A DNA stretch of 64,000 nucleotides from NCBI GenBank assembly GCA_034521815.1, contig JAXHLW010000013.1, positions 1,600,001 through 1,664,000 on the forward strand. The letters run 5' to 3'. Below the pieces are notes generated by a model. That model worked only from the letters and a program-made list of their open reading frames with translations, made no database searches and was not told the origin of the DNA. The stretch comes from Trueperaceae bacterium. Lineage in GTDB: Bacteria; Deinococcota; Deinococci; Deinococcales; Trueperaceae. The stretch's first letter is position 1, and every line of letters starts with the position of its first letter. Positions 1 through 64,000 of the stretch are shown piece by piece. A program made the translations under genes and the position numbers.

Positions 1-176
1 GAGAGGCCGCGGCGCTTGAGCACGTCTTCGAGCGAGACGTCCTTGAGGGGCGCCTGCGCCTCGAGGCGATCGAGGTTGGCGTCGGCCTCCGCGGCCAACA
101 TCTCATAGTGCTCCAGGGTTCTCCGGTCGAGATTCGCCTGGGCGTCGGGGTCGTGCTTCCTCGGTGTTTGCGTCAT
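1..176 (-). CDS. 5' part of a gene running off the window edge; possibly the N-terminus (pre-Tat-motif) of a [NiFe]-hydrogenase small subunit
   Basis: ATG at 176 with GAGGAGGA RBS upstream. Translates MTQTPRKHDPDAQANLDRRTLEHYEMLAAEADANLDRLEAQAPLKDVSLEDVLKRRGL(S). Product guessed only from recalled resemblance to extended hydrogenase leaders preceding SRRxFxK. Confidence 0.45.
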   Translation of the reverse strand, partial: MTQTPRKHDPDAQANLDRRTLEHYEMLAAEADANLDRLEAQAPLKDVSLEDVLKRRGL

Positions 177-593
177 GCGCTCCTCCTCGCGCTGTCCGTC
201 CCCGACGTTTCGCCGAGGCGACCGAGGGGCTCCCCGGTCCACGATCACGGTCTAGGCTGCGGAACTCCTGCGTCGATCTCGGGTCTTCGCCGTCAGGTGA
301 GTGCGGCAACCTCGCTTACGTGATGCGACGAAAGTAGCAGCCGGAGGCGTCGCCGTCGCGGGACATCGGTCCTTTGCCCTCGTGAAGAGTTCCTCGGACG
401 GCTGCCGGCTTCCACGTGACGTCGACGCGAACGGAGGCCGTCGCCATCGGCCTGAGCGCTCCTCGTCACGGCGCCGCTGAGCGCCGGCGTTCGCGGACGC
501 TCGGCGGCGAAGCGCCACGGGGGTACACTGCGTGCCTGCCGTGGCTCGTACGCCTAGGGGCATGTCGCCTCGCCGCCCGAGAAAGCGATTCGC

Positions 594-1981
594 TTGAACA
601 CGCTGCATCGACTCCGTTCCGGCGCACGCCGCACCTACTTCGGTGGTGGATCGTGGCCGGATCGATCGGGATTCAGGTTCTCGCCGCGGGCCTGGTGATG
701 CAGGCGTTCGGAACGTACGTCGCGGTCTGGCAGGCCGAGTTCGGCTGGAGCAAGACCGCCTTCGCCGCCGCGTTCGCGCTGCAGCGAGGTTTGATGGCGT
801 TGCTCAGCCCGGTGCAGGGCTGGCTGCTCCAGCGGCTCGGACCGCGCACCGTGATCCAGGCCGGCCTGGTGATCCTCGCCATCGGCTTCGTCCTGCTCAG
901 TCGGTTCCAGACCCAGGCCGGCTTCTACGCCGCGTTCATGGTCATGGCCCTCGGCGTCGGGATGAGCGGGTTCCTGTCGTTGACCTCGACGATCGTGAAC
1001 TGGTTCGAGCGACGCCGGTCGTCCGCCCTGGCGTTGATGCAGCTGGGCATCAGCCTAGGCGGGCTGATGGTGCCCGCCGTCGCTTGGCTGCTGACGACGC
1101 AAGGCTGGCGAGCGACCGCGCTCATCTCGGCGGGTGCGGTGCTGGCGTTCGGCCTGCCGCTCAGCGCGCTGATGCGCAGCACGCCCGAGGCGTACGGAAT
1201 GCGTCTCGACGGCGATCCGCCACGCACCCCCGCCGCGATCGATCCCACGGCAGCCATGGCGGACGATGAAGAGGACGCCAGCACCCGCAAGGACGCGGCC
1301 CGTTACGAGCCGGGCGCCGCGGCCAGCGGCGCCGACAGCGATCCGGCCCCGGCAGCGGGGCACGACTTCGGTGCGCGCGAGGCCATCCGTACCCGCGCGT
1401 TCTGGTTCATCACGGCCGGCCACGCGATCGCGGTCACCCTGGTCGCCACCGTCACGGTCCACCTCGTCGTGCATCTCAACGAGGGCCTGGGCCTGTCGAT
1501 CCAGACCGCCGCCACCATCGTCGCCCTCATGACCGGCGCCATGATGGTCGGCCAGCTGGTCGGCGGCGTCCTCGGCGACCGCTTCCCGAAGCGCGTGATC
1601 GCGACCGTCGCGATGCTGGCGCACGCCGTCGCGCTGGTCGTCGTCGCCCTCGCCCCGTCGCTGCCGTGGGTGGTGTTCTTCGCTGTTCTCCACGGCGTCG
1701 CCTGGGGCATGCGAGGCCCGATCATGCAGGCGCTGCGGGCGGACTACTTCGGGCGCAGCTCGTTCGCGACGATCATGGGCATCAGCTTCTCGTTCGTGAT
1801 GCTGGGACAGATGGCCGGTCCGCTGATCGCCGGAGCCCTGGCCGACGCGCTGGGCGACTACCGGCTGGCGTTCTTCGGCCTCGCGGCGCTGGTCGCCCTG
1901 GGCTCGCTGTTCTTCGTGTTCGCAGCGCCGCCCCCCGGGTCGCGGGCCACACCCGCGCCTCCGAAAGCATCGACGCGATGA
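594..1981 (+). CDS. MFS transporter with an apparent 1-nt deletion at ~642
   Basis: Many TM helices and MFS-like loops (GWLLQRLGPR, GVLGDRFPKR). TTG at 594 reads ...RRTYFG, then the frame shifts to WWIVAG, restoring a typical YFGWWIV start. Confidence 0.85.
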
Positions 1982-2118
1982 TTCGCGCCCGGCGTGGGCC
2001 GTGCCCAGCAGCCAGGCGTTGATCGGCGATCCGAGCAGAGTCGCGGCGAAGAGTGCGCAGGTCCGCCCGACGTCGTGACCGACGCCGGGCGAAGAACGGC
2101 TCGTCGCCGACGTCGAGC

Positions 2119-2913
2119 TCAGCCGCCAGCGGCCACCTCGAGCACCGGATTCCGCCAGTCCCATTCGGCCGGGTCCAGATCGCCCACCCCGAGGATTCCG
2201 CCGTGCAACGCGACGTGACCCTCCGCGCCTTCCAGTGCGCGCGCTCCGGCGCTGCCGCACGGAGGACCGGGGATCTGGTCGCACCGTTCCGTGTTCGCCT
2301 CGCTGCCGGCGTCGAACACGCGGACCACCGCGTCGTGCGGTGGCGGAGCGGCGCCCATCGCGTCCATTGCGTCCATGCCGCCCATCGCGCTCGGGTCGTC
2401 CATCGACGTCGCGCCGTCGGCGGTCATGGCGTCGTCCGCCATCGTCATGCTCATCGGATCCAGCTCGCGAGCGTCTCCGGTCCAGACCAGGAAGGCGTCG
2501 TTCGTGGTCACCAGCATGCCCAGGACGGTCAGGTAGGGCTGCTCCTCCGACGTCTCGACCTCGAGCGTGACGCTCTGGCCCGGTGGCAGCGGTCCATCGG
2601 CGATCACGACCGCCGCGACGGCCGGATCGAGCCGCGTGATCGCGGCCAGCTCCGACGCGTCGCCGTCCTCGGCCAGCCGCGCCAGCTCGGGCGTGGCCTC
2701 GCCGCCGATCAGGAACGGCGCGTAGTCGGCATCGTGGGCGATCAGGAGCGGAGGCGAGATCACCTGCGGCGACGTGTTCGTGAGCGTGACGCGGACGGTG
2801 CTCGTCTCGCCCATGCCCTGGGCCAGCGCGGCACCGACCCCCAGCATCGTCGCGAGCGAGAGAGCGAGCGCGAGCAGCGCCTTGCGGGTCGTGACGTTCG
2901 GGTGCGTGGTCAT
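2119..2913 (-). CDS. Secreted spondin_N domain protein with a Met/Asp-rich insert
   Basis: Signal peptide (ALA-Q). Motifs VTLTN..Q.ISPP..IAH, LAEDGD, MLVTTNDAF and DAGSEANTE are typical of bacterial spondin domains. RBS AAAGGAG. Confidence 0.8.
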   Translation of the reverse strand: MTTHPNVTTRKALLALALSLATMLGVGAALAQGMGETSTVRVTLTNTSPQVISPPLLIAHDADYAPFLIGGEATPELARLAEDGDASELAAITRLDPAVAAVVIADGPLPPGQSVTLEVETSEEQPYLTVLGMLVTTNDAFLVWTGDARELDPMSMTMADDAMTADGATSMDDPSAMGGMDAMDAMGAAPPPHDAVVRVFDAGSEANTERCDQIPGPPCGSAGARALEGAEGHVALHGGILGVGDLDPAEWDWRNPVLEVAAGG

Positions 2914-2985
2914 GTGCGATCTCCTTTCGAGAACCACGCTAGGGCGCACATGCTCACGAGCGCATCGCGAACCTTCCCGAGACGA

Positions 2986-4593
2986 TCACGCCAAGGGCGT
3001 CTCCGGCCCTTCGGGACCCGCGAGCGGAAGCTCGATGCGGACGTGGGTGCCACGTCCGAGCTCGCTGCGCAGGTGGATCTCGCCGCCGTGGAGCTCGACG
3101 ATCCGGCGGGCGATCGCCAGGCCCAGCCCCGCTCCGTGGCCGCCTCGCTCGGGCGCGACCTGATGGAAACGGTCGAACACCCGGGCGACGTGGGCGTCCG
3201 GGATCCCTTCGCCGGTGTCCTCGACAGCGATTCGTAGCCGCTCGCGGGTCGCGTCGATGCGCACGTCGACGCGCCCCCCTCGCGGGGTATGCCTGATCGC
3301 GTTGTCCAGAAGATTCGACAGCGCCCGCTCGACCTGCCCGACGTCGGCAGAGAGGAGCGGGAGCTGGCCGGGCGGCGCGACGTGCAACGACACGCCCCGA
3401 CCCTGGGCACGGTCGGCGAACTTCGCGACCACGTCGTGCACCAGCTCGGCCACCGCGAACGGCTCGGTCCGCAGCGCCGGCGCGCTTCCGTCGATGCGCG
3501 CGAGGTCGAACAGGCTCTCGGTCAGGCGTTCGAGCCGGTCGGCGTTTCGCCGCGCCGTCTGGAGCAGCCGGTCGGCGTCCTCCGTCCGTCCAGCGCGCGC
3601 AGCGTCGGCCGACGCTTCCAGCGCGCCTTGCAGCGCCGTGAGCGGCGTGCGGAGATCGTGCGACACGTTCACCACCAGCTCGCGCCGCACGGCGTCCGCA
3701 CGCTCGAGCTCCTCGACCTGGGCGCGGACGCGCGCGGCGAGATCCCGAAACGCGCGCGAGAGCTCTTCGATCTCGTCACCGCGGCGCGCGTGGCCGGCGC
3801 GCTGCGGCTGTCCGCCTCGGCGGGCGCGCCCCTGGCGTGGGCGGCGGGCGCCGCCCGGACCGCTCCCAGCCGAGCCGGTCGACGCGGCGACGCTCGATGG
3901 GGCGACGCCCGATGGGGCGACGCCCGATGCGGTATCGGACGCCGCGAACGCCCTGACCTCGCGGCTCAGCGCCCGGAGGCGGCGGGTGAGCAGCGAGAAC
4001 GCCACGGCGGCGATCCCCAGCAGCGTCACGAGGCCCAGGCCGCCCGCCCACGACACCAGCGCCAGGCTTGTGCTGGTCCGGACGCTGCGGGCCAGCGACG
4101 CCCGCGTCTCGTCGGTGAGCACCACGTACATCCAGCCGCCCTCGGGCAGCGAGGCCGCCGAGAACACGGTCGTGCCGCCCCGGCGCGGATCGGTGCCCAG
4201 GAGGGGAAACGCGTCACCGCCCTCCTCCGTCGCGCGCACGAACGCCCGAACCGGCGCGAGGTCGACGGCCGTCCGGGCCAGCGTGACCTCGGGCGGAGCG
4301 TGAAGCACGCCGCCGTCCGGACCCAGCAGGTAGATCTCGACGCCGGGGTGCGCCATGGCCAGCATCTTGACCAGGTCGTCCATCGCCGCCTCGGATGCCA
4401 GCGGCGCAGGCTCCGCGTCGGCCCGGAGCTCGGCGATCAGATTGCGCGCCAGCCCCGCGTCGGTCCGCTGGGTGATCTCCTGGTGGTAGGCGCGCGCGCC
4501 GCGCAGCGACGCGCCGATCCAGATGGCGCCCGCCGGCACCAGGATCACCGCCAGCAGCACGGTCAGCCGGACGTGCAGGGCGCCCGGCCTCAC
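2986..4593 (-). CDS. HAMP-domain sensor histidine kinase
   Basis: Two TM segments, H-box VSHDLRTPL, N-box NLLDNA, G1 DTGEG, G2 GAGLGL. Confidence 0.93.
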   Translation of the reverse strand: MRPGALHVRLTVLLAVILVPAGAIWIGASLRGARAYHQEITQRTDAGLARNLIAELRADAEPAPLASEAAMDDLVKMLAMAHPGVEIYLLGPDGGVLHAPPEVTLARTAVDLAPVRAFVRATEEGGDAFPLLGTDPRRGGTTVFSAASLPEGGWMYVVLTDETRASLARSVRTSTSLALVSWAGGLGLVTLLGIAAVAFSLLTRRLRALSREVRAFAASDTASGVAPSGVAPSSVAASTGSAGSGPGGARRPRQGRARRGGQPQRAGHARRGDEIEELSRAFRDLAARVRAQVEELERADAVRRELVVNVSHDLRTPLTALQGALEASADAARAGRTEDADRLLQTARRNADRLERLTESLFDLARIDGSAPALRTEPFAVAELVHDVVAKFADRAQGRGVSLHVAPPGQLPLLSADVGQVERALSNLLDNAIRHTPRGGRVDVRIDATRERLRIAVEDTGEGIPDAHVARVFDRFHQVAPERGGHGAGLGLAIARRIVELHGGEIHLRSELGRGTHVRIELPLAGPEGPETPLA

Positions 4594-4603
4594 GACCCCG
4601 ACC

Positions 4604-5308
4604 TCACGAACGGACCGCCACCAGCTTGTAGCCGCGCCCCCACACGGTCAGCACCCGCTCAGGATTGGCTGGATCGTCCTCGATCTTCGCTCGGAGCCGG
4701 TTGATGTGCGAGTTCACGGTGTGCGCGAAGCCGTCGAATCCTGCGCCCCACACCCTATCGAGGAGCTCCTCGCGGGTGAACACCGCGCCCTCGTGGCGTG
4801 CGAGCACCAGCAGCAGGTCGAACTCGCGGCGCGTCAGGTGCGCGTCACGCCCCCGCACCGAGACGGCCTGGCCGGCCACGTCGATCCGGAGGTCGCCGCG
4901 CTCCAGGATCTCGCTCTCGCCCGGCGCGGCGCGGCTGGCCTCCCGGCGCCTGAGCAGCGCCTTGACGCGGGCCTGCAGCTCCCGGAGGCTGAACGGCTTG
5001 GTGACGTAGTCGTCCGCGCCCAGCTCCAAGCCCAGGACCCGGTCGATCTCGCCGGTACGGGCGGTCAGCATCACGATCAGGGCGTCCGGACGCTCCTCGC
5101 GCAGGCGGCGACACACCTCGAAGCCGTCGAGGCCCGGCAGCATCGCGTCCAGCACGACGACGTCGACGTCCGGGTCGCTGGCCGCGTCCAGACCGGCGAG
5201 CCCGTCGGCGTGCACCTCCACCTCGAACCCCGTGGCCGACAGGGCGTCCCGCACCAGGTCGGCGATGTCGGGATCGTCCTCGACGACGATCACGCGCGCG
5301 AGCGACAT
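4604..5308 (-). CDS. OmpR/PhoB family response regulator
   Basis: VVEDD, LDAMLPG, LGADDYVTKPF, winged helix TVWGRGY. Confidence 0.95.
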   Translation of the reverse strand: MSLARVIVVEDDPDIADLVRDALSATGFEVEVHADGLAGLDAASDPDVDVVVLDAMLPGLDGFEVCRRLREERPDALIVMLTARTGEIDRVLGLELGADDYVTKPFSLRELQARVKALLRRREASRAAPGESEILERGDLRIDVAGQAVSVRGRDAHLTRREFDLLLVLARHEGAVFTREELLDRVWGAGFDGFAHTVNSHINRLRAKIEDDPANPERVLTVWGRGYKLVAVRS

Positions 5309-5420
5309 GGAAGGAGTGTCGCACGACGCGGTTCACGCCGGCATCACGTCGCCGCCACCCGTGATCCGGGTGGCGGCGACGAGTGGGCGACGAGGTGAGC
5401 GACGATGTCGGGACGAACGG

Positions 5421-6938
5421 TCAGTTCAGAACGCTGTGGAGGAACTCGGCGGACTTGGTGAGGTTCTTCTTCGGCACGCCGTCGCTGTCGGTAACGGCGA
5501 AGCAGCTGGTCCGCGTGCCACTGGCGTAGCTCATGAGCGACGGACCGGTGGGACCGACCTCCCAGAAGCCGAAGATCGTGCAGCGGTGGCTGTCGTACGT
5601 CTCGGGACTACCGGCGGCGTTCGTCTGATGCGTCCCGCCCAGGATGTGTCCCGATTCGTGCATGAACACGAAACTGGTCCAGTCGGTGCTGCCGCCGCCG
5701 TAGCCCGACCAGCCGACCGCGTAGTCGTTGGGATCGCGGTGAACGGTGCTGATGTAAGCGCAGCCGCCGCCGTACTGCTTGGTCCACCACATCCAGTACT
5801 CGTTCTCGGCGTTCGGGGTGGAGGTCGACAGCTGGCGGACCACGTCGACGAAGCTTCCCGACCCGCCGCACGTGTTCGACGGGTAGCTGATCTGGGTCTT
5901 GCCGTACTCCGTCAGGACCAGGTAGCCGGCGATCTCGGTCCGCATCAGCAGGCGGTTGTTGTCGACTGCGAGGTCGCTGGTCGAGGAGGGGACGTCGGAG
6001 CCGATGTTCGAGAACAGCAGGTACGCGTCCTGACGGTTGGCGGCCGCGTCGACCCGGTCGAACCAGTTGCTCACCAGCCAGGTGTCGGTGTCCGGGTCGT
6101 AGACGGTGGAGTCGGCGACCATCACGGGGTGGACGGTCTCGAACGGACTCGTCGCATGGACGTCGGCCGTGGTGTCGCGAACCGCATCGCCGTCCGCGTC
6201 GGCCGGTTCGCCGTGCGTATCGAGGCCGATGACCTCCGGCGCCGGGATCTCGCCGTGCTCGACGGGCGGCTGGTAGTCCTGCTGGCGATAGACGAGGTAG
6301 TTCGCGTCGCTGAGGGCGGCCAGCCGGCGCGCTTCGTCGGTGCCGACGTGGGGCTGGAGCAGCGAGTCGATCTTCTCGATCACCTGAACGGCCTCCGACT
6401 CGGGGTTTCCGTAGTACGCCCCTTCGAAGCCGTCGCCGACGAGGTTCAGGACCGACGGCTGGATTTCGGACTCGTTCAGCTCGTCGGGCGGCTGGTCGAC
6501 CATGAGCTCGATCTCCTCGAGGGTCATCTCGGGGATGCCGCGGAAGGTGCGACTGGGACCCTCGGGTTGGACGGGCGACATCTGGACCGCCTCGGGCAGC
6601 CCTTCGTTGAACAGGAACTCGCGTCGAACGTCGACGTGGTACGCGGTCCAGGTCTTCTCGCCGATGGAGCCGTCCGCCCTCAGGACCGGAAGGTCGACGT
6701 ACACGGGCCCTGCGGCACCGCTGCTGACGAGTCCTTCGAGCTCTTCGACGATCGGACCGTCGTCGACCTCGACCAGCTCGAAGCGCTCCATGGCGGGCAG
6801 GGCCTCTTCGATGGCGGATCGAAGCTCGGCGTCGGGCGCTTCCTGGGGCGTGCAGCTGGCCAGGACCGTGGCCAGCGCCAGCAGGACGATCGGTCCCGCC
6901 AACCCGAAACGTCGTGAACGGGTGCGTAGGATGGACAT
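5421..6938 (-). CDS. Lipoprotein zinc metalloprotease (metzincin, M12/reprolysin-like)
   Basis: Lipobox LASC, HESGHILGGTH (HExxHxxGxxH) and Met-turn SLMSY. Confidence 0.8.
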   Translation of the reverse strand: MSILRTRSRRFGLAGPIVLLALATVLASCTPQEAPDAELRSAIEEALPAMERFELVEVDDGPIVEELEGLVSSGAAGPVYVDLPVLRADGSIGEKTWTAYHVDVRREFLFNEGLPEAVQMSPVQPEGPSRTFRGIPEMTLEEIELMVDQPPDELNESEIQPSVLNLVGDGFEGAYYGNPESEAVQVIEKIDSLLQPHVGTDEARRLAALSDANYLVYRQQDYQPPVEHGEIPAPEVIGLDTHGEPADADGDAVRDTTADVHATSPFETVHPVMVADSTVYDPDTDTWLVSNWFDRVDAAANRQDAYLLFSNIGSDVPSSTSDLAVDNNRLLMRTEIAGYLVLTEYGKTQISYPSNTCGGSGSFVDVVRQLSTSTPNAENEYWMWWTKQYGGGCAYISTVHRDPNDYAVGWSGYGGGSTDWTSFVFMHESGHILGGTHQTNAAGSPETYDSHRCTIFGFWEVGPTGPSLMSYASGTRTSCFAVTDSDGVPKKNLTKSAEFLHSVLN

Positions 6939-7150
6939 GTAGGGTTCCTCTCCGCGAGGATCGGCGTGCAGGCTCGAGACGTGCGGGCTCGAGAAGGTGG
7001 GGACGAGCCCCGCATGGGCGACCGGAACGGGTGCGACGGCGCTCGTCAGCTCCCCAACGCGTCCTGCTCTTGCTTTCTACCGCACCATCCGAACCGTAGC
7101 ACACGACGAATCGCCCCGGGCGGCGCGGCCTCGGCCGAACGCAGCGCGAG

Positions 7151-8094
7151 TCAGCGCGCCGTAGCCTCCAGCACGTCGTGCGCCAGCCGGTGGGTCTCGA
7201 GCGCGTCCTCGATGTCGCAGTACAGACGCGAGCGGTCTCCTGTCCGCACGGCGTGCAGGAACGCACGGTTCTGTGCCACGAACGGATCGCCTTGGGTGCG
7301 CACCTCGCGCACGACGTGACCGTCGTCGTAGCGGACCGCGTCCTGGGTGACGACCACGTGCAGCCCGGTGCACACCAGCTCCAGCCGGATCCAGGAACGC
7401 CCGCCCAGCGCGCAGGTCGCGGTGACCGTCCCCGGGATGCGCGCGGGGAACTCCAGCAGCGTCGCGGCGACGTCGGCGACGTCCGCGCCGGGCAGCAACG
7501 GAACCTCGGGAGTCGCGCTCCGGGCGGCGACGACGTCCGCCTCGCCGACCAGGTGGCGCGCCAGGTCCAGCAGGTGCGTCGCCTGCTCGACCATCTGGCC
7601 ACCGCTGCGCGCCTCTTTCGCCACCACGGGGGCGCGGGAATCGCGTCGTGCCATGCGCCCGTCACCATGCGGACGGGCGCCTCTGCGAGACGCTCACGCA
7701 GCTCCGGAAGGGTGTCCAGTGCACGCCAGTGGTAGCCGACGGCCACCAGCGCGCCGGCGTCCAGCGCCGCTCGGGCCAGCTCCTCGCCGGTGGCGCGGTC
7801 GGCCGACAACGGCTTCTCGAGCAGGTACGGCACCTCCGCGGCCAGCAGCGCCCGCTCGGCCGGTCCGTGTGCACCGGGTGGCACGGTGATCCAGGCGGCG
7901 TCGGGCCGCTCGCGGTCCACGAGCTCGGCGACGTCGTCGTAGGCACGGCCGCCGAACAGCGTGGCGTGGCGCTGGGCGGACGCGCGCGTCCGAGCGACGT
8001 GCCCGCCGATCTCGACGCCCTCCTCCCGGGCCAGCACCTCGAGGTGGCGCCGGGCGATTCCGCCGGCTCCGATCATCACGACACGGGTCGTCAT
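7151..8094 (-). pseudogene. Gfo/Idh/MocA oxidoreductase, frameshifted at ~7617 (pseudogene or sequencing error)
   Basis: IGAGGIARRH and LLEKP in one frame, SGGQMVEQATH in the next. Join PWWR|K-EARSGG needs one extra base. Confidence 0.85.
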
Positions 8095-8348
8095 CGTTCG
8101 CCTCCGTTCGGCAGGTGGGGCGCCTCGTCGGACGCCGCCTCGGTGGCCAGGACCACCTGGAGCGCCGCGTCCGGCGCCTCGTCCAGAAGGCGGAACGCCT
8201 CTGACGCATCGTCGAACGGCAGCACGCGGCTGACCAGGCCGGACAGGTCCAGCGTACCGTCCGCTTGGAGATCCATGATCGTGGCGATCAGCCGGGCGTG
8301 CTCGATCACGACCTGGCGAGGAGCTTCGGTGGTGACGATACCGGCCAT
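8091..8348 (-). pseudogene. Remnant of a zinc-binding (MDR) dehydrogenase with a large internal deletion
   Basis: 85 aa: MDR-like N-terminus (TEAPRQVVIE) fused directly to an MDR-like C-terminus (LVSRVLPFDDASEAFRLLDEAPDAALQVVL). RBS GGAGG. Stop overlaps the Gfo start. Confidence 0.65.
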
Positions 8349-8430
8349 GGTGCCTCCGGAGGGGTCGTCGGACGCGCCGACCCGACGGCGCGTCCGACGA
8401 CGGTCGCTCCAGGTTAGCGCCGCACGCTGC

Positions 8431-9165
8431 TCAGCGTTCCGGCTCGCCGGCCGCGACGACCGCCCGAACCGCCGGCTCCACGGGCCGGCCCAGGCCCTCT
8501 TCGCTGTGCACCACGACGCCGCCCCCGTCCAGCACGCTGATCAGGTTGGTGTGGCTGAACATGCCGTTCCCGGCCGGCCGGTAGCGTACGCCCAGCAGCG
8601 CGGCGAGGGCGCGGGTGGCGTGAGCGTCGCCGACCGCGAACCGCCAGGCAGGATGCTCGGTGCCGGTCGAGGCGACGTAGCTCGCGAGGCGCTCGGGGGC
8701 GTCGCGCTCGTGGTCGAAGCTGACGACGAGCACCTGCGTGTCGGCGCGCGCTGCGTCCGGCAGCGCCTCGTACAGGCGCTGGACGTCGCCGACCAGGATG
8801 GGGCAGGCGGTCTCGCAGCTCGCGTAGATCATCGTCACGATCACCGGTCCACCGCGCAGGTCCTCGAGCCGTAGCGCCTCGCCGCGATGATCGGTCCAGT
8901 CGGCGTCCAGGTGGTAGAGCGAGGCCCCCGGAAGCGGCGCGTCGCTGGACAGCGCGGTCGGATGGTCGACGTGCGCAGGCGCGGGATCGTCGACGTGGAG
9001 GAGCTCGGCGGGGGCCACTCGCGCATCGTCAGCACTGGACGGGCCGCAGCCCCAGGTCCAGGCGAGGGCGATCAGCAGCGCCAGCGCGCGCACGATCGTG
9101 TGTCGGGAACGGCGGGTCGGGGTCGGCATGGGGATCTCCTCGGAGTTGGACGGGGTGGGCGTCAA
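8431..9165 (-). CDS. SCO1/SenC family copper chaperone
   Basis: CETAC (CxxxC), downstream FSHT, thioredoxin-like pattern. Alternative start at 9129. Confidence 0.9.
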   Translation of the reverse strand: MTPTPSNSEEIPMPTPTRRSRHTIVRALALLIALAWTWGCGPSSADDARVAPAELLHVDDPAPAHVDHPTALSSDAPLPGASLYHLDADWTDHRGEALRLEDLRGGPVIVTMIYASCETACPILVGDVQRLYEALPDAARADTQVLVVSFDHERDAPERLASYVASTGTEHPAWRFAVGDAHATRALAALLGVRYRPAGNGMFSHTNLISVLDGGGVVVHSEEGLGRPVEPAVRAVVAAGEPER

Positions 9166-9974
9166 CGGGCGCAGCGGAACCCGACCGACCCGGTCACCGA
9201 CGCGGGGCCTAGGGCCGTGCGAACGGCGTGACGGAGGAAGGCGGGGTAATCGTCGCGATCACGTGCGCCCAGGCTGGCTCCGCCGCAGACGCGGGCGACG
9301 TCGCGGTCGCCGATGTTGCGGCTGTCGCCCTGGACGATGCCGCTCCACGGATCCTCGACCCATTCCCAGACGAGCCCGTGCAGATCGTGCACGCCGTAGA
9401 GGTTCGGCGCTGCCCGGCCCACGCGGGGCGGCGCGGCGTTCCTGCGGGCGTACGCCGCGAGACGCTCGGCCTGGACGACCGGATCGTCGCTGGCGTCGGC
9501 ACGGTCGACGCCTGCGCGGGCGGCGACCTCCCATTCGTCCTCGCTGGGGAGGCGCAGGCCCCGGGCGTCGCAGTAGGCTCCGGCCGCGAACCAGCTGACG
9601 TTCGTGACCGCGGCGTCGGCGGGCGTGTCGCCCAGATCGGTGGGGCCGGCCCAGTGCGCCAGGTAGCCGGGGTCGGCGAAGATCTCGGGCGGCGCGCCCT
9701 TGGCCCAGTCGGGATGGTCGCGGACGAAGGCGAGGTAGTCCGCGTTCGTGACCGGCACCACCGCGATCTCGAACGCCGGCACCTCGTGCGGGCCTTCGCC
9801 GGCGACCGGGTAGAACGGCGCGTAGGTCGTCGCAGGGACGGAGGCGAGCGGCTGGCTGAACGCGGCGCCCACCAGCAGGGCGGACAGGAGGAAGAGGACG
9901 CGCGCCAGGCCGGCTGGCGCGCGGTCGGCGGGCGTTGCGGCAGGGGCGTGCGCATGGCGGGGGGCCGGGGTCAT
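9162..9974 (-). CDS. Formylglycine-generating enzyme (FGE-sulfatase) family protein, NirV-like
   Basis: PVTNADY, NVSWFAA.AYC, RLPSEDEWE, PNLYGVHDLHGLVWEW, GFRCAR. Directly downstream of nirK. Confidence 0.9.
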   Translation of the reverse strand: MTPAPRHAHAPAATPADRAPAGLARVLFLLSALLVGAAFSQPLASVPATTYAPFYPVAGEGPHEVPAFEIAVVPVTNADYLAFVRDHPDWAKGAPPEIFADPGYLAHWAGPTDLGDTPADAAVTNVSWFAAGAYCDARGLRLPSEDEWEVAARAGVDRADASDDPVVQAERLAAYARRNAAPPRVGRAAPNLYGVHDLHGLVWEWVEDPWSGIVQGDSRNIGDRDVARVCGGASLGARDRDDYPAFLRHAVRTALGPASVTGSVGFRCAR

Positions 9975-10044
9975 GGCGGGCGTCTCCTCTCCTGCGAGAT
10001 CGCGGTCCGGGCACGCTGGGCACCCGGACCGCGGGAGCGAACGA

Positions 10045-11274
10045 TCAGTTCGCGGGGAGGTCGGGAGCGTCGGCGGGATCGAACGGACGCTCGTACTGGC
10101 GCTCGCTGTAGATCTCGTGGTCTTCCTCGCCGACGACGACGATCTGTCCGAGCGTGCCCTTGTGGAAGGTCCGGAAGATGCTGTGGTCGACGAGGTTCAG
10201 CGTCGAGGGAACCTCTGCGCGGAACTCGACCATCGCGGAGCCGCCGGCGGGAACGAGCGTGGTCTGGACGTTCTCGTTCACCATCATGCCGCCCTCGACG
10301 TACACCCGGTCGAAGATCTCGCCGATGACGTGGAAGCTCGAGACGAGGTTGGGGCCGCCGTTGCCGACGAACAGCCGGACGGTCTCGCCCACTTCGGCGT
10401 GCAGGGCGTTCTCGCCGGCGATGGCGCCGACCCGGCCGTTGAACAGGACGTAGCTGGGGTCCTCGTCGATGGCGCGCTGCATGTCGAACGGCTGGTGGCC
10501 GGGCTCGCCGAAGTCGCCGGGGGTGTAGAAGTCGCCCTGGACGACGTAGTACTCGCGGTCCACCTCGGGGTAGCCCTCTTCGGGCTCGACCACGATCAGG
10601 CCGTACATGCCGTTGCCGATGTGCATCCCGACGGGCGCGGTGGCGCAGTGGTAGATGTACACGCCCGGGTTCAGGGCGCGGAAGGTGACGCCGGTCTCGT
10701 GACCCGGCATGGTCAGCGTCGCCTCGGCGCCGCCGCCGGTGCCGGTCACGGCGTGCAGGTCGATGTTGTGCGGCATGGCGCTCTCGTGCGAGTTCTTGAA
10801 GTTCAGGCGGACGGCGTCGCCCTGGCGGACGCGGATCATCGGGCCGGGAACGCTGCCGTTGAACGTCCAGAAGGTGTAGTCGACGCCGTCGGCGATCTCC
10901 ATCGTCTCTTCGGTCGAGATGAACTCGACGTCGACCAGCGCGGGATGGTCGCGGTCGACGGGCGGCGCGGCGTTCGGGGCGTAGCCGAGCTCGGCTTCGA
11001 CGACGGGCAGGTCGGCGACGTCGACGAGCTCGACGGGAGCGAGCGCTTCCTCGGGCATCGTCACGTCGTGACCGGTGGAGGTGTCCTGGACGTGCTGGAC
11101 GATGGGCTGGGCGGCAGGCTGGACGGGCGCCGCGTCGACGCGGGTGGACGCTCCGCGGTCGACCAGCCAGCCGGTGGTGCCGATCGCCAGGACGCCGAGC
11201 GCGAGAACGATCGCGACGAGGGCGGTGCCTCCGTCGATGGACGTGCGGTTCTGGGTGGAGCGGGGAATCTTCAT
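10045..11274 (-). CDS. nirK: Copper-containing nitrite reductase (AniA-like)
   Basis: [49 protein letters not shown] copper-ligand motifs. N-terminal hydrophobic segment. RBS AAGGAGG. Confidence 0.95.
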
Positions 11275-11348
11275 CGGGTCTCTCCTCCTTGGGCTCCGAT
11301 CTATCTCGGAGTTGATGGTCGGAGAATATCTGCGACATCCACGTCCGA

Positions 11349-11368
11349 GTAGGGACGAGTGTCCCAAC
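11349..11368. promoter_or_regulatory. Palindromic candidate operator GTAGGGAC-N4-GTCCCAAC upstream of nirK
   Basis: Near-perfect 20-bp dyad 75-95 nt upstream of the nirK start in a divergent intergenic region. Confidence 0.4.
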
Positions 11369-11427
11369 GCACCCCCACCGCCACGGCGAGCCGTGCACGG
11401 CCCCGCCCCGACGTGGTGGGATGACGC

Positions 11428-12684
11428 ATGCCGACCACATCCCCTGCCGACGCCACGCCGACCCACCCGTCCGCTGCCGACGCCGCCGCACCCGATAGGC
11501 GCCGATCCGGTCCCATCACCTCGGCCGAGCGAGCCGCACGCGCCCACGCCCTCTTCGGCGCCCTGGCCGACGACGTCCGCGCCGTCGTGCTGTTCGACGA
11601 CCAGTACGTCCAGTACTACACCGGCTTCGTGTTCGCGCCGACCGAGCGGCCGATCGGCGCCGTGCTGCTCCGGGACGGCGAGCGCGTGCTGTTCGTACCG
11701 AGGCTGGAGCTGGAGCATGCCGAAGCCAGCGCCGACGCCGACCGCGTCGTCGCCTACCCCGAGTACCCCGGCAGGCGGCATCCGATGGAGATCCTCGAGG
11801 AGGAGCTCCGCACCGCCGGCGCCACCCGCGGCGTGATCGGCGTCGACCACGACGGCTATCCGCCCGTGATGGGCTACCGCCCCTGGCCGCTGAGTCGGCG
11901 GGTCGCGATCCGGCCCGTCTCCGAGACGGTCGACGCGCTCATGTCGCTCAAGAGCGAGCACGAGATCGCCCTGATCCGCGAGAGCGCCCGCTGGGCCGCC
12001 CGCGCCCACCGGCTCATGCAGGACGCCACGCGTGTGGGCCTCAGCGAGCCCGAGGCCGCCGGCCCCGCCAGCCGCAGCGCCAGCGACGAGCTGGCCGCCG
12101 CGATGGGTCCCGGCTACCGCCAGCGCAACCGCTGGATCTCGGGCGCCGTCGCGCTCTACCGAGGGCAGATCGGTCCCGCCTCGGCGTTCCCCCACGCGCT
12201 GGCGGACGACGTTCGCTTCGCTCACGGCGACGTCCTCGTCACCGGCGCCAGCGCCGACGTGTGGGGTTACATGTCCGAGCTGGAGCGCACCATGGTACTG
12301 GGTGCCGCCGCGCCCGAACAGGTCCGCTTCTTCGACCACATGGTCGCGCTCCAGGACCTGGCGTTCGAGACGATTCGCGCCGGCGTTCCGTGCGCCCATA
12401 TCGACGAGGCGGTCCAGGCGTACGTCGACCGGCACGACCTCCGCCCGCACTGGCGGCACCACGTCGGCCACTCGCTGGGCCAGCGCATCCACGAGAGTCC
12501 GTTCCTGGACGTCGGCGACGCCACCGAGCTGCGCCCCGGCATGGTCCTCAGCGTCGAGCCCGGCCTGTACGTGCCCGGCCTCGGCGGCTTCCGGCACAGC
12601 GACACCGTCCTCGTGACCGAAGACGGTGTCGAGATGCTGACCGACTACCCGCGCGACCTCGCGTCGCTCACGCTGCCGGCCTGA
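11428..12684 (+). CDS. M24 family Xaa-Pro peptidase
   Basis: Creatinase-like N-domain, [36 protein letters not shown]. Confidence 0.9.
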
Positions 12685-12735
12685 CGGCGCCGGTGGGCGG
12701 TCGGCCCGACCGTGTCGTTCTCGCTGTAAGCCTGA

Positions 12736-12772
12736 CGGTGCGCGCCCCGCTACGTCCGCGGGGCGCGCACCG
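12736..12772. terminator. 15-bp perfect hairpin between convergent genes (probable bidirectional terminator)
   Basis: cggtgcgcgccccgc-tacgtcc-gcggggcgcgcaccg. No U-tract. Confidence 0.55.
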
Positions 12773-12790
12773 GCCCGGGCGCCGAAGCTC

Positions 12791-13012
12791 TCAGCCCTTG
12801 CGCTTGGCGTCGGACGCCGGCGTCGTGCGCATGTTCAGCATGGCGTAGAGCGGGCAGAACCCCACCGCGCCGGTCACCAGCAACACCGCGCCGACGATGC
12901 CCAGCAGCCATACCCAGACACCGGTCACCATCCCGGCGAACGCCACCACCAGCAGCGCGACGCCCACGATCACGCGGACGATTCGATCGACGGAACCTTC
13001 GTTGGTCGTCAT
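12791..13012 (-). CDS. DUF2892/YgaP family small membrane protein
   Basis: [10 protein letters not shown]...[10 protein letters not shown] signature. RBS AAGGAGG. Confidence 0.9.
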
Positions 13013-13081
13013 AGTCGCCTCCTTCGCCAATTAGGCTAGACCCCTGTCCCCACCAACACAATGGCGGATATGGTGCGAATC

Positions 13082-13690
13082 ATGACGACGCGCGATCGAC
13101 TCCTCGCCCACCTGAAACGAGCCGGCGACGCCAGCGTCCACGATCTCGAAGGCGCGCTCGAGCTCAGCGAGAACGCCGTTCGACACCACCTCGCGCGGCT
13201 GCGCGCCGACGGTCTGATCGAGGACGCCCCGCCCAGGCGAGGCACGCCAGGGCGTCCCGCCCGCCGCGTCCGTCTCACCAGCGCCGCCGAGGGCCACTTC
13301 CCCAAGCGCTACGACGAGCTGTTGCAGCTCGTTCTGGCCGAAGCCGAAGCGGATCAGCGCCTGTCGGGCCTGCTGGACCGGGTCGCCCAGCGACTGGCGG
13401 ACAGCGTCCACGACGAGCTGAGCGCGCTTCCACCCCGCGAACGCCTGCGAGCGCTGATGGAACGGCTGGACTACGGCGAGATGATGGGACGCCTGGACGA
13501 GACGAGAGGCGGCTGGACGTTCGAAGCGCACAACTGCGTCTACTACCAGGCGGGCCTGCGCTTCGAGCCGGTGTGCGACCTCCTCCCCCGCACCATCCGC
13601 CGCGCCACCGGGCTCCCGGCCGAACGTGTGGTGTGCCAACGGGACGGCGCACGCGCCTGCCGCTTCGCCGGCGGCTTCGTCGAGGACTGA
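13082..13690 (+). CDS. HTH transcriptional regulator (SufR/ArsR-like) with Cys-containing C-terminal domain
   Basis: HTH LSENAVRHHL, GRP motif, HNCVY...VCD...C..GARAC. Start could be 13061 or 13070. Confidence 0.85.
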   Translation: MTTRDRLLAHLKRAGDASVHDLEGALELSENAVRHHLARLRADGLIEDAPPRRGTPGRPARRVRLTSAAEGHFPKRYDELLQLVLAEAEADQRLSGLLDRVAQRLADSVHDELSALPPRERLRALMERLDYGEMMGRLDETRGGWTFEAHNCVYYQAGLRFEPVCDLLPRTIRRATGLPAERVVCQRDGARACRFAGGFVED

Positions 13691-13776
13691 TCGTCGAGGA
13701 CCGACCGTCCGAGGACCGGCTCGTCGAATCGCGAAGCATGGACGCCTCTCATCGAAAAACCCTCTAAGGTGCGTCC

Positions 13777-15909
13777 ATGGAACCTCACGCATGCTCTCGA
13801 CCCGTCGACCGTGATGGACGTCCGGCGCGCCGCGTCCGCCGCCTCGCCTCGCTCCTCGTGGCCCTGGTCCTGAGCGCCGCGGCGTCGGCCCAATCGGGCT
13901 CAGCCGGATCGGGCTCAGCCGGATCGGACATCACCCAGGCCGACCTCCCGGTCACGCGCCTGGTGGCGACCACCAGCGGCCTGGCCACCTTCGAGCACGA
14001 AGGCACCGTCAGCGGCAGTCAGGAGCTGGTCCTGAGCGTCCCCGAGGCGGCGATGGACGACCTGCTGCAGAGCCTGGTGCTCCAGGACCTGGACGGCGGC
14101 ACCGTCCGTCCCGTCCGCTACGCCGCCCGCGACGCGCTGGGGCGGGTGCTGGCCAGCTACGCGTTCGACCTGCGCGAGACGCCCGGGCTGGCCGAGCTGC
14201 TGGCGCAGGCCCGCGGCGAGGAGCTGATCATCGACGGGCCGTCGGAGCTGCGCGGCACGCTGCTGTCCGTCGAGCGCGTCGACGAGCCCGACGAGGCTCC
14301 CGCCTGGTTCCTGACGCTGGTGCACGACCGTGGTCTGACCCGGCTCCCGTTGGCCGACGTCCGCTCCGTGCGCTTCGAGGACGAGGCGCTGCAGGACGAG
14401 CTGAACGCCGCGCTGGCGGCGTTGGCGCGAGACCGTGGCGCGAACATCGGCCAGCTCCGCATCCGGTTCGAGGGCGTCGGCGAGCGCCGCGTCCGCGTCG
14501 CGTACGTCCGCGAGATGCCGGTCTGGAAGACCAGCTACCGGCTGGTCGTCGGCGACGACGGCAGCGCCGAGCTGCAAGGCTGGGCGATCCTGGACAACCC
14601 GACCGACATGGACCTGAACGACGTCCAGGTGACGTTCCTGGCCGGCCAGCCGATCTCGTTCGTCACCGAGCTGTTCGGTCCCGTGTACGTCGACCGCCCG
14701 CGCGTCTCGGTCGACACCGGCCCGCAGATCGTCCCCGAAGCCGACGCGGGCGCCCTGGACGGAGCGCAGGCCGAAAGCGCCTTCGCGCCCGCGCCCAGCG
14801 CGGCTCGCGCCGCGGACGGCGTGGCCATGATGGCCGCCCCTGCCGCCCCCGAGCTGCGAGGTGCCGGCGTCGAGGCGGCCGCCACCGGCCAGCGCACCGC
14901 CAGCGCCTACGCGTACCGCGTCGACGAGCCCGTCACCGTCGGTCGGCACGCCTCGGCGATGGTCCCGATCGTGCAGGCCACCCTGCCCGCGACGCGGCTG
15001 ACGGTCGTCGACCCCGAGCTGGCGAACGGCGCGCCGCTGCGCGCGGTCCGGATCGAGAACGACTCGGGCGCGCTCCTGGCGGCCGGGACCGTGACCCTGT
15101 ACGACGAGGCCGGCTTCGCGGGCAACGCCCGCCTGGCCGACCTGGCCCCGGGAGGCGAGCGGCTGCTTCGCTACGCCGGAGACCTGGGCGTCCGCGTCGG
15201 CAGCGAGCGGGAGACCACGCCGGAGCGGGTCGTGTCGGTTCGGATCGACGGAGGCCTGCTCAGAAGCGAGGTCCGCCATCGCGCCATCACCCGCTACCGC
15301 ATCGCGCGCGACGACGACGAGCCTCGCCTGCTGGTGATCGAGCACCCCGCCCCCGACGGCTGGACCGTCGCGTCCCCCAGCCCGGATCCGGTGCGGACGG
15401 AGGACGCCTGGCGCTTCGGCGTCGCGCTCGGGGACGCGGAGGACGGCGCCGAGGAGAACGAGGCCTTGCCCGTGCAGCTCCGCTGCGACGGCGAGGAGGC
15501 GTGCGTCCTCGAGGTCGCGCTCGAGCGGACCGAATCCCAGACGACGCAGATCACGAACCTGTCGTCCGACCGGATCGCGGTGCTGCTGCAGAACGTGGAG
15601 CTCGACCCGGCCGACCGCGAGGCGCTCACGCGCATCGCCGAGCTTCAGCGCCGCGTCGCGCAGCTGGACGCCGCCATCGCCGACCAGCAACGGAGACGGG
15701 ACGACATCCACCGCGAGCAGGACCGCATCCGCGAGAACATGCAGGTTCTGGAGCGAAACTCCAGCCTGTACCGGCGCTACCTCTCCGACCTCGAGGCCCA
15801 GGAGGACGAGCTGGACGTCGTGCTCACGGCGATCGAGGGGTTCCGCAGCGAGAGGACCGAGGCCACCACGCGTCTGAACGACGCGATCCGGGCGCTGCCC
15901 GAACGCTGA
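13777..15909 (+). CDS. DUF4139 domain secreted protein with C-terminal coiled coil
   Basis: Signal peptide, LPVTRLV..SGLA.FEH.G, DDLLQSLV, PVWKTSYRL, LQGWAILDN, C-terminal EQDRIRENM. Confidence 0.8.
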   Translation: MEPHACSRPVDRDGRPARRVRRLASLLVALVLSAAASAQSGSAGSGSAGSDITQADLPVTRLVATTSGLATFEHEGTVSGSQELVLSVPEAAMDDLLQSLVLQDLDGGTVRPVRYAARDALGRVLASYAFDLRETPGLAELLAQARGEELIIDGPSELRGTLLSVERVDEPDEAPAWFLTLVHDRGLTRLPLADVRSVRFEDEALQDELNAALAALARDRGANIGQLRIRFEGVGERRVRVAYVREMPVWKTSYRLVVGDDGSAELQGWAILDNPTDMDLNDVQVTFLAGQPISFVTELFGPVYVDRPRVSVDTGPQIVPEADAGALDGAQAESAFAPAPSAARAADGVAMMAAPAAPELRGAGVEAAATGQRTASAYAYRVDEPVTVGRHASAMVPIVQATLPATRLTVVDPELANGAPLRAVRIENDSGALLAAGTVTLYDEAGFAGNARLADLAPGGERLLRYAGDLGVRVGSERETTPERVVSVRIDGGLLRSEVRHRAITRYRIARDDDEPRLLVIEHPAPDGWTVASPSPDPVRTEDAWRFGVALGDAEDGAEENEALPVQLRCDGEEACVLEVALERTESQTTQITNLSSDRIAVLLQNVELDPADREALTRIAELQRRVAQLDAAIADQQRRRDDIHREQDRIRENMQVLERNSSLYRRYLSDLEAQEDELDVVLTAIEGFRSERTEATTRLNDAIRALPER

Positions 15910-15952
15910 GGCGGACCGCGCCGACCGTCAGGAGCGGCCGCGGGCGAGCGGA

Positions 15953-16858
15953 TCAGTCGTTCTCCCGCGCCGCCTCCCACGCGCCGCGGCCCGCCTCGTC
16001 CAGGCGAGCGACGTCGTCGTCCGAGAGCTCGAGCTGCGCTGCACGCACGTTCTGCTCCAGGTGGTCCACCTTGCCGGTCCCGGGGATCGGCAGCATCACC
16101 GGGCTCCGAGCCAGCAGCCAGGCCAGCGCCACCTGAGCGTGCGTGGCGTCCAGGCGGGACGCGACCTCGTCCACCACACCGCCCGGCTGGGCCAGCTCGC
16201 CCGCGGCCAGCGGGAACCAGGGGATGAACCCGATCGCGTTCGCCTCGCAATGGTCGAGAACCTCCTCGCTGTCGCGGTTCGTGAGGTTGTAGAGGTTCTG
16301 CACCGTCGTGACGTCGAACCACGCCGAGGCCGCCTCGATCTCCTCGACGCCCACCTGACTCAGGCCGACGTGCCGGATCAGCCCCTCCTCCTGCATCGCC
16401 CGGATGACGTCGAACTGCTCGTCGCGCGGGACCGCCGGATCGATGCGATGCAGCTGCCACAGGTCGATGCGCGAGACGCCCAGGCGACGCATGCTCATCA
16501 GCACGCACTGGCGCAGGTATTCCGGGCGGCCCACCGGCTTCCAGACGTTCGGACCGTGCCGCGTCAGGCCCCCCTTCGTCGCGACGACCAGACCGTCGTA
16601 CGGATGGAGCGCCTCGCGCAGAAGGTCCTCGCTCACGAACGGTCCGTAGCTGTCGGCGGTATCGATCAGGTTCACGGCCAGCTCCGGCAAGCGCGTCAAG
16701 ACGCGCCGCGCCTCGTCCGGGTCCTCCGGATCGCCCCAGATGCCGTCGCCGGTCACGCGCATCGCGCCGAAGCCCAGGCGATGGACCTCGAGGTCGCCGC
16801 CGATCGTGAAGGTGCCGCTGGCCGCGGCGTTCGGCTCGTCGTTCAGGTGTTTGGACAT
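15953..16858 (-). CDS. Aldo/keto reductase
   Basis: [30 protein letters not shown]-like (MLPIPGT) motif. Confidence 0.93.
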
Positions 16859-16961
16859 GGCTCGACCCTACCCCCCGGCGACAGTCGTGCCGGTCGAGGC
16901 GCGCACCGTGCCCGCGCCGGAAGCCGGTGCGACGGGCGTCCCGCCGTGGCATGCTCGATCG

Positions 16962-17374
16962 ATGAGCGCGCCCGAAGATCTATCGGCCCTGCTCCGCGAC
17001 CTTCGGCCCGAGCTCGCCGAGGGGCCGTTCGTGTTCGCCGAGGCCACCGTCCACGAGACTGACCACGAGACTGACGGACTGGCCCCGTTCGCGACCGTGC
17101 TCGAGGACGAGGGGCTGACGCTGGTGCTTCCGCTCGCGCAGGCGCAACGGGCCGGACTGCCGTTCGACTTCGTCGCCGCACGCATCACGCTCCGCCTGTC
17201 GTCCGAGCTGACGGCCGTCGGTCTCACCGCCGCCGTCGCGGGGCGTCTGGCGCGAGCCGGCATCGCCTGCAACGTGATCGCGGGCCTGCACCACGACCAT
17301 CTGCTGGTCCCGTGGGAGCGCGGCGAGGAGGCGCTGACCCTCCTCGAGCCGAGCTGCGCGACGCGCCGCCGTAG
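16962..17374 (+). CDS. ACT domain protein (DUF2241-type) with a probable 1-nt deletion near 17348
   Basis: LRPEL..GPFVF, EDEGLTLV, SELTAVGLTA, CNVIAG.HHDHLLVP. One added G gives LLEAELRDAPP* at TAG 17372-17374; as written the ORF reads on to 17459. Confidence 0.8.
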
Positions 17375-17379
17375 GCCCT

Positions 17380-18508
17380 GCTCTTCACCGGTCCGTCCAC
17401 CGATCGGCGCACACGGACCCGCAGCCGATGCGCCGTGCCGAACGACGAGGTCGAAGTAGCCGCGGAACTGCTCGATCAGCCCGGTGCGGGCGTCGGGTCC
17501 CGGCAGGTGCAGCCGGTCCGCGACGTCGCGCCACGCCGCGAGCTCCTCGTCCCGCAGCTCGATCCGGGCGCGAAGGTCCGCGAGCGCGTCCGGAGCGACC
17601 TTGCGCAAGCGAGCGTACGTCTCCAGCGCGAAGACCAGGGCCGAACGGCTCTGCTCGTTCGTGAACGCGTTGTCGTCCACGTTCTCGTGGTACTCGTCGG
17701 GACCCAGCACACGGCGGATCTCCCAGCGGCGGCGGTGCGGGATCCACACCACGAACGACGCCAGGAAACGCGCGACCTCGAACACGATCTCGGCGCCCCT
17801 CTCGATCAGGAACGACTCGTCCCCGGTCGCGTCCAGGTAGTCGCGCACGGCGACCGCCACGTCCGGCGAGACGTGCATCTGCCAGTCGTTGAAGTGGTTC
17901 CGGATCGGACGTCCGGTCACGACCTCGCGGAAGAACCAGTCGGGACAGAGCTCCTCGCCGTCGTCTCCGCTGATCCAGGCGTAGAACGCGCCGTGGTAGC
18001 CCAGCCGCTCCGCTTTGCGTCGCGCGCCGGGAAGCGTGCGCCAGCGGTAGCTCAGGATGCGGCGCGCGACCTCGGGCCGGGTGTGCAGGAACACGTCGAG
18101 GTTGTACGCCTCCTGGTCCCAGAACGCCGCGCCCTGGTACGCCTGGCACGAAAGGCCGCGCGCGCCGATCGGCAGCCGGTCGGAATGCTCCGGCGTGGCG
18201 ATGCGGTTGTGGTAGATCGCGAACCGGAGCGCGCGCTGCGCATCGTCGTCGCCGTCGATCCGCACGTCGGAGAGCTGCCAGAACCGCTCCCAGTCGTCCG
18301 CGTTCCGGGCCGCGAGCGCGTCCCAGCCGGACGCCAGCGCGCGCTCCACGCTGGTGACGGCGGCCGCGGCGGGGTCGTCCGCGACGTCCGTCGCCGGGTC
18401 GACGTCGTTCGACGACGCCACCGCGAACGCGCGCAGCACCGTCGCCGTGCCGTTCGCCGGATCCAGGGCTCTTGGTCGCTCTCGCCCGCGCGTGGGATCG
18501 TCCCTCAT
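17380..18508 (-). pseudogene. Glycoside hydrolase family 65 (kojibiose/maltose phosphorylase-like), internally deleted
   Basis: IGARGLSCQAYQGAAFWDQE, VLGPDEYHENVDDNAFTN, LIEQFRGYFDL. Most of the N-terminal domain and the C-terminal part of the barrel are missing. A HRLRVRV tail lies in another frame. Confidence 0.8.
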
Positions 18509-19386
18509 CCGGGCTCCTGGTCGCTCGCGCCCGGAAGCGGCGCCCCGCAACGCCGACAGAAGGCGGCGTCGGCCGCGTGGCCTCCCGCGCCGCAGGCGTC
18601 GCAGCTGCGTGACCCGCCGCCGTTCGCGTCGGCGTCCGGCGTCGGCTCCGGATCGGCCATCGGCGCAGGACGGGACTCCCACACCGACGCCCGCGTCAGC
18701 TCGCTGGTCACGATCCCGGTCGGGACGGCGATGATCGCGTAGCCGAGGATCATCACCGCCGCAGCCAGCGTCTTGCCGACCGGCGTGCCGGGAGCGACGT
18801 CGCCGTAGCCCACGGTCGTGAGCGTGACGATCGCCCAGTAGATGGCCACGGGGATGCTGTCGAACCCGTTGGCCGGCCCCTCGATCAGGTACATCGCCGA
18901 GCCGATGATCAGCACCAGCGTCAGCACGGTCACCAGGAACACCGTGATCTTCTCGCGGCTGGCCCGCAACGCGCGGACCAGGACCCCGGCCTGGCCCAGG
19001 TAGCGCGCCGCCTTGAGCACCCGGAACACGCGCAGCAGTCGAAGCGAGCGGATCACCAGCAGGTACTGCGAGCCCACCAGCACGACGCTCAGGTAGGTCG
19101 GCAGGATCGCGAGCGCGTCGATCACGCCGTAGAAGCTGCGGACGTACCGCAACGGCTTTCGTGCCGTGTAGATCCGCGCGACGTACTCGATCGTGAAGAG
19201 ACCGGTGAACACCCACTCCAGCGTGCGCAGCGTGTCCCCGTAGCGTGCGCGGACCCCGGCCATGCTCTCGAGCAGGACCAGCGCGACGCTGAGCACGATC
19301 GCCCAGAGAAGCGCCACGTCGAACCCGCGCGCCGCCGGCGTGTCGGTCTCGAAGATGATGTCGCCTAGACGCTCCCTGAACGACAT
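18505..19386 (-). CDS. Voltage-gated K+ channel family ion transporter
   Basis: S4-like IRSLRLLRVFRVLK, selectivity filter TTVGYGD, C-terminal CxxC...CxxC. Confidence 0.93.
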   Translation of the reverse strand: MSFRERLGDIIFETDTPAARGFDVALLWAIVLSVALVLLESMAGVRARYGDTLRTLEWVFTGLFTIEYVARIYTARKPLRYVRSFYGVIDALAILPTYLSVVLVGSQYLLVIRSLRLLRVFRVLKAARYLGQAGVLVRALRASREKITVFLVTVLTLVLIIGSAMYLIEGPANGFDSIPVAIYWAIVTLTTVGYGDVAPGTPVGKTLAAAVMILGYAIIAVPTGIVTSELTRASVWESRPAPMADPEPTPDADANGGGSRSCDACGAGGHAADAAFCRRCGAPLPGASDQEPG

Positions 19387-19422
19387 GCCCCAGGCTACGC
19401 CAGCCGGGCGTACGATGGCCGG

Positions 19423-20682
19423 ATGCGTGCCAAAGGACTCGGCGAAGCGAACCGAAACTTCTGGCTGGGCGTGTACAACGGCATCCTCGTCAACGGCGGC
19501 GAGGCGTTCTTCCACAGCGGGCTGGTGCTGGCCCCGTTCCTCGCGGCGCTGGGCGCGCCCGCCTGGGCGATCGGCCTGATCCCGACGGTACGTATCGGCG
19601 GCTGGTTCCTACCGCAGCTGTTCGTCGCGAGCCGCCTGGCGCACCAGCCGTTCAAGCTGCCGGTCTATCGCCGCTCGTCCACCGTGCGCGTGCTCGCGTT
19701 CGCCGTCCTCACCGCGACCGTGTTCGCAGCAGGCGACCGGCCTGGACTGATCGTCGTCGTGACGCTCGTCGTCCTGGGCGTGAACGCCATCGCCGGCGGG
19801 GTCGGCGGCGTGCCGTTCGCGGACGTCACCGCCAAGGTCGTGCCGCACTACCGGCTGGGAACGTTCTGGGTGCTTCGCAACGCGATCGGCGGCGCCCTGG
19901 CGCTGCTGGCGGGTCTGGTGCTGAGCCGGGTGCTGGACTCGAGCTTGCCGTTCCCGCGCGACTTCGGCCTGGTGTTCCTGCTGGGCTCGACCCTGATGGC
20001 GGGCGCCTACCTGGCGTTCGCACTGGTCCGGGAGCCGGCCGGGACGCCGGCGCTACGCGAGCCGATGCGGGCCATGCTTCGGCGTCTGCCCTCGGTGCTC
20101 AGGCAAGACGAGAGCTTCCGGCGCTACCTGCGCGTGCGGTTCCTGGCGCTGGCCGCCCTGCTGGCGGAGCCGTTCTACGCCGTCCACGCGATCAAGAACC
20201 TGGGGGCGCCGGTCACGTCGCTGGGAACCTTCGTGGTGATGGCGACGTTCGCCTCGATCGCCGTGAACTTCGCGCTGCGTCGGCACGCCGACCGGGGTCG
20301 GAACGTGACGGTCCTGCACATCGCGCTGACGCTTCTGGTCGCCGCACCGCTGGCCGCGCTGACGATTCAGGATCCGCGCGCGTTCGGCGTCGTGTTCGCC
20401 CTGTCCGCCGCCGGCACGTCCGCGATGGGCATCGCGGCGTGGAACCTGCTGTACGCCGTCTCGCCCGCACCCGAACGACCGCTCTACGTCGGCGTCGCGA
20501 ACAGCGTGCTGGCCCTGCCCAGCCTGGCGCCGGTCGTGGCCGGCCTGGCCGCGGGACTGATCGGCTTCAGGCCCCTGTTCGGCGTCGCCGCCCTGGTCGC
20601 GGCGAGCAGTCTGGCGTTCTCGTTCCGCTTCGTTCAGCTCCGCGAGCTGGACCGCGCGGCGCTGGAGCACGAGCCGTCCTGA
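19423..20682 (+). CDS. MFS transporter
   Basis: About 12 TM segments, leaderless start (TACGAT-N6-ATG). Confidence 0.85.
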   Translation: MRAKGLGEANRNFWLGVYNGILVNGGEAFFHSGLVLAPFLAALGAPAWAIGLIPTVRIGGWFLPQLFVASRLAHQPFKLPVYRRSSTVRVLAFAVLTATVFAAGDRPGLIVVVTLVVLGVNAIAGGVGGVPFADVTAKVVPHYRLGTFWVLRNAIGGALALLAGLVLSRVLDSSLPFPRDFGLVFLLGSTLMAGAYLAFALVREPAGTPALREPMRAMLRRLPSVLRQDESFRRYLRVRFLALAALLAEPFYAVHAIKNLGAPVTSLGTFVVMATFASIAVNFALRRHADRGRNVTVLHIALTLLVAAPLAALTIQDPRAFGVVFALSAAGTSAMGIAAWNLLYAVSPAPERPLYVGVANSVLALPSLAPVVAGLAAGLIGFRPLFGVAALVAASSLAFSFRFVQLRELDRAALEHEPS

Positions 20683-20769
20683 CAACGCCTCGAAAGGTCC
20701 TCGCCGTGACTCTGGGCGTGGTGGCTGTACCGTGGCGGCTGTACCGTGGTGGCCTTGCGCGCCTCGGCT

Positions 20770-21324
20770 CTAGGCGTGATCGACGATGTCGAGGTCGACG
20801 TCGAGGTCGATGTCCACGCCGATGGCCATGGCCGCCGACGCGACCGTGTGCCCAACGTCGCCGACGTCGGCGTGAAGCAGGCTCGGCTGCCCCACGTCGG
20901 TGACGAGGTCGGTGACAAGGTCGATGACGGGGGCAGGCACGGAACCGGTGACGGGACCGGTGTCGACCGTCTCCCCGGATCCGCCCACGCCCTGCGGCGC
21001 TGACGGGCTCGGCGCGGCGACGCGCACCCAGCTCCGCAGCCCCACGGTGCGGACCTCCACGACCGGCGTCCCGCCCGCGTGCGCCAGCTCCTTGCAGCGT
21101 GCCTTGATCGCGCGACGGGTCAGGCGCGGGTACGAGTTCGGAGACTGCGACGACTCGATCTCGCTGACCGTGACCCAGCCGGGCTTGCGCCGTAGCGACT
21201 CGCTGAGAGAGGGTCGTCTGGGGGGTCTGGTGACGCCCTCGACGTGAGCATCTTCGGGAAGCTCGCTGCTGCCGTAACGGTTGAGCGCTTTTTGCAGCGC
21301 GGTGGTCAGATGCTCGTCCTTCAT
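20770..21324 (-). CDS. Hypothetical protein with low-complexity acidic tail
   Basis: RBS GAGG before ATG. No recognised family. Confidence 0.5.
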   Translation of the reverse strand: MKDEHLTTALQKALNRYGSSELPEDAHVEGVTRPPRRPSLSESLRRKPGWVTVSEIESSQSPNSYPRLTRRAIKARCKELAHAGGTPVVEVRTVGLRSWVRVAAPSPSAPQGVGGSGETVDTGPVTGSVPAPVIDLVTDLVTDVGQPSLLHADVGDVGHTVASAAMAIGVDIDLDVDLDIVDHA

Positions 21325-21590
21325 GGTCGACCTCGCAGACGCCCGACGCGGGCGGGGGCCGTATCTCGGCTACGCGAAAATGGTACCGCGGCCGCCGTCC
21401 CGGACGCAATGCGTGACGCTTCACAGTGGCTCGCACCAGGACACCCGCGACCGTCCCGCAGCGGTCGCCGATACGGCCGACCGTCGTGGACCGGCGTGGG
21501 GTCGACGGTGCGTGTCGAGCGGATCGCCGCGAGCGGACCGTGGCGGGACGTCCTGACCGCGATGAAAATCACGGGCTACACTGGACGACG

Positions 21591-23129
21591 ATGGAAACGA
21601 CCCGCGCCCCGACCGACGACCGTTCCGGCCCCGAGCCGCTCGACGCCTTTCTCGAGCGCTACGGCCGGGTCCTTCGCCGCGTCTTTCGGCCCCCGACCGA
21701 CGACGTACGCCGCCACCTGGTACGCGGCCTTCCGCCTTCGGAGCTTCGTGCCGTCCTCGCCCAGCAGCCGTTGTCCGTGTTCATTCCCCACCGCTACGGC
21801 GGACGGGGCGAGCACGTGCACGAAGGCCTCGCCATGCTGGAGCGCACGGCGTACGACTCGCTCGCCATGTCGCTCACCTTGGGCATCAACGGCGCGCTGT
21901 TCCTGCAGCCCGTCGCGAAGTACGGATCCGAGGACATCCACGCCCCGATCTTCGAGCGCTTCCTGGACCACCAGAACATGGGCGGTCTGATGATGACCGA
22001 GCCCGACTACGGCTCCGACGCGCTCAGCATGCAGACGTCGTGGACCGAGGCGTCGGGCCGCTACCGGATCCGCGGCACGAAGCACTGGGCCGGACTGACG
22101 GGTCTGGCCGACTACTGGCTGATGACGGCCCGCGGCCGCGACGCGGACGGCAAGCTCTCGCGCGACGTGGACTTCTTCGTCTTGGACGCTCACCGTCCAG
22201 ACGAGGCGGTGGTCGTCGAGGAGCGGTTCGAGAACCTCGGCCTGTACGCCATTCCGTACGGTCGGAACCGGGTCGACGTGAGCGTTCCAGGCGCGCAGCG
22301 GCTGACGCCGAAGCGAAGCGGCCTGAAGATGATGCTGGACCTGCTTCACCGCAGCAGGATCCAGTTCCCCGGCATGGCGCTCGGCTTCCTTAGGCGCCTC
22401 GCGGACGAGGCGATGGAGCACGTCCACGAGCGACAGGTCGGCGGACGCAGCCTGCTGGCGTACGACCAGGTCCAGCGTCGGATCGCGCGGCTGCAGGCGT
22501 CGGTCACCGTCGCGAGCGCGATGTGCGTGTTCGCCTCGTCGCGGGCGGGCGTCGATCAGGACCTGTCCAAGGAGGGGCTGCCGGCCAACATCGTCAAGGC
22601 CACGGTCACCGACCGGATGCAGGAGGGCGCGCAATCGGTCCTCCAGCTGATGGGCGCGAAAGGCTACCGGCTGGACCACATCGCCGGTCGCGGGCTCATC
22701 GACTCGCGTCCGTTCCAGATCTTCGAGGGCAGCAACGACATCCTCTACGAACAGATCGCCACCGCCACGCTCCAAGCGATGCGCAAGGCCAAGGAGCCTC
22801 GGCTGGGCGCGTTCCTGGCCGCGACGGACTGGGCGTCGCGCGCCGCCGACAGGCTGGCGACGTCGCTGGACGTTCGCATCGACACCGAGCTGCCGCAGCG
22901 CAGGCTCGTGGATTTCGGTCGCCTGATCGGCCAGATCGCATCGATGGAGATGGTCGTCGAGCTGGGCGAGCGCGGCTACTCGGCCGAGCGCGTCCGCAGC
23001 GCCATCGAGCAGCTCGGCACCGAGATCGCCGGCGCCTTCACCGCCTTCGCTCAGCAGGACGCCACCAAGGCGATCGACGACGAGCTGGCCGGCGGCGCGT
23101 GGGTGGCGCACCTGAGCTCTCCGGGCTGA
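21591..23129 (+). CDS. Acyl-CoA dehydrogenase family protein
   Basis: GGLMMTEPDYGSDA, GTKHWAG, GAKGY, FQIFEGSNDIL. Confidence 0.9.
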   Translation: METTRAPTDDRSGPEPLDAFLERYGRVLRRVFRPPTDDVRRHLVRGLPPSELRAVLAQQPLSVFIPHRYGGRGEHVHEGLAMLERTAYDSLAMSLTLGINGALFLQPVAKYGSEDIHAPIFERFLDHQNMGGLMMTEPDYGSDALSMQTSWTEASGRYRIRGTKHWAGLTGLADYWLMTARGRDADGKLSRDVDFFVLDAHRPDEAVVVEERFENLGLYAIPYGRNRVDVSVPGAQRLTPKRSGLKMMLDLLHRSRIQFPGMALGFLRRLADEAMEHVHERQVGGRSLLAYDQVQRRIARLQASVTVASAMCVFASSRAGVDQDLSKEGLPANIVKATVTDRMQEGAQSVLQLMGAKGYRLDHIAGRGLIDSRPFQIFEGSNDILYEQIATATLQAMRKAKEPRLGAFLAATDWASRAADRLATSLDVRIDTELPQRRLVDFGRLIGQIASMEMVVELGERGYSAERVRSAIEQLGTEIAGAFTAFAQQDATKAIDDELAGGAWVAHLSSPG

Positions 23130-23173
23130 GCGGTCCGCGCCGAGCGCCGCCGCGCGCTGGGCGCACGACGCGC

Positions 23174-24400
23174 TCAGGCGCAGACGCGCCGCGCGACGTG
23201 GTCAAGACCCTGCCGCACCGTCTCGACGCTGGCGAGGTCCACCCACTCGTCGGGCCGATGGATCCCGCCGCCCACCGGACCGAACAGCACCGTAGGGATG
23301 CCTGCCGCCTCGATCAGCGCGGCGTCGGTCCAGTACGGCGCTCCCGATCGCGCCGCCTCGCGTCCCGTGACCGCCAGGATCGCCGCGGCGACCGCCTCCG
23401 TCGCGGGCGAGTCGATCGCGGCCTCGAACGCCTCGCGGGCGACCAGCGTCCGGACGGAGGCGCGCAGCGTCGGGTCGGCCAGGCGGAGCGCGTCCAGCAT
23501 GCCCGTCGCCTCGGCTTCGGCACCCTGAGCCGCGGACTCGCCGGGAAGGGTTCGACGCTCGATCGTCGCGACCGCGTGGGACGGCGTGGTGAACAGCTCG
23601 TGGCCGCCCGACGCCAACACGGCCTGCCACGAGCCGTGACGCAACGACGGGTGCGGTGCGGCGCTCCGCAAGATGGCGTCGCGATCCTCGACCGCGGTGA
23701 GAAGACGGCCCAGCTGCCGTAGCGCGTTCACGCCCGCCTCGGGTTGCGAGGTGTGCGAGGCACGCCCCTCGAAGGTGACCTCGAGCACCGCGAAGCCTCG
23801 ATGGGCGACGTGGATCGCCAGGTCGGTCGGCTCGGTCACGATCGCGACGTCGGCACGGACGGCGTCGAGCGCCGAGCGGGTGCCGATGCTGTCGTGCTCC
23901 TCGTCGGACACGGCTGCGAGCACGACGTCGCCGGCGAGATCGCCACGTCGCGCCGCGTCCTCGAGCACCAGCAGGCAGGCGGCCAGGCTGGCCTTCATGT
24001 CCATGGTGCCGCGTCCGTACATCCGACCGTCCTCGAGCCGCGGCTCGAACGGCGCGTCCATGCCGTCGACCCCGACGGTATCGAGGTGGGCGTTCAACAG
24101 CAGCGTGCGTCCTGCCCCGCTGCCGGGCGCCCGAACGATGACGCTGGGCCGGCCGGGAACCGGCTCCAGCCAGTCGGTGCGCAGGCCCCGCTGGTCGGCC
24201 CAGTCGCGGACGAACCGCGCCGCCTCGCTCTCGCCGGCATGCGCGGGGTCCAATGCGGGGTTGACCGAGTCGATCCTGACCAGCTGGGCGAGCAGCTCCT
24301 GGATCCGGCCCGGACCGTCCGTCGCGCCGTCCGTCGCACCGTCCGTCGCACCGTCCACCGCGTCGCCGGTCCCCTCTCGCGGGTCGCCAGGCGCGCTCAC
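23174..24400 (-). CDS. M20 family ArgE/DapE-like deacylase
   Basis: LNAHLDTV, GRGTMDMK, DEE, TEPT, GGIH.PDE. GTG start overlaps the upstream stop. Confidence 0.9.
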   Translation of the reverse strand: MSAPGDPREGTGDAVDGATDGATDGATDGPGRIQELLAQLVRIDSVNPALDPAHAGESEAARFVRDWADQRGLRTDWLEPVPGRPSVIVRAPGSGAGRTLLLNAHLDTVGVDGMDAPFEPRLEDGRMYGRGTMDMKASLAACLLVLEDAARRGDLAGDVVLAAVSDEEHDSIGTRSALDAVRADVAIVTEPTDLAIHVAHRGFAVLEVTFEGRASHTSQPEAGVNALRQLGRLLTAVEDRDAILRSAAPHPSLRHGSWQAVLASGGHELFTTPSHAVATIERRTLPGESAAQGAEAEATGMLDALRLADPTLRASVRTLVAREAFEAAIDSPATEAVAAAILAVTGREAARSGAPYWTDAALIEAAGIPTVLFGPVGGGIHRPDEWVDLASVETVRQGLDHVARRVCA

Positions 24401-24774
24401 AGCACACCCGTCGTCGGACTGCCTGACACCGCGAGCGTGACGGTGACGGCCAGCAGACCCAGCGCGATCGCCGCGCCCAAGGAGCGACGCCGCGTGATCT
24501 GCATCCATGCCGCGCCGATCAGGAGCACGCTGAGCCCTGCCGCAGCGACGCGGGCCACGGCGTCGGGCGCACCGAACAGCGCGGGCGTCACCAGCGCGGC
24601 GGCGCCCAGCAGCTCGACCACGGCGATGGCCACGACCGCTCCGCGACCCAGGGAAGCCGCCACCTCCATGCCCACGCGCGACAGGCCGGCAGGAGGAAGC
24701 ACGAGCTTGGCCCCGGCGGCGATCAGGAAGGCCAGCGCGACGAGGATGCGGAGCGTCTGCTGAAGCTCGTTCAT
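24397..24774 (-). CDS. DoxX family membrane protein
   Basis: FLIAAGAKL, VELLGAAAL, four TM helices. Confidence 0.75.
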   Translation of the reverse strand: MNELQQTLRILVALAFLIAAGAKLVLPPAGLSRVGMEVAASLGRGAVVAIAVVELLGAAALVTPALFGAPDAVARVAAAGLSVLLIGAAWMQITRRRSLGAAIALGLLAVTVTLAVSGSPTTGVL

Positions 24775-25397
24775 GACGTCAGGGTAGCCCGGCGCGCACC
24801 CCGCAGCGAGCTGCCGATCCACAGGCGCGTGGCGCGGCGAAGATCGCTCGGTCGCAGCGTGCCGACCCGCGCCGCGCCGCACGCCAGCCACGTCGCCCGG
24901 AGGACCCCCGGAAGCGCTCCCGCGGCGATCGGCGGCGTCCAGACGCGGCCGTCGATCTCCGCGAAAACCGTGCTGATGGCGCCCTCGACCACCTCGCCCC
25001 GCTCGTTGCGGAACAGCACGTCGGCCAGTCCGGCCTGGGCCGCGTGGCGCGCCCCGCGGTCGTACGCCGCCCGGTCGCGGCTCTTGTGCCGTCTGGCCGG
25101 ATCGTCGGACCGAACCACCTCCTCGGCCCAGCCCACCGTCACGAGCGTTTCGGGAGGATCGGGCTCGAACGGCCACGACTCGAGGCGGACGCTGCCGTCC
25201 GAATGCACGGTCAGCCGCAGCCGCAGCATGCCCCCTGGAAGATCTGCGAGCGCCGCGTCGACCTCGGCCTCGTTCAAAGGAATCCCGAGCGCAGCCGCCG
25301 AGCGCCGCAGCCGCGCCAGGTGCAGGGGGCCACGAACCGGCCGGCCCGCCTCGGCGCGGAGCGTCTCGAACAGCGTCCTGGCCGGATCGTCGCTCAT
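24771..25397 (-). CDS. pabC: Class IV aminotransferase / 4-amino-4-deoxychorismate lyase-like
   Basis: LFETLR, HLARL, RHKS, EGAIS, LPGV.R, SSLRG. Adjacent to pabB. Confidence 0.8.
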   Translation of the reverse strand: MSDDPARTLFETLRAEAGRPVRGPLHLARLRRSAAALGIPLNEAEVDAALADLPGGMLRLRLTVHSDGSVRLESWPFEPDPPETLVTVGWAEEVVRSDDPARRHKSRDRAAYDRGARHAAQAGLADVLFRNERGEVVEGAISTVFAEIDGRVWTPPIAAGALPGVLRATWLACGAARVGTLRPSDLRRATRLWIGSSLRGARRATLTS

Positions 25398-26683
25398 GCG
25401 CTCCTGGCGAACGCGCCCTTGAGCAGCGCCTCGCGGTACTCCTCGTCGGCGACCGAGTCGATCACGATGCCGCTGCCCAGGCCCAGCACGCCGCGCCCGG
25501 AGCGGATCTCGGCGGTGCGGATCGCGACGCTGAACACGAACGCACCGTCCGGCGCGGCGTAGCCGATCGCTCCGGTGTAGGTGCCGCGCGGCTCGTCCTC
25601 GATCTCGGCGATGGCCTCCATCGTGGCGCGCTTGGGGGCCCCGGTGACCGAGCCGCAGGGGAACATCGCCTCGAGCACGCTCGGCAGCGCACGGCCTCGC
25701 AGCTCCGGCCGAAGCTCGCCGCGGACCGTCGACGTCATCTGGAGCACGGTCGGGTAGCGCTCGACCTCGAACAGCGGGTCGGCGACGACCGAGCCGTAGG
25801 TGGCCACCCGTCCGAGATCGTTGCGGAGCAGGTCCACGATCATCACGTTCTCCGCCAACGCCTTCGGATCGGCACGCAGCGCGGCGGCCAAGGCGTCATC
25901 CTGGCTCGGTCCCGATCCCCTGGGCGCGGTCCCCTTCATCGGACGGGTCCAGACCGCCTGCCCGTCGCTTCGGACGAACAGCTCGGGCGACAGGCTGACG
26001 ATCTCGTGATCATCGCCCGGCCTGAGGTAGGCGGCGAACGGGACGGGATGCGCCCGCGACCAGGCACGGTACGCGGCCCACCCGCCGAGCCCGGCCCGGA
26101 ATCGCATGCGCCCGGTCAGGTTCACCTGGTAGGTCTCGCCCGCACGAATGCGGTCGTGCACCCCGTCGACCTGCCCGCGCCAGCGCCGTGGCGACGTCGC
26201 GAAGCGGAACGCGTTCGTGCCGGATCGGAGGGTCGCGTCGTCCACGCTGGCCGGACCGGGTCCCGTCGCGGCCGAAGGGTCGCTGGGTACGTCACTGGGC
26301 GCGTCAGGAGGCATCTCGGCAGGCGCGTCGTACACGCCGAACCAGGCGAGCGCGCCTACCGTTCCCACCGGGAGCGGAAGCCCCAGCAGCGGATAGCCGG
26401 CCTCGAACGCCAGCGCGCCGGCGATCCACCGTCCGGCGTCGAGGTGCGCCTGAAGCCGCGCGAACAGCTCGAGCGGGTCGCCCCCGGGCGCCAACGTCTC
26501 GGTCGCGATCGGATTCTCGAACCGTAGCGAGCGGCCGCCGTCCCGGTCCGGTCGGCCGCTCTCCAGAAGGACGGTGCCGACCGGCGGAGCGGCGCCCCGC
26601 GCCCCCGGCTCACGAGAACCCGACGCACGAGAACCGTGCTCACGAGAACCGTGCTCACGAGGCGCCGGCGTAGAACCGCTCAC
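25394..26683 (-). CDS. pabB: Aminodeoxychorismate synthase component I
   Basis: GETYQVNL, SPELF, RPMKGT, AENVMIVDLLRNDLG, FPCGSVTGAPK, SVAIRT. Confidence 0.9.
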   Translation of the reverse strand: MSGSTPAPREHGSREHGSRASGSREPGARGAAPPVGTVLLESGRPDRDGGRSLRFENPIATETLAPGGDPLELFARLQAHLDAGRWIAGALAFEAGYPLLGLPLPVGTVGALAWFGVYDAPAEMPPDAPSDVPSDPSAATGPGPASVDDATLRSGTNAFRFATSPRRWRGQVDGVHDRIRAGETYQVNLTGRMRFRAGLGGWAAYRAWSRAHPVPFAAYLRPGDDHEIVSLSPELFVRSDGQAVWTRPMKGTAPRGSGPSQDDALAAALRADPKALAENVMIVDLLRNDLGRVATYGSVVADPLFEVERYPTVLQMTSTVRGELRPELRGRALPSVLEAMFPCGSVTGAPKRATMEAIAEIEDEPRGTYTGAIGYAAPDGAFVFSVAIRTAEIRSGRGVLGLGSGIVIDSVADEEYREALLKGAFARSA

Positions 26684-27627
26684 CCGAAGCGGACGTACCC
26701 CAGGAACCGTGCCTCGTCCTTGGGCCCGTCGATCACCGGCGTGTCCACGACCCGCATCGCGCGCCCGCTGGCGTGCGCCATCCGGCCGTCCCCGAGGTAG
26801 AGACCGACGTGACCGCGCATGCACACCACGTCGCCCGGCTCGGGATTCTCGACCTCGCGCCCGGCGTCCCACTGCTCGTCCCCGTCGCGGGGAACCTCGA
26901 CGCCCGCCATGCGGAACAGCAGCTGCATCAGCCCCGAGCAGTCCAGACCCCAGGCGCTGCCACCGCCCCACAGGTACGGAGCGCCCAAGAAACCGCGCCA
27001 CGTCTCGAGCGGGTCGATCGGACGGACGTCGTGCCAGGTGGTCAGCGCCGGGGTCGGAACGAACGCCGTCCGTCCGTCGGGGAGCACGACCTCGGCGAAG
27101 GTGCCCTCCTCCGTCCGAACGCGCAGGCGGTCGCCCCAGGCGAGCTCCGCGAGCACCTCGCCCTGCACCCGCGGCGCGGCGTAGGCGTGGCTGCGGAGCT
27201 GGGTGACCAGGTGGGTCGCCTCTGGCCCGGGCAGCGTCAGCGCTCCCTCGTGGATCCAGCCCAGGTAGCGGTCGGAGCCCGTACGGACCTTTCGCCACGC
27301 GCCCTCGCGCGCGACGATCTCGACCGGCTCGCCCAACCGGACCGACGTCACGGCTTCCGCGCTGGGCTGCGGAGCGCCCCGCAGCAGACGCGACCGGGTG
27401 ACCGTCGCCAGCTCGGGCACCACCGCCGTCACGGCGTCCGCGTCGAGCCCTTCCGCGTGCGCCCAGGCGCGCACCGCCGCCACGTGCACGGCGTCGACCG
27501 AGCCGGCCAGGAGGCGGCCGGTGGCGCGCAGCTCCAGCTGGTCGTGCCGTGCGTCGTACCCGGGCACGATCGGCGCAGGGTCGATGCGAACGACCTGCGA
27601 AGCGCGGTCGATGGGACCGTACGTCAT
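26680..27627 (-). CDS. NlpC/P60 (C40) peptidase with SH3-like domains, YkfC-like
   Basis: PYLWGG...GLDCSGL, HVGLY, MAHAS. Confidence 0.9.
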   Translation of the reverse strand: MTYGPIDRASQVVRIDPAPIVPGYDARHDQLELRATGRLLAGSVDAVHVAAVRAWAHAEGLDADAVTAVVPELATVTRSRLLRGAPQPSAEAVTSVRLGEPVEIVAREGAWRKVRTGSDRYLGWIHEGALTLPGPEATHLVTQLRSHAYAAPRVQGEVLAELAWGDRLRVRTEEGTFAEVVLPDGRTAFVPTPALTTWHDVRPIDPLETWRGFLGAPYLWGGGSAWGLDCSGLMQLLFRMAGVEVPRDGDEQWDAGREVENPEPGDVVCMRGHVGLYLGDGRMAHASGRAMRVVDTPVIDGPKDEARFLGYVRFG

Positions 27628-27787
27628 GACGACTCCTTCCGGCGCCAGCGCTCCCGTACCGGGTGCAGCCGTCTCGAGCGCAGCCGTCTCGAGCGCACCC
27701 GATGCCAGCGCTCCAGGTGCGAGCGACGGGGCCGAGCCGGCCCCGAGGTACGCTGGCGCGCGCGAGCATCATCCCACGGGAGGCCCC

Positions 27788-28807
27788 ATGCACGTCGACT
27801 GGACCCGCTACGAGCTGACGACCGCCCGCCCCTTCGGCATCGCACGCTGGACGCACTCGACCTACCCCAGGGTGGTGGTGCGTCTGTCCGACGATGATCA
27901 CGAGGGTGCGGGCGAGGCGACGCCCAACGCGTTCTACGGCGAGACCGCCGACACCGTCATCGCGGTGCTCCCGACGTTGCTCGACGCGCTATCAGGCGAC
28001 CCGTGGGCGTGGCGGGGCGCAGCGCAGGCGATGGAGGCGCGGCTTCCCGGCCACCACCGCAGCGCCCAGGCCGCCGTCGAGGCCGCCCTGCTGGAGCTGG
28101 CCGCGAAGCGGGTGGGCCTGCCGGTGCACCGCCTTCTGGGCCTGTCCGGCCGGGGCGGAATCAGCTCGATCACCGTGGGTCTCGGATCGCTGGACGAGGT
28201 TCGTGCCCAGGCCGCCACCCACGTCGAGAACGGCTTCACCGCGCTGAAGGTCAAGCTGGGCGGCGACGACGACGAGGGCGTCCTCGCCGCCATCCGCGAC
28301 GCGGCGCCCCAGGCCCGGCTGCGCGTGGACGCGAACGCCGCCTGGACGGCGCGCGACGCGATCCGCCGCCTCCCGATGCTGGAGGCGCACGGCGTCGAGC
28401 TCGTCGAGCAGCCGGTCGCCGGTGCCGATCTGGACGGCCTCGCGGCCGTCACGAACGCCAGCCGGATCCCGGTCGCCGCCGACGAGTCGTTCGTCTCGCT
28501 GCGAGACCTGGCGCGGCTGCGGGTCGACGTCGTGAACGTCAAGCTCGCCAAGATCGGCGGTCCGCGCCGCGCGATGCTGGCGCTGGAAGCGGCCAAGGCG
28601 ATGGGGTTCGGCACGATGCTGGGCTGCATGATCGAGTCCAGCCTGGCGACCGCCGCGGCGGCGCACCTGGCCGATCTGGCCGATTGGCTGGATCTGGACG
28701 GTCCGCTGTTGCTGGCCCACGATCCGTGGACCGGTCTGACGTGGAGCGAGGGTGGCCATGTCGGACCGGGAACCGGACCCGGCTGGGGCGTCCGAGCGGT
28801 GCGCTAG
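27788..28807 (+). CDS. Dipeptide epimerase (L-Ala-D/L-Glu epimerase, enolase superfamily)
   Basis: LKVKLG, RVDAN, VEQP, ADES, NVKLAK, GCMIES, DLDG. RBS GGAGG. Confidence 0.92.
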   Translation: MHVDWTRYELTTARPFGIARWTHSTYPRVVVRLSDDDHEGAGEATPNAFYGETADTVIAVLPTLLDALSGDPWAWRGAAQAMEARLPGHHRSAQAAVEAALLELAAKRVGLPVHRLLGLSGRGGISSITVGLGSLDEVRAQAATHVENGFTALKVKLGGDDDEGVLAAIRDAAPQARLRVDANAAWTARDAIRRLPMLEAHGVELVEQPVAGADLDGLAAVTNASRIPVAADESFVSLRDLARLRVDVVNVKLAKIGGPRRAMLALEAAKAMGFGTMLGCMIESSLATAAAAHLADLADWLDLDGPLLLAHDPWTGLTWSEGGHVGPGTGPGWGVRAVR

Positions 28808-28850
28808 CGGGGCGGCGATCTCGGCGCGCCGCTTGGTACGCTTCAGCCGC

Positions 28851-29405
28851 ATGCCCCGCATCGGACCGACCGTACGCTGGACCGTCGCCACCGCCCTGGC
28901 CGGGGTGGTCGTCGGCCTGTCGGATGCGGCCGGCGTCCGCTTCGCGGCGACGCTGCTGCTGCCGGGGCTCGCCATGGGCCTGGCGCAACGCATCGCCGCC
29001 CCGGCGCACGTTCCGCCCATCTGGACGCTGTTCTCCGGGCTCGCCTGGATCGCGGGGGCGCTCTTGGACGCCACCACCGGGTTCGTGCCGTCCGGCGCCG
29101 GTCTGTGGCTTCTCCCCATCGGCACCATGGCGCTCTGGCAGCTGTTCCTCCTGAACGACGTGCGCCGAGCCTGGCCGTGGCTGCCGATCTCGCTGCTCGC
29201 GGCGTTCGCGCTGCAGCTCACCGCGCAGGGCGCATGCACGATCGGCTGCGAGCCGCTGACCGCGCGCTTCGGACCGGTCGCTGCGACCAGCTGGACCTAC
29301 GGCGCGGGGTTCGCCGCCTACGGAGCGATCACGGGGGCGGCGCTTCCGTGGCTGACGCGTCGCTCGCAGGACGACCCGCGGGCCGCGACGCAGGGAGCGC
29401 AGTAG
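28851..29405 (+). CDS. Hypothetical membrane protein
   Basis: Hydrophobic ORF with several TM segments, TACGCT upstream. Confidence 0.6.
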   Translation: MPRIGPTVRWTVATALAGVVVGLSDAAGVRFAATLLLPGLAMGLAQRIAAPAHVPPIWTLFSGLAWIAGALLDATTGFVPSGAGLWLLPIGTMALWQLFLLNDVRRAWPWLPISLLAAFALQLTAQGACTIGCEPLTARFGPVAATSWTYGAGFAAYGAITGAALPWLTRRSQDDPRAATQGAQ

Positions 29406-29406
29406 C

Positions 29407-29838
29407 GTGGCGGGTGCGCACGACCGAGGCGCGCACACCCCCGACGCTCGCGTCGAGGCGCGGCTGAACGCCGCGTTCGGAGCGCTGTACCCGACGTTGT
29501 TGGACGAGGCGCCCGAACGCGCCGCCTGGTCGCGCCTGCCCATGGAGCAGGTCGACGCGGCGATCGTGGCGGCGCGCGATCGCGTGGGCGAGACGGGACA
29601 CGCGCTGGGCTTTCGAACGCTGCTCAAGCAGGAGCTCGACGCCGCCTGTCGCCTGACCCCGCCGGTGATGTCGTTCGAGGCGCGAACCGTTCCGGGCGAC
29701 CGGGCCGTGCGCCGCCGCGAGGCGCGGCACGACGAGCGCGCGCGCGATCTCGAGCGCCGGGCGCAGCTTCGCCGCGACGAGCTTCACGCGCAGGCCGCGC
29801 GCCTGCTGCGTGACCGAGCGTCCCGCGACGACGACTGA
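29407..29838 (+). CDS. Hypothetical protein
   Basis: ORF starts immediately after the previous stop, with GC-type codon usage. Confidence 0.55.
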   Translation: MAGAHDRGAHTPDARVEARLNAAFGALYPTLLDEAPERAAWSRLPMEQVDAAIVAARDRVGETGHALGFRTLLKQELDAACRLTPPVMSFEARTVPGDRAVRRREARHDERARDLERRAQLRRDELHAQAARLLRDRASRDDD

Positions 29839-29850
29839 CCCTCCGGTACC

Positions 29851-30540
29851 TCAGGGAAGCCCCAGCAGCGAGAACGCCAGCGGCGCCAGCAGGCCGCTCA
29901 CGACCGCCGTGGACGCCATCGCCAGGCCCGAGAGCGCAGTGGCCGCCTCGCTCTCCCGACCGGCCAGCGCCGCGGTGCCGATCCCGTGGCTGTTGGTGCC
30001 GACCGCGACGCCCAGCGGCTTCGACCCGAACCGCAGCGCCCGCAGCAGCGGGGGGCCGATGACCGCCCCGACGATGCCGGTGAGGATCACCAGCGGAACG
30101 GTGAGCGCGGCGTCGGCGCCGACCCGCTCGGCCAGGTCCACGCCGACGGCGGACGTGACGGACTTCAGCGCCAGCGCAGCCTGCAACGCCGGATCCGCTC
30201 CGAGCGCACGCGCGATCGCCGGCGTGACGATCAGGCTGACGGCACCTCCGCAGGTCACCCCAGCGAGGAGCGGCCAGGCGTAGCGCCTCAGCGTCGCGCG
30301 CTGCCGGTGCATCAGCCAGCCCAACGCCACGACCGCCGGACGGAGCGCCCACACCAGCGGCTCGGTCCCCTGCCGGTACGAAGGCAGCGGGATCGCTCCG
30401 CTGCCCACCACGATGATGAGCGCCACCACGGTCAGCGCCACCGGGTTGGTCCACGGTCGCCGGATTCGAGCGTCCAGGCGATCGGCCACGGCGTAGGTGG
30501 CCAGCGTCACGGCCAGGGCCAGCAGGGCGACGGGGCTCAC
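29851..30540 (-). CDS. lrgB: LrgB/CidB family protein
   Basis: NPV, PAVVALG, KSVTS, SHGIGTA motifs. Confidence 0.92.
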   Translation of the reverse strand: MSPVALLALAVTLATYAVADRLDARIRRPWTNPVALTVVALIIVVGSGAIPLPSYRQGTEPLVWALRPAVVALGWLMHRQRATLRRYAWPLLAGVTCGGAVSLIVTPAIARALGADPALQAALALKSVTSAVGVDLAERVGADAALTVPLVILTGIVGAVIGPPLLRALRFGSKPLGVAVGTNSHGIGTAALAGRESEAATALSGLAMASTAVVSGLLAPLAFSLLGLP

Positions 30541-30579
30541 GCCGGCACGCTCACGCCGACACGCTCACGGCCGGCACGC

Positions 30580-31017
30580 TCACGAGCGGGACGCTTCGTG
30601 AGGCGGCTCGTGAGCCCCCTCGGGCGAGCCCCCGCCCACGACGCGCGACGTCGCCGACGCCGCCGCGGCGGAGGCCAGCAGCGTGATGACCGACCCGGCG
30701 ACGATCGCGACGACGATCGCGACGGCGTGCTGCGCGACGAGCTCGCCGTACGCCACCACGCCGACACCTACCGGCACGAACAGCAGCCCCAGCAGCCGGA
30801 CCAGCGCCTGCGCCGCCCTGCGGATCCTGGCTTCGGGCAGCCAGCCCGCCTCGAGCGCGGCGAACGCCAGCAGCATCCCCCACAGCGAGCCTGGCAGCGG
30901 CGCCCACGGCAGCAGGGCGGCCACGCCCTCGCCCACGACCCAGGCGGCGACGAGAAGCGCGCCTCCGACCAGCAGGTCGGCGAGCGTGAGAGCCATCGTT
31001 CCGAGACCGCGTCGCAT
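30580..31017 (-). CDS. lrgA: CidA/LrgA family protein
   Basis: PLPGSLWGML, LLFVPVGVGV. Upstream of lrgB. Confidence 0.88.
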   Translation of the reverse strand: MRRGLGTMALTLADLLVGGALLVAAWVVGEGVAALLPWAPLPGSLWGMLLAFAALEAGWLPEARIRRAAQALVRLLGLLFVPVGVGVVAYGELVAQHAVAIVVAIVAGSVITLLASAAAASATSRVVGGGSPEGAHEPPHEASRS

Positions 31018-31073
31018 GGCGCGAGCGTACCCGCCCGCTCGCCCGCTCGTGCCGGCGCTCGTATGCTGCGGGC

Positions 31074-32816
31074 ATGGCCAGCAACGCACGCATCGCCGCC
31101 GACCTCGACGAGATCGCCGACCTCCTGGAGCTCCAGGACGCGAACCCGTTCCGGGTCCGGGCGTACCGCAACGCCGCCCGCACCGTTCGCGACGCGGACG
31201 GTCCGGTCCGCACCCGCGTCGAGGCGGGCGAGGACCTGCGCGAGCTTCCCGGCATCGGCAAGGACATCGCGGCGCAGATCGTCCGCAAGGTGAGGGGCGC
31301 GGAGATGGACGCGCTCGCCGAGCTGCGAGCCGCGGTCCCGCGCGGCCTGCTGGACGTCGTCCGCGTACCCGGCGTCGGACCGAAGAAGGCGCGGGCGCTC
31401 TGGTCGGAGCTGGGCGTCGAGTCGCTGGACGCCCTGGAGGCCGCGGCGAAAGAGGGACGGATCGAGGCCCTGAAGGGATTCGGCGCCAAGACGCAGGAGC
31501 GGATCGTGCAAGGCGTCGCGTCCGTACGCCGCTTCGCCGAGCGACGCCGGCGGGCGGACGCCGAGGCCGCGCTGGTTCCGCTCCTCGCCTGGCTGCGCGA
31601 GGACGACGCCGTGCAGCGGCTGGAGGTGGCGGGCAGCTTCCGCAGGGGCCGCGACACGGTCGGCGACGTGGACCTGCTGGTCGTGACCGACGATCCGACC
31701 GCCGTCATGGCGCGTTTCCGCGACTACGAGGAGACCGAGACGGTGCTGGGCTCGGGCGAGGACAAGACCAGCCTGGTGCTCGCGGACGGCCTGCAGGTGG
31801 ACCTGCGCGCCGTCTCCGCGGCGGCGTTCGGCGCGGCGCTGCTCTACTTCACCGGCAGCAAGGCGCACAACGTCCGCCTCCGCCGCAGGGCGAACGAGCG
31901 GGACGCCACGCTGAACGAGTACGGCCTGTGGACGGCGGACGGCGGGGAGCGGATCGCCGGCGCCGATGAAGAGGAGGTGTACGAGGCGCTGGGGCTGCCG
32001 TGGATCCCTCCCGAGCTGCGCGAGGACCGCGGCGAGATCGAGGCCGCCGAGGAGCGGCGGCTGCCGCGGCTGATCCGTGCGGACGACGTCGTGGCGGACC
32101 TGCACACGCACAGCGACTGGAGCGACGGCTCGGCCACCTTGCGCGAGATGCAGGAGGCGGCCGCCGCGAGGGGCCTCGCGGTCCTGGCCGTCACCGACCA
32201 CAGCCCGGCGCTGAAGATGACGGGAGGCCTGGACCGGGACAAGCTGCTGCGCCAGTGGGAGGCGCTGGACGAGCTGGACGGCGCCGTGCCGGGACTGACC
32301 GTCCTGCGCGGTATGGAGGTCGACATCCTGGCGGACGGAACGCTGGACATGGACGACGACCTGCTGGCGCGGATGGACGTGGTCGTGGTGAGCGTGCACG
32401 GCCGCTTCGAGCTGGACGAGGCGCGCCAGACCGAGCGCGTGGTGACCGCGCTGGCGCACCCGTCGGTGAACGTGCTGGGCCATCCCACCGGCAGGCTGCT
32501 GGGGCAGCGCGACGGGTTCGCGATCGATCTGGACGCGGTGATCGCTGCCGCCCGCGAGCACGACGTCGCGCTCGAGATCAACGCGCACCCCGCCAGGCTG
32601 GACCTGGACGACCGCTGGGCACGCGTGGCGGCGAAGGCGGGCGTGCCGATCGCGATCAATACCGACGCGCACGCTCCCGCCGAGCTGGGGCTCCTCCCTC
32701 ACGGCGTGCTGCAGGCCAGGCGGGCGTGGCTGGAGCCGCGGCAGGTGATCAACACCTGGCCGCTGCCGCGCCTGCGCCGGTTCCTGAGCAAGGACCCGGG
32801 GTGGCGCGAGGATTGA
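31074..32816 (+). CDS. polX: DNA polymerase/3'-5' exonuclease PolX
   Basis: NPFRVRAY, HhH motifs, AGSFRR..TVGDVD, YFTGSK, PHP domain DLHTHS..SDG, TDHS, NTDAH. Confidence 0.95.
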   Translation: MASNARIAADLDEIADLLELQDANPFRVRAYRNAARTVRDADGPVRTRVEAGEDLRELPGIGKDIAAQIVRKVRGAEMDALAELRAAVPRGLLDVVRVPGVGPKKARALWSELGVESLDALEAAAKEGRIEALKGFGAKTQERIVQGVASVRRFAERRRRADAEAALVPLLAWLREDDAVQRLEVAGSFRRGRDTVGDVDLLVVTDDPTAVMARFRDYEETETVLGSGEDKTSLVLADGLQVDLRAVSAAAFGAALLYFTGSKAHNVRLRRRANERDATLNEYGLWTADGGERIAGADEEEVYEALGLPWIPPELREDRGEIEAAEERRLPRLIRADDVVADLHTHSDWSDGSATLREMQEAAAARGLAVLAVTDHSPALKMTGGLDRDKLLRQWEALDELDGAVPGLTVLRGMEVDILADGTLDMDDDLLARMDVVVVSVHGRFELDEARQTERVVTALAHPSVNVLGHPTGRLLGQRDGFAIDLDAVIAAAREHDVALEINAHPARLDLDDRWARVAAKAGVPIAINTDAHAPAELGLLPHGVLQARRAWLEPRQVINTWPLPRLRRFLSKDPGWRED

Positions 32817-32939
32817 CGGCCGCGCGGATCGACGGCCGCGCGGATCGACGTTCGCACGTGGCTGACGGCCCCGCCGTCGATCGCCGTGTGCCACGGCGGG
32901 CCGCGGTATCGTCTGGACCGACACGGAGGAGGCATCGCC

Positions 32940-33299
32940 TTGAGACCGATCGATCCGACCGACATCCAGACGGAGCTCGCACGCAAGGCAGGACGCGACG
33001 TGTACCTGCACCTCGAGACGACCACGGGAAGCTACACCTCGTTGGAGCCGGAGCCCACGCCGCCCTGCATCGCGTTCGTCCGCAACGCGCGCATCCGCTA
33101 CGAGCGCGGCGCGGTGAAGGGGCCGGGCCCGTACCGGGTCGGCCTCAAGATGGACGACGGCTGGGTGTACGGCGACGGCCTGACCCACGCGGAGGTCGAC
33201 GACGAGGGCCGCCTGCTGATGGCGGGCTACGACGATCAGGGCCGGGTGCGGCTGGCGTTCGAGATCAGCGAGACGCCGTTCCGGGAAGGCGTGTCGTGA
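32940..33299 (+). CDS. yojF: YojF (DUF1806) family protein
   Basis: VYLHLETTTG, FVRNA, GPYRVGLK, GWVY..GLTH. TTG start after GGAGGAGG. Confidence 0.88.
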   Translation: MRPIDPTDIQTELARKAGRDVYLHLETTTGSYTSLEPEPTPPCIAFVRNARIRYERGAVKGPGPYRVGLKMDDGWVYGDGLTHAEVDDEGRLLMAGYDDQGRVRLAFEISETPFREGVS

Positions 33300-34036
33300 G
33301 CGCCGCCGATCCGGCACCGACCGCGGCCGCGACCAGCGACGAGTTCACCGTGCACGGACCGGTCGCCCAGCGGCACTTGCTGGTCGTGCTCCCCCATCCC
33401 GACGACGAGAGCTTCTCCTCGGGCGGGACGATGGCCATGCACGCCGACGCCGACGTGCCGGTCACGTACCTGTGCGGCACCTACGGCGACATGGGGCGAA
33501 ACATGGGGGTGCCGTTCTTCGCGAACCGAGAGACGCTCCGCGACGTCCGGGAGCAGGAGCTGCGCGAGGCGTGTCGCATCCTGGGCGCGGACGTTCGTTT
33601 GATGGGCTTGCGCGACAAGACGGTCGAGTTCGAGGACCCTGACGAGCTGGCTGCCCGCATCGCCACGGTGATCGCGGAGCTGGGCGCCGACCTGGTGATC
33701 TCGTTCTACCCGGGGCACGGCGTCCATCCCGATCACGACGCGATGGGCGAAGCGACGCTGCGCGCCGTGAAGCGCCTCGCCGAGGACGAGCGGCCCACGT
33801 TCTGGGCGGTCGCGGTCGGCGAGCGCGACGGGCTCGAACAGGTGCTCGGACCGCCCGACGTACGCGTCGACATTCGGGCGTGGGCCGACCGCAAGCGGTC
33901 GGCCCTCGAGGCGCACACCACGCAGACGAAGACGATGTTCGCGCGGATGGAGACGCAAGCGGCCGGCGACGAGCACCTGCGCGAGCGTCTCGAGGAGGGT
34001 CGCCGGGTGGAACGGTTCTACGACCTGACCCCATAG
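33296..34036 (+). CDS. bshB2: Bacillithiol biosynthesis deacetylase BshB2 (PIG-L family)
   Basis: PHPDDES, GDMGRNMG.PFFANRE, GLRDKTVEFE, VHPDHDA. Coupled to yojF as in Bacillus. Confidence 0.9.
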   Translation: MSAADPAPTAAATSDEFTVHGPVAQRHLLVVLPHPDDESFSSGGTMAMHADADVPVTYLCGTYGDMGRNMGVPFFANRETLRDVREQELREACRILGADVRLMGLRDKTVEFEDPDELAARIATVIAELGADLVISFYPGHGVHPDHDAMGEATLRAVKRLAEDERPTFWAVAVGERDGLEQVLGPPDVRVDIRAWADRKRSALEAHTTQTKTMFARMETQAAGDEHLRERLEEGRRVERFYDLTP

Positions 34037-34190
34037 CGTTCCGCTCACTGGAATTCGGGGCGTACCTCGTTCGGCATGGGTCCACGATCGTTTCTTCGAA
34101 GTGTGGCGGCCTTCGGTGCACGTCGCCAGGCCATGGCGTACAGTGCTGCAACGATCCGCAGCCAGGGATCGTGTTTCCGGAGGTAGAAGC

Positions 34191-34577
34191 ATGAACCACG
34201 TCGAAGCCAAGGTGATGGTCCCGGAGGACCGCCTGGCAGAGTTCTACGCGCTGATGGGACGCTGGCTCGCGGGCGAAGCCACGCTCCCGTCGGTAAGGCG
34301 CGGGTCGCGCAGGTCCAGGCGCGCCAGCGGCCCGTCCGCCAGCAGCTACGCCGCGATCGGCACGCACCTCGCCGACACGTCCGGTCGCGAGGCCACGTTG
34401 TCGTTCGATCAGATCGAGTCGATCATCGGCCGTCAGCTGCCGGCCTCCGCGCACCGGCATCGCGCCTGGTGGGCGAACACCGACACGCACTCCCAGGCGC
34501 TGACCTGGCTGTCGGCAGGCTGGAAGGTCGAGGCCGCCGACCTGGACGCCAAGGAAGTGACGTTCGTCCGCGACTGA
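34191..34577 (+). CDS. Small protein with DUF7662-like domain
   Basis: LSFDQIESIIG..LPASA..HRAWWAN..HSQA..WL.AGWKV pattern. RBS GGAGG. Confidence 0.7.
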   Translation: MNHVEAKVMVPEDRLAEFYALMGRWLAGEATLPSVRRGSRRSRRASGPSASSYAAIGTHLADTSGREATLSFDQIESIIGRQLPASAHRHRAWWANTDTHSQALTWLSAGWKVEAADLDAKEVTFVRD

Positions 34578-34687
34578 CGCACGCACGACCGCACGACCGT
34601 CCGGACCGTGAGCCGCGTCACGCCCGACGTCCGGGCATCGAGGTCGAGCGAGGGGGCGCCCGCGGGCGCCCCTGTCCTCTCGGCCCG

Positions 34688-35902
34688 TCAATCGAGCCTC
34701 ATCCGGTCCAGCTCCGCCTGTCGCTGGGCCTCGCGCTTGCGAGCCGCGGGCGACCTGAGCCAGCGGCCGAGCCGCTCGCTGAGCAGGTCGTAGCGGCCGA
34801 AGACGACGCTGCCCAGCAGGATCGACACGATCACGTACGACGACACCGTGGAGCGGAGCGCCTCCTGGATCTCCGGATCGATCTGCGGCGCGACCGCGGC
34901 CAGACCGATGATCACCAGGCTGAACTCGCCACGCGGCAACAGCATCAGGCCGTGCCCCACGCTCCCTCGCAACGACAGGCCGCTGAAGCGCCCCGCCACG
35001 AACCCGGTCGCGAGCTGCGTCACGCTGGTCACGACGAGCAGCAGCAGCGCCAGCGGCAGGTACCGTCCGGCCCCCACGAGCTCGACGTGCAGACCGACGT
35101 CGAAGAAGAAGGCGGCGGCGGCGACCTGGTGCCACGAGCCCAGGCTCTCCTCCACGCGCTCGCGATACCGAGATTCCGACACGACCATCCCCAGCAGGAA
35201 CGCCGCGACCGCTTCTGGGAAGCCGAGCTCCGCGGCGCCCAGGGAGAACAGCAGGACCAGCGCCAGCAACAGCAGCACCAGCGCCTCTCCCTCGCGGCTC
35301 AGGAGCCGTTCCAGGCCCTCCCGCCCGAAGCGCAGGAACAGGCCGTACGCGGCCAGGAACGCCAGCACGCCCGCGAACTGCCACGGACTTCCGCCCGCCG
35401 TCGCGAGGCCCAGCCCGCCCAACACCACGACCATCGCCAGGTCCTCGTACACCAGCACGCCCAGGGTGCGCTCGGCTTCGGGGTAGGCGACCAGGTCCCG
35501 TTCGGAAAGCAGCTTGGCGATGACGCCACTGCTGCTGATGTACGTCGCAGCTCCCAGGAAGGCCGCCCCCCAGAGCCCGAAGCCCAGCGCCAAGCCCAGC
35601 GCCGCTCCCACCAGCAGGTTCACCAGGTCGATCGATCCGGCGATCATCGTGCGGCGCCCGCCCTCGGCGAAACGGGCCAGCGAGAACTCGAGGCCCATGA
35701 AGAACAGCAGCAGCAGCAGGCCCAGCTCGCCGAACAGGTCGGTGATCTCGCTGGGCTCGAACACCGGAACGAGGCCGCCCGGTCCGAGCAGCAGGCCGAC
35801 GACGATGAACCCGACGACGGTCGAGACGCCGATCTTCTTCGACCCCCAGGCCGCGAGGTAGAGGGCCAGCGCGATCAGGCCGAGCTCGAGCGTCGGGGTC
35901 AC
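34688..35902 (-). CDS. CPA2 cation:proton antiporter (KhtU/YhaU-like)
   Basis: LFFMGLEFS, ISSSG, VYEDL, PRGEFS. Confidence 0.9.
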   Translation of the reverse strand: MTPTLELGLIALALYLAAWGSKKIGVSTVVGFIVVGLLLGPGGLVPVFEPSEITDLFGELGLLLLLFFMGLEFSLARFAEGGRRTMIAGSIDLVNLLVGAALGLALGFGLWGAAFLGAATYISSSGVIAKLLSERDLVAYPEAERTLGVLVYEDLAMVVVLGGLGLATAGGSPWQFAGVLAFLAAYGLFLRFGREGLERLLSREGEALVLLLLALVLLFSLGAAELGFPEAVAAFLLGMVVSESRYRERVEESLGSWHQVAAAAFFFDVGLHVELVGAGRYLPLALLLLVVTSVTQLATGFVAGRFSGLSLRGSVGHGLMLLPRGEFSLVIIGLAAVAPQIDPEIQEALRSTVSSYVIVSILLGSVVFGRYDLLSERLGRWLRSPAARKREAQRQAELDRMRLD

Positions 35903-36423
35903 GAGTCGGCCTTCTTGTCGCCCTCCTCGATCAGGCGGCGCGCGGCGTCGGTCTGATCGTCGTCGCCGATGAGCAGCAGCGTGTCGCCCGCCTCGAACAC
36001 CGTGTCGATCGGCGGGTTCGGAATCGCGTCGTCGCCGCGGATGACGGCCACGACGCTGGCGCCCGTGGTCTGGCGCAGGCGCGACTCGGCCAGCGTGTGA
36101 CCCACCATGGCGGAGTCCTGGTCCAAGCCGACCCACTCGATCTCGAGCGCGCCCATGACCAGCTCGAGCTTGTCGAGCTCGGGCGCGCCGACCATCGCGG
36201 CGCCCAGCAGGTTGGCGACTTGCTGAGCCTCGTCGCGCTCGAGCTTGACGACGTCGGACGGCCGGTCCTCGTCGGGCTGAAAGTGGAACAGCTGACGCTC
36301 ACCGTCGGGGCGAACGATGATGGCGACGTTGCCGCCGTTGCGAAGCGGCATCACGTACTTCTTGCCGATGCCCGGAAGCGTCGCTTCGCGGACCTCGATG
36401 GGCTTGGACTCGGAATCGCTCAT
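35899..36423 (-). CDS. K+/H+ antiporter regulatory subunit (KhtT-like, TrkA_C)
   Basis: LPGIGKKY, LRQTTGASVVAVIR, GDTLLLIG. Confidence 0.9.
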   Translation of the reverse strand: MSDSESKPIEVREATLPGIGKKYVMPLRNGGNVAIIVRPDGERQLFHFQPDEDRPSDVVKLERDEAQQVANLLGAAMVGAPELDKLELVMGALEIEWVGLDQDSAMVGHTLAESRLRQTTGASVVAVIRGDDAIPNPPIDTVFEAGDTLLLIGDDDQTDAARRLIEEGDKKADS

Positions 36424-36501
36424 GCCGGCATGATACGCACGGCCCGGTCGCGACCCGGTAGGGCGCTGCCATGAGCTCCGCCCAGGTCGACGTTTCGTCC
36501 C

Positions 36502-38184
36502 TCAGCCGCGACCGTGGCTGACGGACGCAGCCGTGGACGCGGCGGACGGCACCGGCGCGGGGTCGCGGCTGCCACGACCTGCGCCGCTCTCGGCCTCGCC
36601 GCCCGCCGGCTCGTCGTTTACCGTCGACGCTCGCGCCACGCCGTCGTCCAGCTCCGCCTCGGGCAGACGCGCCACGACCACCAACGCGACGACCGTGACC
36701 ACCAGCGCGACGACGAACACTTCGGAGACGGCGCCTCCGAGCAGACTCCTCAGCGAAGCGAGGAACGCCGCGAACCGGTCGGCGCCCAGCAGGGGCACGA
36801 CGGTGCGGCGGACGGCGTCGACCCGGTCCGGATCGGTCAACAGGTTCGGGTCGCTCAACGACGCGAGGACCGACGCCGGCACCTTGGCGGCGTCGTCCGC
36901 GAGCAGCCCCGGCAGGCCCGCCCGGACCCGTCCAGCCACGATGGCGCCGAAGATCGTGACGCCCAGCGTGCCGCCGATCTGGCGGAAGAACTGGTTCGCG
37001 GAGGTCGCGGCGCCCAGCAGGTGGATCGGCAGCGCGTTCTGGACCGCCAGGGTCAGGAGCGAGTTCGTCGGGCCGATGCCGGTCCCCAGCACCACCATCC
37101 ATGCCACCACCGTGACCATCGGCGTGTCCGGGCCGAAGGTCGCCGTCGCCGCGAAGCCGACGGCCATCAGGGCCACGCCGATGGCGATCCAGCGTCGGTA
37201 GCGGCCGGTGCGGCTAGCCAGCCAGCCGCTGAGCGTGGAACCCAGCACGACGCCGATCATCATCGGCGCGAGCACGAACCCGGACGCGGCGGCGCTGCCT
37301 CCTTGGACGCCCTGGATATAGAGCGGGAGGTAGATCACCGCGCCGAACAGGCCGATGCCGGTGAGGAACGCGGCGATGTTGGCCACGCGGTAGGTCCGGT
37401 CGCGGAACAGGGCCGGATCGAGGGTGGGGTGCGAGCTGCGCAGCTGCACGACCACGAACCCCGCCAGGCCGACCGCCGCCAGCGCGAACGCCGACACGAC
37501 GCGAACGTCGGTCCACGGGTACGTCGTCCCGGCCCAGGTGAGGGCCACCAACAGCGGCACGGTGCCTGTGATCAGCAGGACCGTGCCGGGCAGATCGATC
37601 CCGGATCCGGGCCGGCGTACCGACCGCGGCAGGTAGCGACGGACGATCTCGAACGCGATGACCGCCACCGGCACGTTCACGAAGAACACCCAGCGCCAGC
37701 CGAGCGTGTCGGTCAGAAGGCCACCGACCAGCGGTCCGATGACGCTGGATACGCCGAACACCGCGCCGGTGAGCCCCTGGTAACGACCTCGCTCGCGCGG
37801 AGCGAAGATGTCGCCGATCGCGGCCCAGCTCATGCTGATCAGGGCGCCTCCGCCGATCCCCTGGAGCGCGCGGAACGCGACGAGCTGTCCCATCGACTGC
37901 GACGCGCCCGCCAGCAGCGAGGCGACGGTGAACGCCACGATGCCGGCCAGCAGGACGGGTCGCCGGCCGACCACATCGCTGATCCGCCCGTAGATCGGAA
38001 GCGTGACGGTGGACGCCAGCGAGAACGACGTGAACGCCCAGGCGTAGAGGTCGAACCCCTCGAGCTCGGCGATGATCCGGGGCAGCGCGGTGCCGACGAC
38101 GGTCATGTTCAGCGACGACAGGAACAGCACGGCCAGCACGCCGCCCAAGGCGGCCATCTTCTCGCGCTGCGTCGCGTCAGCCAT
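36502..38184 (-). CDS. DHA2 (EmrB/QacA-like) MDR MFS transporter
   Basis: TVVGTALP, GRISDVVGRR, RALQGIGGG, GPLVGG, WRWVFFVNVP. Confidence 0.93.
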   Translation of the reverse strand: MADATQREKMAALGGVLAVLFLSSLNMTVVGTALPRIIAELEGFDLYAWAFTSFSLASTVTLPIYGRISDVVGRRPVLLAGIVAFTVASLLAGASQSMGQLVAFRALQGIGGGALISMSWAAIGDIFAPRERGRYQGLTGAVFGVSSVIGPLVGGLLTDTLGWRWVFFVNVPVAVIAFEIVRRYLPRSVRRPGSGIDLPGTVLLITGTVPLLVALTWAGTTYPWTDVRVVSAFALAAVGLAGFVVVQLRSSHPTLDPALFRDRTYRVANIAAFLTGIGLFGAVIYLPLYIQGVQGGSAAASGFVLAPMMIGVVLGSTLSGWLASRTGRYRRWIAIGVALMAVGFAATATFGPDTPMVTVVAWMVVLGTGIGPTNSLLTLAVQNALPIHLLGAATSANQFFRQIGGTLGVTIFGAIVAGRVRAGLPGLLADDAAKVPASVLASLSDPNLLTDPDRVDAVRRTVVPLLGADRFAAFLASLRSLLGGAVSEVFVVALVVTVVALVVVARLPEAELDDGVARASTVNDEPAGGEAESGAGRGSRDPAPVPSAASTAASVSHGRG

Positions 38185-38668
38185 CGGCGTCGCTCTCGGC
38201 ATCGTCGGCTGGCTCCATCGTGAATGTGGGGCTCACGCGCGTCTCCGCCAGTCCGGCGAGGCCGGTCGCCAGGTCCGCCGCCCGCTCCGTCGGGAGGTCG
38301 GGCCACGCGTCCGCCAGCGCCTGCGCCAGCACGGCGCGAGCCTCGCCGGTCGCCGCGCGGCCCGCCTCGGTCAGCGTGAGCACGACGTGGCGTCGGTCGT
38401 GCTCGCTGTCGTGCCGTCCGACCCAGCCGCGGTCGACCAGCCGTTGCACGGCGCGGGTCACGCTCGGAGGGGGCAGGTTGAGCGTCTCCGCCACCCGGCC
38501 GGGGCGCAGGTCGCCCCGATCGAGGGCGGCGAGGACGAACATCTCGCGCAGCGACAGCGCGTGGCTGTCGCGCAACGCCTCGTCCATCACCCCCTCGACG
38601 GTCCGGTCCAGGCGGACCAGGCTGCGCGCCAGTTCGAGGAACGCGGCCTGCCGCGCAGTCATTTCCAT
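38177..38668 (-). CDS. MarR family regulator
   Basis: VTRAVQRLVDRGWV, DRR, LTEAG. Confidence 0.9.
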   Translation of the reverse strand: MEMTARQAAFLELARSLVRLDRTVEGVMDEALRDSHALSLREMFVLAALDRGDLRPGRVAETLNLPPPSVTRAVQRLVDRGWVGRHDSEHDRRHVVLTLTEAGRAATGEARAVLAQALADAWPDLPTERAADLATGLAGLAETRVSPTFTMEPADDAESDADG

Positions 38669-38794
38669 TCGGAAAGATTTACCATGGAACGACCCGAGGC
38701 CGCGTCCGTTCGACCCGCCGAGTCGACGAGTCGACGGCGAGCGACGCGAGTCGCGAGCCCGCTCAGCGTCGCGCGCGACCGCTCCGGATCCAGC

Positions 38795-39442
38795 TCAGTC
38801 CAGCAGGTCGTGCTCGATCGCCCAGCGCACCAGCTCGGCCCGCGTGCGCACCCCCAGCTTCTCGCTGGCGCGCTCGCGGTACGTCGCGACCGTCTTCTCG
38901 CTGATCCCCAGCATCTCCGCGATCTCGCGATAGGTCGAGCCGTGCGCGATCTGCTTGACGACCTCGTGCTCCCGACCCGTCAGGCGGGCGTGCTTGTACG
39001 GATCGCCGCTCGCCATCTCGCGAGCCAGCTCGGCCAGCAGCCGTGCAGGGGCGTAGTACTCGCCGCGCGACACCGCCAGGATCGCGTCGACCAGCTGCGT
39101 CTCGACGCTGGTCTTGGGGACGTAGCCGGTGCCGCCGGCCTCCAGGAAGCCCTGAACGTACTCGGGATCCTCGTGCATCGAAAGCGCCACGTAGCGAGCG
39201 GAGGGCAGCACCGCCTTGAGCGCCCGGGCGGTCTCGATCCCGTTCATGCCGGGGAGCGACAGGTCCAACAGGACCACGTCGGGGTTCACCTCCGGCGCCA
39301 GCCGCAAGGCGTCCTCGCCGCTTTCCGCCTCCCCCACCACCTCGAACCCCTCTTGCGATTCGAGCAGCATGCACACGCCGGCGCGGACGATGGCGTGATC
39401 GTCGACGACGAACAGCCGGACACGATTCTTCATGTCGGCCAT
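38795..39442 (-). CDS. NarL/LuxR family response regulator
   Basis: VVDDHAIVRAG, LLDLSLPG, GYVPK, LTGREHEV, ISEKTV. Confidence 0.95.
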   Translation of the reverse strand: MADMKNRVRLFVVDDHAIVRAGVCMLLESQEGFEVVGEAESGEDALRLAPEVNPDVVLLDLSLPGMNGIETARALKAVLPSARYVALSMHEDPEYVQGFLEAGGTGYVPKTSVETQLVDAILAVSRGEYYAPARLLAELAREMASGDPYKHARLTGREHEVVKQIAHGSTYREIAEMLGISEKTVATYRERASEKLGVRTRAELVRWAIEHDLLD

Positions 39443-39443
39443 C

Positions 39444-40595
39444 CTATCCGGCTCGACGCGGCAAGCGGGCGTGGACCGTCGTTCCGCGGCCCGGAGTCGT
39501 CTCGATGCTCAGCGATCCTCCGAGCAGCTGAAGACGCTCGCGCATGCCCACGATCCCCACCTCGTCCGCCGGCGAGAGCGCCGACGGGTCGAAGCCCGTG
39601 CCGTCGTCCTCGACGACCAGCTGGATCTGCCGCTCGCCTGCCGTGGCGACCACCGACACGCTGGACGCCTGCGCGTGGCGAGCCACGTTGGTCAGCGCCT
39701 CCTGGCAGACCCGGTACAGCACCGTCTCCTCCACGCTCGAGAGCCTGGGGAGGTGCACGGCCACCTGCGTCTCGAGTCCGTAACGCTCGTGGAGCTCGCG
39801 CGCGAAACGGCGCACGGCCGCCTCGAGGCCGAGAGCGTCCAGCACCGAGGGCCTGAGGTCCAGCGCGATGCGCCGCACGTCGCCCAGCGTGGCGGAGGTG
39901 AGCTCCTTGAGCCTCGTCAGCTCGACGGGGTCGGGCTTTTCGGTCGCAGCGTCGAGCCCCAGCAGCAGACCGGTCAGCGCCTGGCCGATCTGGTCGTGAA
40001 GATCGCGCGAGATCCGAACGCGCTCCTCCTCCTGGGCCGTGAGCAGCGCGCCGATCAGGCGCGCCCGCTGGCGCTCCTTCTCCGTCAGCCGGGCCTGCAA
40101 GGCCGCGCGCCTGAGGCCCGAGGCGACCAAGGTCGCCACCGTCCGAAGGAACGCCGTCGCGTCGTCGCGACCTCCCTCGCCCACCCCCTCGCCCATCCCC
40201 TCGCCCACGATCAGCGACAGCGCGGCCCGTCGCTCGACCGGCACCGTCCAGCGCGCGCCCTGGGCGACGGGGTCGCCGCTCGCGATCGCCCGCCGAATCC
40301 CATCGTCCAGCCCCGGCCGCCCGGTCGCGTCGCCCATGACCTCGGACGTGACGTCCGGATCGGGCGGATCGTCGCTCCCCGGCACGCGGACCGTGGCGAC
40401 CGGCTCGGGCGCGCCTTTCACGATCCGGAACGCGGTGCCGCCCGAAAAGCCGCCCATGTCGATCAGACACGCCAGTGCGCGCTCGAGGACCTGACGCTCG
40501 CCCGGGCTGCGCGCGATCTCGCCTCCCAGCCGGTGCAGCGTCGCCAGCTCGCGGGTCCGCCGATCCGCCGGCTCGACCGGAGCGTCGGCCGTCAC
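39444..40595 (-). CDS. Cytoplasmic HisKA_3 sensor kinase with GAF-like N-terminus
   Basis: EEERVRISRDLHDQIGQ, LRPSVLD.LGL, QEALTNVARHA, DDGTGF. No clear TM. Confidence 0.92.
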   Translation of the reverse strand: MTADAPVEPADRRTRELATLHRLGGEIARSPGERQVLERALACLIDMGGFSGGTAFRIVKGAPEPVATVRVPGSDDPPDPDVTSEVMGDATGRPGLDDGIRRAIASGDPVAQGARWTVPVERRAALSLIVGEGMGEGVGEGGRDDATAFLRTVATLVASGLRRAALQARLTEKERQRARLIGALLTAQEEERVRISRDLHDQIGQALTGLLLGLDAATEKPDPVELTRLKELTSATLGDVRRIALDLRPSVLDALGLEAAVRRFARELHERYGLETQVAVHLPRLSSVEETVLYRVCQEALTNVARHAQASSVSVVATAGERQIQLVVEDDGTGFDPSALSPADEVGIVGMRERLQLLGGSLSIETTPGRGTTVHARLPRRAG

Positions 40596-40658
40596 CCGTT
40601 CGTCACCCTGTTCATCACGCCCTCGTCACGCCCTCGTCACGCCGTCGTCACGGTCTCA

Positions 40659-41213
40659 TCACCCCGCGGACGATGGGCCGGCGTGCCCGGCGTCCTCCGC
40701 CGCGTCCGCGTCGGTGCCGCGAACGTCCTCGGGTCGCACCATCAGGACGGGCACCGCCAAGCGACGCAGGGCGCGTTCGGCGACGCTGCCCAGCAGCGCT
40801 CGCGAAAGGCCGGTTCGTCCGTGCGTGGCCATGGCGACCAGATCGGGCCGGTGCTCCACGCACCAGGCGACGATCTCCTCGGCGGGATCGCCGAACGCCG
40901 TCGCCAGGTCGACGGTCCAGCCGTCGCGCTCCAGCCGCCGCGAGGGCGGTCCCAGCTCGTCGCGCAGACGCTGGCGGGCGCTCTCCCACTCCTGGCTGTC
41001 CCAGACGTGCGCGGCCTCCTCGGGCTCGGGAAGGATCATCTCGGAGGTGACCGTCCGGCGTGCGGGCGGCGCACCGACATGCGGTGGCGCGTCGCCCACG
41101 CGAAAGAGCGTGATCCGCGCCCGCTCGGGAACGAACAGCGAACGCACGGCGGTCAGGATGGAACGGCTGAACGCCGAGCCGTCCAGCGGCACGAGAACCC
41201 GGATCTCAGCCAC
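40659..41213 (-). CDS. Universal stress protein
   Basis: VLVPLDGS, MATHGRTGL, LGSVAE. Confidence 0.92.
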   Translation of the reverse strand: MAEIRVLVPLDGSAFSRSILTAVRSLFVPERARITLFRVGDAPPHVGAPPARRTVTSEMILPEPEEAAHVWDSQEWESARQRLRDELGPPSRRLERDGWTVDLATAFGDPAEEIVAWCVEHRPDLVAMATHGRTGLSRALLGSVAERALRRLAVPVLMVRPEDVRGTDADAAEDAGHAGPSSAG

Positions 41214-41673
41214 GCTCCTCGCGCTCCAGCTCCTCGTCGCTCGCGCGGATGACCATGAACGGCTTCTTGGAGCGCCGAAGAGCGCCCTCGGCGACCGATC
41301 CGAACATCCAGCGGTCCATTCCGCGACGCCCGTGCGTGCCCATGATCACCAGGTCGTGGTCCGCTTCCGCCTCGTGGATCGCGTCCGGCGGCCGGCGGTT
41401 CTCGATCAGCCGGGCCTCGGCCTCGACGCCCTGCTGCTCGGCCAACGCCAGCGCCTCGTCGAGGATCTCCTGCCCCGCCTTCTTCAGATCCTGGTAGAGC
41501 TGCGCCGAGTACGGCAACGCCTCGGGCGCCGCGTAGCCCGCCACGAGCGGGTTCTCCAGCACGTGCAGAAAGGTGACGGAGGACCCGAGCAGGCGCGCGA
41601 GCTCCAGCCCCTTGCGGGTCGCCTTGCGCGCGCACCCGCTTCCGTCCGTCGGCATCAGGATACGGTCGTACAC
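41206..41673 (-). CDS. Universal stress protein
   Basis: YDRILMPTDGS, IMGTHGRRG, FGSVAE. GTG start after GGGAGAGAGG. Confidence 0.92.
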   Translation of the reverse strand: MYDRILMPTDGSGCARKATRKGLELARLLGSSVTFLHVLENPLVAGYAAPEALPYSAQLYQDLKKAGQEILDEALALAEQQGVEAEARLIENRRPPDAIHEAEADHDLVIMGTHGRRGMDRWMFGSVAEGALRRSKKPFMVIRASDEELEREERG

Positions 41674-41955
41674 GTCGTACCTCTCTCCCCGGCCGTCGCC
41701 GGCCCTTCGAGCGTTCCTTGCGTGCCTCCAGCATGGCACGCTCGGCGTGGTCTTCGGTGCACGGCCGCCGACGGACCGTGTGGGATATCGACCGACAAGC
41801 GGCCGAACGAGGCGTGGTGTCCTTAGGTCGGCCCCGGGCGCGGATCACTCCGCGACGATGGGCCGTCGGTCCCCGTGGCGTCCCCCGGCAGCCCGCAGCC
41901 ACGGGGGCCGTCGTTTGTCGACGCACCGCGTGGACGGTGCGTGACCACGATTCGA

Positions 41956-42357
41956 TCAGCGTTCTCGCGGAGCGTCCTGAGGGGACGACGTGCGCAGCGT
42001 CGCGGTCAGGCGCGACGCCAGTCGCAACGGCGCGCCGGCATCGCGGGGCGCCTCGCCTCCAGGCCGCGTCCCGGACAGGGCACGGACCCCGAAAGGAAGA
42101 GGCCCGCCGTCCACGGTGAACCCGTACACCTGCAGCGTGTCGCGGGTCAGGCCGAAGCTTTCGATCAGCTCCATCAGCTCGTCCGTGCCGGATCGGTCCA
42201 CCGCCAGCACCAGCGCCGAGGGTCGGCCCAGCCGCGCGACACGCCCCGCCGCACGCACGTACGCCTCGATGCCGATTCCGCGCAGCGCCCGCGCCAGACG
42301 AAGGGCGGGGGCTCGGGCAGGACCGCCGGGATCTCCGTACACCACAAAGACGGTCAT
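41956..42357 (-). CDS. Hypothetical protein
   Basis: ATG after GGGAGAGAGG RBS, MTVFVVYGDPGG...; no family recognised. Confidence 0.55.
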   Translation of the reverse strand: MTVFVVYGDPGGPARAPALRLARALRGIGIEAYVRAAGRVARLGRPSALVLAVDRSGTDELMELIESFGLTRDTLQVYGFTVDGGPLPFGVRALSGTRPGGEAPRDAGAPLRLASRLTATLRTSSPQDAPRER

Positions 42358-42636
42358 GGCGACCTCTCTCCCCGGACGCCCCCCTCTCGCGAACCCGTTC
42401 GGCGACCGTTGACGCGACGGTAGCCGTCGAACGTGGTGCCAGCGGACGGCCCCCTCCCGACGGCGCGCGTCGGAGATCGGCCGACGGCTCGCGCCGGAGC
42501 GCGCGGCTGACGGCACCCAGGGGGCCCGGAACCCCCGTGCTACCTTGGCGCTACCGAAGCACGACGCGCGGCCGAGACGCCGCACGCTGCGGCCCGCCCC
42601 CAGGCGCCGGGACGGTCGCGATCAGGAGGTAGCGCG

Positions 42637-43482
42637 ATGAGGATCCTTCACCCCACCGACTTCTCGAAGACGGCCGAGAAGGCCCGAAGGCTGGCGCTCG
42701 CGCTGCTGCGGCTCACCGACGGCGACCTCCACATCGTGCACGTGCAGCAGCGATTCGAAGCGGACACGCAGAAGTTCCTTCGCCCCGGCATCGATACGCT
42801 CAACCCGGAGCTGGTCAGGCGCGTCGACGAGGAACGGACGGCCGAGGTCCGGCGCATCCAGGAACGGCTGCGCTACCTCTCCAGCGATGGCGGCGACTGG
42901 GAGCTGCGCTGGGGCCACCCGGTCCGCGAGCTTCTCGACGCCGAGGAAGGGTTCGACATCGTGGTCATGGGTGCGCACGGCGCCAACCGGCTGGACGCGT
43001 TCTTCCTGGGCGGCACCGCCGGGCGGCTGGTGCGCCGGAGTCGCGTTCCCGTCCTCACCGTCCGCGACGAGGCCAAGGAGCCCCAGATGCGCCGGATCCT
43101 GCTGGCGACCGACTTCGGCGACGCCAGCCGACACGCCTGGGAGACGGTCGAGCCGTGGACCCGCTACGGCATCGAGACGGTCCTGGCGCACGTCGTGGAC
43201 GACCCCCGCTACCGGAAGGACGCCGCCTACGCGAAACGCGCCGAAGAGGCGATGCGCGAGATGAGTCACGGCCACGCGGTGCAGCACGTGCTGCGCGAAG
43301 GAAACCCGATCGAGGTCCTGCCCGCGCTGGCCGAGGAGGTCGAGGCCGACGTGATCGCCGTCGGCGTCCGCCGGCACGCCGGTGCCGTCGGCCTGCTGCT
43401 GGGGAGCCGCGCGGACGCGCTGCTCAGGTCCAGCAAGGTTCCGATCCTCAGCGTTCCCTACCGTGGGGCCGCCAAGAGCTGA
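42637..43482 (+). CDS. Tandem-domain universal stress protein
   Basis: ILHPTDFS and ILLATDFG domains, GGTA/GSRA motifs. RBS AGGAGG. Confidence 0.92.
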   Translation: MRILHPTDFSKTAEKARRLALALLRLTDGDLHIVHVQQRFEADTQKFLRPGIDTLNPELVRRVDEERTAEVRRIQERLRYLSSDGGDWELRWGHPVRELLDAEEGFDIVVMGAHGANRLDAFFLGGTAGRLVRRSRVPVLTVRDEAKEPQMRRILLATDFGDASRHAWETVEPWTRYGIETVLAHVVDDPRYRKDAAYAKRAEEAMREMSHGHAVQHVLREGNPIEVLPALAEEVEADVIAVGVRRHAGAVGLLLGSRADALLRSSKVPILSVPYRGAAKS

Positions 43483-43502
43483 GCGCCCTCGACGGCCCGC
43501 GC

Positions 43503-45155
43503 TCAGCCGCCCGAGCCGTCGGCATCGAACGCGGCTTGCACCAGCGCGCGGGCCTCGTCCATCAGCCGGTCCAGGTGGTCGTCGCCCAAGAAGCTCTCGG
43601 CGTAGATCTTGTAGATGTCTTCCGTGCCCGACGGCCGGGCGGCGAACCAGCCGTTCCGCGTCGAGACCTTCAGCCCACCGATCGGGGCTCCGCCCGACGG
43701 GGCGTGGGTGAGGGTCGACTCGATCGGCTCCCCCGCGAGCTCGCGCGCGGTGACGGCGGACGCGTCGAGGTTCGCGAGCACGCGCTTCTGCGCGTCGTCG
43801 GCGGGAGCGTCCGCTCGCCGGTAGACCGGCGCGCCGTGGCGCTCCGCCAGAACGTCGTAGCGCCGGGCCGGGTTCTCGCCGGACACGGCCGTGATCTCGG
43901 CCGCCAGCAAGGCGAGGATGATCCCGTCCTTGTCGGTGGTCCACACCGTGCCGTCGCGCCGGACGAAGGAGGCGCCGGCGGACTCCTCGCCGCCGAAGCC
44001 GGTGCTGCCGTCCAGCAGCCCGTCGACGAACCACTTGAACCCGACCGGCACCTCGCGCAGCGGGCGGCCCAGGTCGTCCGCGATCCGGTCCAGGATCGAC
44101 GACGTCACCACCGTCTTGCCGATCGCGGCGTCCGGTCGCCAGCCGTCGCGGGACCGGAACAGGTAGTCGACCGCGGCGGCCAGGAAGTGATTCGGGTTCA
44201 TCAGCCCGCCACCCGCCACGATGCCGTGCCGGTCGACGTCGGGATCGTTGCCGAAGGCGACGTCGAAGCGGTCCGCCAGCTCGATCAGGCCCGCCATCGC
44301 GTAGGGCGACGAGCAGTCCATGCGCACCTTGCCGTCGCGGTCCAGCCGCATGAACGCGAAGGTCGGATCGACGCGATCGTTGACGACCTCGAGATCGAGC
44401 CCCCAGCGCTCCGCGATCCGGGGCCACATCGACGTCGCCGCGCCGCCCATCGGGTCCACGCCCAGCTTCAGCCCCGAGCCCGCGATCGCCTCCATGTCCA
44501 GAACCGCCCCGAGGTCGTCGATGTACGGTCCCGCCAGGTCCAGACGCTGCGTGGCGCTTGCCCGCAACGCCCGTGCGAACGGAACCCGCTCGATCGCCTC
44601 GACCCCCGACGCGAGCAGCTCGTTCGCGCGGGCCTCGATCCGCTTGGTGAGCTCGGTGCCGGCCGGCCCGCCGTGCGGCGGGTTGTACTTCAGCCCGCCG
44701 TCGCGTGGCGGGTTGTGCGACGGCGTGATCACCACGCCGTCCGCCCGCGGCGAGCCCGCCGCGGCGTTGCGCGTCAGGATCGCGTGCGACACGACGGGCG
44801 TGGGGACGTAGCCCAGATCGGCGTCCAGCACGACCGACACCCCGGCGGCGGCGAACACCTCCAGCGCGGTGCGAAGCGCGGGCTCGGAGAGCGCGTGGGT
44901 GTCCGCGCCCAGCACCAGGGGACCGTCCGTTCCCTGCTCGCTGCGCACGTCGGCGACGGCGCGAGCGATCGCAGCCACGTGGGCGTCGTTGAACGACCGA
45001 TCCAGCGAGCTGCCGCGGTGGCCCGACGTGCCGAACGCCACCCGTTGCCCGGGGTCGTCCGGATCGGGTGCGTCGGTGTAGTACGCGGCGACGAGGCGGG
45101 GGACGTTCACGAGACGATCGTGCGGGACGGGCCGCCCGGCGAGGGGGTCGGACAT
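43503..45155 (-). CDS. pgm: Phosphoglucomutase (alpha-D-glucose-1,6-bisphosphate dependent)
   Basis: [36 protein letters not shown]. Confidence 0.96.
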
Positions 45156-45385
45156 GGGTACCTCCTGCCCGGAGCGTAGCAGGCGCTCGTGTCGCCGAGA
45201 CGCGCCCGGCTCCCGGGCGTCCGTGCTATTCTCGCGCGGTCCCGGAGTGGGCTCGCCGCGATTCCGTCGCCGTCCCGAACAGGCTCCGATCACCCGATAC
45301 GGTCCCCCGCGCGCTGGCTCCGACGCCCGTCCCTTTGGGCGGTGCCCCTCCTTGCCGCCCGCGGTCGACGAAAGCGAGGCCAGAC

Positions 45386-46813
<1,428 letters not shown>

Positions 46814-46837
46814 GTCGGCTGGAATGAGTCGGCTGGA

Positions 46838-47710
46838 ATGAAACGGTCCGGACGGCCACGCCTGCCTTGGTGGGCGTGGCCGTCCGTGCTCGCCCTGGAC
46901 GCCCCCGCCGTCGCGATCGCCTGGAGCTGGGCCCTCGCCGACGCTGCGGGGGCGTCGTTCACGGGGGTCGAGGCGGCGGTGGTCGGTCTGGCGACCGCCT
47001 CGGTCTACCTGCTGGACCGTCGCCTGGACGTCGCGACGATTCTGCGCATGCCGTCGGCGCCGCTGCGGCACGTCTGGGTCGCGGCCCACCGTCGCGCGGT
47101 CACGGCCGTGGCGGCCGCGACGGCGATCGCGACGGCGCTCCTGGCCCTCCTCCTCCCCTGGCGCGAGATCGCCTGGGGCGTGATGGTCGCGGCGGCGGCC
47201 CTGCTCCTCCTGCTGGGCCCGAAGCTCCAGGCGCGGCACGGGGCGCGAGACGGGTCGCGGGTCGAGGCGCGCGGTGGGCGCCGGCGTCGCTCGCGCCTTC
47301 GACCGCTGGCGGTGGGCGTCGTGTTCGCCGCCGGCGTCGCGCTTCCCGCCGTCGACGGCGTGCTGGCGACGGTGGTCCCGTCGGCCGTCCTGCTGGCGGC
47401 GCTGGTGGCGCTGAACGTGACCCTCATCGCCGCCTGGGAGTCCGGACTGGACGACGGCCGCGGAGAGGTCGGTCCTGCACGGTCGGACGGGGGCCGGGCC
47501 CGCGCAGCGCGCGTCGCCACGGCGTGCGCTCTGGCGCTGGCCGCGTGGGCCGCGCGTCCATGGCTGGCGGAGCTGGGGTCGGCGCTGGCGCTGGGGGCTC
47601 TCGTGCTGGCGCTGCTGGAGCTGCTGGGACGTCGCTGGCCGTCCGAGCTCCGGCATCTCGCCGCGGACGCGGCCTTGCTCGTGGCGCTTCTCCCCGTGGT
47701 GGGCGCCTGA
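46838..47710 (+). CDS. Hypothetical membrane protein (weakly UbiA-like)
   Basis: Multi-TM, YLLDRRLD motif. Confidence 0.6.
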   Translation: MKRSGRPRLPWWAWPSVLALDAPAVAIAWSWALADAAGASFTGVEAAVVGLATASVYLLDRRLDVATILRMPSAPLRHVWVAAHRRAVTAVAAATAIATALLALLLPWREIAWGVMVAAAALLLLLGPKLQARHGARDGSRVEARGGRRRRSRLRPLAVGVVFAAGVALPAVDGVLATVVPSAVLLAALVALNVTLIAAWESGLDDGRGEVGPARSDGGRARAARVATACALALAAWAARPWLAELGSALALGALVLALLELLGRRWPSELRHLAADAALLVALLPVVGA

Positions 47711-47768
47711 CGGCGCGGCGTCCCGGGTCGAGCTGCGACCGGCCGGCCACGAACCCGATCGATACGCT

Positions 47769-47795
47769 TTCAGAATAGTTCATGTTTCTGAACGA
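47769..47795. promoter_or_regulatory. AT-rich inverted repeats, probable MarR operator
   Basis: TTCAGAA-N10-TTCTGAA overlapping GTTCA-N6-TGAAC immediately upstream of the marR-RND operon. Confidence 0.55.
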
Positions 47796-47807
47796 CTGTA
47801 GTCCACC

Positions 47808-48365
47808 ATGCCGACCCCTCGCTCGAGCCCGAGGATGATGACGGGCGTGATTCGTGCCGACCCCTCCGATCCGAGCGAGCGTCCAGGTTCCGGCGACGCC
47901 AGCCCCGACGCCGGCCCCGACCACGGCCCCGACCACGGCTCCGACCCCCGTGACGACCTGCTCCACGAGCTCAGCGCGCTGACGCTGCCGATGATGTGGG
48001 CGCTGCGCCAGGCGGCGGTCCGCGCGCTCGAGCCCCTCGGCATCCGGCCGATCAAAGGCCTGGTGCTGGGCCTCGTCGTGGGCGGAACCTCCTCGCCCAA
48101 GGAGCTCACCGAGCTGCTGGACACCGCTCCGCCGATGATGTCCAGCCTGCTGGCCGACCTCGAGGAGCGCGGTCTGATCGTCCGCGAGCTCGACCCCAGC
48201 GACCGTCGTCGCGTGCGTATCCGACCCACCGCCGAAGGCGTCGCGATGACCGAGCGCATCACCGACTTCTGGGTCGAGGCCGGCCGCGAAAGCCTGCACG
48301 AGCTGTCCGACGACGACCTCCGACACCTCATCACGGTGTACCGGACGATCGTGGGGACGCCGTGA
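47808..48365 (+). CDS. MarR family regulator
   Basis: LEERGLI.R, DPSDRRR, PTAEG. Confidence 0.9.
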   Translation: MPTPRSSPRMMTGVIRADPSDPSERPGSGDASPDAGPDHGPDHGSDPRDDLLHELSALTLPMMWALRQAAVRALEPLGIRPIKGLVLGLVVGGTSSPKELTELLDTAPPMMSSLLADLEERGLIVRELDPSDRRRVRIRPTAEGVAMTERITDFWVEAGRESLHELSDDDLRHLITVYRTIVGTP

Positions 48366-49811
48366 TCCGCGCCGTGGAACGCCGTCGCATCGCCCGGTCG
48401 CTGGCCACCTTGCTTCTGCTGGCGGGAACGGCCTGGGTGGGAACGGCCTGGGCGCAGACGGACGGCGCAGCCGACCCGCCTTCGACCGACCTCGGCCCAG
48501 GCGTCCTGGCCCCGACGGTGGCCCAGCTGCTCGCCGGCATCGACGATCATCCCGCCCTGAGAGCCGCCCGCAGGTCGGTCGACGCCGCCCGGGCGGAGCT
48601 CGCGGCTGTCCGGTTCCCCGTCGCGCTCGAAGGCGAGGTGTCCGCGCAACGTCCGTACGCGTCGGCGACCGCAGTCCCGGGCGTGCCTCAGGACCAGGTC
48701 GACGAGCTGGTGGCCGACGTGGACTGGGTGACCAGCGCGTCGGTCCGCGCCAGGCTGCGACCGTTCCTGGTCGGCGACCTCGCCGATCTCGGTGCCCAGC
48801 GACGCATCGCCGTCGCCCGCGCGGAACGGCGCCTACGCGACACCCGGGCCGAGCTCGAAGCCGCCACGCTCCAGTCCGCAGCCGGCCTGCAGGTCGCCGA
48901 GCAGGGTGTCCGCTTGGCCGAAGCCGGCCTGTCGTTGGCGCGCGAGGCCGCCGACGCGACGGAGGTTCGTATCCGACGCGGTGCGGCCCGCGAACGCGAG
49001 GCGGAGCGCGCGGCGCTCGAGGTCGCCCGCGCGGAGGAGCGGCTCCGCGCCGCGCAGGTCGCCCGCGACCAGGCCGCAGACCGCCTGGCCGATCTGGTGG
49101 GTTCGGACCGTGTCGGAATCGAGATTTCCCTGACCGACCTTCCCGACCTGCCGGTCGCCCAGGCCGAGGACCCCGCGGTCCTCGCCGCCGCGGACGATGC
49201 CACGTTGGCCGCGGTCGCCGTCGCCTCGGCCAGCCGGGGCCTCCTCCCCACCGCCAGCGCCAGCTACGCCTGGAGCACCGACGACGGCGCGCTGAGCCTC
49301 TCGCTCGAGTCGCGGACGTTCCAGCCCACGATCGCGTACGACACGCCAGAACCGTTGGCCGAGCGCGGCCCGCTCGATCGACATCCCGCGCGACGTGGCG
49401 CAGGACGTCCGCGTCGACGCCAGCCTGACGCTCGCGCTGTCGTTCGAGCTGGGGGCGGAGGGCGTGACCGCGGTCGACGCCGCCCGGGCACGCCTGGACG
49501 CCGCCGAGGCGGCCTTGCAGCTGGCACGGACCGACGCCGACCGCGCCGCTGCGGACCGGAGCGAAGCGGTCCGTGCCGCCCGCGCCGACCTGGCGTTCGC
49601 CGGGGCCGACCTGGAGCTGGCCCGGCAGGACGCGGACGACGTCCGTCGCCGCGTCGAGCTCGGCCTGGCCACCCCTCTCGACGCCCTCCGCGCCGACCTG
49701 AGCACGCTCCAGGCCGATCTCGCGGCGCTTCAAGCCCGTCTCGATCTACTCGCAGCCCAGGTCCGCGGCTACCGCGACCTCGCCGTTCCCCTCTCGGAGG
49801 TCCTGCCGTGA
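48362..49811 (+). CDS. TolC-like outer membrane efflux protein, frameshifted at ~49350-49380
   Basis: Signal peptide and Ala-rich helical repeats. The C-terminal half (IDIPRDVAQDV...) continues in another frame to TGA 49811, overlapping the next GTG. Confidence 0.75.
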
Positions 49812-50878
49812 TCCGCACCATCGCCCTGCGCCCGCTCGTCGCTCCCCTCGCCGCTCCCCTCGTCGCTCCCTTCGCCGTCCTGCTGGCCCTGTTCGCGTCG
49901 CTCCCCGCGACCGCCGCGACCTTGCCGGAAGCGCTCCAGGCAGCCGACCAGCGGACCGGGGTCGTGACCGCCGGCCTGGATCTCGGCGACGCCGAGCGCT
50001 CGCTCGAGCGCACCGTGGCCGACCCGTCCGCGCTGCGGCTCGAGCGCCTCCAGGCCCGCCAGGGAGTCGAGCTGGCCACGGCCCAGCTCCGAGCCGCCCG
50101 GTTCGAGGCCTACACCGACATCGCGTCCGCCTACGTCCAGGTGCTCGAGGCCGAAGCCGGCCGCGCCCTGGCCGAGGACGCCGCGGCCCTTGCCCAACGA
50201 GGACTCGACATCGCCCGCATTCGCCTGGAGCGCGGGGCCGGCACCGAGCTGGACGTCCGCGACGCCGAGACCGACCTGGCCAGCGCACGCAGCGACCTGG
50301 CCTCGGCCCGCCAAGGCGAGGCGCTGGCACGGCGCTCCTTCACCAGCCTGACCGGCTTGGGCGCCGACGATCTTGCGCCCGTGCCAGGCGAGCTCCTGGC
50401 CACCGAGCTGCCGAACGAGAACGCTCTGTACGGTCGGCTCGACCAGGCGCCCACGCTGCTGCAGGCCGCGCACGGCGTCGCGCTGGCCCGAACGGCACGC
50501 GAGCTGCTCGATCCGGCCTACGCCCCGGCCCGCGACATCGAAGCGGCCGAGCTGAGCGTGACGCAGGCGCGTGAAGGCCTGGGCGAGGCCCGCCGCGGCC
50601 TCGAGCTCCAGCTGCGCAGCCTGATCGACCGCGTCGCCGCGGCACGAGACGGGCTGGCGGTCGCCCGCGACGCGCTGGACAACGCGCGCGACCGCGACGA
50701 CGTCGACCGGTCACGGCTCGAAGCCGGCCTGATCGCCGAGATCACCTACGACCAGACGCGCCTGGCGACCGCCCAGGCCCGGCTGTCGGCGATGCAGGCC
50801 CGACACGAGCTGCTGCTCGCGCTCCTGCGGCTCCAATCCGACACCGGCGTTCCGTTGGAGGGTGTCGATGGGTTCTGA
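49808..50878 (+). CDS. Second TolC-like efflux protein
   Basis: Signal peptide, helical repeats, within the RND operon. Confidence 0.75.
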   Translation: MIRTIALRPLVAPLAAPLVAPFAVLLALFASLPATAATLPEALQAADQRTGVVTAGLDLGDAERSLERTVADPSALRLERLQARQGVELATAQLRAARFEAYTDIASAYVQVLEAEAGRALAEDAAALAQRGLDIARIRLERGAGTELDVRDAETDLASARSDLASARQGEALARRSFTSLTGLGADDLAPVPGELLATELPNENALYGRLDQAPTLLQAAHGVALARTARELLDPAYAPARDIEAAELSVTQAREGLGEARRGLELQLRSLIDRVAAARDGLAVARDALDNARDRDDVDRSRLEAGLIAEITYDQTRLATAQARLSAMQARHELLLALLRLQSDTGVPLEGVDGF

Positions 50879-52178
50879 CGACCGCCCGCGACACCGTCGA
50901 TTCGCGCCCGCCGTGGTCGCTTGCGTGGTCGTGGTCGTCGCTCTGGCGTTCCTCGCCGGCTGCGGCGGCCAACAGGAGACGGCCGCCGCCCCGGGAACCA
51001 GCGCCGCGGGATCCAGCGCGGCGGCGCCCAGTGCTGCGGCGCCCGCCGCCACACCGGCGGACGACGCTCGGCTGGTCCGTACCGTGACGCCCGAGGTCGG
51101 GACGCTGCGAGCGAACCGCTCGGCCAGCGCGCGGATTCGCGCCTTGCGCGAGGCCAGCGTGGCCAGCGGCGCCTCGGCCCGCGTCACCGAGATCCTCGCC
51201 CGCCCGGGCGACGAGGTCGCCGAAGGCCAGCTGGTGATCCGGCTGGACGACGACGCGGCCGCCTTGCGGGCCGATAGCGCGCGCCTGGCGGTGCGCCAGG
51301 CCGAGATCGACCTGGAGCGCGCCCGCCGGGCCAGCGAGGAGGGCGCCTCGCAAGCGCGGGACTCGCTCAGCGCGGCCCAGTCCAACGTCCGGACCGTGCG
51401 CGACCGTGTCGCGGAGGTCCGCGCCCTCGTCGCGGCCGGCGGCGCGGCGCGCGCCGATCTGAACGCGCTCGAGACCCAGCTGGAGCAGGCCCAGGCCTCG
51501 CTGGGGCAGGCCCAGGACGCCGTCGCCCGGGCCGAGCGCAGTGAAGGCGAGGATCTCGCGCTGCTCGAGCTCCAGCTGCAGCAATCCCGCGTCCAAGCCA
51601 GGCAGGCGCAGGACGCGCTGAGCGAGACCGAGATCCGCGCGCCGTTCGCGGGTCAGGTGGTCGAGCTGTTCCTCGAGACCGGCGAGTTCGCCGGGGCCGG
51701 CCAGCCCGCGTTCCGGATGCACAGCCTGGTCGGTCGCGAAGCCGTGTTCGACGTGCCCCCTGAAGACGCCGCGCGCCTGCTGGAGCAGGGCGAGGTGTCG
51801 CTCCGCTACGCCGGGCGCGACGTGCTCGGAACCCTCGTGGCCTCCGCCAGGCCCTCGCAGCAGGCTCGCCTCGTCCAGCTCACCGCCCGCATCGATGGCG
51901 AGGACAGTCGCATCATCCCCACCGGCGCGCTGGCCGAAGTCCGCTACGACATCGCCTTGGCCGACGGCGCGCTGATTCCCTCCGGCGCCATCGCCAGCGA
52001 GTCCGGCGCGACCTGGGTCTACCTGGTCCAGGACGGCGTCGCGACCCGCACGCCCGTCGACGTCCTGGCCGAAGCGGGCGCGATGGCGGCCGTCGCAGGC
52101 ATCGACGAGACCGCCGCCGTGATCCACCCGCGGCCCCTGGACGTCCGCATCGGAACGCGGGTCCGGACCGAGCCATGA
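50868..52178 (+). CDS. RND efflux periplasmic adaptor (MFP), lipoprotein
   Basis: LAGC lipobox, GDEV..GQLVIRLD, IRAPFAG. Confidence 0.9.
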   Translation: MGSDDRPRHRRFAPAVVACVVVVVALAFLAGCGGQQETAAAPGTSAAGSSAAAPSAAAPAATPADDARLVRTVTPEVGTLRANRSASARIRALREASVASGASARVTEILARPGDEVAEGQLVIRLDDDAAALRADSARLAVRQAEIDLERARRASEEGASQARDSLSAAQSNVRTVRDRVAEVRALVAAGGAARADLNALETQLEQAQASLGQAQDAVARAERSEGEDLALLELQLQQSRVQARQAQDALSETEIRAPFAGQVVELFLETGEFAGAGQPAFRMHSLVGREAVFDVPPEDAARLLEQGEVSLRYAGRDVLGTLVASARPSQQARLVQLTARIDGEDSRIIPTGALAEVRYDIALADGALIPSGAIASESGATWVYLVQDGVATRTPVDVLAEAGAMAAVAGIDETAAVIHPRPLDVRIGTRVRTEP

Positions 52179-55100
52179 ATCCGCTGATCCGCTTCTTCGT
52201 CCGTCGCTACGTCTTCGCGATCGCCATCTTCCTGGCCGTGGCGTTCTTCGGCCTCTCGGCCGGGACGCGGCTGGGCATCGAGCTCCTACCGGAGTTCGAC
52301 ATCCCGATCGTCGCGGTGAGCACCACCTACACCGGCGCCGGCTCGCAGGAGACCGCGGAACAGCTGAGCGAGCCGATCGAGGACGCCATCGCCACGGTGC
52401 CGGGCGTGACGGACGTCAGCAGCTTCAGCGGCGAAGGGTTCAGCTTCGTCATCGCCCAGTTCGCCTCCTCGGTCGACGTCGATCAGGCGGCGATCGACGT
52501 CAAGCAGCGCGTCGACGGCATCGTCGACAGCCTGCCGGACGACGCCTCGACGCCCGTCGTCCAGAAGTTCGATCCGTCCGACCAGCCGATCCTGTCGCTG
52601 GCGGTGCAAGGGACCGGCCTGACGCTCGACAGGATCGAAGCGCTCGCGGAGGAGACGATCGAGCCGGTGCTGCAGCAGGTCGACGGCGTCGCCGACGTCG
52701 CCGTCGTCGGACCGATCGCCCGCGAGATCCAGGTGCTCGTCGACCCCGCGGCGCTCCAGTCGTACGGCCTGAGCGCCGGCCAGATCGCGTCGGCGATCGG
52801 CGCCGGATCCGCGACGCTGCCCGCCGGCTCGCTGACGGTCGGGGGCGAGCGCATCCTGTTGTCGCTCCGCGACCGCCCCGAGAGCGCAGAAGACGTCGCC
52901 GAGATGGTGGTCGACCCGGTGCGCGGCCTGCTGGTCCGCGACGTGGCCCGGATCCAGGACACGATCGCGGAGCCCAGCGCCTTCACCCGCCTGAACAACG
53001 AGCCCGTGGTGCTGCTCGAGGTCCGCAAGGTCTCGGGCGCGAACGCCGTCTCGACCGCCCGCGCGCTCAAGTCCCGACTGCGCGGCCTGGAGCTTCCCGA
53101 GGGGGTCGCCGCCACCGTCGTCGGCGACACCTCGGTGTTCGTCGAGAGCTCCGTGATCGACACCGTGCGCGAGACCGGGCTGGCGATCCTGGCGGTCGCG
53201 CTGGTGGTGCTGCTGTTCGTCGGCCGGCTCGGATCGACGTTCAGCGTGGTGCTGGCGATCCCGATCACGCTCCTGGGCGCGGTGGCGATCTTCGGGCTGC
53301 TGGGGTTCACGTTCAACACGGTCACCCTGCTGGCCATCACCGTCGCGGTGGGCCTGGTGGTCGACGATTCGATCGTCATCGCCGAGAACGTCGAGCGCTG
53401 GAGACGCAACGGTGCCGGCGCCATGGACGCCGTGTTCAAGGGCGCGGGCGAGGTGTCCGTCGCGGTGCTCAGCGCGACGCTGTCGCTGCTGGCGGTGTTC
53501 ATTCCGATCGCGTTCCTGCCCGGCCTGATCGGCCAGTTCTTCAGCCAGTTCGGCCTGTCGCTGGCCGCCACGATCTTCGTCAGCTACTTGGAGGCGATGT
53601 TCTTCCTCACGGTTCGCCTGGCGTACCTGCCCGACCCGCTACCGCCCTCCTGGTCCAGCGTCCGCGCGTCGGCCACCCGGATCCGTGCCGACCTGCGGTG
53701 GACCGTGCTCCAGTACCGCCGCCGCTGGCTGGCGGTCGTCGGTGTCGTCCTCGCCGGCGCAGGCGCGCTCGACGGCGCCCGGGGCGGCGTCCTCGCCAGC
53801 ACGCTGGGGCTCGAGGCGGGCGCCCTCGCCGCGCTGGCGCTCGGAACGCTGGGCCTGGCGGTCGCGGCGGCGCTTCCGTGGGCGCTGCTCGTCGTCGGCG
53901 TCCCGACGCGGACCCTCGCGGCCGCGCTGGGCGCGGCGCTGCGCAACGCGCACGAGGCGACCGACGCCGGCGTCCGCTGGCTGCGCGAGCGCTACGCCGT
54001 GGCGCTGAAGGCGATCCTGACGCCGCGCGCCAGCACCATCGTGCTGGTGGTCGCGGTCGCCCTGGTCGCCAGCCTGGGGTGGGTCGTCCCCCGCATCCAG
54101 TTCAACTTCGTCTCCCAGGTCGACGCCGGCGCGGTCGCGGTGACCATCGAGATGCCGCCCGGCACGCCGCTGGAGCGGACCGACGTCGTCTCTTCCACGA
54201 TCGAGCGCGCCGTGGCCGACCACCCGGCGGTCGAGAACGTCGTCGCCTCGATCGGCAGCGGCGGCCTGCTGGGGACCGACAACGCCCAGCTGGCCACCAT
54301 CACGCTGGAGCTCGTCCCGCTGGGCCAGCGAGGCCGCTCGTCGTTCGAGGTGGCGGACGACCTCCGTCCCCGCGTCGCGGCGCTGTTGGCGGACGTCGCG
54401 CCCGAGGCGGACGCGACCGTCGGCAGCGACGACGGAGGCGCCGTGCCGGTCGAGACGGGGCTGGAGCTCAGCCTCCAGGCCAGCGACCTGGACCTGCTCC
54501 GCGAGCGCGACGAGGCGGCCCGCCGCGTGATGCGCGACAGCGCATCGCTGCGCAACGTCGCCTCGTCGCTCGAGGGCTCCGTGACCGAGCGGGTGTTCGA
54601 CCTCGACCGCACGGCGCTGGCGGGGACGGGCCTGACCGCGGCCGAGATCGGCGCGACGCTCCGCACCTACAACGTCGGCACGCGGGCCGGCGACCTCGAG
54701 GCCGGCGGCGAGAACGTCGGCATCGTGGTCCGGGCCGATCCGCGCTTCATCGCCGACGAGCAGACGCTCCTCAGCCTCCCGATCTACGCCCCCGCCCTGC
54801 AGACCTGGCTGCCCCTCTCCGAGCTGGGCCGCTTCCGGGTCCAGGCGGGACCGGTCGCCATCGACCGCGCCAACCAGGCGTACGTCAGCACCTTGACCGC
54901 CGACATCGTCGACGGCGCGCCCGGCCAGTTCCAAGTCAGGAACGATATCGAGGAGGCGTTCGCGGCGGCGGGCGTTACCGACGAGCGCGTCACGGTCGGT
55001 ACCGGCGTGGGACCCGACCTGCTGGGCGACCTGGTGTTCTACGGTCCGCTGGCGTTCCTGCTGGCGATCGCGCTGAACTACCTGGTGATCGCGAGCCAGT

Positions 55101-55612
55101 TCAACAGCTTCAAGTACCCGCTCTACCTGCTCGCCACGGTGCCGCTGGCGCTGGTGGGCGCGTTCTGGCTGTTCTTCCTGACCGGCAGCGCCCTGGACGT
55201 GATCAGCGTGCTGGGGGTGGTGATCCTGATCGGTCTGGTCACGAAGAACGCCATCCTGCTCCTCGACGTGGTCATCTCCGGGCTCGAGGAGAACGAGACG
55301 CTGGAGCGGGCCCTGGTTCGGGCGGGCCGACTGCGACTGCGGCCCATCCTGATGACGGCGCTCACGGTGGTGATCATCAGCGTGCCGCTGCTTCTGGGGC
55401 TGGGCGAAGGCTCGGAGTTCCGCAAGCCGCTGGGCCTGGTGATCGTCGGCGGCGTGGTGTCGTCGACGTTCCTGACGCTGTTCGTCGTTCCCGCGGCGTT
55501 CTTCCGCTTCGAGCGGCACCGCTTCGCCAGCGAGCCGGTGGCCACGTCCCGCGACCTGCCGGCGGCACGGTCCGCCCCGCCACGCGGCGAGGGCGCTGCG
55601 CCGGGCGATTGA
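52175..55612 (+). CDS. RND efflux permease (AcrB/AcrD/AcrF family)
   Basis: GLVVDDSIVIAEN, KNAILL, RLRPILMT. Confidence 0.95.
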   Translation: MNPLIRFFVRRYVFAIAIFLAVAFFGLSAGTRLGIELLPEFDIPIVAVSTTYTGAGSQETAEQLSEPIEDAIATVPGVTDVSSFSGEGFSFVIAQFASSVDVDQAAIDVKQRVDGIVDSLPDDASTPVVQKFDPSDQPILSLAVQGTGLTLDRIEALAEETIEPVLQQVDGVADVAVVGPIAREIQVLVDPAALQSYGLSAGQIASAIGAGSATLPAGSLTVGGERILLSLRDRPESAEDVAEMVVDPVRGLLVRDVARIQDTIAEPSAFTRLNNEPVVLLEVRKVSGANAVSTARALKSRLRGLELPEGVAATVVGDTSVFVESSVIDTVRETGLAILAVALVVLLFVGRLGSTFSVVLAIPITLLGAVAIFGLLGFTFNTVTLLAITVAVGLVVDDSIVIAENVERWRRNGAGAMDAVFKGAGEVSVAVLSATLSLLAVFIPIAFLPGLIGQFFSQFGLSLAATIFVSYLEAMFFLTVRLAYLPDPLPPSWSSVRASATRIRADLRWTVLQYRRRWLAVVGVVLAGAGALDGARGGVLASTLGLEAGALAALALGTLGLAVAAALPWALLVVGVPTRTLAAALGAALRNAHEATDAGVRWLRERYAVALKAILTPRASTIVLVVAVALVASLGWVVPRIQFNFVSQVDAGAVAVTIEMPPGTPLERTDVVSSTIERAVADHPAVENVVASIGSGGLLGTDNAQLATITLELVPLGQRGRSSFEVADDLRPRVAALLADVAPEADATVGSDDGGAVPVETGLELSLQASDLDLLRERDEAARRVMRDSASLRNVASSLEGSVTERVFDLDRTALAGTGLTAAEIGATLRTYNVGTRAGDLEAGGENVGIVVRADPRFIADEQTLLSLPIYAPALQTWLPLSELGRFRVQAGPVAIDRANQAYVSTLTADIVDGAPGQFQVRNDIEEAFAAAGVTDERVTVGTGVGPDLLGDLVFYGPLAFLLAIALNYLVIASQFNSFKYPLYLLATVPLALVGAFWLFFLTGSALDVISVLGVVILIGLVTKNAILLLDVVISGLEENETLERALVRAGRLRLRPILMTALTVVIISVPLLLGLGEGSEFRKPLGLVIVGGVVSSTFLTLFVVPAAFFRFERHRFASEPVATSRDLPAARSAPPRGEGAAPGD

Positions 55613-55753
55613 CGCCGGGGCCGGTCGCCCAGCGACCGACCGTGCGTGACACCGCTCCCCCGGACCGTTACGATCATTGGGAGGAGCGTCCGTGCGACCT
55701 CGCACGGCGGTCGGTCGGACGACCGGGTACCGTTCTTCCGTGGAGGCGGACCG

Positions 55754-57184
55754 TTGAACACCCCCCCGATGATCATCCAAGGCGGCATGGGCGTCGCCGT
55801 ATCCGGCTGGAGACTCGCTCGCGCGGTCTCCGAGCTCGGCCAGCTGGGCGTCGTGTCCGGTACCGGCATCGACACCGTGCTCGTTCGGCGACTGCAGGAC
55901 GGCGACCCGGGCGGGCACGTTCGCCGTGCCATCGAGCGCTTCCCGATGCGGGACGTCGCAGCCAGCCTGCTGGACCGCTACTTCCGCCCGGGCGGGCGCG
56001 AGCCGGGGCAGCCGTACCTGCGCCTGCCGCTCGCGACGGTCGAGGGGAACCGCCTGCAGCGCGGCGCCCTCATGGTCGGCACGTTCGTCGAGACGTTCCT
56101 CGCCAAGGAGGGCCACGACCGACCGGTCGGCATGAACCTGCTGACGAAGATCCAGCTCGCGACCCTCCCCAGCCTCTACGGAGCGATGCTGGCGGGCGTG
56201 GATTGGATCCTGATGGGCGCCGGCATTCCGATGGCCATCCCCGGAGCGTTGGACCGGCTGGCGCGGAACGAGTCGGCCTCGCTACGCATCGACGTCGCCA
56301 ACGCCGAGCGCGGAGATCCGCCCGTCGAGACCGTGTTCGATCCTGCCGAGTTCGGCAGCGAGCAGCCTGCGCCGCTGCGCCGGCCCGGCTTCCTGCCGAT
56401 CGTCGCCTCTCATTCGCTGGCCAGCATGCTGATCAAGCGCGCGTCCGGATCGATCGAGGGGTTCATCATCGAGGGGCCCACCGCCGGGGGGCACAACGCT
56501 CCGCCGCGCGGCGGCAAGACGTTCGACGAGCTCGGCCAGCCGGTGTACGGCGAGCGGGACGTCGTCGACTTGGACAAGCTCCGTGAGCTCGATCGGCCGT
56601 TCTGGCTGGCCGGCGGTACCGGCTCGCCGCAGGGGCTTCGCGACGCTCTGGACCAAGGCGCCACGGGCATCCAGGTCGGCACGCTGTTCGCGTTCTGCGA
56701 CGAGTCGGGCCTGACCGAGGAGATCAAGCGCGACGTACGTGACCAGGTCCGGTCGGGACGGGCGACGGTGAGGACCGACCCACGCGCCTCGCCCACCGGC
56801 TTCCCGTTCAAGGTCGTCTCGCTCGAAGGAACGAACTCGGAGCCGGACCGGTACGAGGACCGAGGGCGGGTGTGCGACCTCGGCTACCTGCGCGAGGTGT
56901 ACCGGACGCCCACGGGCCAGCTGGGCTACCGCTGCGCCTCGGAGCCGGTGGACGCCTACCTCGCCAAGGGCGGCGAGGTCGAGGACACCGTCGGCCGGAA
57001 ATGCCTGTGCAACGCGCTGCTCGCGGACGTCGGCCGGGCGCAGGTCCAGAAGGGCGGCGAGGTCGAGCGTCCCCTGGTCACCAGCGGCGACGACCTCACC
57101 AACCTCGGGCGGTTCCTGCCGTCGATCTCCGAAGGCGAGAGCTACACCGCAGCCGACGTGGTGCGCTACCTGCTCGGACGCTGA
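55754..57184 (+). CDS. Nitronate monooxygenase family flavoprotein (long, Cys-containing type)
   Basis: IIQGGMG, MGAGIP, EGPTAGGHN, LAGG, QVGT.F, KCLCN. TTG start after GGAGG. Confidence 0.88.
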   Translation: MNTPPMIIQGGMGVAVSGWRLARAVSELGQLGVVSGTGIDTVLVRRLQDGDPGGHVRRAIERFPMRDVAASLLDRYFRPGGREPGQPYLRLPLATVEGNRLQRGALMVGTFVETFLAKEGHDRPVGMNLLTKIQLATLPSLYGAMLAGVDWILMGAGIPMAIPGALDRLARNESASLRIDVANAERGDPPVETVFDPAEFGSEQPAPLRRPGFLPIVASHSLASMLIKRASGSIEGFIIEGPTAGGHNAPPRGGKTFDELGQPVYGERDVVDLDKLRELDRPFWLAGGTGSPQGLRDALDQGATGIQVGTLFAFCDESGLTEEIKRDVRDQVRSGRATVRTDPRASPTGFPFKVVSLEGTNSEPDRYEDRGRVCDLGYLREVYRTPTGQLGYRCASEPVDAYLAKGGEVEDTVGRKCLCNALLADVGRAQVQKGGEVERPLVTSGDDLTNLGRFLPSISEGESYTAADVVRYLLGR

Positions 57185-57401
57185 GCCACGGGCGGGCCGC
57201 CACGTCGACCCGGCACGTCGGCCCGCCCGGATGCACGAAACGCCGCACCGCCGCGTGAAAACCGCGTGATACCATCGCGCCGTCGGTTCGCAGCCGGTCC
57301 TCGGACCGCTCTTCGCGCCCGCCGGCGCCGTTCGTCTCGCGCCCGGTCGTGGAGGGCGGCCGCCTGCCGGTGGGCGGCCCCATCCCCGCCTTGGAGGTGC
57401 C

Positions 57402-59480
57402 ATGGAGTTTCTCGTCATTCTCGTCCCGATCGCCGCGATCGTCGCGCTGTTCGCTGCTTGGCAGCAGGCCAACGGCGTTCTGTCCGCCCCCACCGGCGAC
57501 GCCCGCATGAACGAGATCGCGGACGCCATTCGGCAGGGCGCCAGCGCCTATATGAACCGTCAGTACCGCACGATCTTCGTCGTCGCGCTGATCATCGCCG
57601 CCCTGTTCGCGCTGGTGGCGTACTTTCAGACCGCCCCGCACCAGGCGACGACCTGGTGGTGGACCACGGTCGGCTTCGTCGTGGGTGCGGTCTTCAGCGC
57701 CCTCAGCGGCTACGCCGGCATGAACTTCGCGGTGCGCGCCAACGTCCGGGTCGCTCAAGCCGCGCGTGAGGGGATCCCCGGCGCCCTCAAGATCGCTTTC
57801 GGCGGCGGCGCCGTGTCCGGCCTGGCCGTGGCGGGCCTCGCCCTGCTGGGCGTGTCCGGCTTCTTCGTGCTCTTCGACCTGGTGCTGGGCTTGGCGAACC
57901 CGATCGAGCCGCTGGTGGGCTTCGCGTTCGGCGCCTCGCTGATCAGCCTGTTCGCGCGGGTCGGCGGCGGCATCTACACGAAGGCGGCCGACGTGGGAGC
58001 GGACCTGGTCGGCAAGCTCGAGGCCGGCATCCCCGAGGACGACCCCCGCAACCCGGCCGTGATCGCCGACAACGTCGGCGACAACGTCGGCGACTGCGCC
58101 GGCATGGGCGCGGACCTGTTCGAGACGTACGCCGTGACCGCCATCGGCGCGGTCTTCCTCGGCTACCTCCTGCCGGGAGGGATCGTCTCGGCCCTGGTGA
58201 CGTACCCGCTGGTGCTGGGCGCGATCGCGATCCTGGCGTCCGTCGTCGGGGTGCGTTTCGTCAAGCTGGGCAGCGACGGAAACATCATGGGCGCGCTGAA
58301 CCGCGGCGTGTACACCAGCGCCGCCATCTCGGCGGTCGGCTTCCTGATCGCCTCCGCGCTGATGCTGCAGAATGCGAACGAGCTCCTGGGCACGGGATCG
58401 TGGTTCTCGCTGTTCCTGGCGTCGATGGTCGGCATCGTCGTGACGCTGCTGCTGATGTTCATCACCGAGTACTACACCTCGACCGAGTACGCGCCGGTCC
58501 GGCGCATCGCCAAGGCGTCCGAGACGGGCGCCGCCACGAACATCATCAGCGGCCTGGCGGTCGGCATGCAGTCCACGGCCGCTCCGGTCCTGGTGCTGGC
58601 GTTGGCGACCTTCGGGTCGTTCCTGCTGGGCGGGCTCTACGGGATCGCGGTCGCTGCGGTCGCGATGCTGTCGGTGACCGGGATGGTCGTCGCGATGGAC
58701 ACCTACGGGCCGATCACCGACAACGCCGGCGGGATCGCCGAGATGAGCGAGCTCCCGCACGAGGTCCGCGTCAACACCGACGCCCTGGACGCGGTCGGCA
58801 ACACCACCAAGGCGGTGACGAAGGGGTACGCCGTCGGTTCCGCGGCGCTGGCCGCGCTGGTGCTGTTCGCGGACTACGCCGAGCGGCTGGACCTGGGCGA
58901 GGCGGCGTTCCGGCTGAACGACCCCCTGGTCGTCGTCGGCCTGCTGTTCGGCGCGATGCTGCCGTTCCTGTTCAGCGCGTTCCTGATGGAGTCGGTCGGC
59001 AAGGCCGCCGGCGCGGTGATCGAGGAGGTGCGCCGGCAGTTCCGCGACGTGCCCGGCATCATGGACGGCACCGGCAAGCCCGAGTACGGCAAGGCGGTGG
59101 ACATCGTCACGACCGCCGCCCTGAAGGAGATGGCGGTTCCGGGCCTGATGGCGGTCGTCGCGCCCCTGATCGTCGGCTTCCTGTTCGGCCCGATCGCGCT
59201 CGGAGGACTGCTGATCGGCGTCACCGTCTCGGGTCTGATGATGGCGCTGATGATGTCGAACGGCGGCGGCGCTTGGGACAACGCCAAGAAGTACGTCGAG
59301 GACGGCCACCACGGCGGGCCCGGCTCCGAGGCGCACGCCGCGAGCGTGGTGGGCGACACCGTCGGTGATCCGTACAAGGACACGGCGGGCCCGTCGATCA
59401 ACCCGCTGATCAAGGTGATCAACACCGTGGCGCTCATCTTCGCGGGCCTGATCGCCAGCGTGGGCGGCATCCTGCTCTGA
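57402..59480 (+). CDS. hppA: Membrane-bound pyrophosphatase, K+-independent H+-pumping type
   Basis: [43 protein letters not shown] (Lys form), [10 protein letters not shown]. Confidence 0.95.
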
Positions 59481-59494
59481 GGCGCGGGGCCCTC

Positions 59495-59546
59495 ACGACA
59501 GAGCGATGCGCGCGACCGGAGGTTCGGTCGCGCGCATCGCTGTCGT
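59495..59546 (+). terminator. Long GC hairpin after hppA
   Basis: 17-bp perfect stem 59502-59518 / 59525-59541. No U-tract. Confidence 0.55.
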
Positions 59547-59578
59547 CGTTCTCGTCATCGGCCGTTCTCGTCATCGCT

Positions 59579-59840
59579 GGCCTCGTCCGGCCCCAACTAT
59601 CCATTATACGACGTTTCGCGCCGATGTCATGAAGCGCATTTCGCGGCGCGCGCAGGTCGCTCGGTCGTAGCATCACAGGCGAAAGGGAAAGGAGGCACTT
59701 ATAGACGACGAGATGAACCGATCCTTCAACGGAGTCCCTCGATCCCACTAAAGGCTCACCCGCTCATCCCGAACGGCCCGAACAGGGCGACCGAAGACGG
59801 AGGCGACCGAGCGACAAGAGGAGAATCGAGGGACTTCCGT
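59579..59840 (+). ncRNA. Putative structured RNA unit, copy 1 (promoter, SD, short non-AUG ORF, multibranch fold)
   Basis: TAGCAT 59668-59673, GGAGG 59691-59695, closing stem 59729-59743 / 59825-59840. Core 59752-59812 is 59/61 identical to copy 2. Confidence 0.6.
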
Positions 59841-59879
59841 ATGCGCCCGGCGGGCATCCGTCCGAGGCGCGCGCTCGTT

Positions 59880-59930
59880 TTTGGGGACGCGTGCATCTTT
59901 GGGGCGCGTGCATCTTTGGGCGTGTGCATC
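59880..59930. repeat. Three degenerate 16-18 nt tandem repeats TTTGGG(G)(A)CGYGTGCATC between the two RNA units
   Basis: Read directly from the sequence. Confidence 0.8.
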
Positions 59931-59938
59931 GATGCCGG

Positions 59939-60196
59939 GGCCTTCGCCAGCCCCAATTTGTAATCATACGCCCATCCGGCCCAAAAGGCTGAATCACATC
60001 TCACCGCGCGCCCAGATCGGTGGGGCGTAGCATCACAGGTGAAGGGAGGTTCGCCAATCGAAGAACCGACGAACCAGTCCTTGAACGAAGTTCCTCGATC
60101 CTAGTAGAGGCTCACCCGCTCATCCTGAACGGCCCGAACCGGGCGACCGAAGACGGAGGCGACCGAGCAGGAACAGGAGATCGAGGGGCTTCGTTC
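59939..60196 (+). ncRNA. Putative structured RNA unit, copy 2
   Basis: TAGCAT 60028-60033, GGAGG 60045-60049, 18-bp closing stem 60083-60100 / 60179-60196, core 60108-60168. Confidence 0.6.
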
Positions 60197-60268
60197 GTAC
60201 CCTGATCCCAACGCACGTCGATCTGCACCTTCCACCCCCGCCGACGCGGGGGCGTCGTAGTCTGGCGT

Positions 60269-61123
60269 ATGCAGCTCCGTTCGCTGGCCGGCTGGACCGA
60301 ATCGTGGTTCGTCGAGGAGGTGCGCGACCTCGGCGACGCCGTCGCGTTGCGCTGCCCGACCGAGCCGACCTTTCGTTGGGGCAACGTGCTGATGATTCCG
60401 GACGCCCCCGAGCCCGGTGACCGCGCGTGCCTCGAGGCGCGCTTCGCCGAGGTGTTCGACGACCTGCCGGAGGTGCGGCACGTCACGGTCGGCTGGGACG
60501 ATCCGGAGGGGCGTGAAGGCGACGTCGCCGAGTGGCAAGCCGCGGGCTACGAGATCGACCGAAACGTGACGCGCGTCGCGGAGGCGGCCGATCTGCACGC
60601 CCCCGCGGGGCGCCCCGCCGGTTTCGCCGTCCGTGCCGCCCGCGACGACGACGACTGGCGTCAGGTCGTCGCGCTGCAGGCGTCCGACCCCGGCGACGAG
60701 GAGCCGACGTCCTACCGCGCGTTAATCCTTGGACGTGCCGCGTTTCGCAGACGCCTGGCGGAAGGAGTGCGACCCGATCTGCACGGGGCGTGGTTCCTCG
60801 CGACCCTCCACGGCGTGCCGGTGGGCAGCATGGGCCTGTTCGTCCACCAGCGCGTCGGTCGGTTCCAGTTCGTGCACGTGGCGCCGGAGCACCGCCGAAA
60901 AGGCGTCGCGACGGCCATGGTCCACGCCGTCGCGCGCGAAGGGCTAGGGCGCATGGGGGCGGAGCGCCTGGTGATCGTGGGGGACGAGGGAACGTCCGCC
61001 GACGGCATCTACGCCGCCCTGGGCTTCCGCGCCGTCGAGCGCCTCGTCGGCGCCTGCCGCAAGGAGCCGGTCGGCGCGGAGCGGCAAAGCGTGGCGCCGG
61101 GGATCACGTCCAAGACAGGATGA
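60269..61123 (+). CDS. GNAT family N-acetyltransferase
   Basis: [19 protein letters not shown] acetyl-CoA motif, IYAALGF. Leaderless TAGTCT-N5-ATG. Confidence 0.85.
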
Positions 61124-62138
61124 CCTTGCCAGCCTCTCCGGAGCGCATCGCATCGAACCCCGCCTGGAAGTCGTCCACGTCGAACCGGTGGGTGATCACC
61201 GGATCCAGGTCCAGGCCGGCCTGCAGAAGGTTGCCCATCTTGTACCAGGTCTCGAACATCTCGCGACCGTAGATCCCGCGCACGTGGAGCCCCTTGAAGA
61301 TCAGCTGATTCATGTCGATCGGCACGCGCCGGGACGGGATGCCCAGCAGCGCGATCCGTCCCCCGTGGTTCACCGTGTCCAGGATCTGCACGTACGCGCC
61401 CGGGGCGCCCGACATCTCGAGCACCACGTCGAACCCCTCGGTCATGCCCAGCCCGGCCATCACCTGGCGCAGGTCGGCGTCGTCTCGCGACACGTCCACG
61501 ACCCGGTCGGCCGCGCCCATCGCCTCCGCCAGACGCAGGCGGTGCGGGTTCACGTCGGTGATGACCACGTAGCGCGCGCCGACGAAACGAGCGACGGCCG
61601 AGGCCATCACGCCGATCGGACCCGCGCCCGTGATCAGCACGTCCTCGCCCACCAGATCGAACGCCAGTGCGGTATGGACCGCGTTCCCGAACGGATCGAG
61701 GATCGCCGCCCACTCGTCGGGAATCCCGTCCGGCACCTTGTACGCGTTGCCCGCCGGCAGCACGAAGCGCTCCGCGAACGCGCCGGGGCGGTTCACGCCG
61801 ACCCCCAGCGTGTTGCGGCACAGGTGCCTGCGCCCGGCCCTGCAGTTGCGGCAATGGCCGCACGTCAGGTGCCCCTCGCCGCTGACGCGGTCGCCGACGG
61901 CGTAGCCTTCGACCTCCGACCCGACGGCCTGCACGACCCCGACGTACTCGTGCCCGGTGATCATCGGGACCGGCACGGTCCGCGCCGCCCAGTCGTCCCA
62001 GGAATAGATGTGCACGTCCGTGCCGCAGATCGACGTGTGCGTGATCCCGATCAGCAGGTCGTTGGGGCCCGGCGTCGGCTCGGGCGCGTCGATCATCGAG
62101 ATGCCCGGTCCCGGCTCGAGCTTCGCGAGCGCCTTCAC
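61104..62138 (-). CDS. tdh: L-threonine 3-dehydrogenase
   Basis: [19 protein letters not shown].......C Zn site, [14 protein letters not shown]. Confidence 0.96.
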
Positions 62139-63328
62139 GACGGGATCACCCCCAGCTCGGTGCCCACGCGGGTGAACGCCAGCACCGCCTGCTCGAGCTG
62201 CTCGCGGGTGTGCAACGCCGACAGCTGGGTACGGATGCGGGCCTGACCGCTCGGCACGACCGGGTACGAGAACGCGATCACGTAGATCCCCTCGTCCAGC
62301 AGGCGATCGGCCATGCGCGAGGCCAGCGCGGCGTCCCCGACCATGACCGGCACGATCGGATGGCCGTCACCGGCCAGCTCGAAGCCCGCCTCCGTCATCG
62401 CGGTGCGGAAGAACGAGGCGTTGTCGCGCAGCCGCTCGCGAAGATCGCCGGAGGCCTCGAGCAGGTCGAGCACCTCGAGCGATGCCGCCACGACCGGCGG
62501 CGCGACGCTGTTCGAGAACAGGTACGGGCGGCTTCGCTGGCGAAGCCAGTCGGTCACCTCGCGCTTCGCGGCGGTGAACCCGCCCGTCGCGCCTCCCAGC
62601 GCCTTGCCCAGCGTGCTGGTGATGATGTCCACCCGGCCCAGCACGCCGCGGTGCTCGTGGCTGCCACGTCCGTTCCGTCCCATGAACCCGGTGGCGTGAC
62701 AGTCGTCCACCATCACCATCGCGTCGTAGCGGTCGGCCAGGTCGCAGATCGCCTCCAGGTCGGCGACGATGCCGTCCATCGAGAACACCCCGTCGGTGGC
62801 GATCAGCCGGAAGCGGGCGTCCTGGGCCTCGATGAGCTTGGCCTCGAGGTCGGCCATGTCGTCGTTCGCGTAGCGGAACCGCTCCGCCTTGCAGAGCCGG
62901 ATCCCATCGATGATGCTGGCGTGGTTCAGCGCGTCGCTGATCACGGCGTCCTCGGGACCCAGCAACGTCTCGAACAGTCCTCCGTTGGCGTCGAACGCGG
63001 AGGCGTACAGCACCGCGTCCTCGCTGCCGACGAACTCGGCCAGGCGGGCCTCGAGCTCCTTGTGAATGTCCTGGGTACCGCAGATGAAGCGGACCGACGC
63101 CATGCCGAAGCCGCGATCGTCGATCCCCCGCTTGGCGGCCTCCATGATCGCTTCGTGGTTCGCGAGTCCGAGGTAGTTGTTCGCGCACAGGTTCAACACC
63201 TCGCCGCCACCCTCCACGTCGATCAGGTCCTGCTGGTGCGACGCGATGACGCGCTCTTCCTTGTACAGCCCTTGGCTCCTAAGCGTCTGCAGCTCGCGGG
63301 CGAGGTGGGCGATCAGATCTCGGGACAT
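62135..63328 (-). CDS. kbl: Glycine C-acetyltransferase (2-amino-3-ketobutyrate CoA ligase)
   Basis: [40 protein letters not shown]. Confidence 0.96.
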
Positions 63329-63446
63329 GCGCAGTCCTTTCCGAACGGGGGCTCGTACGTCAGGCTACCGCCGCTACGACGTTCGTGCACCCGGGCGTGG
63401 ACGCGGGCCTGGACCCGGGCCTGGACCCTGCCGTGTACGCTGGCGC

Positions 63447-64000
63447 ATGCGAAGAAACCCGGTCAAACGCGCGCTGGACGAGGGACGCCCCGTGGTGAGC
63501 GGCTGGCTGACCGTCGGCCACCCGCTTCTCGCCGAAGGGCTGGCTCACGCCGGCTACGACGCCGTCACGGTCGACGCTCAGCACGGCGCGGTCGACGATG
63601 CCGAGCTGCTCGGCGTGCTGCAGGCGATCTCGACGACGGACGCGGTTCCCCTGGTGCGGGTCGCCTGGAACGAGCCTGCGCGCATCATGAAGGCCCTGGA
63701 CCTGGGCGCGTACGGCGTGATCGCACCGATGATCGAGGGGCCCGACGACGTCGAAGCGCTGATCGCGGCCTGCCGCTACCCGCCGCTTGGCCGCCGAAGC
63801 CACGGTCCGACACGCGCGGCGTTCTACGCCGGAGCGGACTATCCGCAGCACGCGAACGACGAGATCCTGGCCGTCGCGATGATCGAGACGCGCGAGGCGC
63901 TCGCGTCGCTGGACGCGATCCTGGAGGTCCCCGGACTGGACATGGTGTTCGTCGGCCCCGCCGACCTGTCGCGGGCCTTGGGCGGACCTCCCGGTGCGGA
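63447..64000 (+). CDS. HpcH/HpaI aldolase family protein (3' end beyond window)
   Basis: MRRNPVKRAL..G, GYDAVTVDAQHG, VRVAWN, LDLGAYGVIAPMI, RYPP.GRRS.G, AMIET, FVGPADL. Leaderless start. Confidence 0.9.
   Translation, partial: MRRNPVKRALDEGRPVVSGWLTVGHPLLAEGLAHAGYDAVTVDAQHGAVDDAELLGVLQAISTTDAVPLVRVAWNEPARIMKALDLGAYGVIAPMIEGPDDVEALIAACRYPPLGRRSHGPTRAAFYAGADYPQHANDEILAVAMIETREALASLDAILEVPGLDMVFVGPADLSRALGGPPGA

Follow-up and report, generated by a model that had tools for sequence, protein, structure and literature searches.

A structured small RNA family restricted to the Trueperaceae with a putative non-AUG mini-ORF in its main stem

The gap between hppA and a GNAT acetyltransferase gene in a Trueperaceae genome contains two copies of a real, previously undescribed and well-supported sRNA family that is restricted to the Trueperaceae (phylum Deinococcota). 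Trueperaceae are widespread, radiation-tolerant and salt-tolerant bacteria, most of which are uncultured. Each unit is well supported as a stand-alone small RNA gene of ~135-200 nt with its own predicted promoter and terminator. At roughly even odds (a probability of about 0.5) we read the RNA as a stand-alone, terminator-ended sRNA whose fold may be gated by translation of a mini-ORF; the gene is well supported, its translation and function are putative. This well-supported RNA has a clear feature that is open to experiment: a putative non-AUG mini-ORF that overlaps the main stem of its conserved fold. The family-wide distribution, a corrected fold and the infC-like mini-ORF go beyond what the initial annotation of this DNA contained.

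Results and discussion

Two paralogous units lie between hppA and a GNAT gene

Positions given below refer to the window, that is, the whole stretch of 64,000 nt that was analysed. The hppA–GNAT gap comprises 788 nt and contains two paralogous units of ~160 nt. Two such units with a near-identical core had been described in the initial annotation, and both a MAFFT alignment and a repeat search confirmed them. Aligned over 59579-59860 and 59939-60220, the units showed 86% mean column identity in 288 columns, with diverged flanks and a near-identical core. The repeat search recovered a direct repeat of 124 nt (59701-59824 and 60057-60180, 84% identical, spacing 356) and inverted repeats around the cores, at 59733-59743/59825-59835 (100% complementary) and at 60083-60100/60179-60196 (89%, with G-U pairs). 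It is because of G-U pairs that the RNA was assigned to the plus strand. Short tandem repeats were also found between units 1 and 2. The features of the locus are as follows.

57402-59480, plus strand: hppA, membrane H+-pyrophosphatase gene, upstream neighbour (Pfam PF03030, E 2e-271)
59495-59546, plus strand: GC-rich hairpin 3' of the hppA stop codon, likely hppA terminator (inverted repeats I1, 17 nt and 100% complementary, and I9)
59668-59673, plus strand: unit 1 -10 box TAGCAT (sequence; TANNNT at equal distance in 31/31 printed units)
59685-59845, plus strand: unit 1 RNA, full-length member of the family (154.9 bits and E 2.8e-33 with covariance model R1, over model positions 1-162)
59691-59695, plus strand: unit 1 Shine-Dalgarno core GGAGG, within the 5' hairpin P0 (sequence; P0 pairing supported by covariation, helices 1-2)
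59701-59751, plus strand: unit 1 putative mini-ORF of 16 codons from an AUA start-like triplet, closed by UAA at 59749-59751 (spacing 5, distance 48)
59733-59835, plus strand: unit 1 long stem P1, arms 59733-59743 and 59825-59835, around the conserved core 59751-59812 (inverted repeat I15)
59843-59882, plus strand: hairpin and U-run (UUUUU at 59878-59882), likely unit 1 terminator (minimum-free-energy fold and sequence)
60028-60033, plus strand: unit 2 -10 box TAGCAT (sequence; conserved TANNNT)
60039-60200, plus strand: unit 2 RNA, full-length family member (R1 181.7 bits, E 1.4e-39; covariance model R2 121.1 bits)
60045-60049, plus strand: unit 2 Shine-Dalgarno core GGAGG (sequence)
60057-60107, plus strand: unit 2 putative mini-ORF of 15 codons from an AUC start-like triplet, closed by UAG at 60102-60104, with another in-frame UAG directly after it at 60105-60107 (spacing 7, distance 48)
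60083-60196, plus strand: unit 2 long stem P1, arms 60083-60100 and 60179-60196, around the core 60108-60168 (inverted repeat I2; fold)
60235-60252, plus strand: hairpin C5GC-loop-GCG5 followed by CGUCGU, likely unit 2 terminator (fold; kept in same-genus homologues)
60269-61123, plus strand: GNAT acetyltransferase gene, downstream neighbour (Pfam PF00583, E 1.4e-10)

The hairpin 3' of hppA stands between hppA and unit 1. The GNAT gene matched no NCBIfam model at its cut-off.

The RNA is distributed across the Trueperaceae and matches no Rfam family

In the window's own assembly (2.63 Mb, 13 contigs, 83.5% complete) no second locus was found, all other matches being at most 25 nt long with E values of at least 0.117; with one locus only, the units are therefore not a dispersed repeat. 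Homologues were sought with blastn, as the initial annotation had envisaged, and with covariance models. Of 10 further genomes of the genus, 9 gave a blastn match to the unit; elsewhere there was no real match, the sole one in another genus (genome G035) covering the terminator part only. Since blastn reached same-genus copies only, a covariance model was needed for the other genera. Model R1, built from 11 same-genus sequences, matched 96 of 128 family genomes and 28 of 36 genera; among family genomes that are at least 90% complete, 60 of 79 were matched. Nearly all of the 96 genomes had one full-length match, and four had two, namely the window's genome (G000), G007, G027 and G029.

Model R2, built from 62 members, matched 11 of 12 sampled Trueperaceae genomes and, under strict filters, none of the 138 genomes sampled from three sister families (0/82, 0/48 and 0/8). 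One complete genome from an otherwise RNA-bearing genus gave no match at E <= 1. Moreover, a two-motif pattern scan of one genome per species, with a sensitivity of ~45% (28 of 62 known members), returned 46 loci, of which 45 were confirmed by R2. The remaining locus, in a metagenome-assembled genome labelled Olivibacter, lacked R2 confirmation and was taken as a chance match. As a rule a genome carries the RNA once, and its usual place is directly 3' of hppA.

Rfam 15 was searched with cmscan using positions 58500-61500 of the window at E <= 10, which gave five weak matches, none of them within 59579-60260; the nearest fell on the hppA terminator hairpin. A second scan of 20 diverse homologous loci at E <= 5 gave six weak matches, none on the RNA. 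The RNA was thus assigned to no Rfam 15 family in these scans, including 6S, SRP, tmRNA, RNase P, Y RNA/YrlA, riboswitches and raiA, in agreement with the earlier view that it is not a common known RNA. Nothing relevant was found in the main texts of the open literature on small RNAs, ncRNAs, riboswitches or covariation in Trueperaceae or Truepera. With homologues in 96/128 family genomes, strong covariation and no Rfam match, the proposal of a new structured ncRNA family holds. The RNA resembles the raiA motif/ModT (PMC11706538) as a lineage-wide, covarying, stand-alone RNA found comparatively before its function, but differs in being smaller, confined to one family and without an Rfam match.

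Covariation supports a long outer stem around a conserved rod

Single-sequence folding of the units was modestly better than folding of shuffled sequences (z -1.97 and -2.09), and because this difference is only modest, the weight rests on comparative data. Within the genus, RNAalifold predicted 43 pairs, 10 of which carry compensatory changes, mostly in the long outer stem. In the family-wide alignment A4 (62 members), 87.6% of cells were paired versus 71.6% in shuffles, and double changes occurred in 39 of 43 pairs, pair counts that are inflated in favour of the structure by the fitting of A4 to the model's own fold. None of 500 shuffles reached any observed measure, and sliding the 3' partner by 1-3 columns reduced pairing to 40-50%. 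RNAalifold run on A4 without the stored structure still returned P1 and an invariant four-pair helix P2, with 11 of 15 pairs compensated. All 15 pairs of P1 show double changes across the family in A4, and invariant helix columns were seen in 62/62 members. Covariation, which the initial annotation had named as a check on its proposal, is therefore strong by the shuffle comparison (39/43 pairs, 0/500 shuffles) as well as by RNAalifold.

The consensus begins at the 5' end with hairpin P0, whose 5' strand reads GAAGGAGGU or AAAGGAGGU. P0 consists of a 9-10 nt Shine-Dalgarno sequence paired with a CU-rich strand, and its loop carries AUA, AUC or AUU. Next, in 5' to 3' direction, come the P1 5' strand, a conserved junction with UAG and helix P2. 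Internal loops rich in purines and a hairpin of variable size (~10-100 nt) then lead to the return strands and a U-rich tail. For most of the other genera, the core folds as one rod that bears a single variable hairpin, with no multibranch junction. Of the fold drawn earlier from the two units, the enclosing long stem with pairing-preserving substitutions stands, whereas the inner multibranch junction does not fit this rod. The ccg-aaga-cgg helix drawn within it was also dropped, as it is broken in same-genus homologues (CGG to AGG or GGG) and the consensus pairs those Gs elsewhere. Conserved upstream blocks at ~-70 to -30 were considered as a further part of the RNA and showed no consistent pairing in the units inspected.

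The units have the marks of independent genes

A TANNNT box stands 5-6 nt before the RNA start in 31/31 printed units from several genera, at a fixed distance, which supports at the sequence level the earlier suggestion of stand-alone transcripts with a -10 box each. The TAGCAT sites of the window were not called by a sigma-70 consensus scan that required a -35 match. Transcript starts near 59680 and 60040 and a length of ~160 nt had been anticipated, in agreement with the model boundaries 59685-59845 and 60039-60200. At the 3' end, units close either with P1 and a U-rich tail or with a separate hairpin. At least five T per 7-nt window follow P1 in 34 of 89 members, including all low-GC members. 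The likely unit 1 terminator (59843-59882) was not called by a terminator pattern scan. Taken together, the predicted promoter and terminator mark the units as small RNA genes independent of their neighbours.

The most widely conserved neighbour of the RNA is hppA. Of the 106 loci examined, which overlap partly in species, 53 have it no more than 700 nt upstream and in the same orientation; 31 loci whose upstream sequence extends to 600 nt or more showed none. Two genera have a PPase paralogue (~50% identity) as a neighbour that is divergent from the RNA or convergent with it. When 14 hppA 5' regions were inspected by eye for an sRNA pairing target in the hppA leader, only the generic GGAGG was seen.

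Twenty public sequencing runs match part of the stretch, and 6 of them are recorded as RNA, though RNA libraries may contain DNA. In one of four metatranscriptome runs, short contigs covered 60045-60208 (unit 2) at a depth of 161 and a GNAT contig had a depth of 4.9, values by which genes cannot be ranked since they are contig depths; no contig of this run lay on the hppA end. An RNA-library contig of depth 90 at 59988-60074 crosses the predicted unit 2 start, a point against a start there, although neither ends nor strand can be read from contigs. Another contig, with zero mismatches over the 59988-60074 span, had a depth of 9.5. These metatranscriptome contigs on unit 2 are a weak hint of abundance. 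Stretches of the window on which no such contig fell were given no weight.

A start-like triplet and an open frame are kept behind the Shine-Dalgarno sequence

The loop of P0 was analysed in 88 distinct full-length members. The triplet following GGAGG at a spacing of 5-10 nt is ATA in 50, ATC in 35, ATT in 3 and ATG in none. The frame opened by this AUH triplet extends over 12-21 codons and reaches an in-frame stop in 86 of 88 members, the remaining two lacking one. By Shine-Dalgarno sequence, start triplet (88/88) and an open frame kept across homologues (stop in 86/88), the RNA thus has the signature of a small ORF.

The distance from the AUH triplet to the conserved UAG is 44 nt in 11 members, 45 in 32, 46 in 1, 47 in 8, 48 in 31, 49 in 3 and 51 in 2. 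Taken modulo 3, these distances fall into classes of 65, 19 and 4 (n=88), counts that overstate the number of independent events because the members are phylogenetically related; a rough tally of the frame classes by genus gave ~21, 9 and 3. Measured from the Shine-Dalgarno sequence instead, the distribution is much smoother (47, 26 and 15). The conserved UAG closes the ORF in the main frame; in the second frame the stop is either an earlier UAG or the UAA within AGUAAC, itself a conserved motif. The third frame, which has no conserved stop, is used by 4 members, 3 of which have acquired a stop of their own. Variants of the UAG that keep a stop (UAA, UGA) were seen in 3 in-frame members versus 0 of 23 out-of-frame members. 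Furthermore, in the 62-member set early stops, defined for the AUH frame as lying earlier than 14 nt before the core, were found in 0/62 members in the AUH frame and in 47/62 and 15/62 in the other frames, a contrast that is partly built in because AUAGA contains UAG in the +1 frame.

The P0 5' strand, which we take to be the 9-10 nt complement of the 16S rRNA 3' end, is invariant while its pairing partner varies; one pair, for example, is GC in 33 and GU in 25 members. Base pairing of the Shine-Dalgarno sequence in P0 would hinder initiation. The predicted peptides are poorly conserved, and their C-terminus differs between the two frames used. If the mini-ORF is translated at all, its function would accordingly lie in the act of translation, as judged from these sequences. 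A leaderless ORF from a GUG at the RNA start, seen in this genus, was considered and rejected: other genera begin with GGCG, UCGG or GCGA, and in G002, G006 and G005 the frame is broken by 2-nt deletions before the AUC.

The 5' hairpin carries the initiation signature of infC

To our knowledge, infC is the one gene class that uses an AUH initiation signature for sensing IF3. In the window's genome infC has GGAGGUG, a 6-nt spacer and AUA. GGAGGUG was also found at infC in five other family genomes, with the start AUA in two, AUU in one and AUC in one, the stretch from G075 having ended before the start. The spacer between GGAGGUG and the start is 5-6 nt in the family genomes read, and in three family genomes no in-frame AUG is nearby. 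According to PMC5499595, infC starts with AUU or AUC are the target of IF3 autoregulation, and such non-canonical starts are discriminated by IF3.

The RNA has a candidate infC-type initiation site, with AUU, AUC or AUA behind a Shine-Dalgarno sequence, and since the two signatures match, the 5' hairpin carries the initiation signature of infC. The likeness consists in a strong Shine-Dalgarno sequence and, at start distance behind it, AUA, AUC or AUU in place of AUG without exception. Unlike in infC, the frame of the RNA has 12-21 codons, does not encode IF3 and lies inside a structured sRNA, and its IF3 dependence is putative; its Shine-Dalgarno sequence is also longer (9-10 nt) and sequestered in a hairpin.

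Under the preferred reading, gating of the fold by mini-ORF translation, a 30S subunit would capture the masked Shine-Dalgarno sequence and the AUH triplet would be accepted, a step that should be favoured when IF3 is limiting. Ribosome entry should rise under this condition because IF3 discriminates against AUH starts, as in infC. The AUH triplet would then start a mini-ORF of 12-21 codons that crosses the P0 3' strand and the P1 5' strand and stops at the foot of the conserved rod. Since the mini-ORF overlaps these strands, its translation would melt P0 and P1, unfolding the stem that presumably stabilises and terminates the RNA. The RNA may in this way switch between a folded form, stable and partner-binding, and an unfolded form, the conserved rod with its invariant loops being the likely partner site. 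Were the mini-ORF translated in an IF3-dependent manner, the logic of infC autoregulation would extend to a separate RNA gene; even otherwise, the RNA is a strong candidate for inclusion in Rfam, for structural studies and for a search for its partners.

A more specific version, which we regard as speculative and on balance doubtful, makes the RNA a sensor of translation status. Ribosomes would enter only when IF3 proofreading is weak, run to the UAG and melt the long stem, which would switch off or release whatever the rod binds. UAG is the stop read by RF1 alone. Regulation read out by initiation fidelity is so far known to us only for infC itself, and if this version were true the RNA would be a trans-acting riboregulator read out by initiation fidelity.

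The hairpin could also be explained without translation. It is a real possibility that the RNA is structured but wholly non-coding, acting for example by protein binding or sequestration or by pairing with other RNAs; GGAGG and the AUMGA loop would then serve structure or recognition, and the frame would be a by-product. Conservation is highest in the 5' purine strand and in the rod that follows the stop codon rather than in the peptide, and P0 engages the Shine-Dalgarno sequence in pairing. Of the three frames, two meet conserved stop motifs anyway (UAG, or the UAA of AGUAAC), and the purine-rich 5' strand could pair with CU-rich RNAs or with the 16S rRNA 3' end. However, a non-coding role leaves unexplained why AUA, AUC or AUU stands at start-codon spacing in 88/88 members, why lengths are 3-periodic when counted from AUH (65, 19, 4) and not from the Shine-Dalgarno sequence, and why the AUH frame alone is free of early stops.

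Downstream genes vary, and the core is better conserved than the peptide

It is improbable that the RNA is a cis-acting leader or attenuator of the GNAT gene, in which translation of the leader ORF would decide read-through of the P1 terminator. Within the genus, a GNAT gene lies downstream on the same strand in 8/8 loci with downstream sequence, even where hppA was not found upstream, and weaker homologues (33-41% identity) follow the RNA in loci of four other genera. The arrangement also recalls the trp and pyrBI leaders, which are leader-peptide transcription attenuators, with their Shine-Dalgarno sequence, short ORF and terminator stem with its 5' strand inside the ORF. Nevertheless, beyond a few genera the GNAT gene is outside the conserved context of the RNA family. 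Depending on the genus, the RNA is followed by a GNAT gene, by a ferredoxin-like gene that has a promoter of its own, by a gene in convergent orientation, or by a hairpin and U-run only, which is not the coherent set of downstream genes of a riboswitch or other cis-regulatory leader. When 5 genomes that carry the RNA in other genera were searched with the window GNAT as query, 4 yielded no homologue.

In the window itself, the GNAT gene has its own TANNNT box (TAGTCT, 60258-60263) 5 nt upstream of its start codon, which is consistent with a leaderless GNAT mRNA. Unit 1, moreover, precedes another unit and not a gene, and the ORF ends ~90 nt before the P1 3' strand, which would be poor timing for coupling. 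Unlike the trp and pyrBI attenuators, the RNA has no conserved downstream operon and a large conserved rod inside its terminator stem, and none of its 88 predicted peptides contains a run of regulatory codons, as would be expected of an amino-acid leader-peptide attenuator.

A tiny protein gene, with the peptide of 12-21 residues as product and the structured 3' part as a mere terminator or stabiliser, would produce the same frame statistics as gating by mini-ORF translation, and in the main frame acidic residues recur at positions 2-3 and His at the end. We consider it very unlikely, however, because conservation of the RNA core 3' of the stop far exceeds that of the peptide (invariant helix columns in 62/62 members), in 19 of 88 members a different frame is used, which changes the C-terminus, and conserved internal loops would be needless in a simple terminator. 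Spot 42/SpfP, SgrS/SgrT and rnTrpL/peTrpL are dual-function sRNAs with tiny ORFs. The RNA shares with them a short independent transcript, as predicted from its own promoter and terminator sequences, and the combination of a conserved RNA part with an ORF of ~15 codons, here putative. It differs from them in having no sequence or Rfam relation to any, in its non-AUG start and in the overlap of the ORF with the main stem.

The tandem pair arose by duplication in part of the genus

The two units of the window stem from a duplication found in some members of the genus. In genome G007 the tandem pair recurs with one orthologue of unit 1 and one of unit 2, so that the copies correspond one to one. 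In G004 the element is split across two contig ends, the halves of which resemble unit 1 and unit 2, respectively. From the G007 pair and the G004 halves it follows that the duplication predates those splits. Both copies in the window retain promoter, Shine-Dalgarno sequence, AUH triplet, in-frame stop, P1 and core, which argues that both are maintained by selection. A recent duplication or mobile repeat without function of its own, for which two adjacent copies and the short tandem repeats between them might speak, is hardly credible given one or two copies per genome instead of the many dispersed copies of a MITE or REP-like element, 28 genera with compensatory changes, diverged flanks around a near-identical core, and a tandem pair that, being shared with G007, is older than that split. 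The earlier interpretation of selection on the fold rather than recent duplication is borne out by the same 28 genera with compensatory changes and by the presence of the pair in G007. The split in G004 is what would be expected if the repeated core broke the assembly.

Gene neighbourhood and upstream region of the RNA

A second paralogue of the H+-pyrophosphatase (H+-PPase), 46-57% identical to the enzyme encoded in the window by hppA, adjoins the RNA in two genera (loci L081, L082, L088, L089, L091, L125, L130, L131, L141 and L148). Since this paralogue is oriented either divergently or convergently, the link between the RNA and the PPase gene outlasts rearrangement. In several genera, conserved blocks (AGCGCA, ATAGGAC and a CACCATAC-like block) precede the -10 box of the RNA, about 30 to 70 nt before the RNA start (L044-L064, e.g. 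L046, L049 and L055), and may constitute a regulator binding site.

In G004, a relative from the same genus, the RNA is divided between two contig ends (L026 and L034) with the break exactly inside the conserved core, which is what a tandem pair disrupting the assembly would be expected to produce.

Features flanking the tandem units

Features located around the two RNA units of the window were:

59547-59576: perfect 14-nt direct repeat CGTTCTCGTCATCG, two copies, spacing 16 (repeat search, family D8)
59630-59603, minus strand: sigma-70-like promoter match (ATGACA, 16 nt, TATAAT; 11/12)
60258-60269: TANNNT box of the GNAT acetyltransferase gene (TAGTCT), 5 nt upstream of the ATG, and the start itself, read from the sequence

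The promoter scan identified the minus-strand match as strong, shuffled sequences containing a mean of 0.1 such sites. It is oriented toward the 3' end of hppA and away from unit 1, and could drive a short antisense transcript.

Inspection of the GNAT gene start detected no Shine-Dalgarno sequence. Together with the proximity of the TANNNT box to the ATG, this suggests a leaderless mRNA transcribed from its own promoter. Two tandem GNAT paralogues lie 3' of the RNA in genome G003 (L023 / L038).

The CGTTCTCGTCATCG repeat directly follows the hppA terminator. Three head-to-tail, TTGGGGNCGNGTGCATC-like copies of 16-17 nt occupy the spacer between units 1 and 2 (59881-59930; repeat search, families D2 and D5), and the same search placed a related 16-mer inside the hppA terminator hairpin (59523-59538).

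In Trueperaceae (L163, L165-L168), infC appears from its sequence to start with AUA, AUU or AUC behind GGAGGUG; the copy in G000, the genome containing the window, lies outside the window at about 727.7 kb on contig C13 (L163).

Follow-up and report, generated by a model that had tools for sequence, protein, structure and literature searches.

A family of structured RNAs in Trueperaceae carries an infC-like start site and a short frame that ends in its closing helix: possible coupling of RNA folding to initiation fidelity

Introduction

To our knowledge, conserved non-AUG start codons in bacteria are essentially limited to a few protein genes (infC, pcnB and the dnaA gene of Deinococcus), where they serve IF3-dependent control. 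The phylum Deinococcota is noted for unusual translation initiation, with leaderless mRNAs and non-canonical starts. In passages of Baudet et al. (2010; PMC2830850), an ATA start is proposed for infC in Deinococcus and Thermus, and N-terminal proteomics places the start of dnaA at ATC in Deinococcus deserti. The same passages cite Butler et al. (1987) for the rejection of AUH starts (AUA, AUC or AUU) by IF3, which leads to increased expression when IF3 is scarce. The infC start, AUU in E. coli and a proposed ATA in Deinococcus-Thermus, shares with the RNA described here a strong Shine-Dalgarno (SD) sequence, a functional spacing and an AUH codon that is never AUG. In contrast to infC, however, the frame on the Trueperaceae RNA has only 11-24 codons, encodes neither IF3 nor any conserved protein, sits on a stand-alone RNA, ends in the closing helix of that RNA and has its SD within a hairpin.

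Several other systems join a short open reading frame (ORF) or an SD to RNA structure. Dual-function sRNAs such as SgrS/SgrT and RNAIII/hld start at canonical codons, their peptides are conserved, and their ORF and RNA functions are usually separable. The Trueperaceae RNA is likewise small and apparently an independent transcript, with a structured part and a short ORF preceded by an SD, but its start is non-AUG, its peptide is not conserved and its ORF overlaps a structural helix. In leader peptides such as trpL and ermCL, translation of a short ORF remodels the downstream RNA and the peptide itself is secondary. Translation of the Trueperaceae micro-ORF would, as we propose, similarly remodel RNA structure with the peptide secondary; unlike these leaders, the RNA has no conserved downstream gene, no run of regulatory codons and no conserved stalling peptide, its frame starts at AUH, and what translation would remodel is a conserved domain of the RNA, not simply a terminator and its antiterminator. 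RNA thermometers (ROSE, fourU) sequester the SD in imperfect hairpins, and the Trueperaceae SD is likewise predicted to lie in an imperfect hairpin, where its partner strand is U/C-rich and the helix includes G-U pairs and is interrupted by an internal loop. That hairpin, however, precedes only a micro-ORF with a non-canonical start and no heat-shock or virulence gene. Finally, like the Trueperaceae RNA, tmRNA is conserved and structured and contains a short ORF that stops close to a helix. The ORF of tmRNA, however, encodes a conserved tag and lacks both an SD and a start codon, whereas the RNA described here has an SD and an AUH codon and no conserved peptide. ARAGORN identified no tmRNA or tRNA gene between 59400 and 60300 of the sequence analysed, and there was no Rfam match to tmRNA. 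A search of the literature for sRNAs with non-AUG ORFs or with IF3 sensing found no such case, and a search for small or structured RNAs in Truepera or Trueperaceae, judged by titles, found nothing relevant.

Results

The window analysed here is a stretch of 64,000 nucleotides from a Trueperaceae bacterium (contig JAXHLW010000013.1, positions 1,600,001 to 1,664,000), and all features located below lie on its plus strand. The window contains two units that are tandem copies of a structured RNA of ~150-170 nt. An initial annotation had described a strong SD followed by a non-AUG micro-ORF in both units. The sequence bears this out, and the same layout recurs in 100 of 100 homologues, a set that comprises the sequences with an intact 5' end from 28 genera.

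In unit 1, a -10-like box, TAGCAT (59668..59673), precedes the SD, AAAGGAGG (59688..59695); the box lies farther from GGAGG than usual because of a 6-nt insertion. A spacer of 5 bases (cactt) leads to the ATA at 59701, which opens a frame of 16 codons that translates as IDDEMNRSFNGVPRSH and closes with TAA at 59749-59751 (micro-ORF, 59701..59751). The 5' strand of the closing helix, P1, lies within the micro-ORF (about 59729..59746, from the fold and covariation). Alignments delimit the conserved core that follows (59744..59822), which runs from CCACUAAAGGCUC to CGACCGAGC and contains an invariant GCUC/GAGC helix. The 3' strand of P1 (59823..59841, again from fold and covariation) is followed by the hairpin CGAGGCGCGCGCUCG and TTTTT (59863..59882), a likely terminator judging from the sequence and the downstream fold.

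Unit 2 repeats this arrangement, with a TAGCAT box (60028..60033), the SD AAGGGAGG (60042..60049), a spacer of 7 bases (ttcgcca) and an ATC at 60057. Its micro-ORF (60057..60107) has 15 codons, translates as IEEPTNQSLNEVPRS and ends in two consecutive stops, TAG at 60102-60104 and TAG at 60105-60107. The P1 5' strand spans about 60083..60102 (fold and covariation), and the core and P1 3' strand span 60100..60196 (fold and alignment). As had been noted, the frames of the two units align without indels, and in both folds the last codons form the 5' arm of the closing stem. An upstream GTG was considered as the true start (GTG AAA GGA GGT, in frame with the unit 2 ATC) and was rejected: the corresponding triplet is GCG in unit 1, and 2-nt deletions place it out of frame in genomes G006, G002 and G005.

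A covariance model identified the structured RNA in 104 of 128 Trueperaceae genomes and 28 of 36 genera, nearly always as one copy per carrier genome. Applied to the class, the family-wide model matched none of 138 other Deinococci genomes, and no match was found in 114 genomes from other families of the same order. Five Trueperaceae genomes without a match, including the complete 3.3-Mb genome G032, were searched again at loose thresholds and gave nothing below E=0.1. Matches of a pattern scan elsewhere (three in Novosphingobium, one in Anaerolineae and one in Deltaproteobacteria) were attributed to chance, as the covariance model, at E up to 1, recovers none of them. Rfam 15 at gathering thresholds gave no match anywhere in the window, 6S, Y RNA, riboswitches and ribosomal protein leaders included. 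At relaxed E values up to 10, the 12 weak matches between 59450 and 60300 all fell outside both units, and 12 diverse members of the family searched at E up to 1 showed no Rfam match on the RNA. The family appears to be restricted to Trueperaceae and to be transcribed independently.

The closing helix P1 covaries, with 12 of 12 pairs altered on both sides and 95.2% of cells paired in the family alignment. The GCUC/GAGC helix of the core is unchanged in 97-100 of the 100 homologues, and the core also holds invariant internal loops.

Upstream of unit 1 lies the ORF of hppA, encoding an H+-translocating pyrophosphatase (57402..59480; Pfam H_PPase, E=6e-144 on the 3' part). This neighbour is conserved: 28 of 50 loci have a co-directional hppA homologue upstream of the RNA, at a distance of 141-606 nt in 27 of them and 1176 nt in one. 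Of 99 homologues, 94 have a box of the form TAnnnT at 8-15 nt upstream of GGAGG, and in 84 the distance is 10-11 nt. Contigs from RNA libraries of two studies fall on the units and are at most a hint of expression; the four runs are kept as contigs that carry no starts, ends, strand or levels, and uncovered parts such as 59485-59558 are uninformative. The word depth of short unit 2 contigs was ~90-160 per contig in X1 and ~51 in X2, and that of flanking-gene contigs ~3-16, values that cannot rank genes and may include DNA. One RNA-library contig reaches ~50-70 nt upstream of the unit 2 TAGCAT box; the transcription start site is a putative one.

On the 3' side, unit 2 is followed after 73 nt by a co-directional ORF for a GNAT acetyltransferase (60269..61123, from the ORF list and neighbour annotation). 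This position, together with an ORF whose end reaches into the 5' strand of a long helix, would suit a leader-peptide attenuator in which P1, the core and U-rich 3' sequence act as a terminator and translation of the micro-ORF allows read-through. A run of T immediately after P1 occurs in about a dozen members, among those listed, and in 26 of 99 the 110 nt that follow contain four or more consecutive T, both of which would fit such a terminator. However, in most members no T run adjoins P1, and unit 1 has its own hairpin and T5, after which another putative promoter follows. The GNAT neighbour is not kept in other genera, and the genes 3' of the RNA vary between genera and have the opposite orientation in roughly 40% of 23 inspected loci. 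A terminator would also have no need of the invariant internal loops of the core. We therefore regard attenuation as improbable.

The SD is GGAGG in 98 of 100 homologues and GGGGG in 2, usually inside AAGGAGGU, which complements the canonical 3' tail of 16S rRNA. GGAGG pairs with UCCU or UUCU in a conserved 5' hairpin that has a GA/A internal loop. In minimum-free-energy folds, at least 3 of the 5 GGAGG bases are paired in 92 of 100 homologues, and the mean pairing probability is 0.69; the SD is thus predicted to be half buried in the hairpin and mostly base-paired. The purine strand of this hairpin is invariant and its partner strand varies (at one pair, GC in 50 and GU in 45), which points to a sequence-specific role of the SD.

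The start codon is ATA in 56 homologues, ATC in 42, ATT in 2 and ATG in none, and it lies 4-10 nt from the SD in all 100. The third base differs inside 9 of the 20 genera with more than one sequence, yet ATG never arises. The place of the AUH codon in the hairpin varies: all of its bases are unpaired in 58 homologues, some are paired in 24 and all are paired in 18. In 18 of 100 homologues (genera g19, g26 and g41), an in-frame GUG immediately precedes AUC at a distance of 3 nt from GGAGG, and these sequences may use a canonical GUG start.

The initial annotation had linked the micro-ORF to discrimination by IF3, and infC of the same clade strengthens that link. In 30 of 30 examined Trueperaceae genomes, infC has GGAGG followed after 6-10 nt (8 nt in 25) by ATA (24), ATC (4) or ATT (2). 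The 5' end of the RNA resembles an IF3-discriminated start site because infC of the same clade starts alike. The true infC sits elsewhere in the genome, and the micro-ORF encodes no IF3.

Much of this could in principle be read without any ribosome, with GGAGG as the purine strand of a hairpin that binds a protein or an RNA, AUMGA as a loop motif and the open frame as a by-product of composition and ancestry. The pairing of GGAGG with UCCU/UUCU around a GA/A internal loop would suit this explanation, as would an AUH third base that is almost solely A or C. However, infC of the same genomes likewise favours A or C at that base and seldom has U there. The distance between AUH and GGAGG is kept at 4-10 nt while the place of AUH in the hairpin differs, and the purine strand shows no covariation though its partner changes. 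In the A-rich loop few codons begin with U, which by itself would reduce stops, and kinship of the sequences inflates the statistics given below; stops nevertheless track the AUH register, and a role of the hairpin purely as RNA therefore seems to us as improbable as attenuation.

In the AUH frame, none of the 100 homologues has a stop within codons 1-11, whereas such early stops occur in 70 and 17 homologues in the two other frames and in a mean of 37 of 100 in composition-preserving shuffles. In 97 of 100 the AUH frame is 11-24 codons long and ends on or shortly beyond the P1 5' strand; in the remaining 3 it stays open through the RNA. Stops are located between 14 nt before and 21 nt after the AGGCUC of the core, and a terminating ribosome must therefore have opened P1. 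The homologues accordingly preserve what the initial annotation had asked of them, namely SD spacing, an AUH codon at SD distance (100/100) and an open frame to a stop.

Frame-breaking indels in homologues had been named as evidence that would count against the frame. Such shifts relative to the core do occur, in 29 of 100, but they are compensated by another in-frame stop. Where the triplet that immediately precedes AGGCUC is in frame with AUH, it is a stop codon in 61 of 71 sequences; where it is out of frame, in 14 of 29. Counted by genus, the contrast is more modest: this -3 triplet is always a stop in 15 in-frame genera, never in 3 and mixed in 4, against 6, 6 and 1 for out-of-frame genera. 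Between positions -21 and +24 relative to the core, a stop is present in the AUH register in 97 of 100 and in the two unused registers in 66 of 200. Fisher p-values for the association of stop and register overstate the evidence because the sequences are related. The register was measured against the core, as the number of nucleotides between AUH and the strand that pairs with GGAGG was too noisy (values of 9-28 in minimum-free-energy folds).

A three-base periodicity is also apparent. When sequences are anchored at AUH, entropy over codons 3-6 is lowest at position 2, intermediate at position 1 and highest at position 3, and across 40 independent pairs the differences at codon positions 1, 2 and 3 number 75, 59 and 98 (chi-square p=0.007).

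These observations bear on non-productive docking, in which the SD would hold the 30S anti-SD and AUH in the P site would block initiation, the RNA sequestering 30S subunits or delivering its core to them untranslated. An invariant 8-nt SD, the strict avoidance of AUG and an unconserved peptide are all consistent with docking. It leaves unexplained, however, the stop-free 11 codons in 100 of 100, the in-frame stops that track an indel-shifted frame and the periodicity, and an SD that is largely paired in the predicted ground state would make a poor sponge design. The initial annotation had put forward a translation-coupled switch, a 30S-sequestering decoy or an initiation-fidelity sensor. Since stops follow the frame and codons 1-11 are free of them, translation is favoured over a pure 30S decoy, and we consider docking unlikely.

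The peptide itself is not conserved, and its length and C-terminus vary across homologues. The same 40 pairs of micro-ORFs differ by 108 nonsynonymous and 19 synonymous codon changes. The caution in the initial annotation that conservation of the C-terminal VPRS may only reflect stem pairing was well placed: P1 pairing dictates the C-terminal residues, and the peptide is unconserved where the helix varies on both sides. More generally, RNA-level constraints, namely the anti-SD UCCU/UUCU and the P1 strand, can account for much of the conserved sequence within the frame. A gene for a functional acidic micropeptide of 11-24 residues, with the core merely a 3' UTR, stabiliser or terminator, would account for the conservation of SD, start, open frame and stop and for a second codon that is GAN (Asp/Glu) in 83 of 98 homologues. 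Neither the sequence nor the length of the peptide is conserved, however, its C-terminal half alters with P1 covariation and frame shifts, and conservation of the RNA core far exceeds that of the peptide, all of which make a micropeptide gene highly improbable. Judged from the aligned sequences, the only conserved traits of the frame are that it is open until inside the P1 5' strand and closed soon after.

Discussion

Based on the sequence comparisons presented here, we propose that rare, IF3-sensitive translation of the micro-ORF melts P1 and the core of the Trueperaceae RNA, and we consider this on balance probable. The 5' end of the RNA would constitute an initiation region of the infC type, with a full SD, AUA or AUC and no AUG. 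Initiation on it would normally be rare, because the SD is paired and because IF3 rejects AUH codons. Once started, the elongating ribosome would act as a helicase that melts P1 and the invariant GCUC/GAGC helix, and it would terminate within the 5' half of the core. A core unfolded in this manner would be inactivated, reset or exposed. The fold of the RNA would thereby be coupled to the stringency of initiation (the balance of IF3 and 30S) or to conditions that open the 5' hairpin. Ribosome loading, the dependence on IF3, unfolding as the purpose of the frame and a role for the core are what we infer from the conserved layout. Translation could also be negligible, since the SD is mostly paired in the predicted folds and AUH initiates poorly.

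A more specific reading is that the RNA is a stand-alone sensor of initiation fidelity, whose core is an effector that binds protein or RNA and is switched off or reset solely by a ribosome that initiated at AUA or AUC. This narrower claim is rather doubtful at present. If it were true, an sRNA would, by unfolding, relay the balance of IF3 and 30S to a second process that is not part of the infC operon, and IF3-discriminated initiation would feed into riboregulation, beyond the autoregulation of IF3.

Independent of the sensor reading, a start device like that of infC sits on a family-wide, single-copy structured RNA, on a frame without a conserved product. The length of this frame appears to be tuned so that a ribosome would enter the closing helix and then stop. 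The RNA constitutes a new family from a poorly studied family of bacteria, with ~100 members, strong covariation and a -10-like TAnnnT promoter box. If translation of the micro-ORF is confirmed, the Trueperaceae RNA would be a clear natural example of translation itself, under the control of initiation fidelity, serving as the signal that remodels a noncoding RNA.

Results

Both units of the tandem structured RNA carry a Shine-Dalgarno (SD) sequence followed by a short non-AUG frame, as the initial annotation had described, and every element was found in its place. In unit 1 the SD, AAAGGAGG, lies at 59688-59695, five bases before an ATA at 59701, and the micro-ORF (59701-59751) runs for 16 codons to a TAA stop (59749-59751). 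The SD of unit 2, AAGGGAGG, lies at 60042-60049, seven bases before an ATC at 60057 that opens 15 codons closed by TAG (60102-60104) and then a second TAG. Pairwise alignment of the units (83% column identity) upheld the claim that the interiors of the two frames align without indels, and in the predicted folds of both units the final codons do form the 5' strand of the long closing helix, P1. A genome-wide search returned only two copies of the RNA, both in the window. They are flanked on the left by hppA, encoding H+-pyrophosphatase (57402-59480; ORF list and Pfam), and on the right by a GNAT acetyltransferase gene (60269-61123), and a hairpin with five T residues follows unit 1 (59863-59882).

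A long perfect hairpin, CGACAGAGCGAUGCGCGCGACC...GGUCGCGCGCAUCGCUGUCG (59493-59547), immediately follows the hppA stop codon and lacks a T run; its resemblance to miRNA precursor families, the sole weak Rfam matches of the region, was judged to be chance. Some 2.4 copies of a 15-nt CTCGTCATCGGCCG-like repeat (59551-59587) lie just 3' of the hppA terminator hairpin, and a 17-nt unit (consensus TTTGGGGCGCGTGCATC) occurs three times in tandem at 59880-59930, between the unit 1 terminator and the unit 2 promoter region. On the minus strand, 59603-59630 holds a near-consensus sigma-70-like promoter (ATGACA-16-TATAAT, 11/12 positions matching) directed away from unit 1, toward the 3' end of hppA. 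It overlaps a block, ATcATACG, that is conserved across the genus, and an antisense or divergent transcript is thus possible.

Rfam 15 gave no family match to the units, either for the whole window at gathering thresholds or for 59450-60300 at E up to 10, nor to 12 diverse homologues, and ARAGORN found no tmRNA or tRNA at the units. BLASTN recovered relatives in all but one of 10 genomes from the same genus. A covariance model (R1) built from the alignment of 12 such relatives (A2) found the RNA in 104 of 128 genomes and 28 of 36 genera of the family, Trueperaceae, almost always as one copy per genome; this tally, like that of the infC matches given below, counts one unpublished genome (G131), none of whose sequence enters any analysis. 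Across the order, R1 matched 32/36 family genomes versus 0/114 from the other four families, and across the class a family-wide model (R2), built on an alignment of 101 matches (A4), matched 11/12 family genomes versus 0/138 other members. A pattern scan of public genomes gave 22 matches, with record titles naming Trueperaceae in 10, Deinococcaceae bacterium in 2, uncultured bacterium in 5 and taxa outside Deinococcota in 5; the matches in Novosphingobium (3), Anaerolineae (1) and Deltaproteobacteria (1) failed the covariance model and were dismissed as chance.

The tandem duplication is common to at least one further genome of the genus (G007, loci L004/L021), with two copies about 350 nt apart, and in another genome (G004, L009 and L017) two contigs end within RNA copies, as expected of an assembly break at a repeat. 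Three genomes (G029, G027 and G031) have two matches each that lie far from tandem (in G029:C1 at 746 kb and 2.40 Mb, for instance), each at its own locus, indicating that the RNA was duplicated more than once within the family.

The 5' signal was then compared among 100 of the 101 aligned matches, one being left out because its 5' end is missing. The SD reads GGAGG in 98 of these and GGGGG in the other 2, most often in the form AAGGAGGU, and is followed after 4-10 nt by ATA (56), ATC (42) or ATT (2), that is, by an AUH codon (AUA, AUC or AUU); where GGAGG is doubled, in two g23 sequences, spacing was measured from the first copy. SD spacing and AUH codon are therefore maintained in 100/100 homologues, and ATG was found at the site in none of the 100. 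Since the third base varies within 9 of the 20 genera having more than one sequence, it changes often, yet G never arises. The second codon is GAN in 83/98. An in-frame GTG directly 5' of the ATC, just 3 nt past GGAGG, occurs in 18 of the 100 (genera g19, g26 and g41), where it may serve as a canonical start.

In predicted folds the 5' domain is a hairpin: GAAGG is paired to UCCU or UUCU on a U/C-rich strand, followed by a GA/A internal loop and an inner helix differing in sequence among genera. At least three of the five GGAGG bases are paired in 92/100 minimum-free-energy folds. The purine strand is constant while its partner varies (GC in 50 and GU in 45 at one pair), which argues that GGAGG is conserved for its sequence as well as its pairing. 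The distance from GGAGG to AUH is held, but the place of AUH in the hairpin varies: 58 of these 100 folds leave it unpaired, 24 pair part of it and 18 pair all of it. A decoy or tether for the 30S subunit, acting without translation, would use this same SD and spacing; given the behavior of the downstream frame described next, we consider it unlikely.

Over codons 1-11 the AUH frame contains stops in 0/100 sequences, versus 70/100 for the +1 and 17/100 for the +2 frame, and shuffles of the same 33 bases gave stops in a mean of 37/100 (minimum 24 in 200 shuffles); in the A-rich loop, codon position 1 is seldom U, which by itself means fewer stops. Anchored on AUH, column entropy over codons 3-6 is lowest at position 2 and highest at position 3, and differences in codons 2-6 number 75/59/98 at positions 1/2/3 (40 phylogenetically independent pairs, chi-square p=0.007). 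The frame closes after 11-24 codons in 97/100, from 14 nt before to 21 nt after the AGGCUC of the conserved core. AUH and the core lie 42-54 nt apart, a distance divisible by three in just 71/100, so frame-breaking indels do occur. The initial test of an open frame to a stop is thus borne out in 97/100; in the 29/100 with a shifted register, a different in-frame stop makes up for the shift. The triplet immediately 5' of AGGCUC, most often UAG, is a stop in 61/71 sequences when in frame versus 14/29 when out. A stop near the junction of P1 and core occurs in 97/100 of the AUH-set registers versus 66/200 unused ones (by register, used versus unused: 70/71 vs 15/29, 10/11 vs 14/89 and 17/18 vs 37/82), contrasts whose p-values are too optimistic because the sequences are related. 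Counted by genus, the triplet before the core is all-stop/non-stop/mixed in 15/3/4 in frame versus 6/6/1 out of frame, a modest contrast. We regard this tracking of the AUH register by the stops as the most telling of five lines that point to a real frame; a motif acting at the RNA level alone appears improbable beside it.

The encoded peptide is another matter. Purifying selection does not act on it: codon changes comprise 108 nonsynonymous versus 19 synonymous in the 40 pairs. The initial caveat that VPRS conservation may only reflect stem pairing proved justified: the C-terminal half merely follows P1 covariation. A functional micropeptide, which an open frame might suggest, is accordingly very hard to credit, and we conclude that the frame is maintained for where its start and end fall, not for its product.

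Covariation supports P1. Changes on both sides are seen at all 12 of its pairs, with 95.2% of cells paired, and 0/500 shuffles reach any of the five measures. Inside P1, a four-pair GCUC/GAGC helix is practically invariant. Some members (L051 of G115, L130, L133 and L144) have an apical core insertion of 40-70 nt, the variable hairpin P4, with its flanking conserved loops kept.

The hppA gene lies upstream of the RNA on the same strand in 28/50 loci. Downstream genes vary among loci and are often on the opposite strand, so the RNA is not the leader of a conserved gene; a leader-peptide attenuator, although likewise built on a short upstream frame, seems an improbable account. In 94/99 homologues GGAGG is preceded, at 8-15 nt (10-11 nt in 84), by a TAnnnT box, a position that makes a transcription start only about 3-5 nt 5' of the SD likely. 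One RNA-library contig reaches upstream of the unit 2 TAGCAT box, which leaves this placement tentative. RNA-library contigs from two studies cover the units and are only a hint of expression, being assembled contigs that possibly include DNA. A second conserved block lies about 30-66 nt before GGAGG, 5' of the TAnnnT box (59590-59675 and 59950-60035 in the window; loci L021-L151), for example CTAGGAC-N8-CCCTAC. A palindrome-like TAKG-N8-10-CMTA is found there in 20/99 sequences, with TGAA/TGAC variants in other genera, and the block could represent a binding site for a transcription factor, overlapping the -35 region.

Discussion

The 5' end of the RNA has a counterpart in infC, the gene of initiation factor 3 (IF3). 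Elsewhere in the window's genome (L152, G000:C13:726235-729441), the infC frame is preceded by GGAGGTGGAGTTC ATA GCG. Among the 30 Trueperaceae genomes read, of 61 with an infC match, all 30 (L152-L181) have GGAGG followed after 6-10 nt (8 nt in 25) by ATA (24), ATC (4) or ATT (2). Automatic annotation restricted to ATG/GTG/TTG would misplace this start in Trueperaceae. Baudet et al. 2010 (PMC2830850) infer that infC of Deinococcus and Thermus starts at ATA, and show by N-terminal proteomics that the start of dnaA in Deinococcus deserti is ATC. The agreement of 30/30 genomes with Baudet et al. 2010 indicates that an SD followed by AUH is a genuine initiation signal in this clade. Judging from the comparison, the RNA's 5' end appears to copy this signal, rarity of AUU included, and would work like the infC start site, yet is not infC. 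In E. coli, infC translation reportedly depends inversely on IF3 owing to the AUU start of the gene, for which Baudet et al. cite Butler et al. 1987. If the micro-ORF is translated, a specific role of the RNA as an IF3 sensor, as the proposed initiation-fidelity role would have it, is still a doubtful reading, if a less remote one than the decoy.

The RNA resembles both dual-function sRNAs and leader peptides. It differs from them in having a non-AUG start, no conserved peptide and no conserved downstream gene, and in an ORF that overlaps its own closing helix. In open-access main texts we found no sRNA with a non-AUG ORF or IF3 sensing, and neither those on Truepera/Trueperaceae RNA nor Rfam 15 yielded a description of the family. 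We rate it as a new RNA family whose non-AUG micro-ORF is both unusual and conserved.

Together, the results confirm the initial observation and extend it to homologues, while its interpretation is partly supported, by the comparative data and the infC parallel. They show a 5' end with a perfect SD, half sequestered in predicted folds, and a putatively weak infC-type AUH start, and a frame that would have to be free of stops up to the point where the ribosome has entered P1, and then to end in the core's 5' half. The core is rod-like and has invariant internal loops, features suggestive of a protein-binding scaffold. We lean toward the view that the micro-ORF is translated and that this melts the RNA structure. 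Initiation on AUH would be rare, needing both an opening of the 5' hairpin and low IF3 stringency; a ribosome, once initiated, would unwind both P1 and the invariant helix inside it before leaving, and the conserved core may thus be unfolded, reset or exposed to nucleases.
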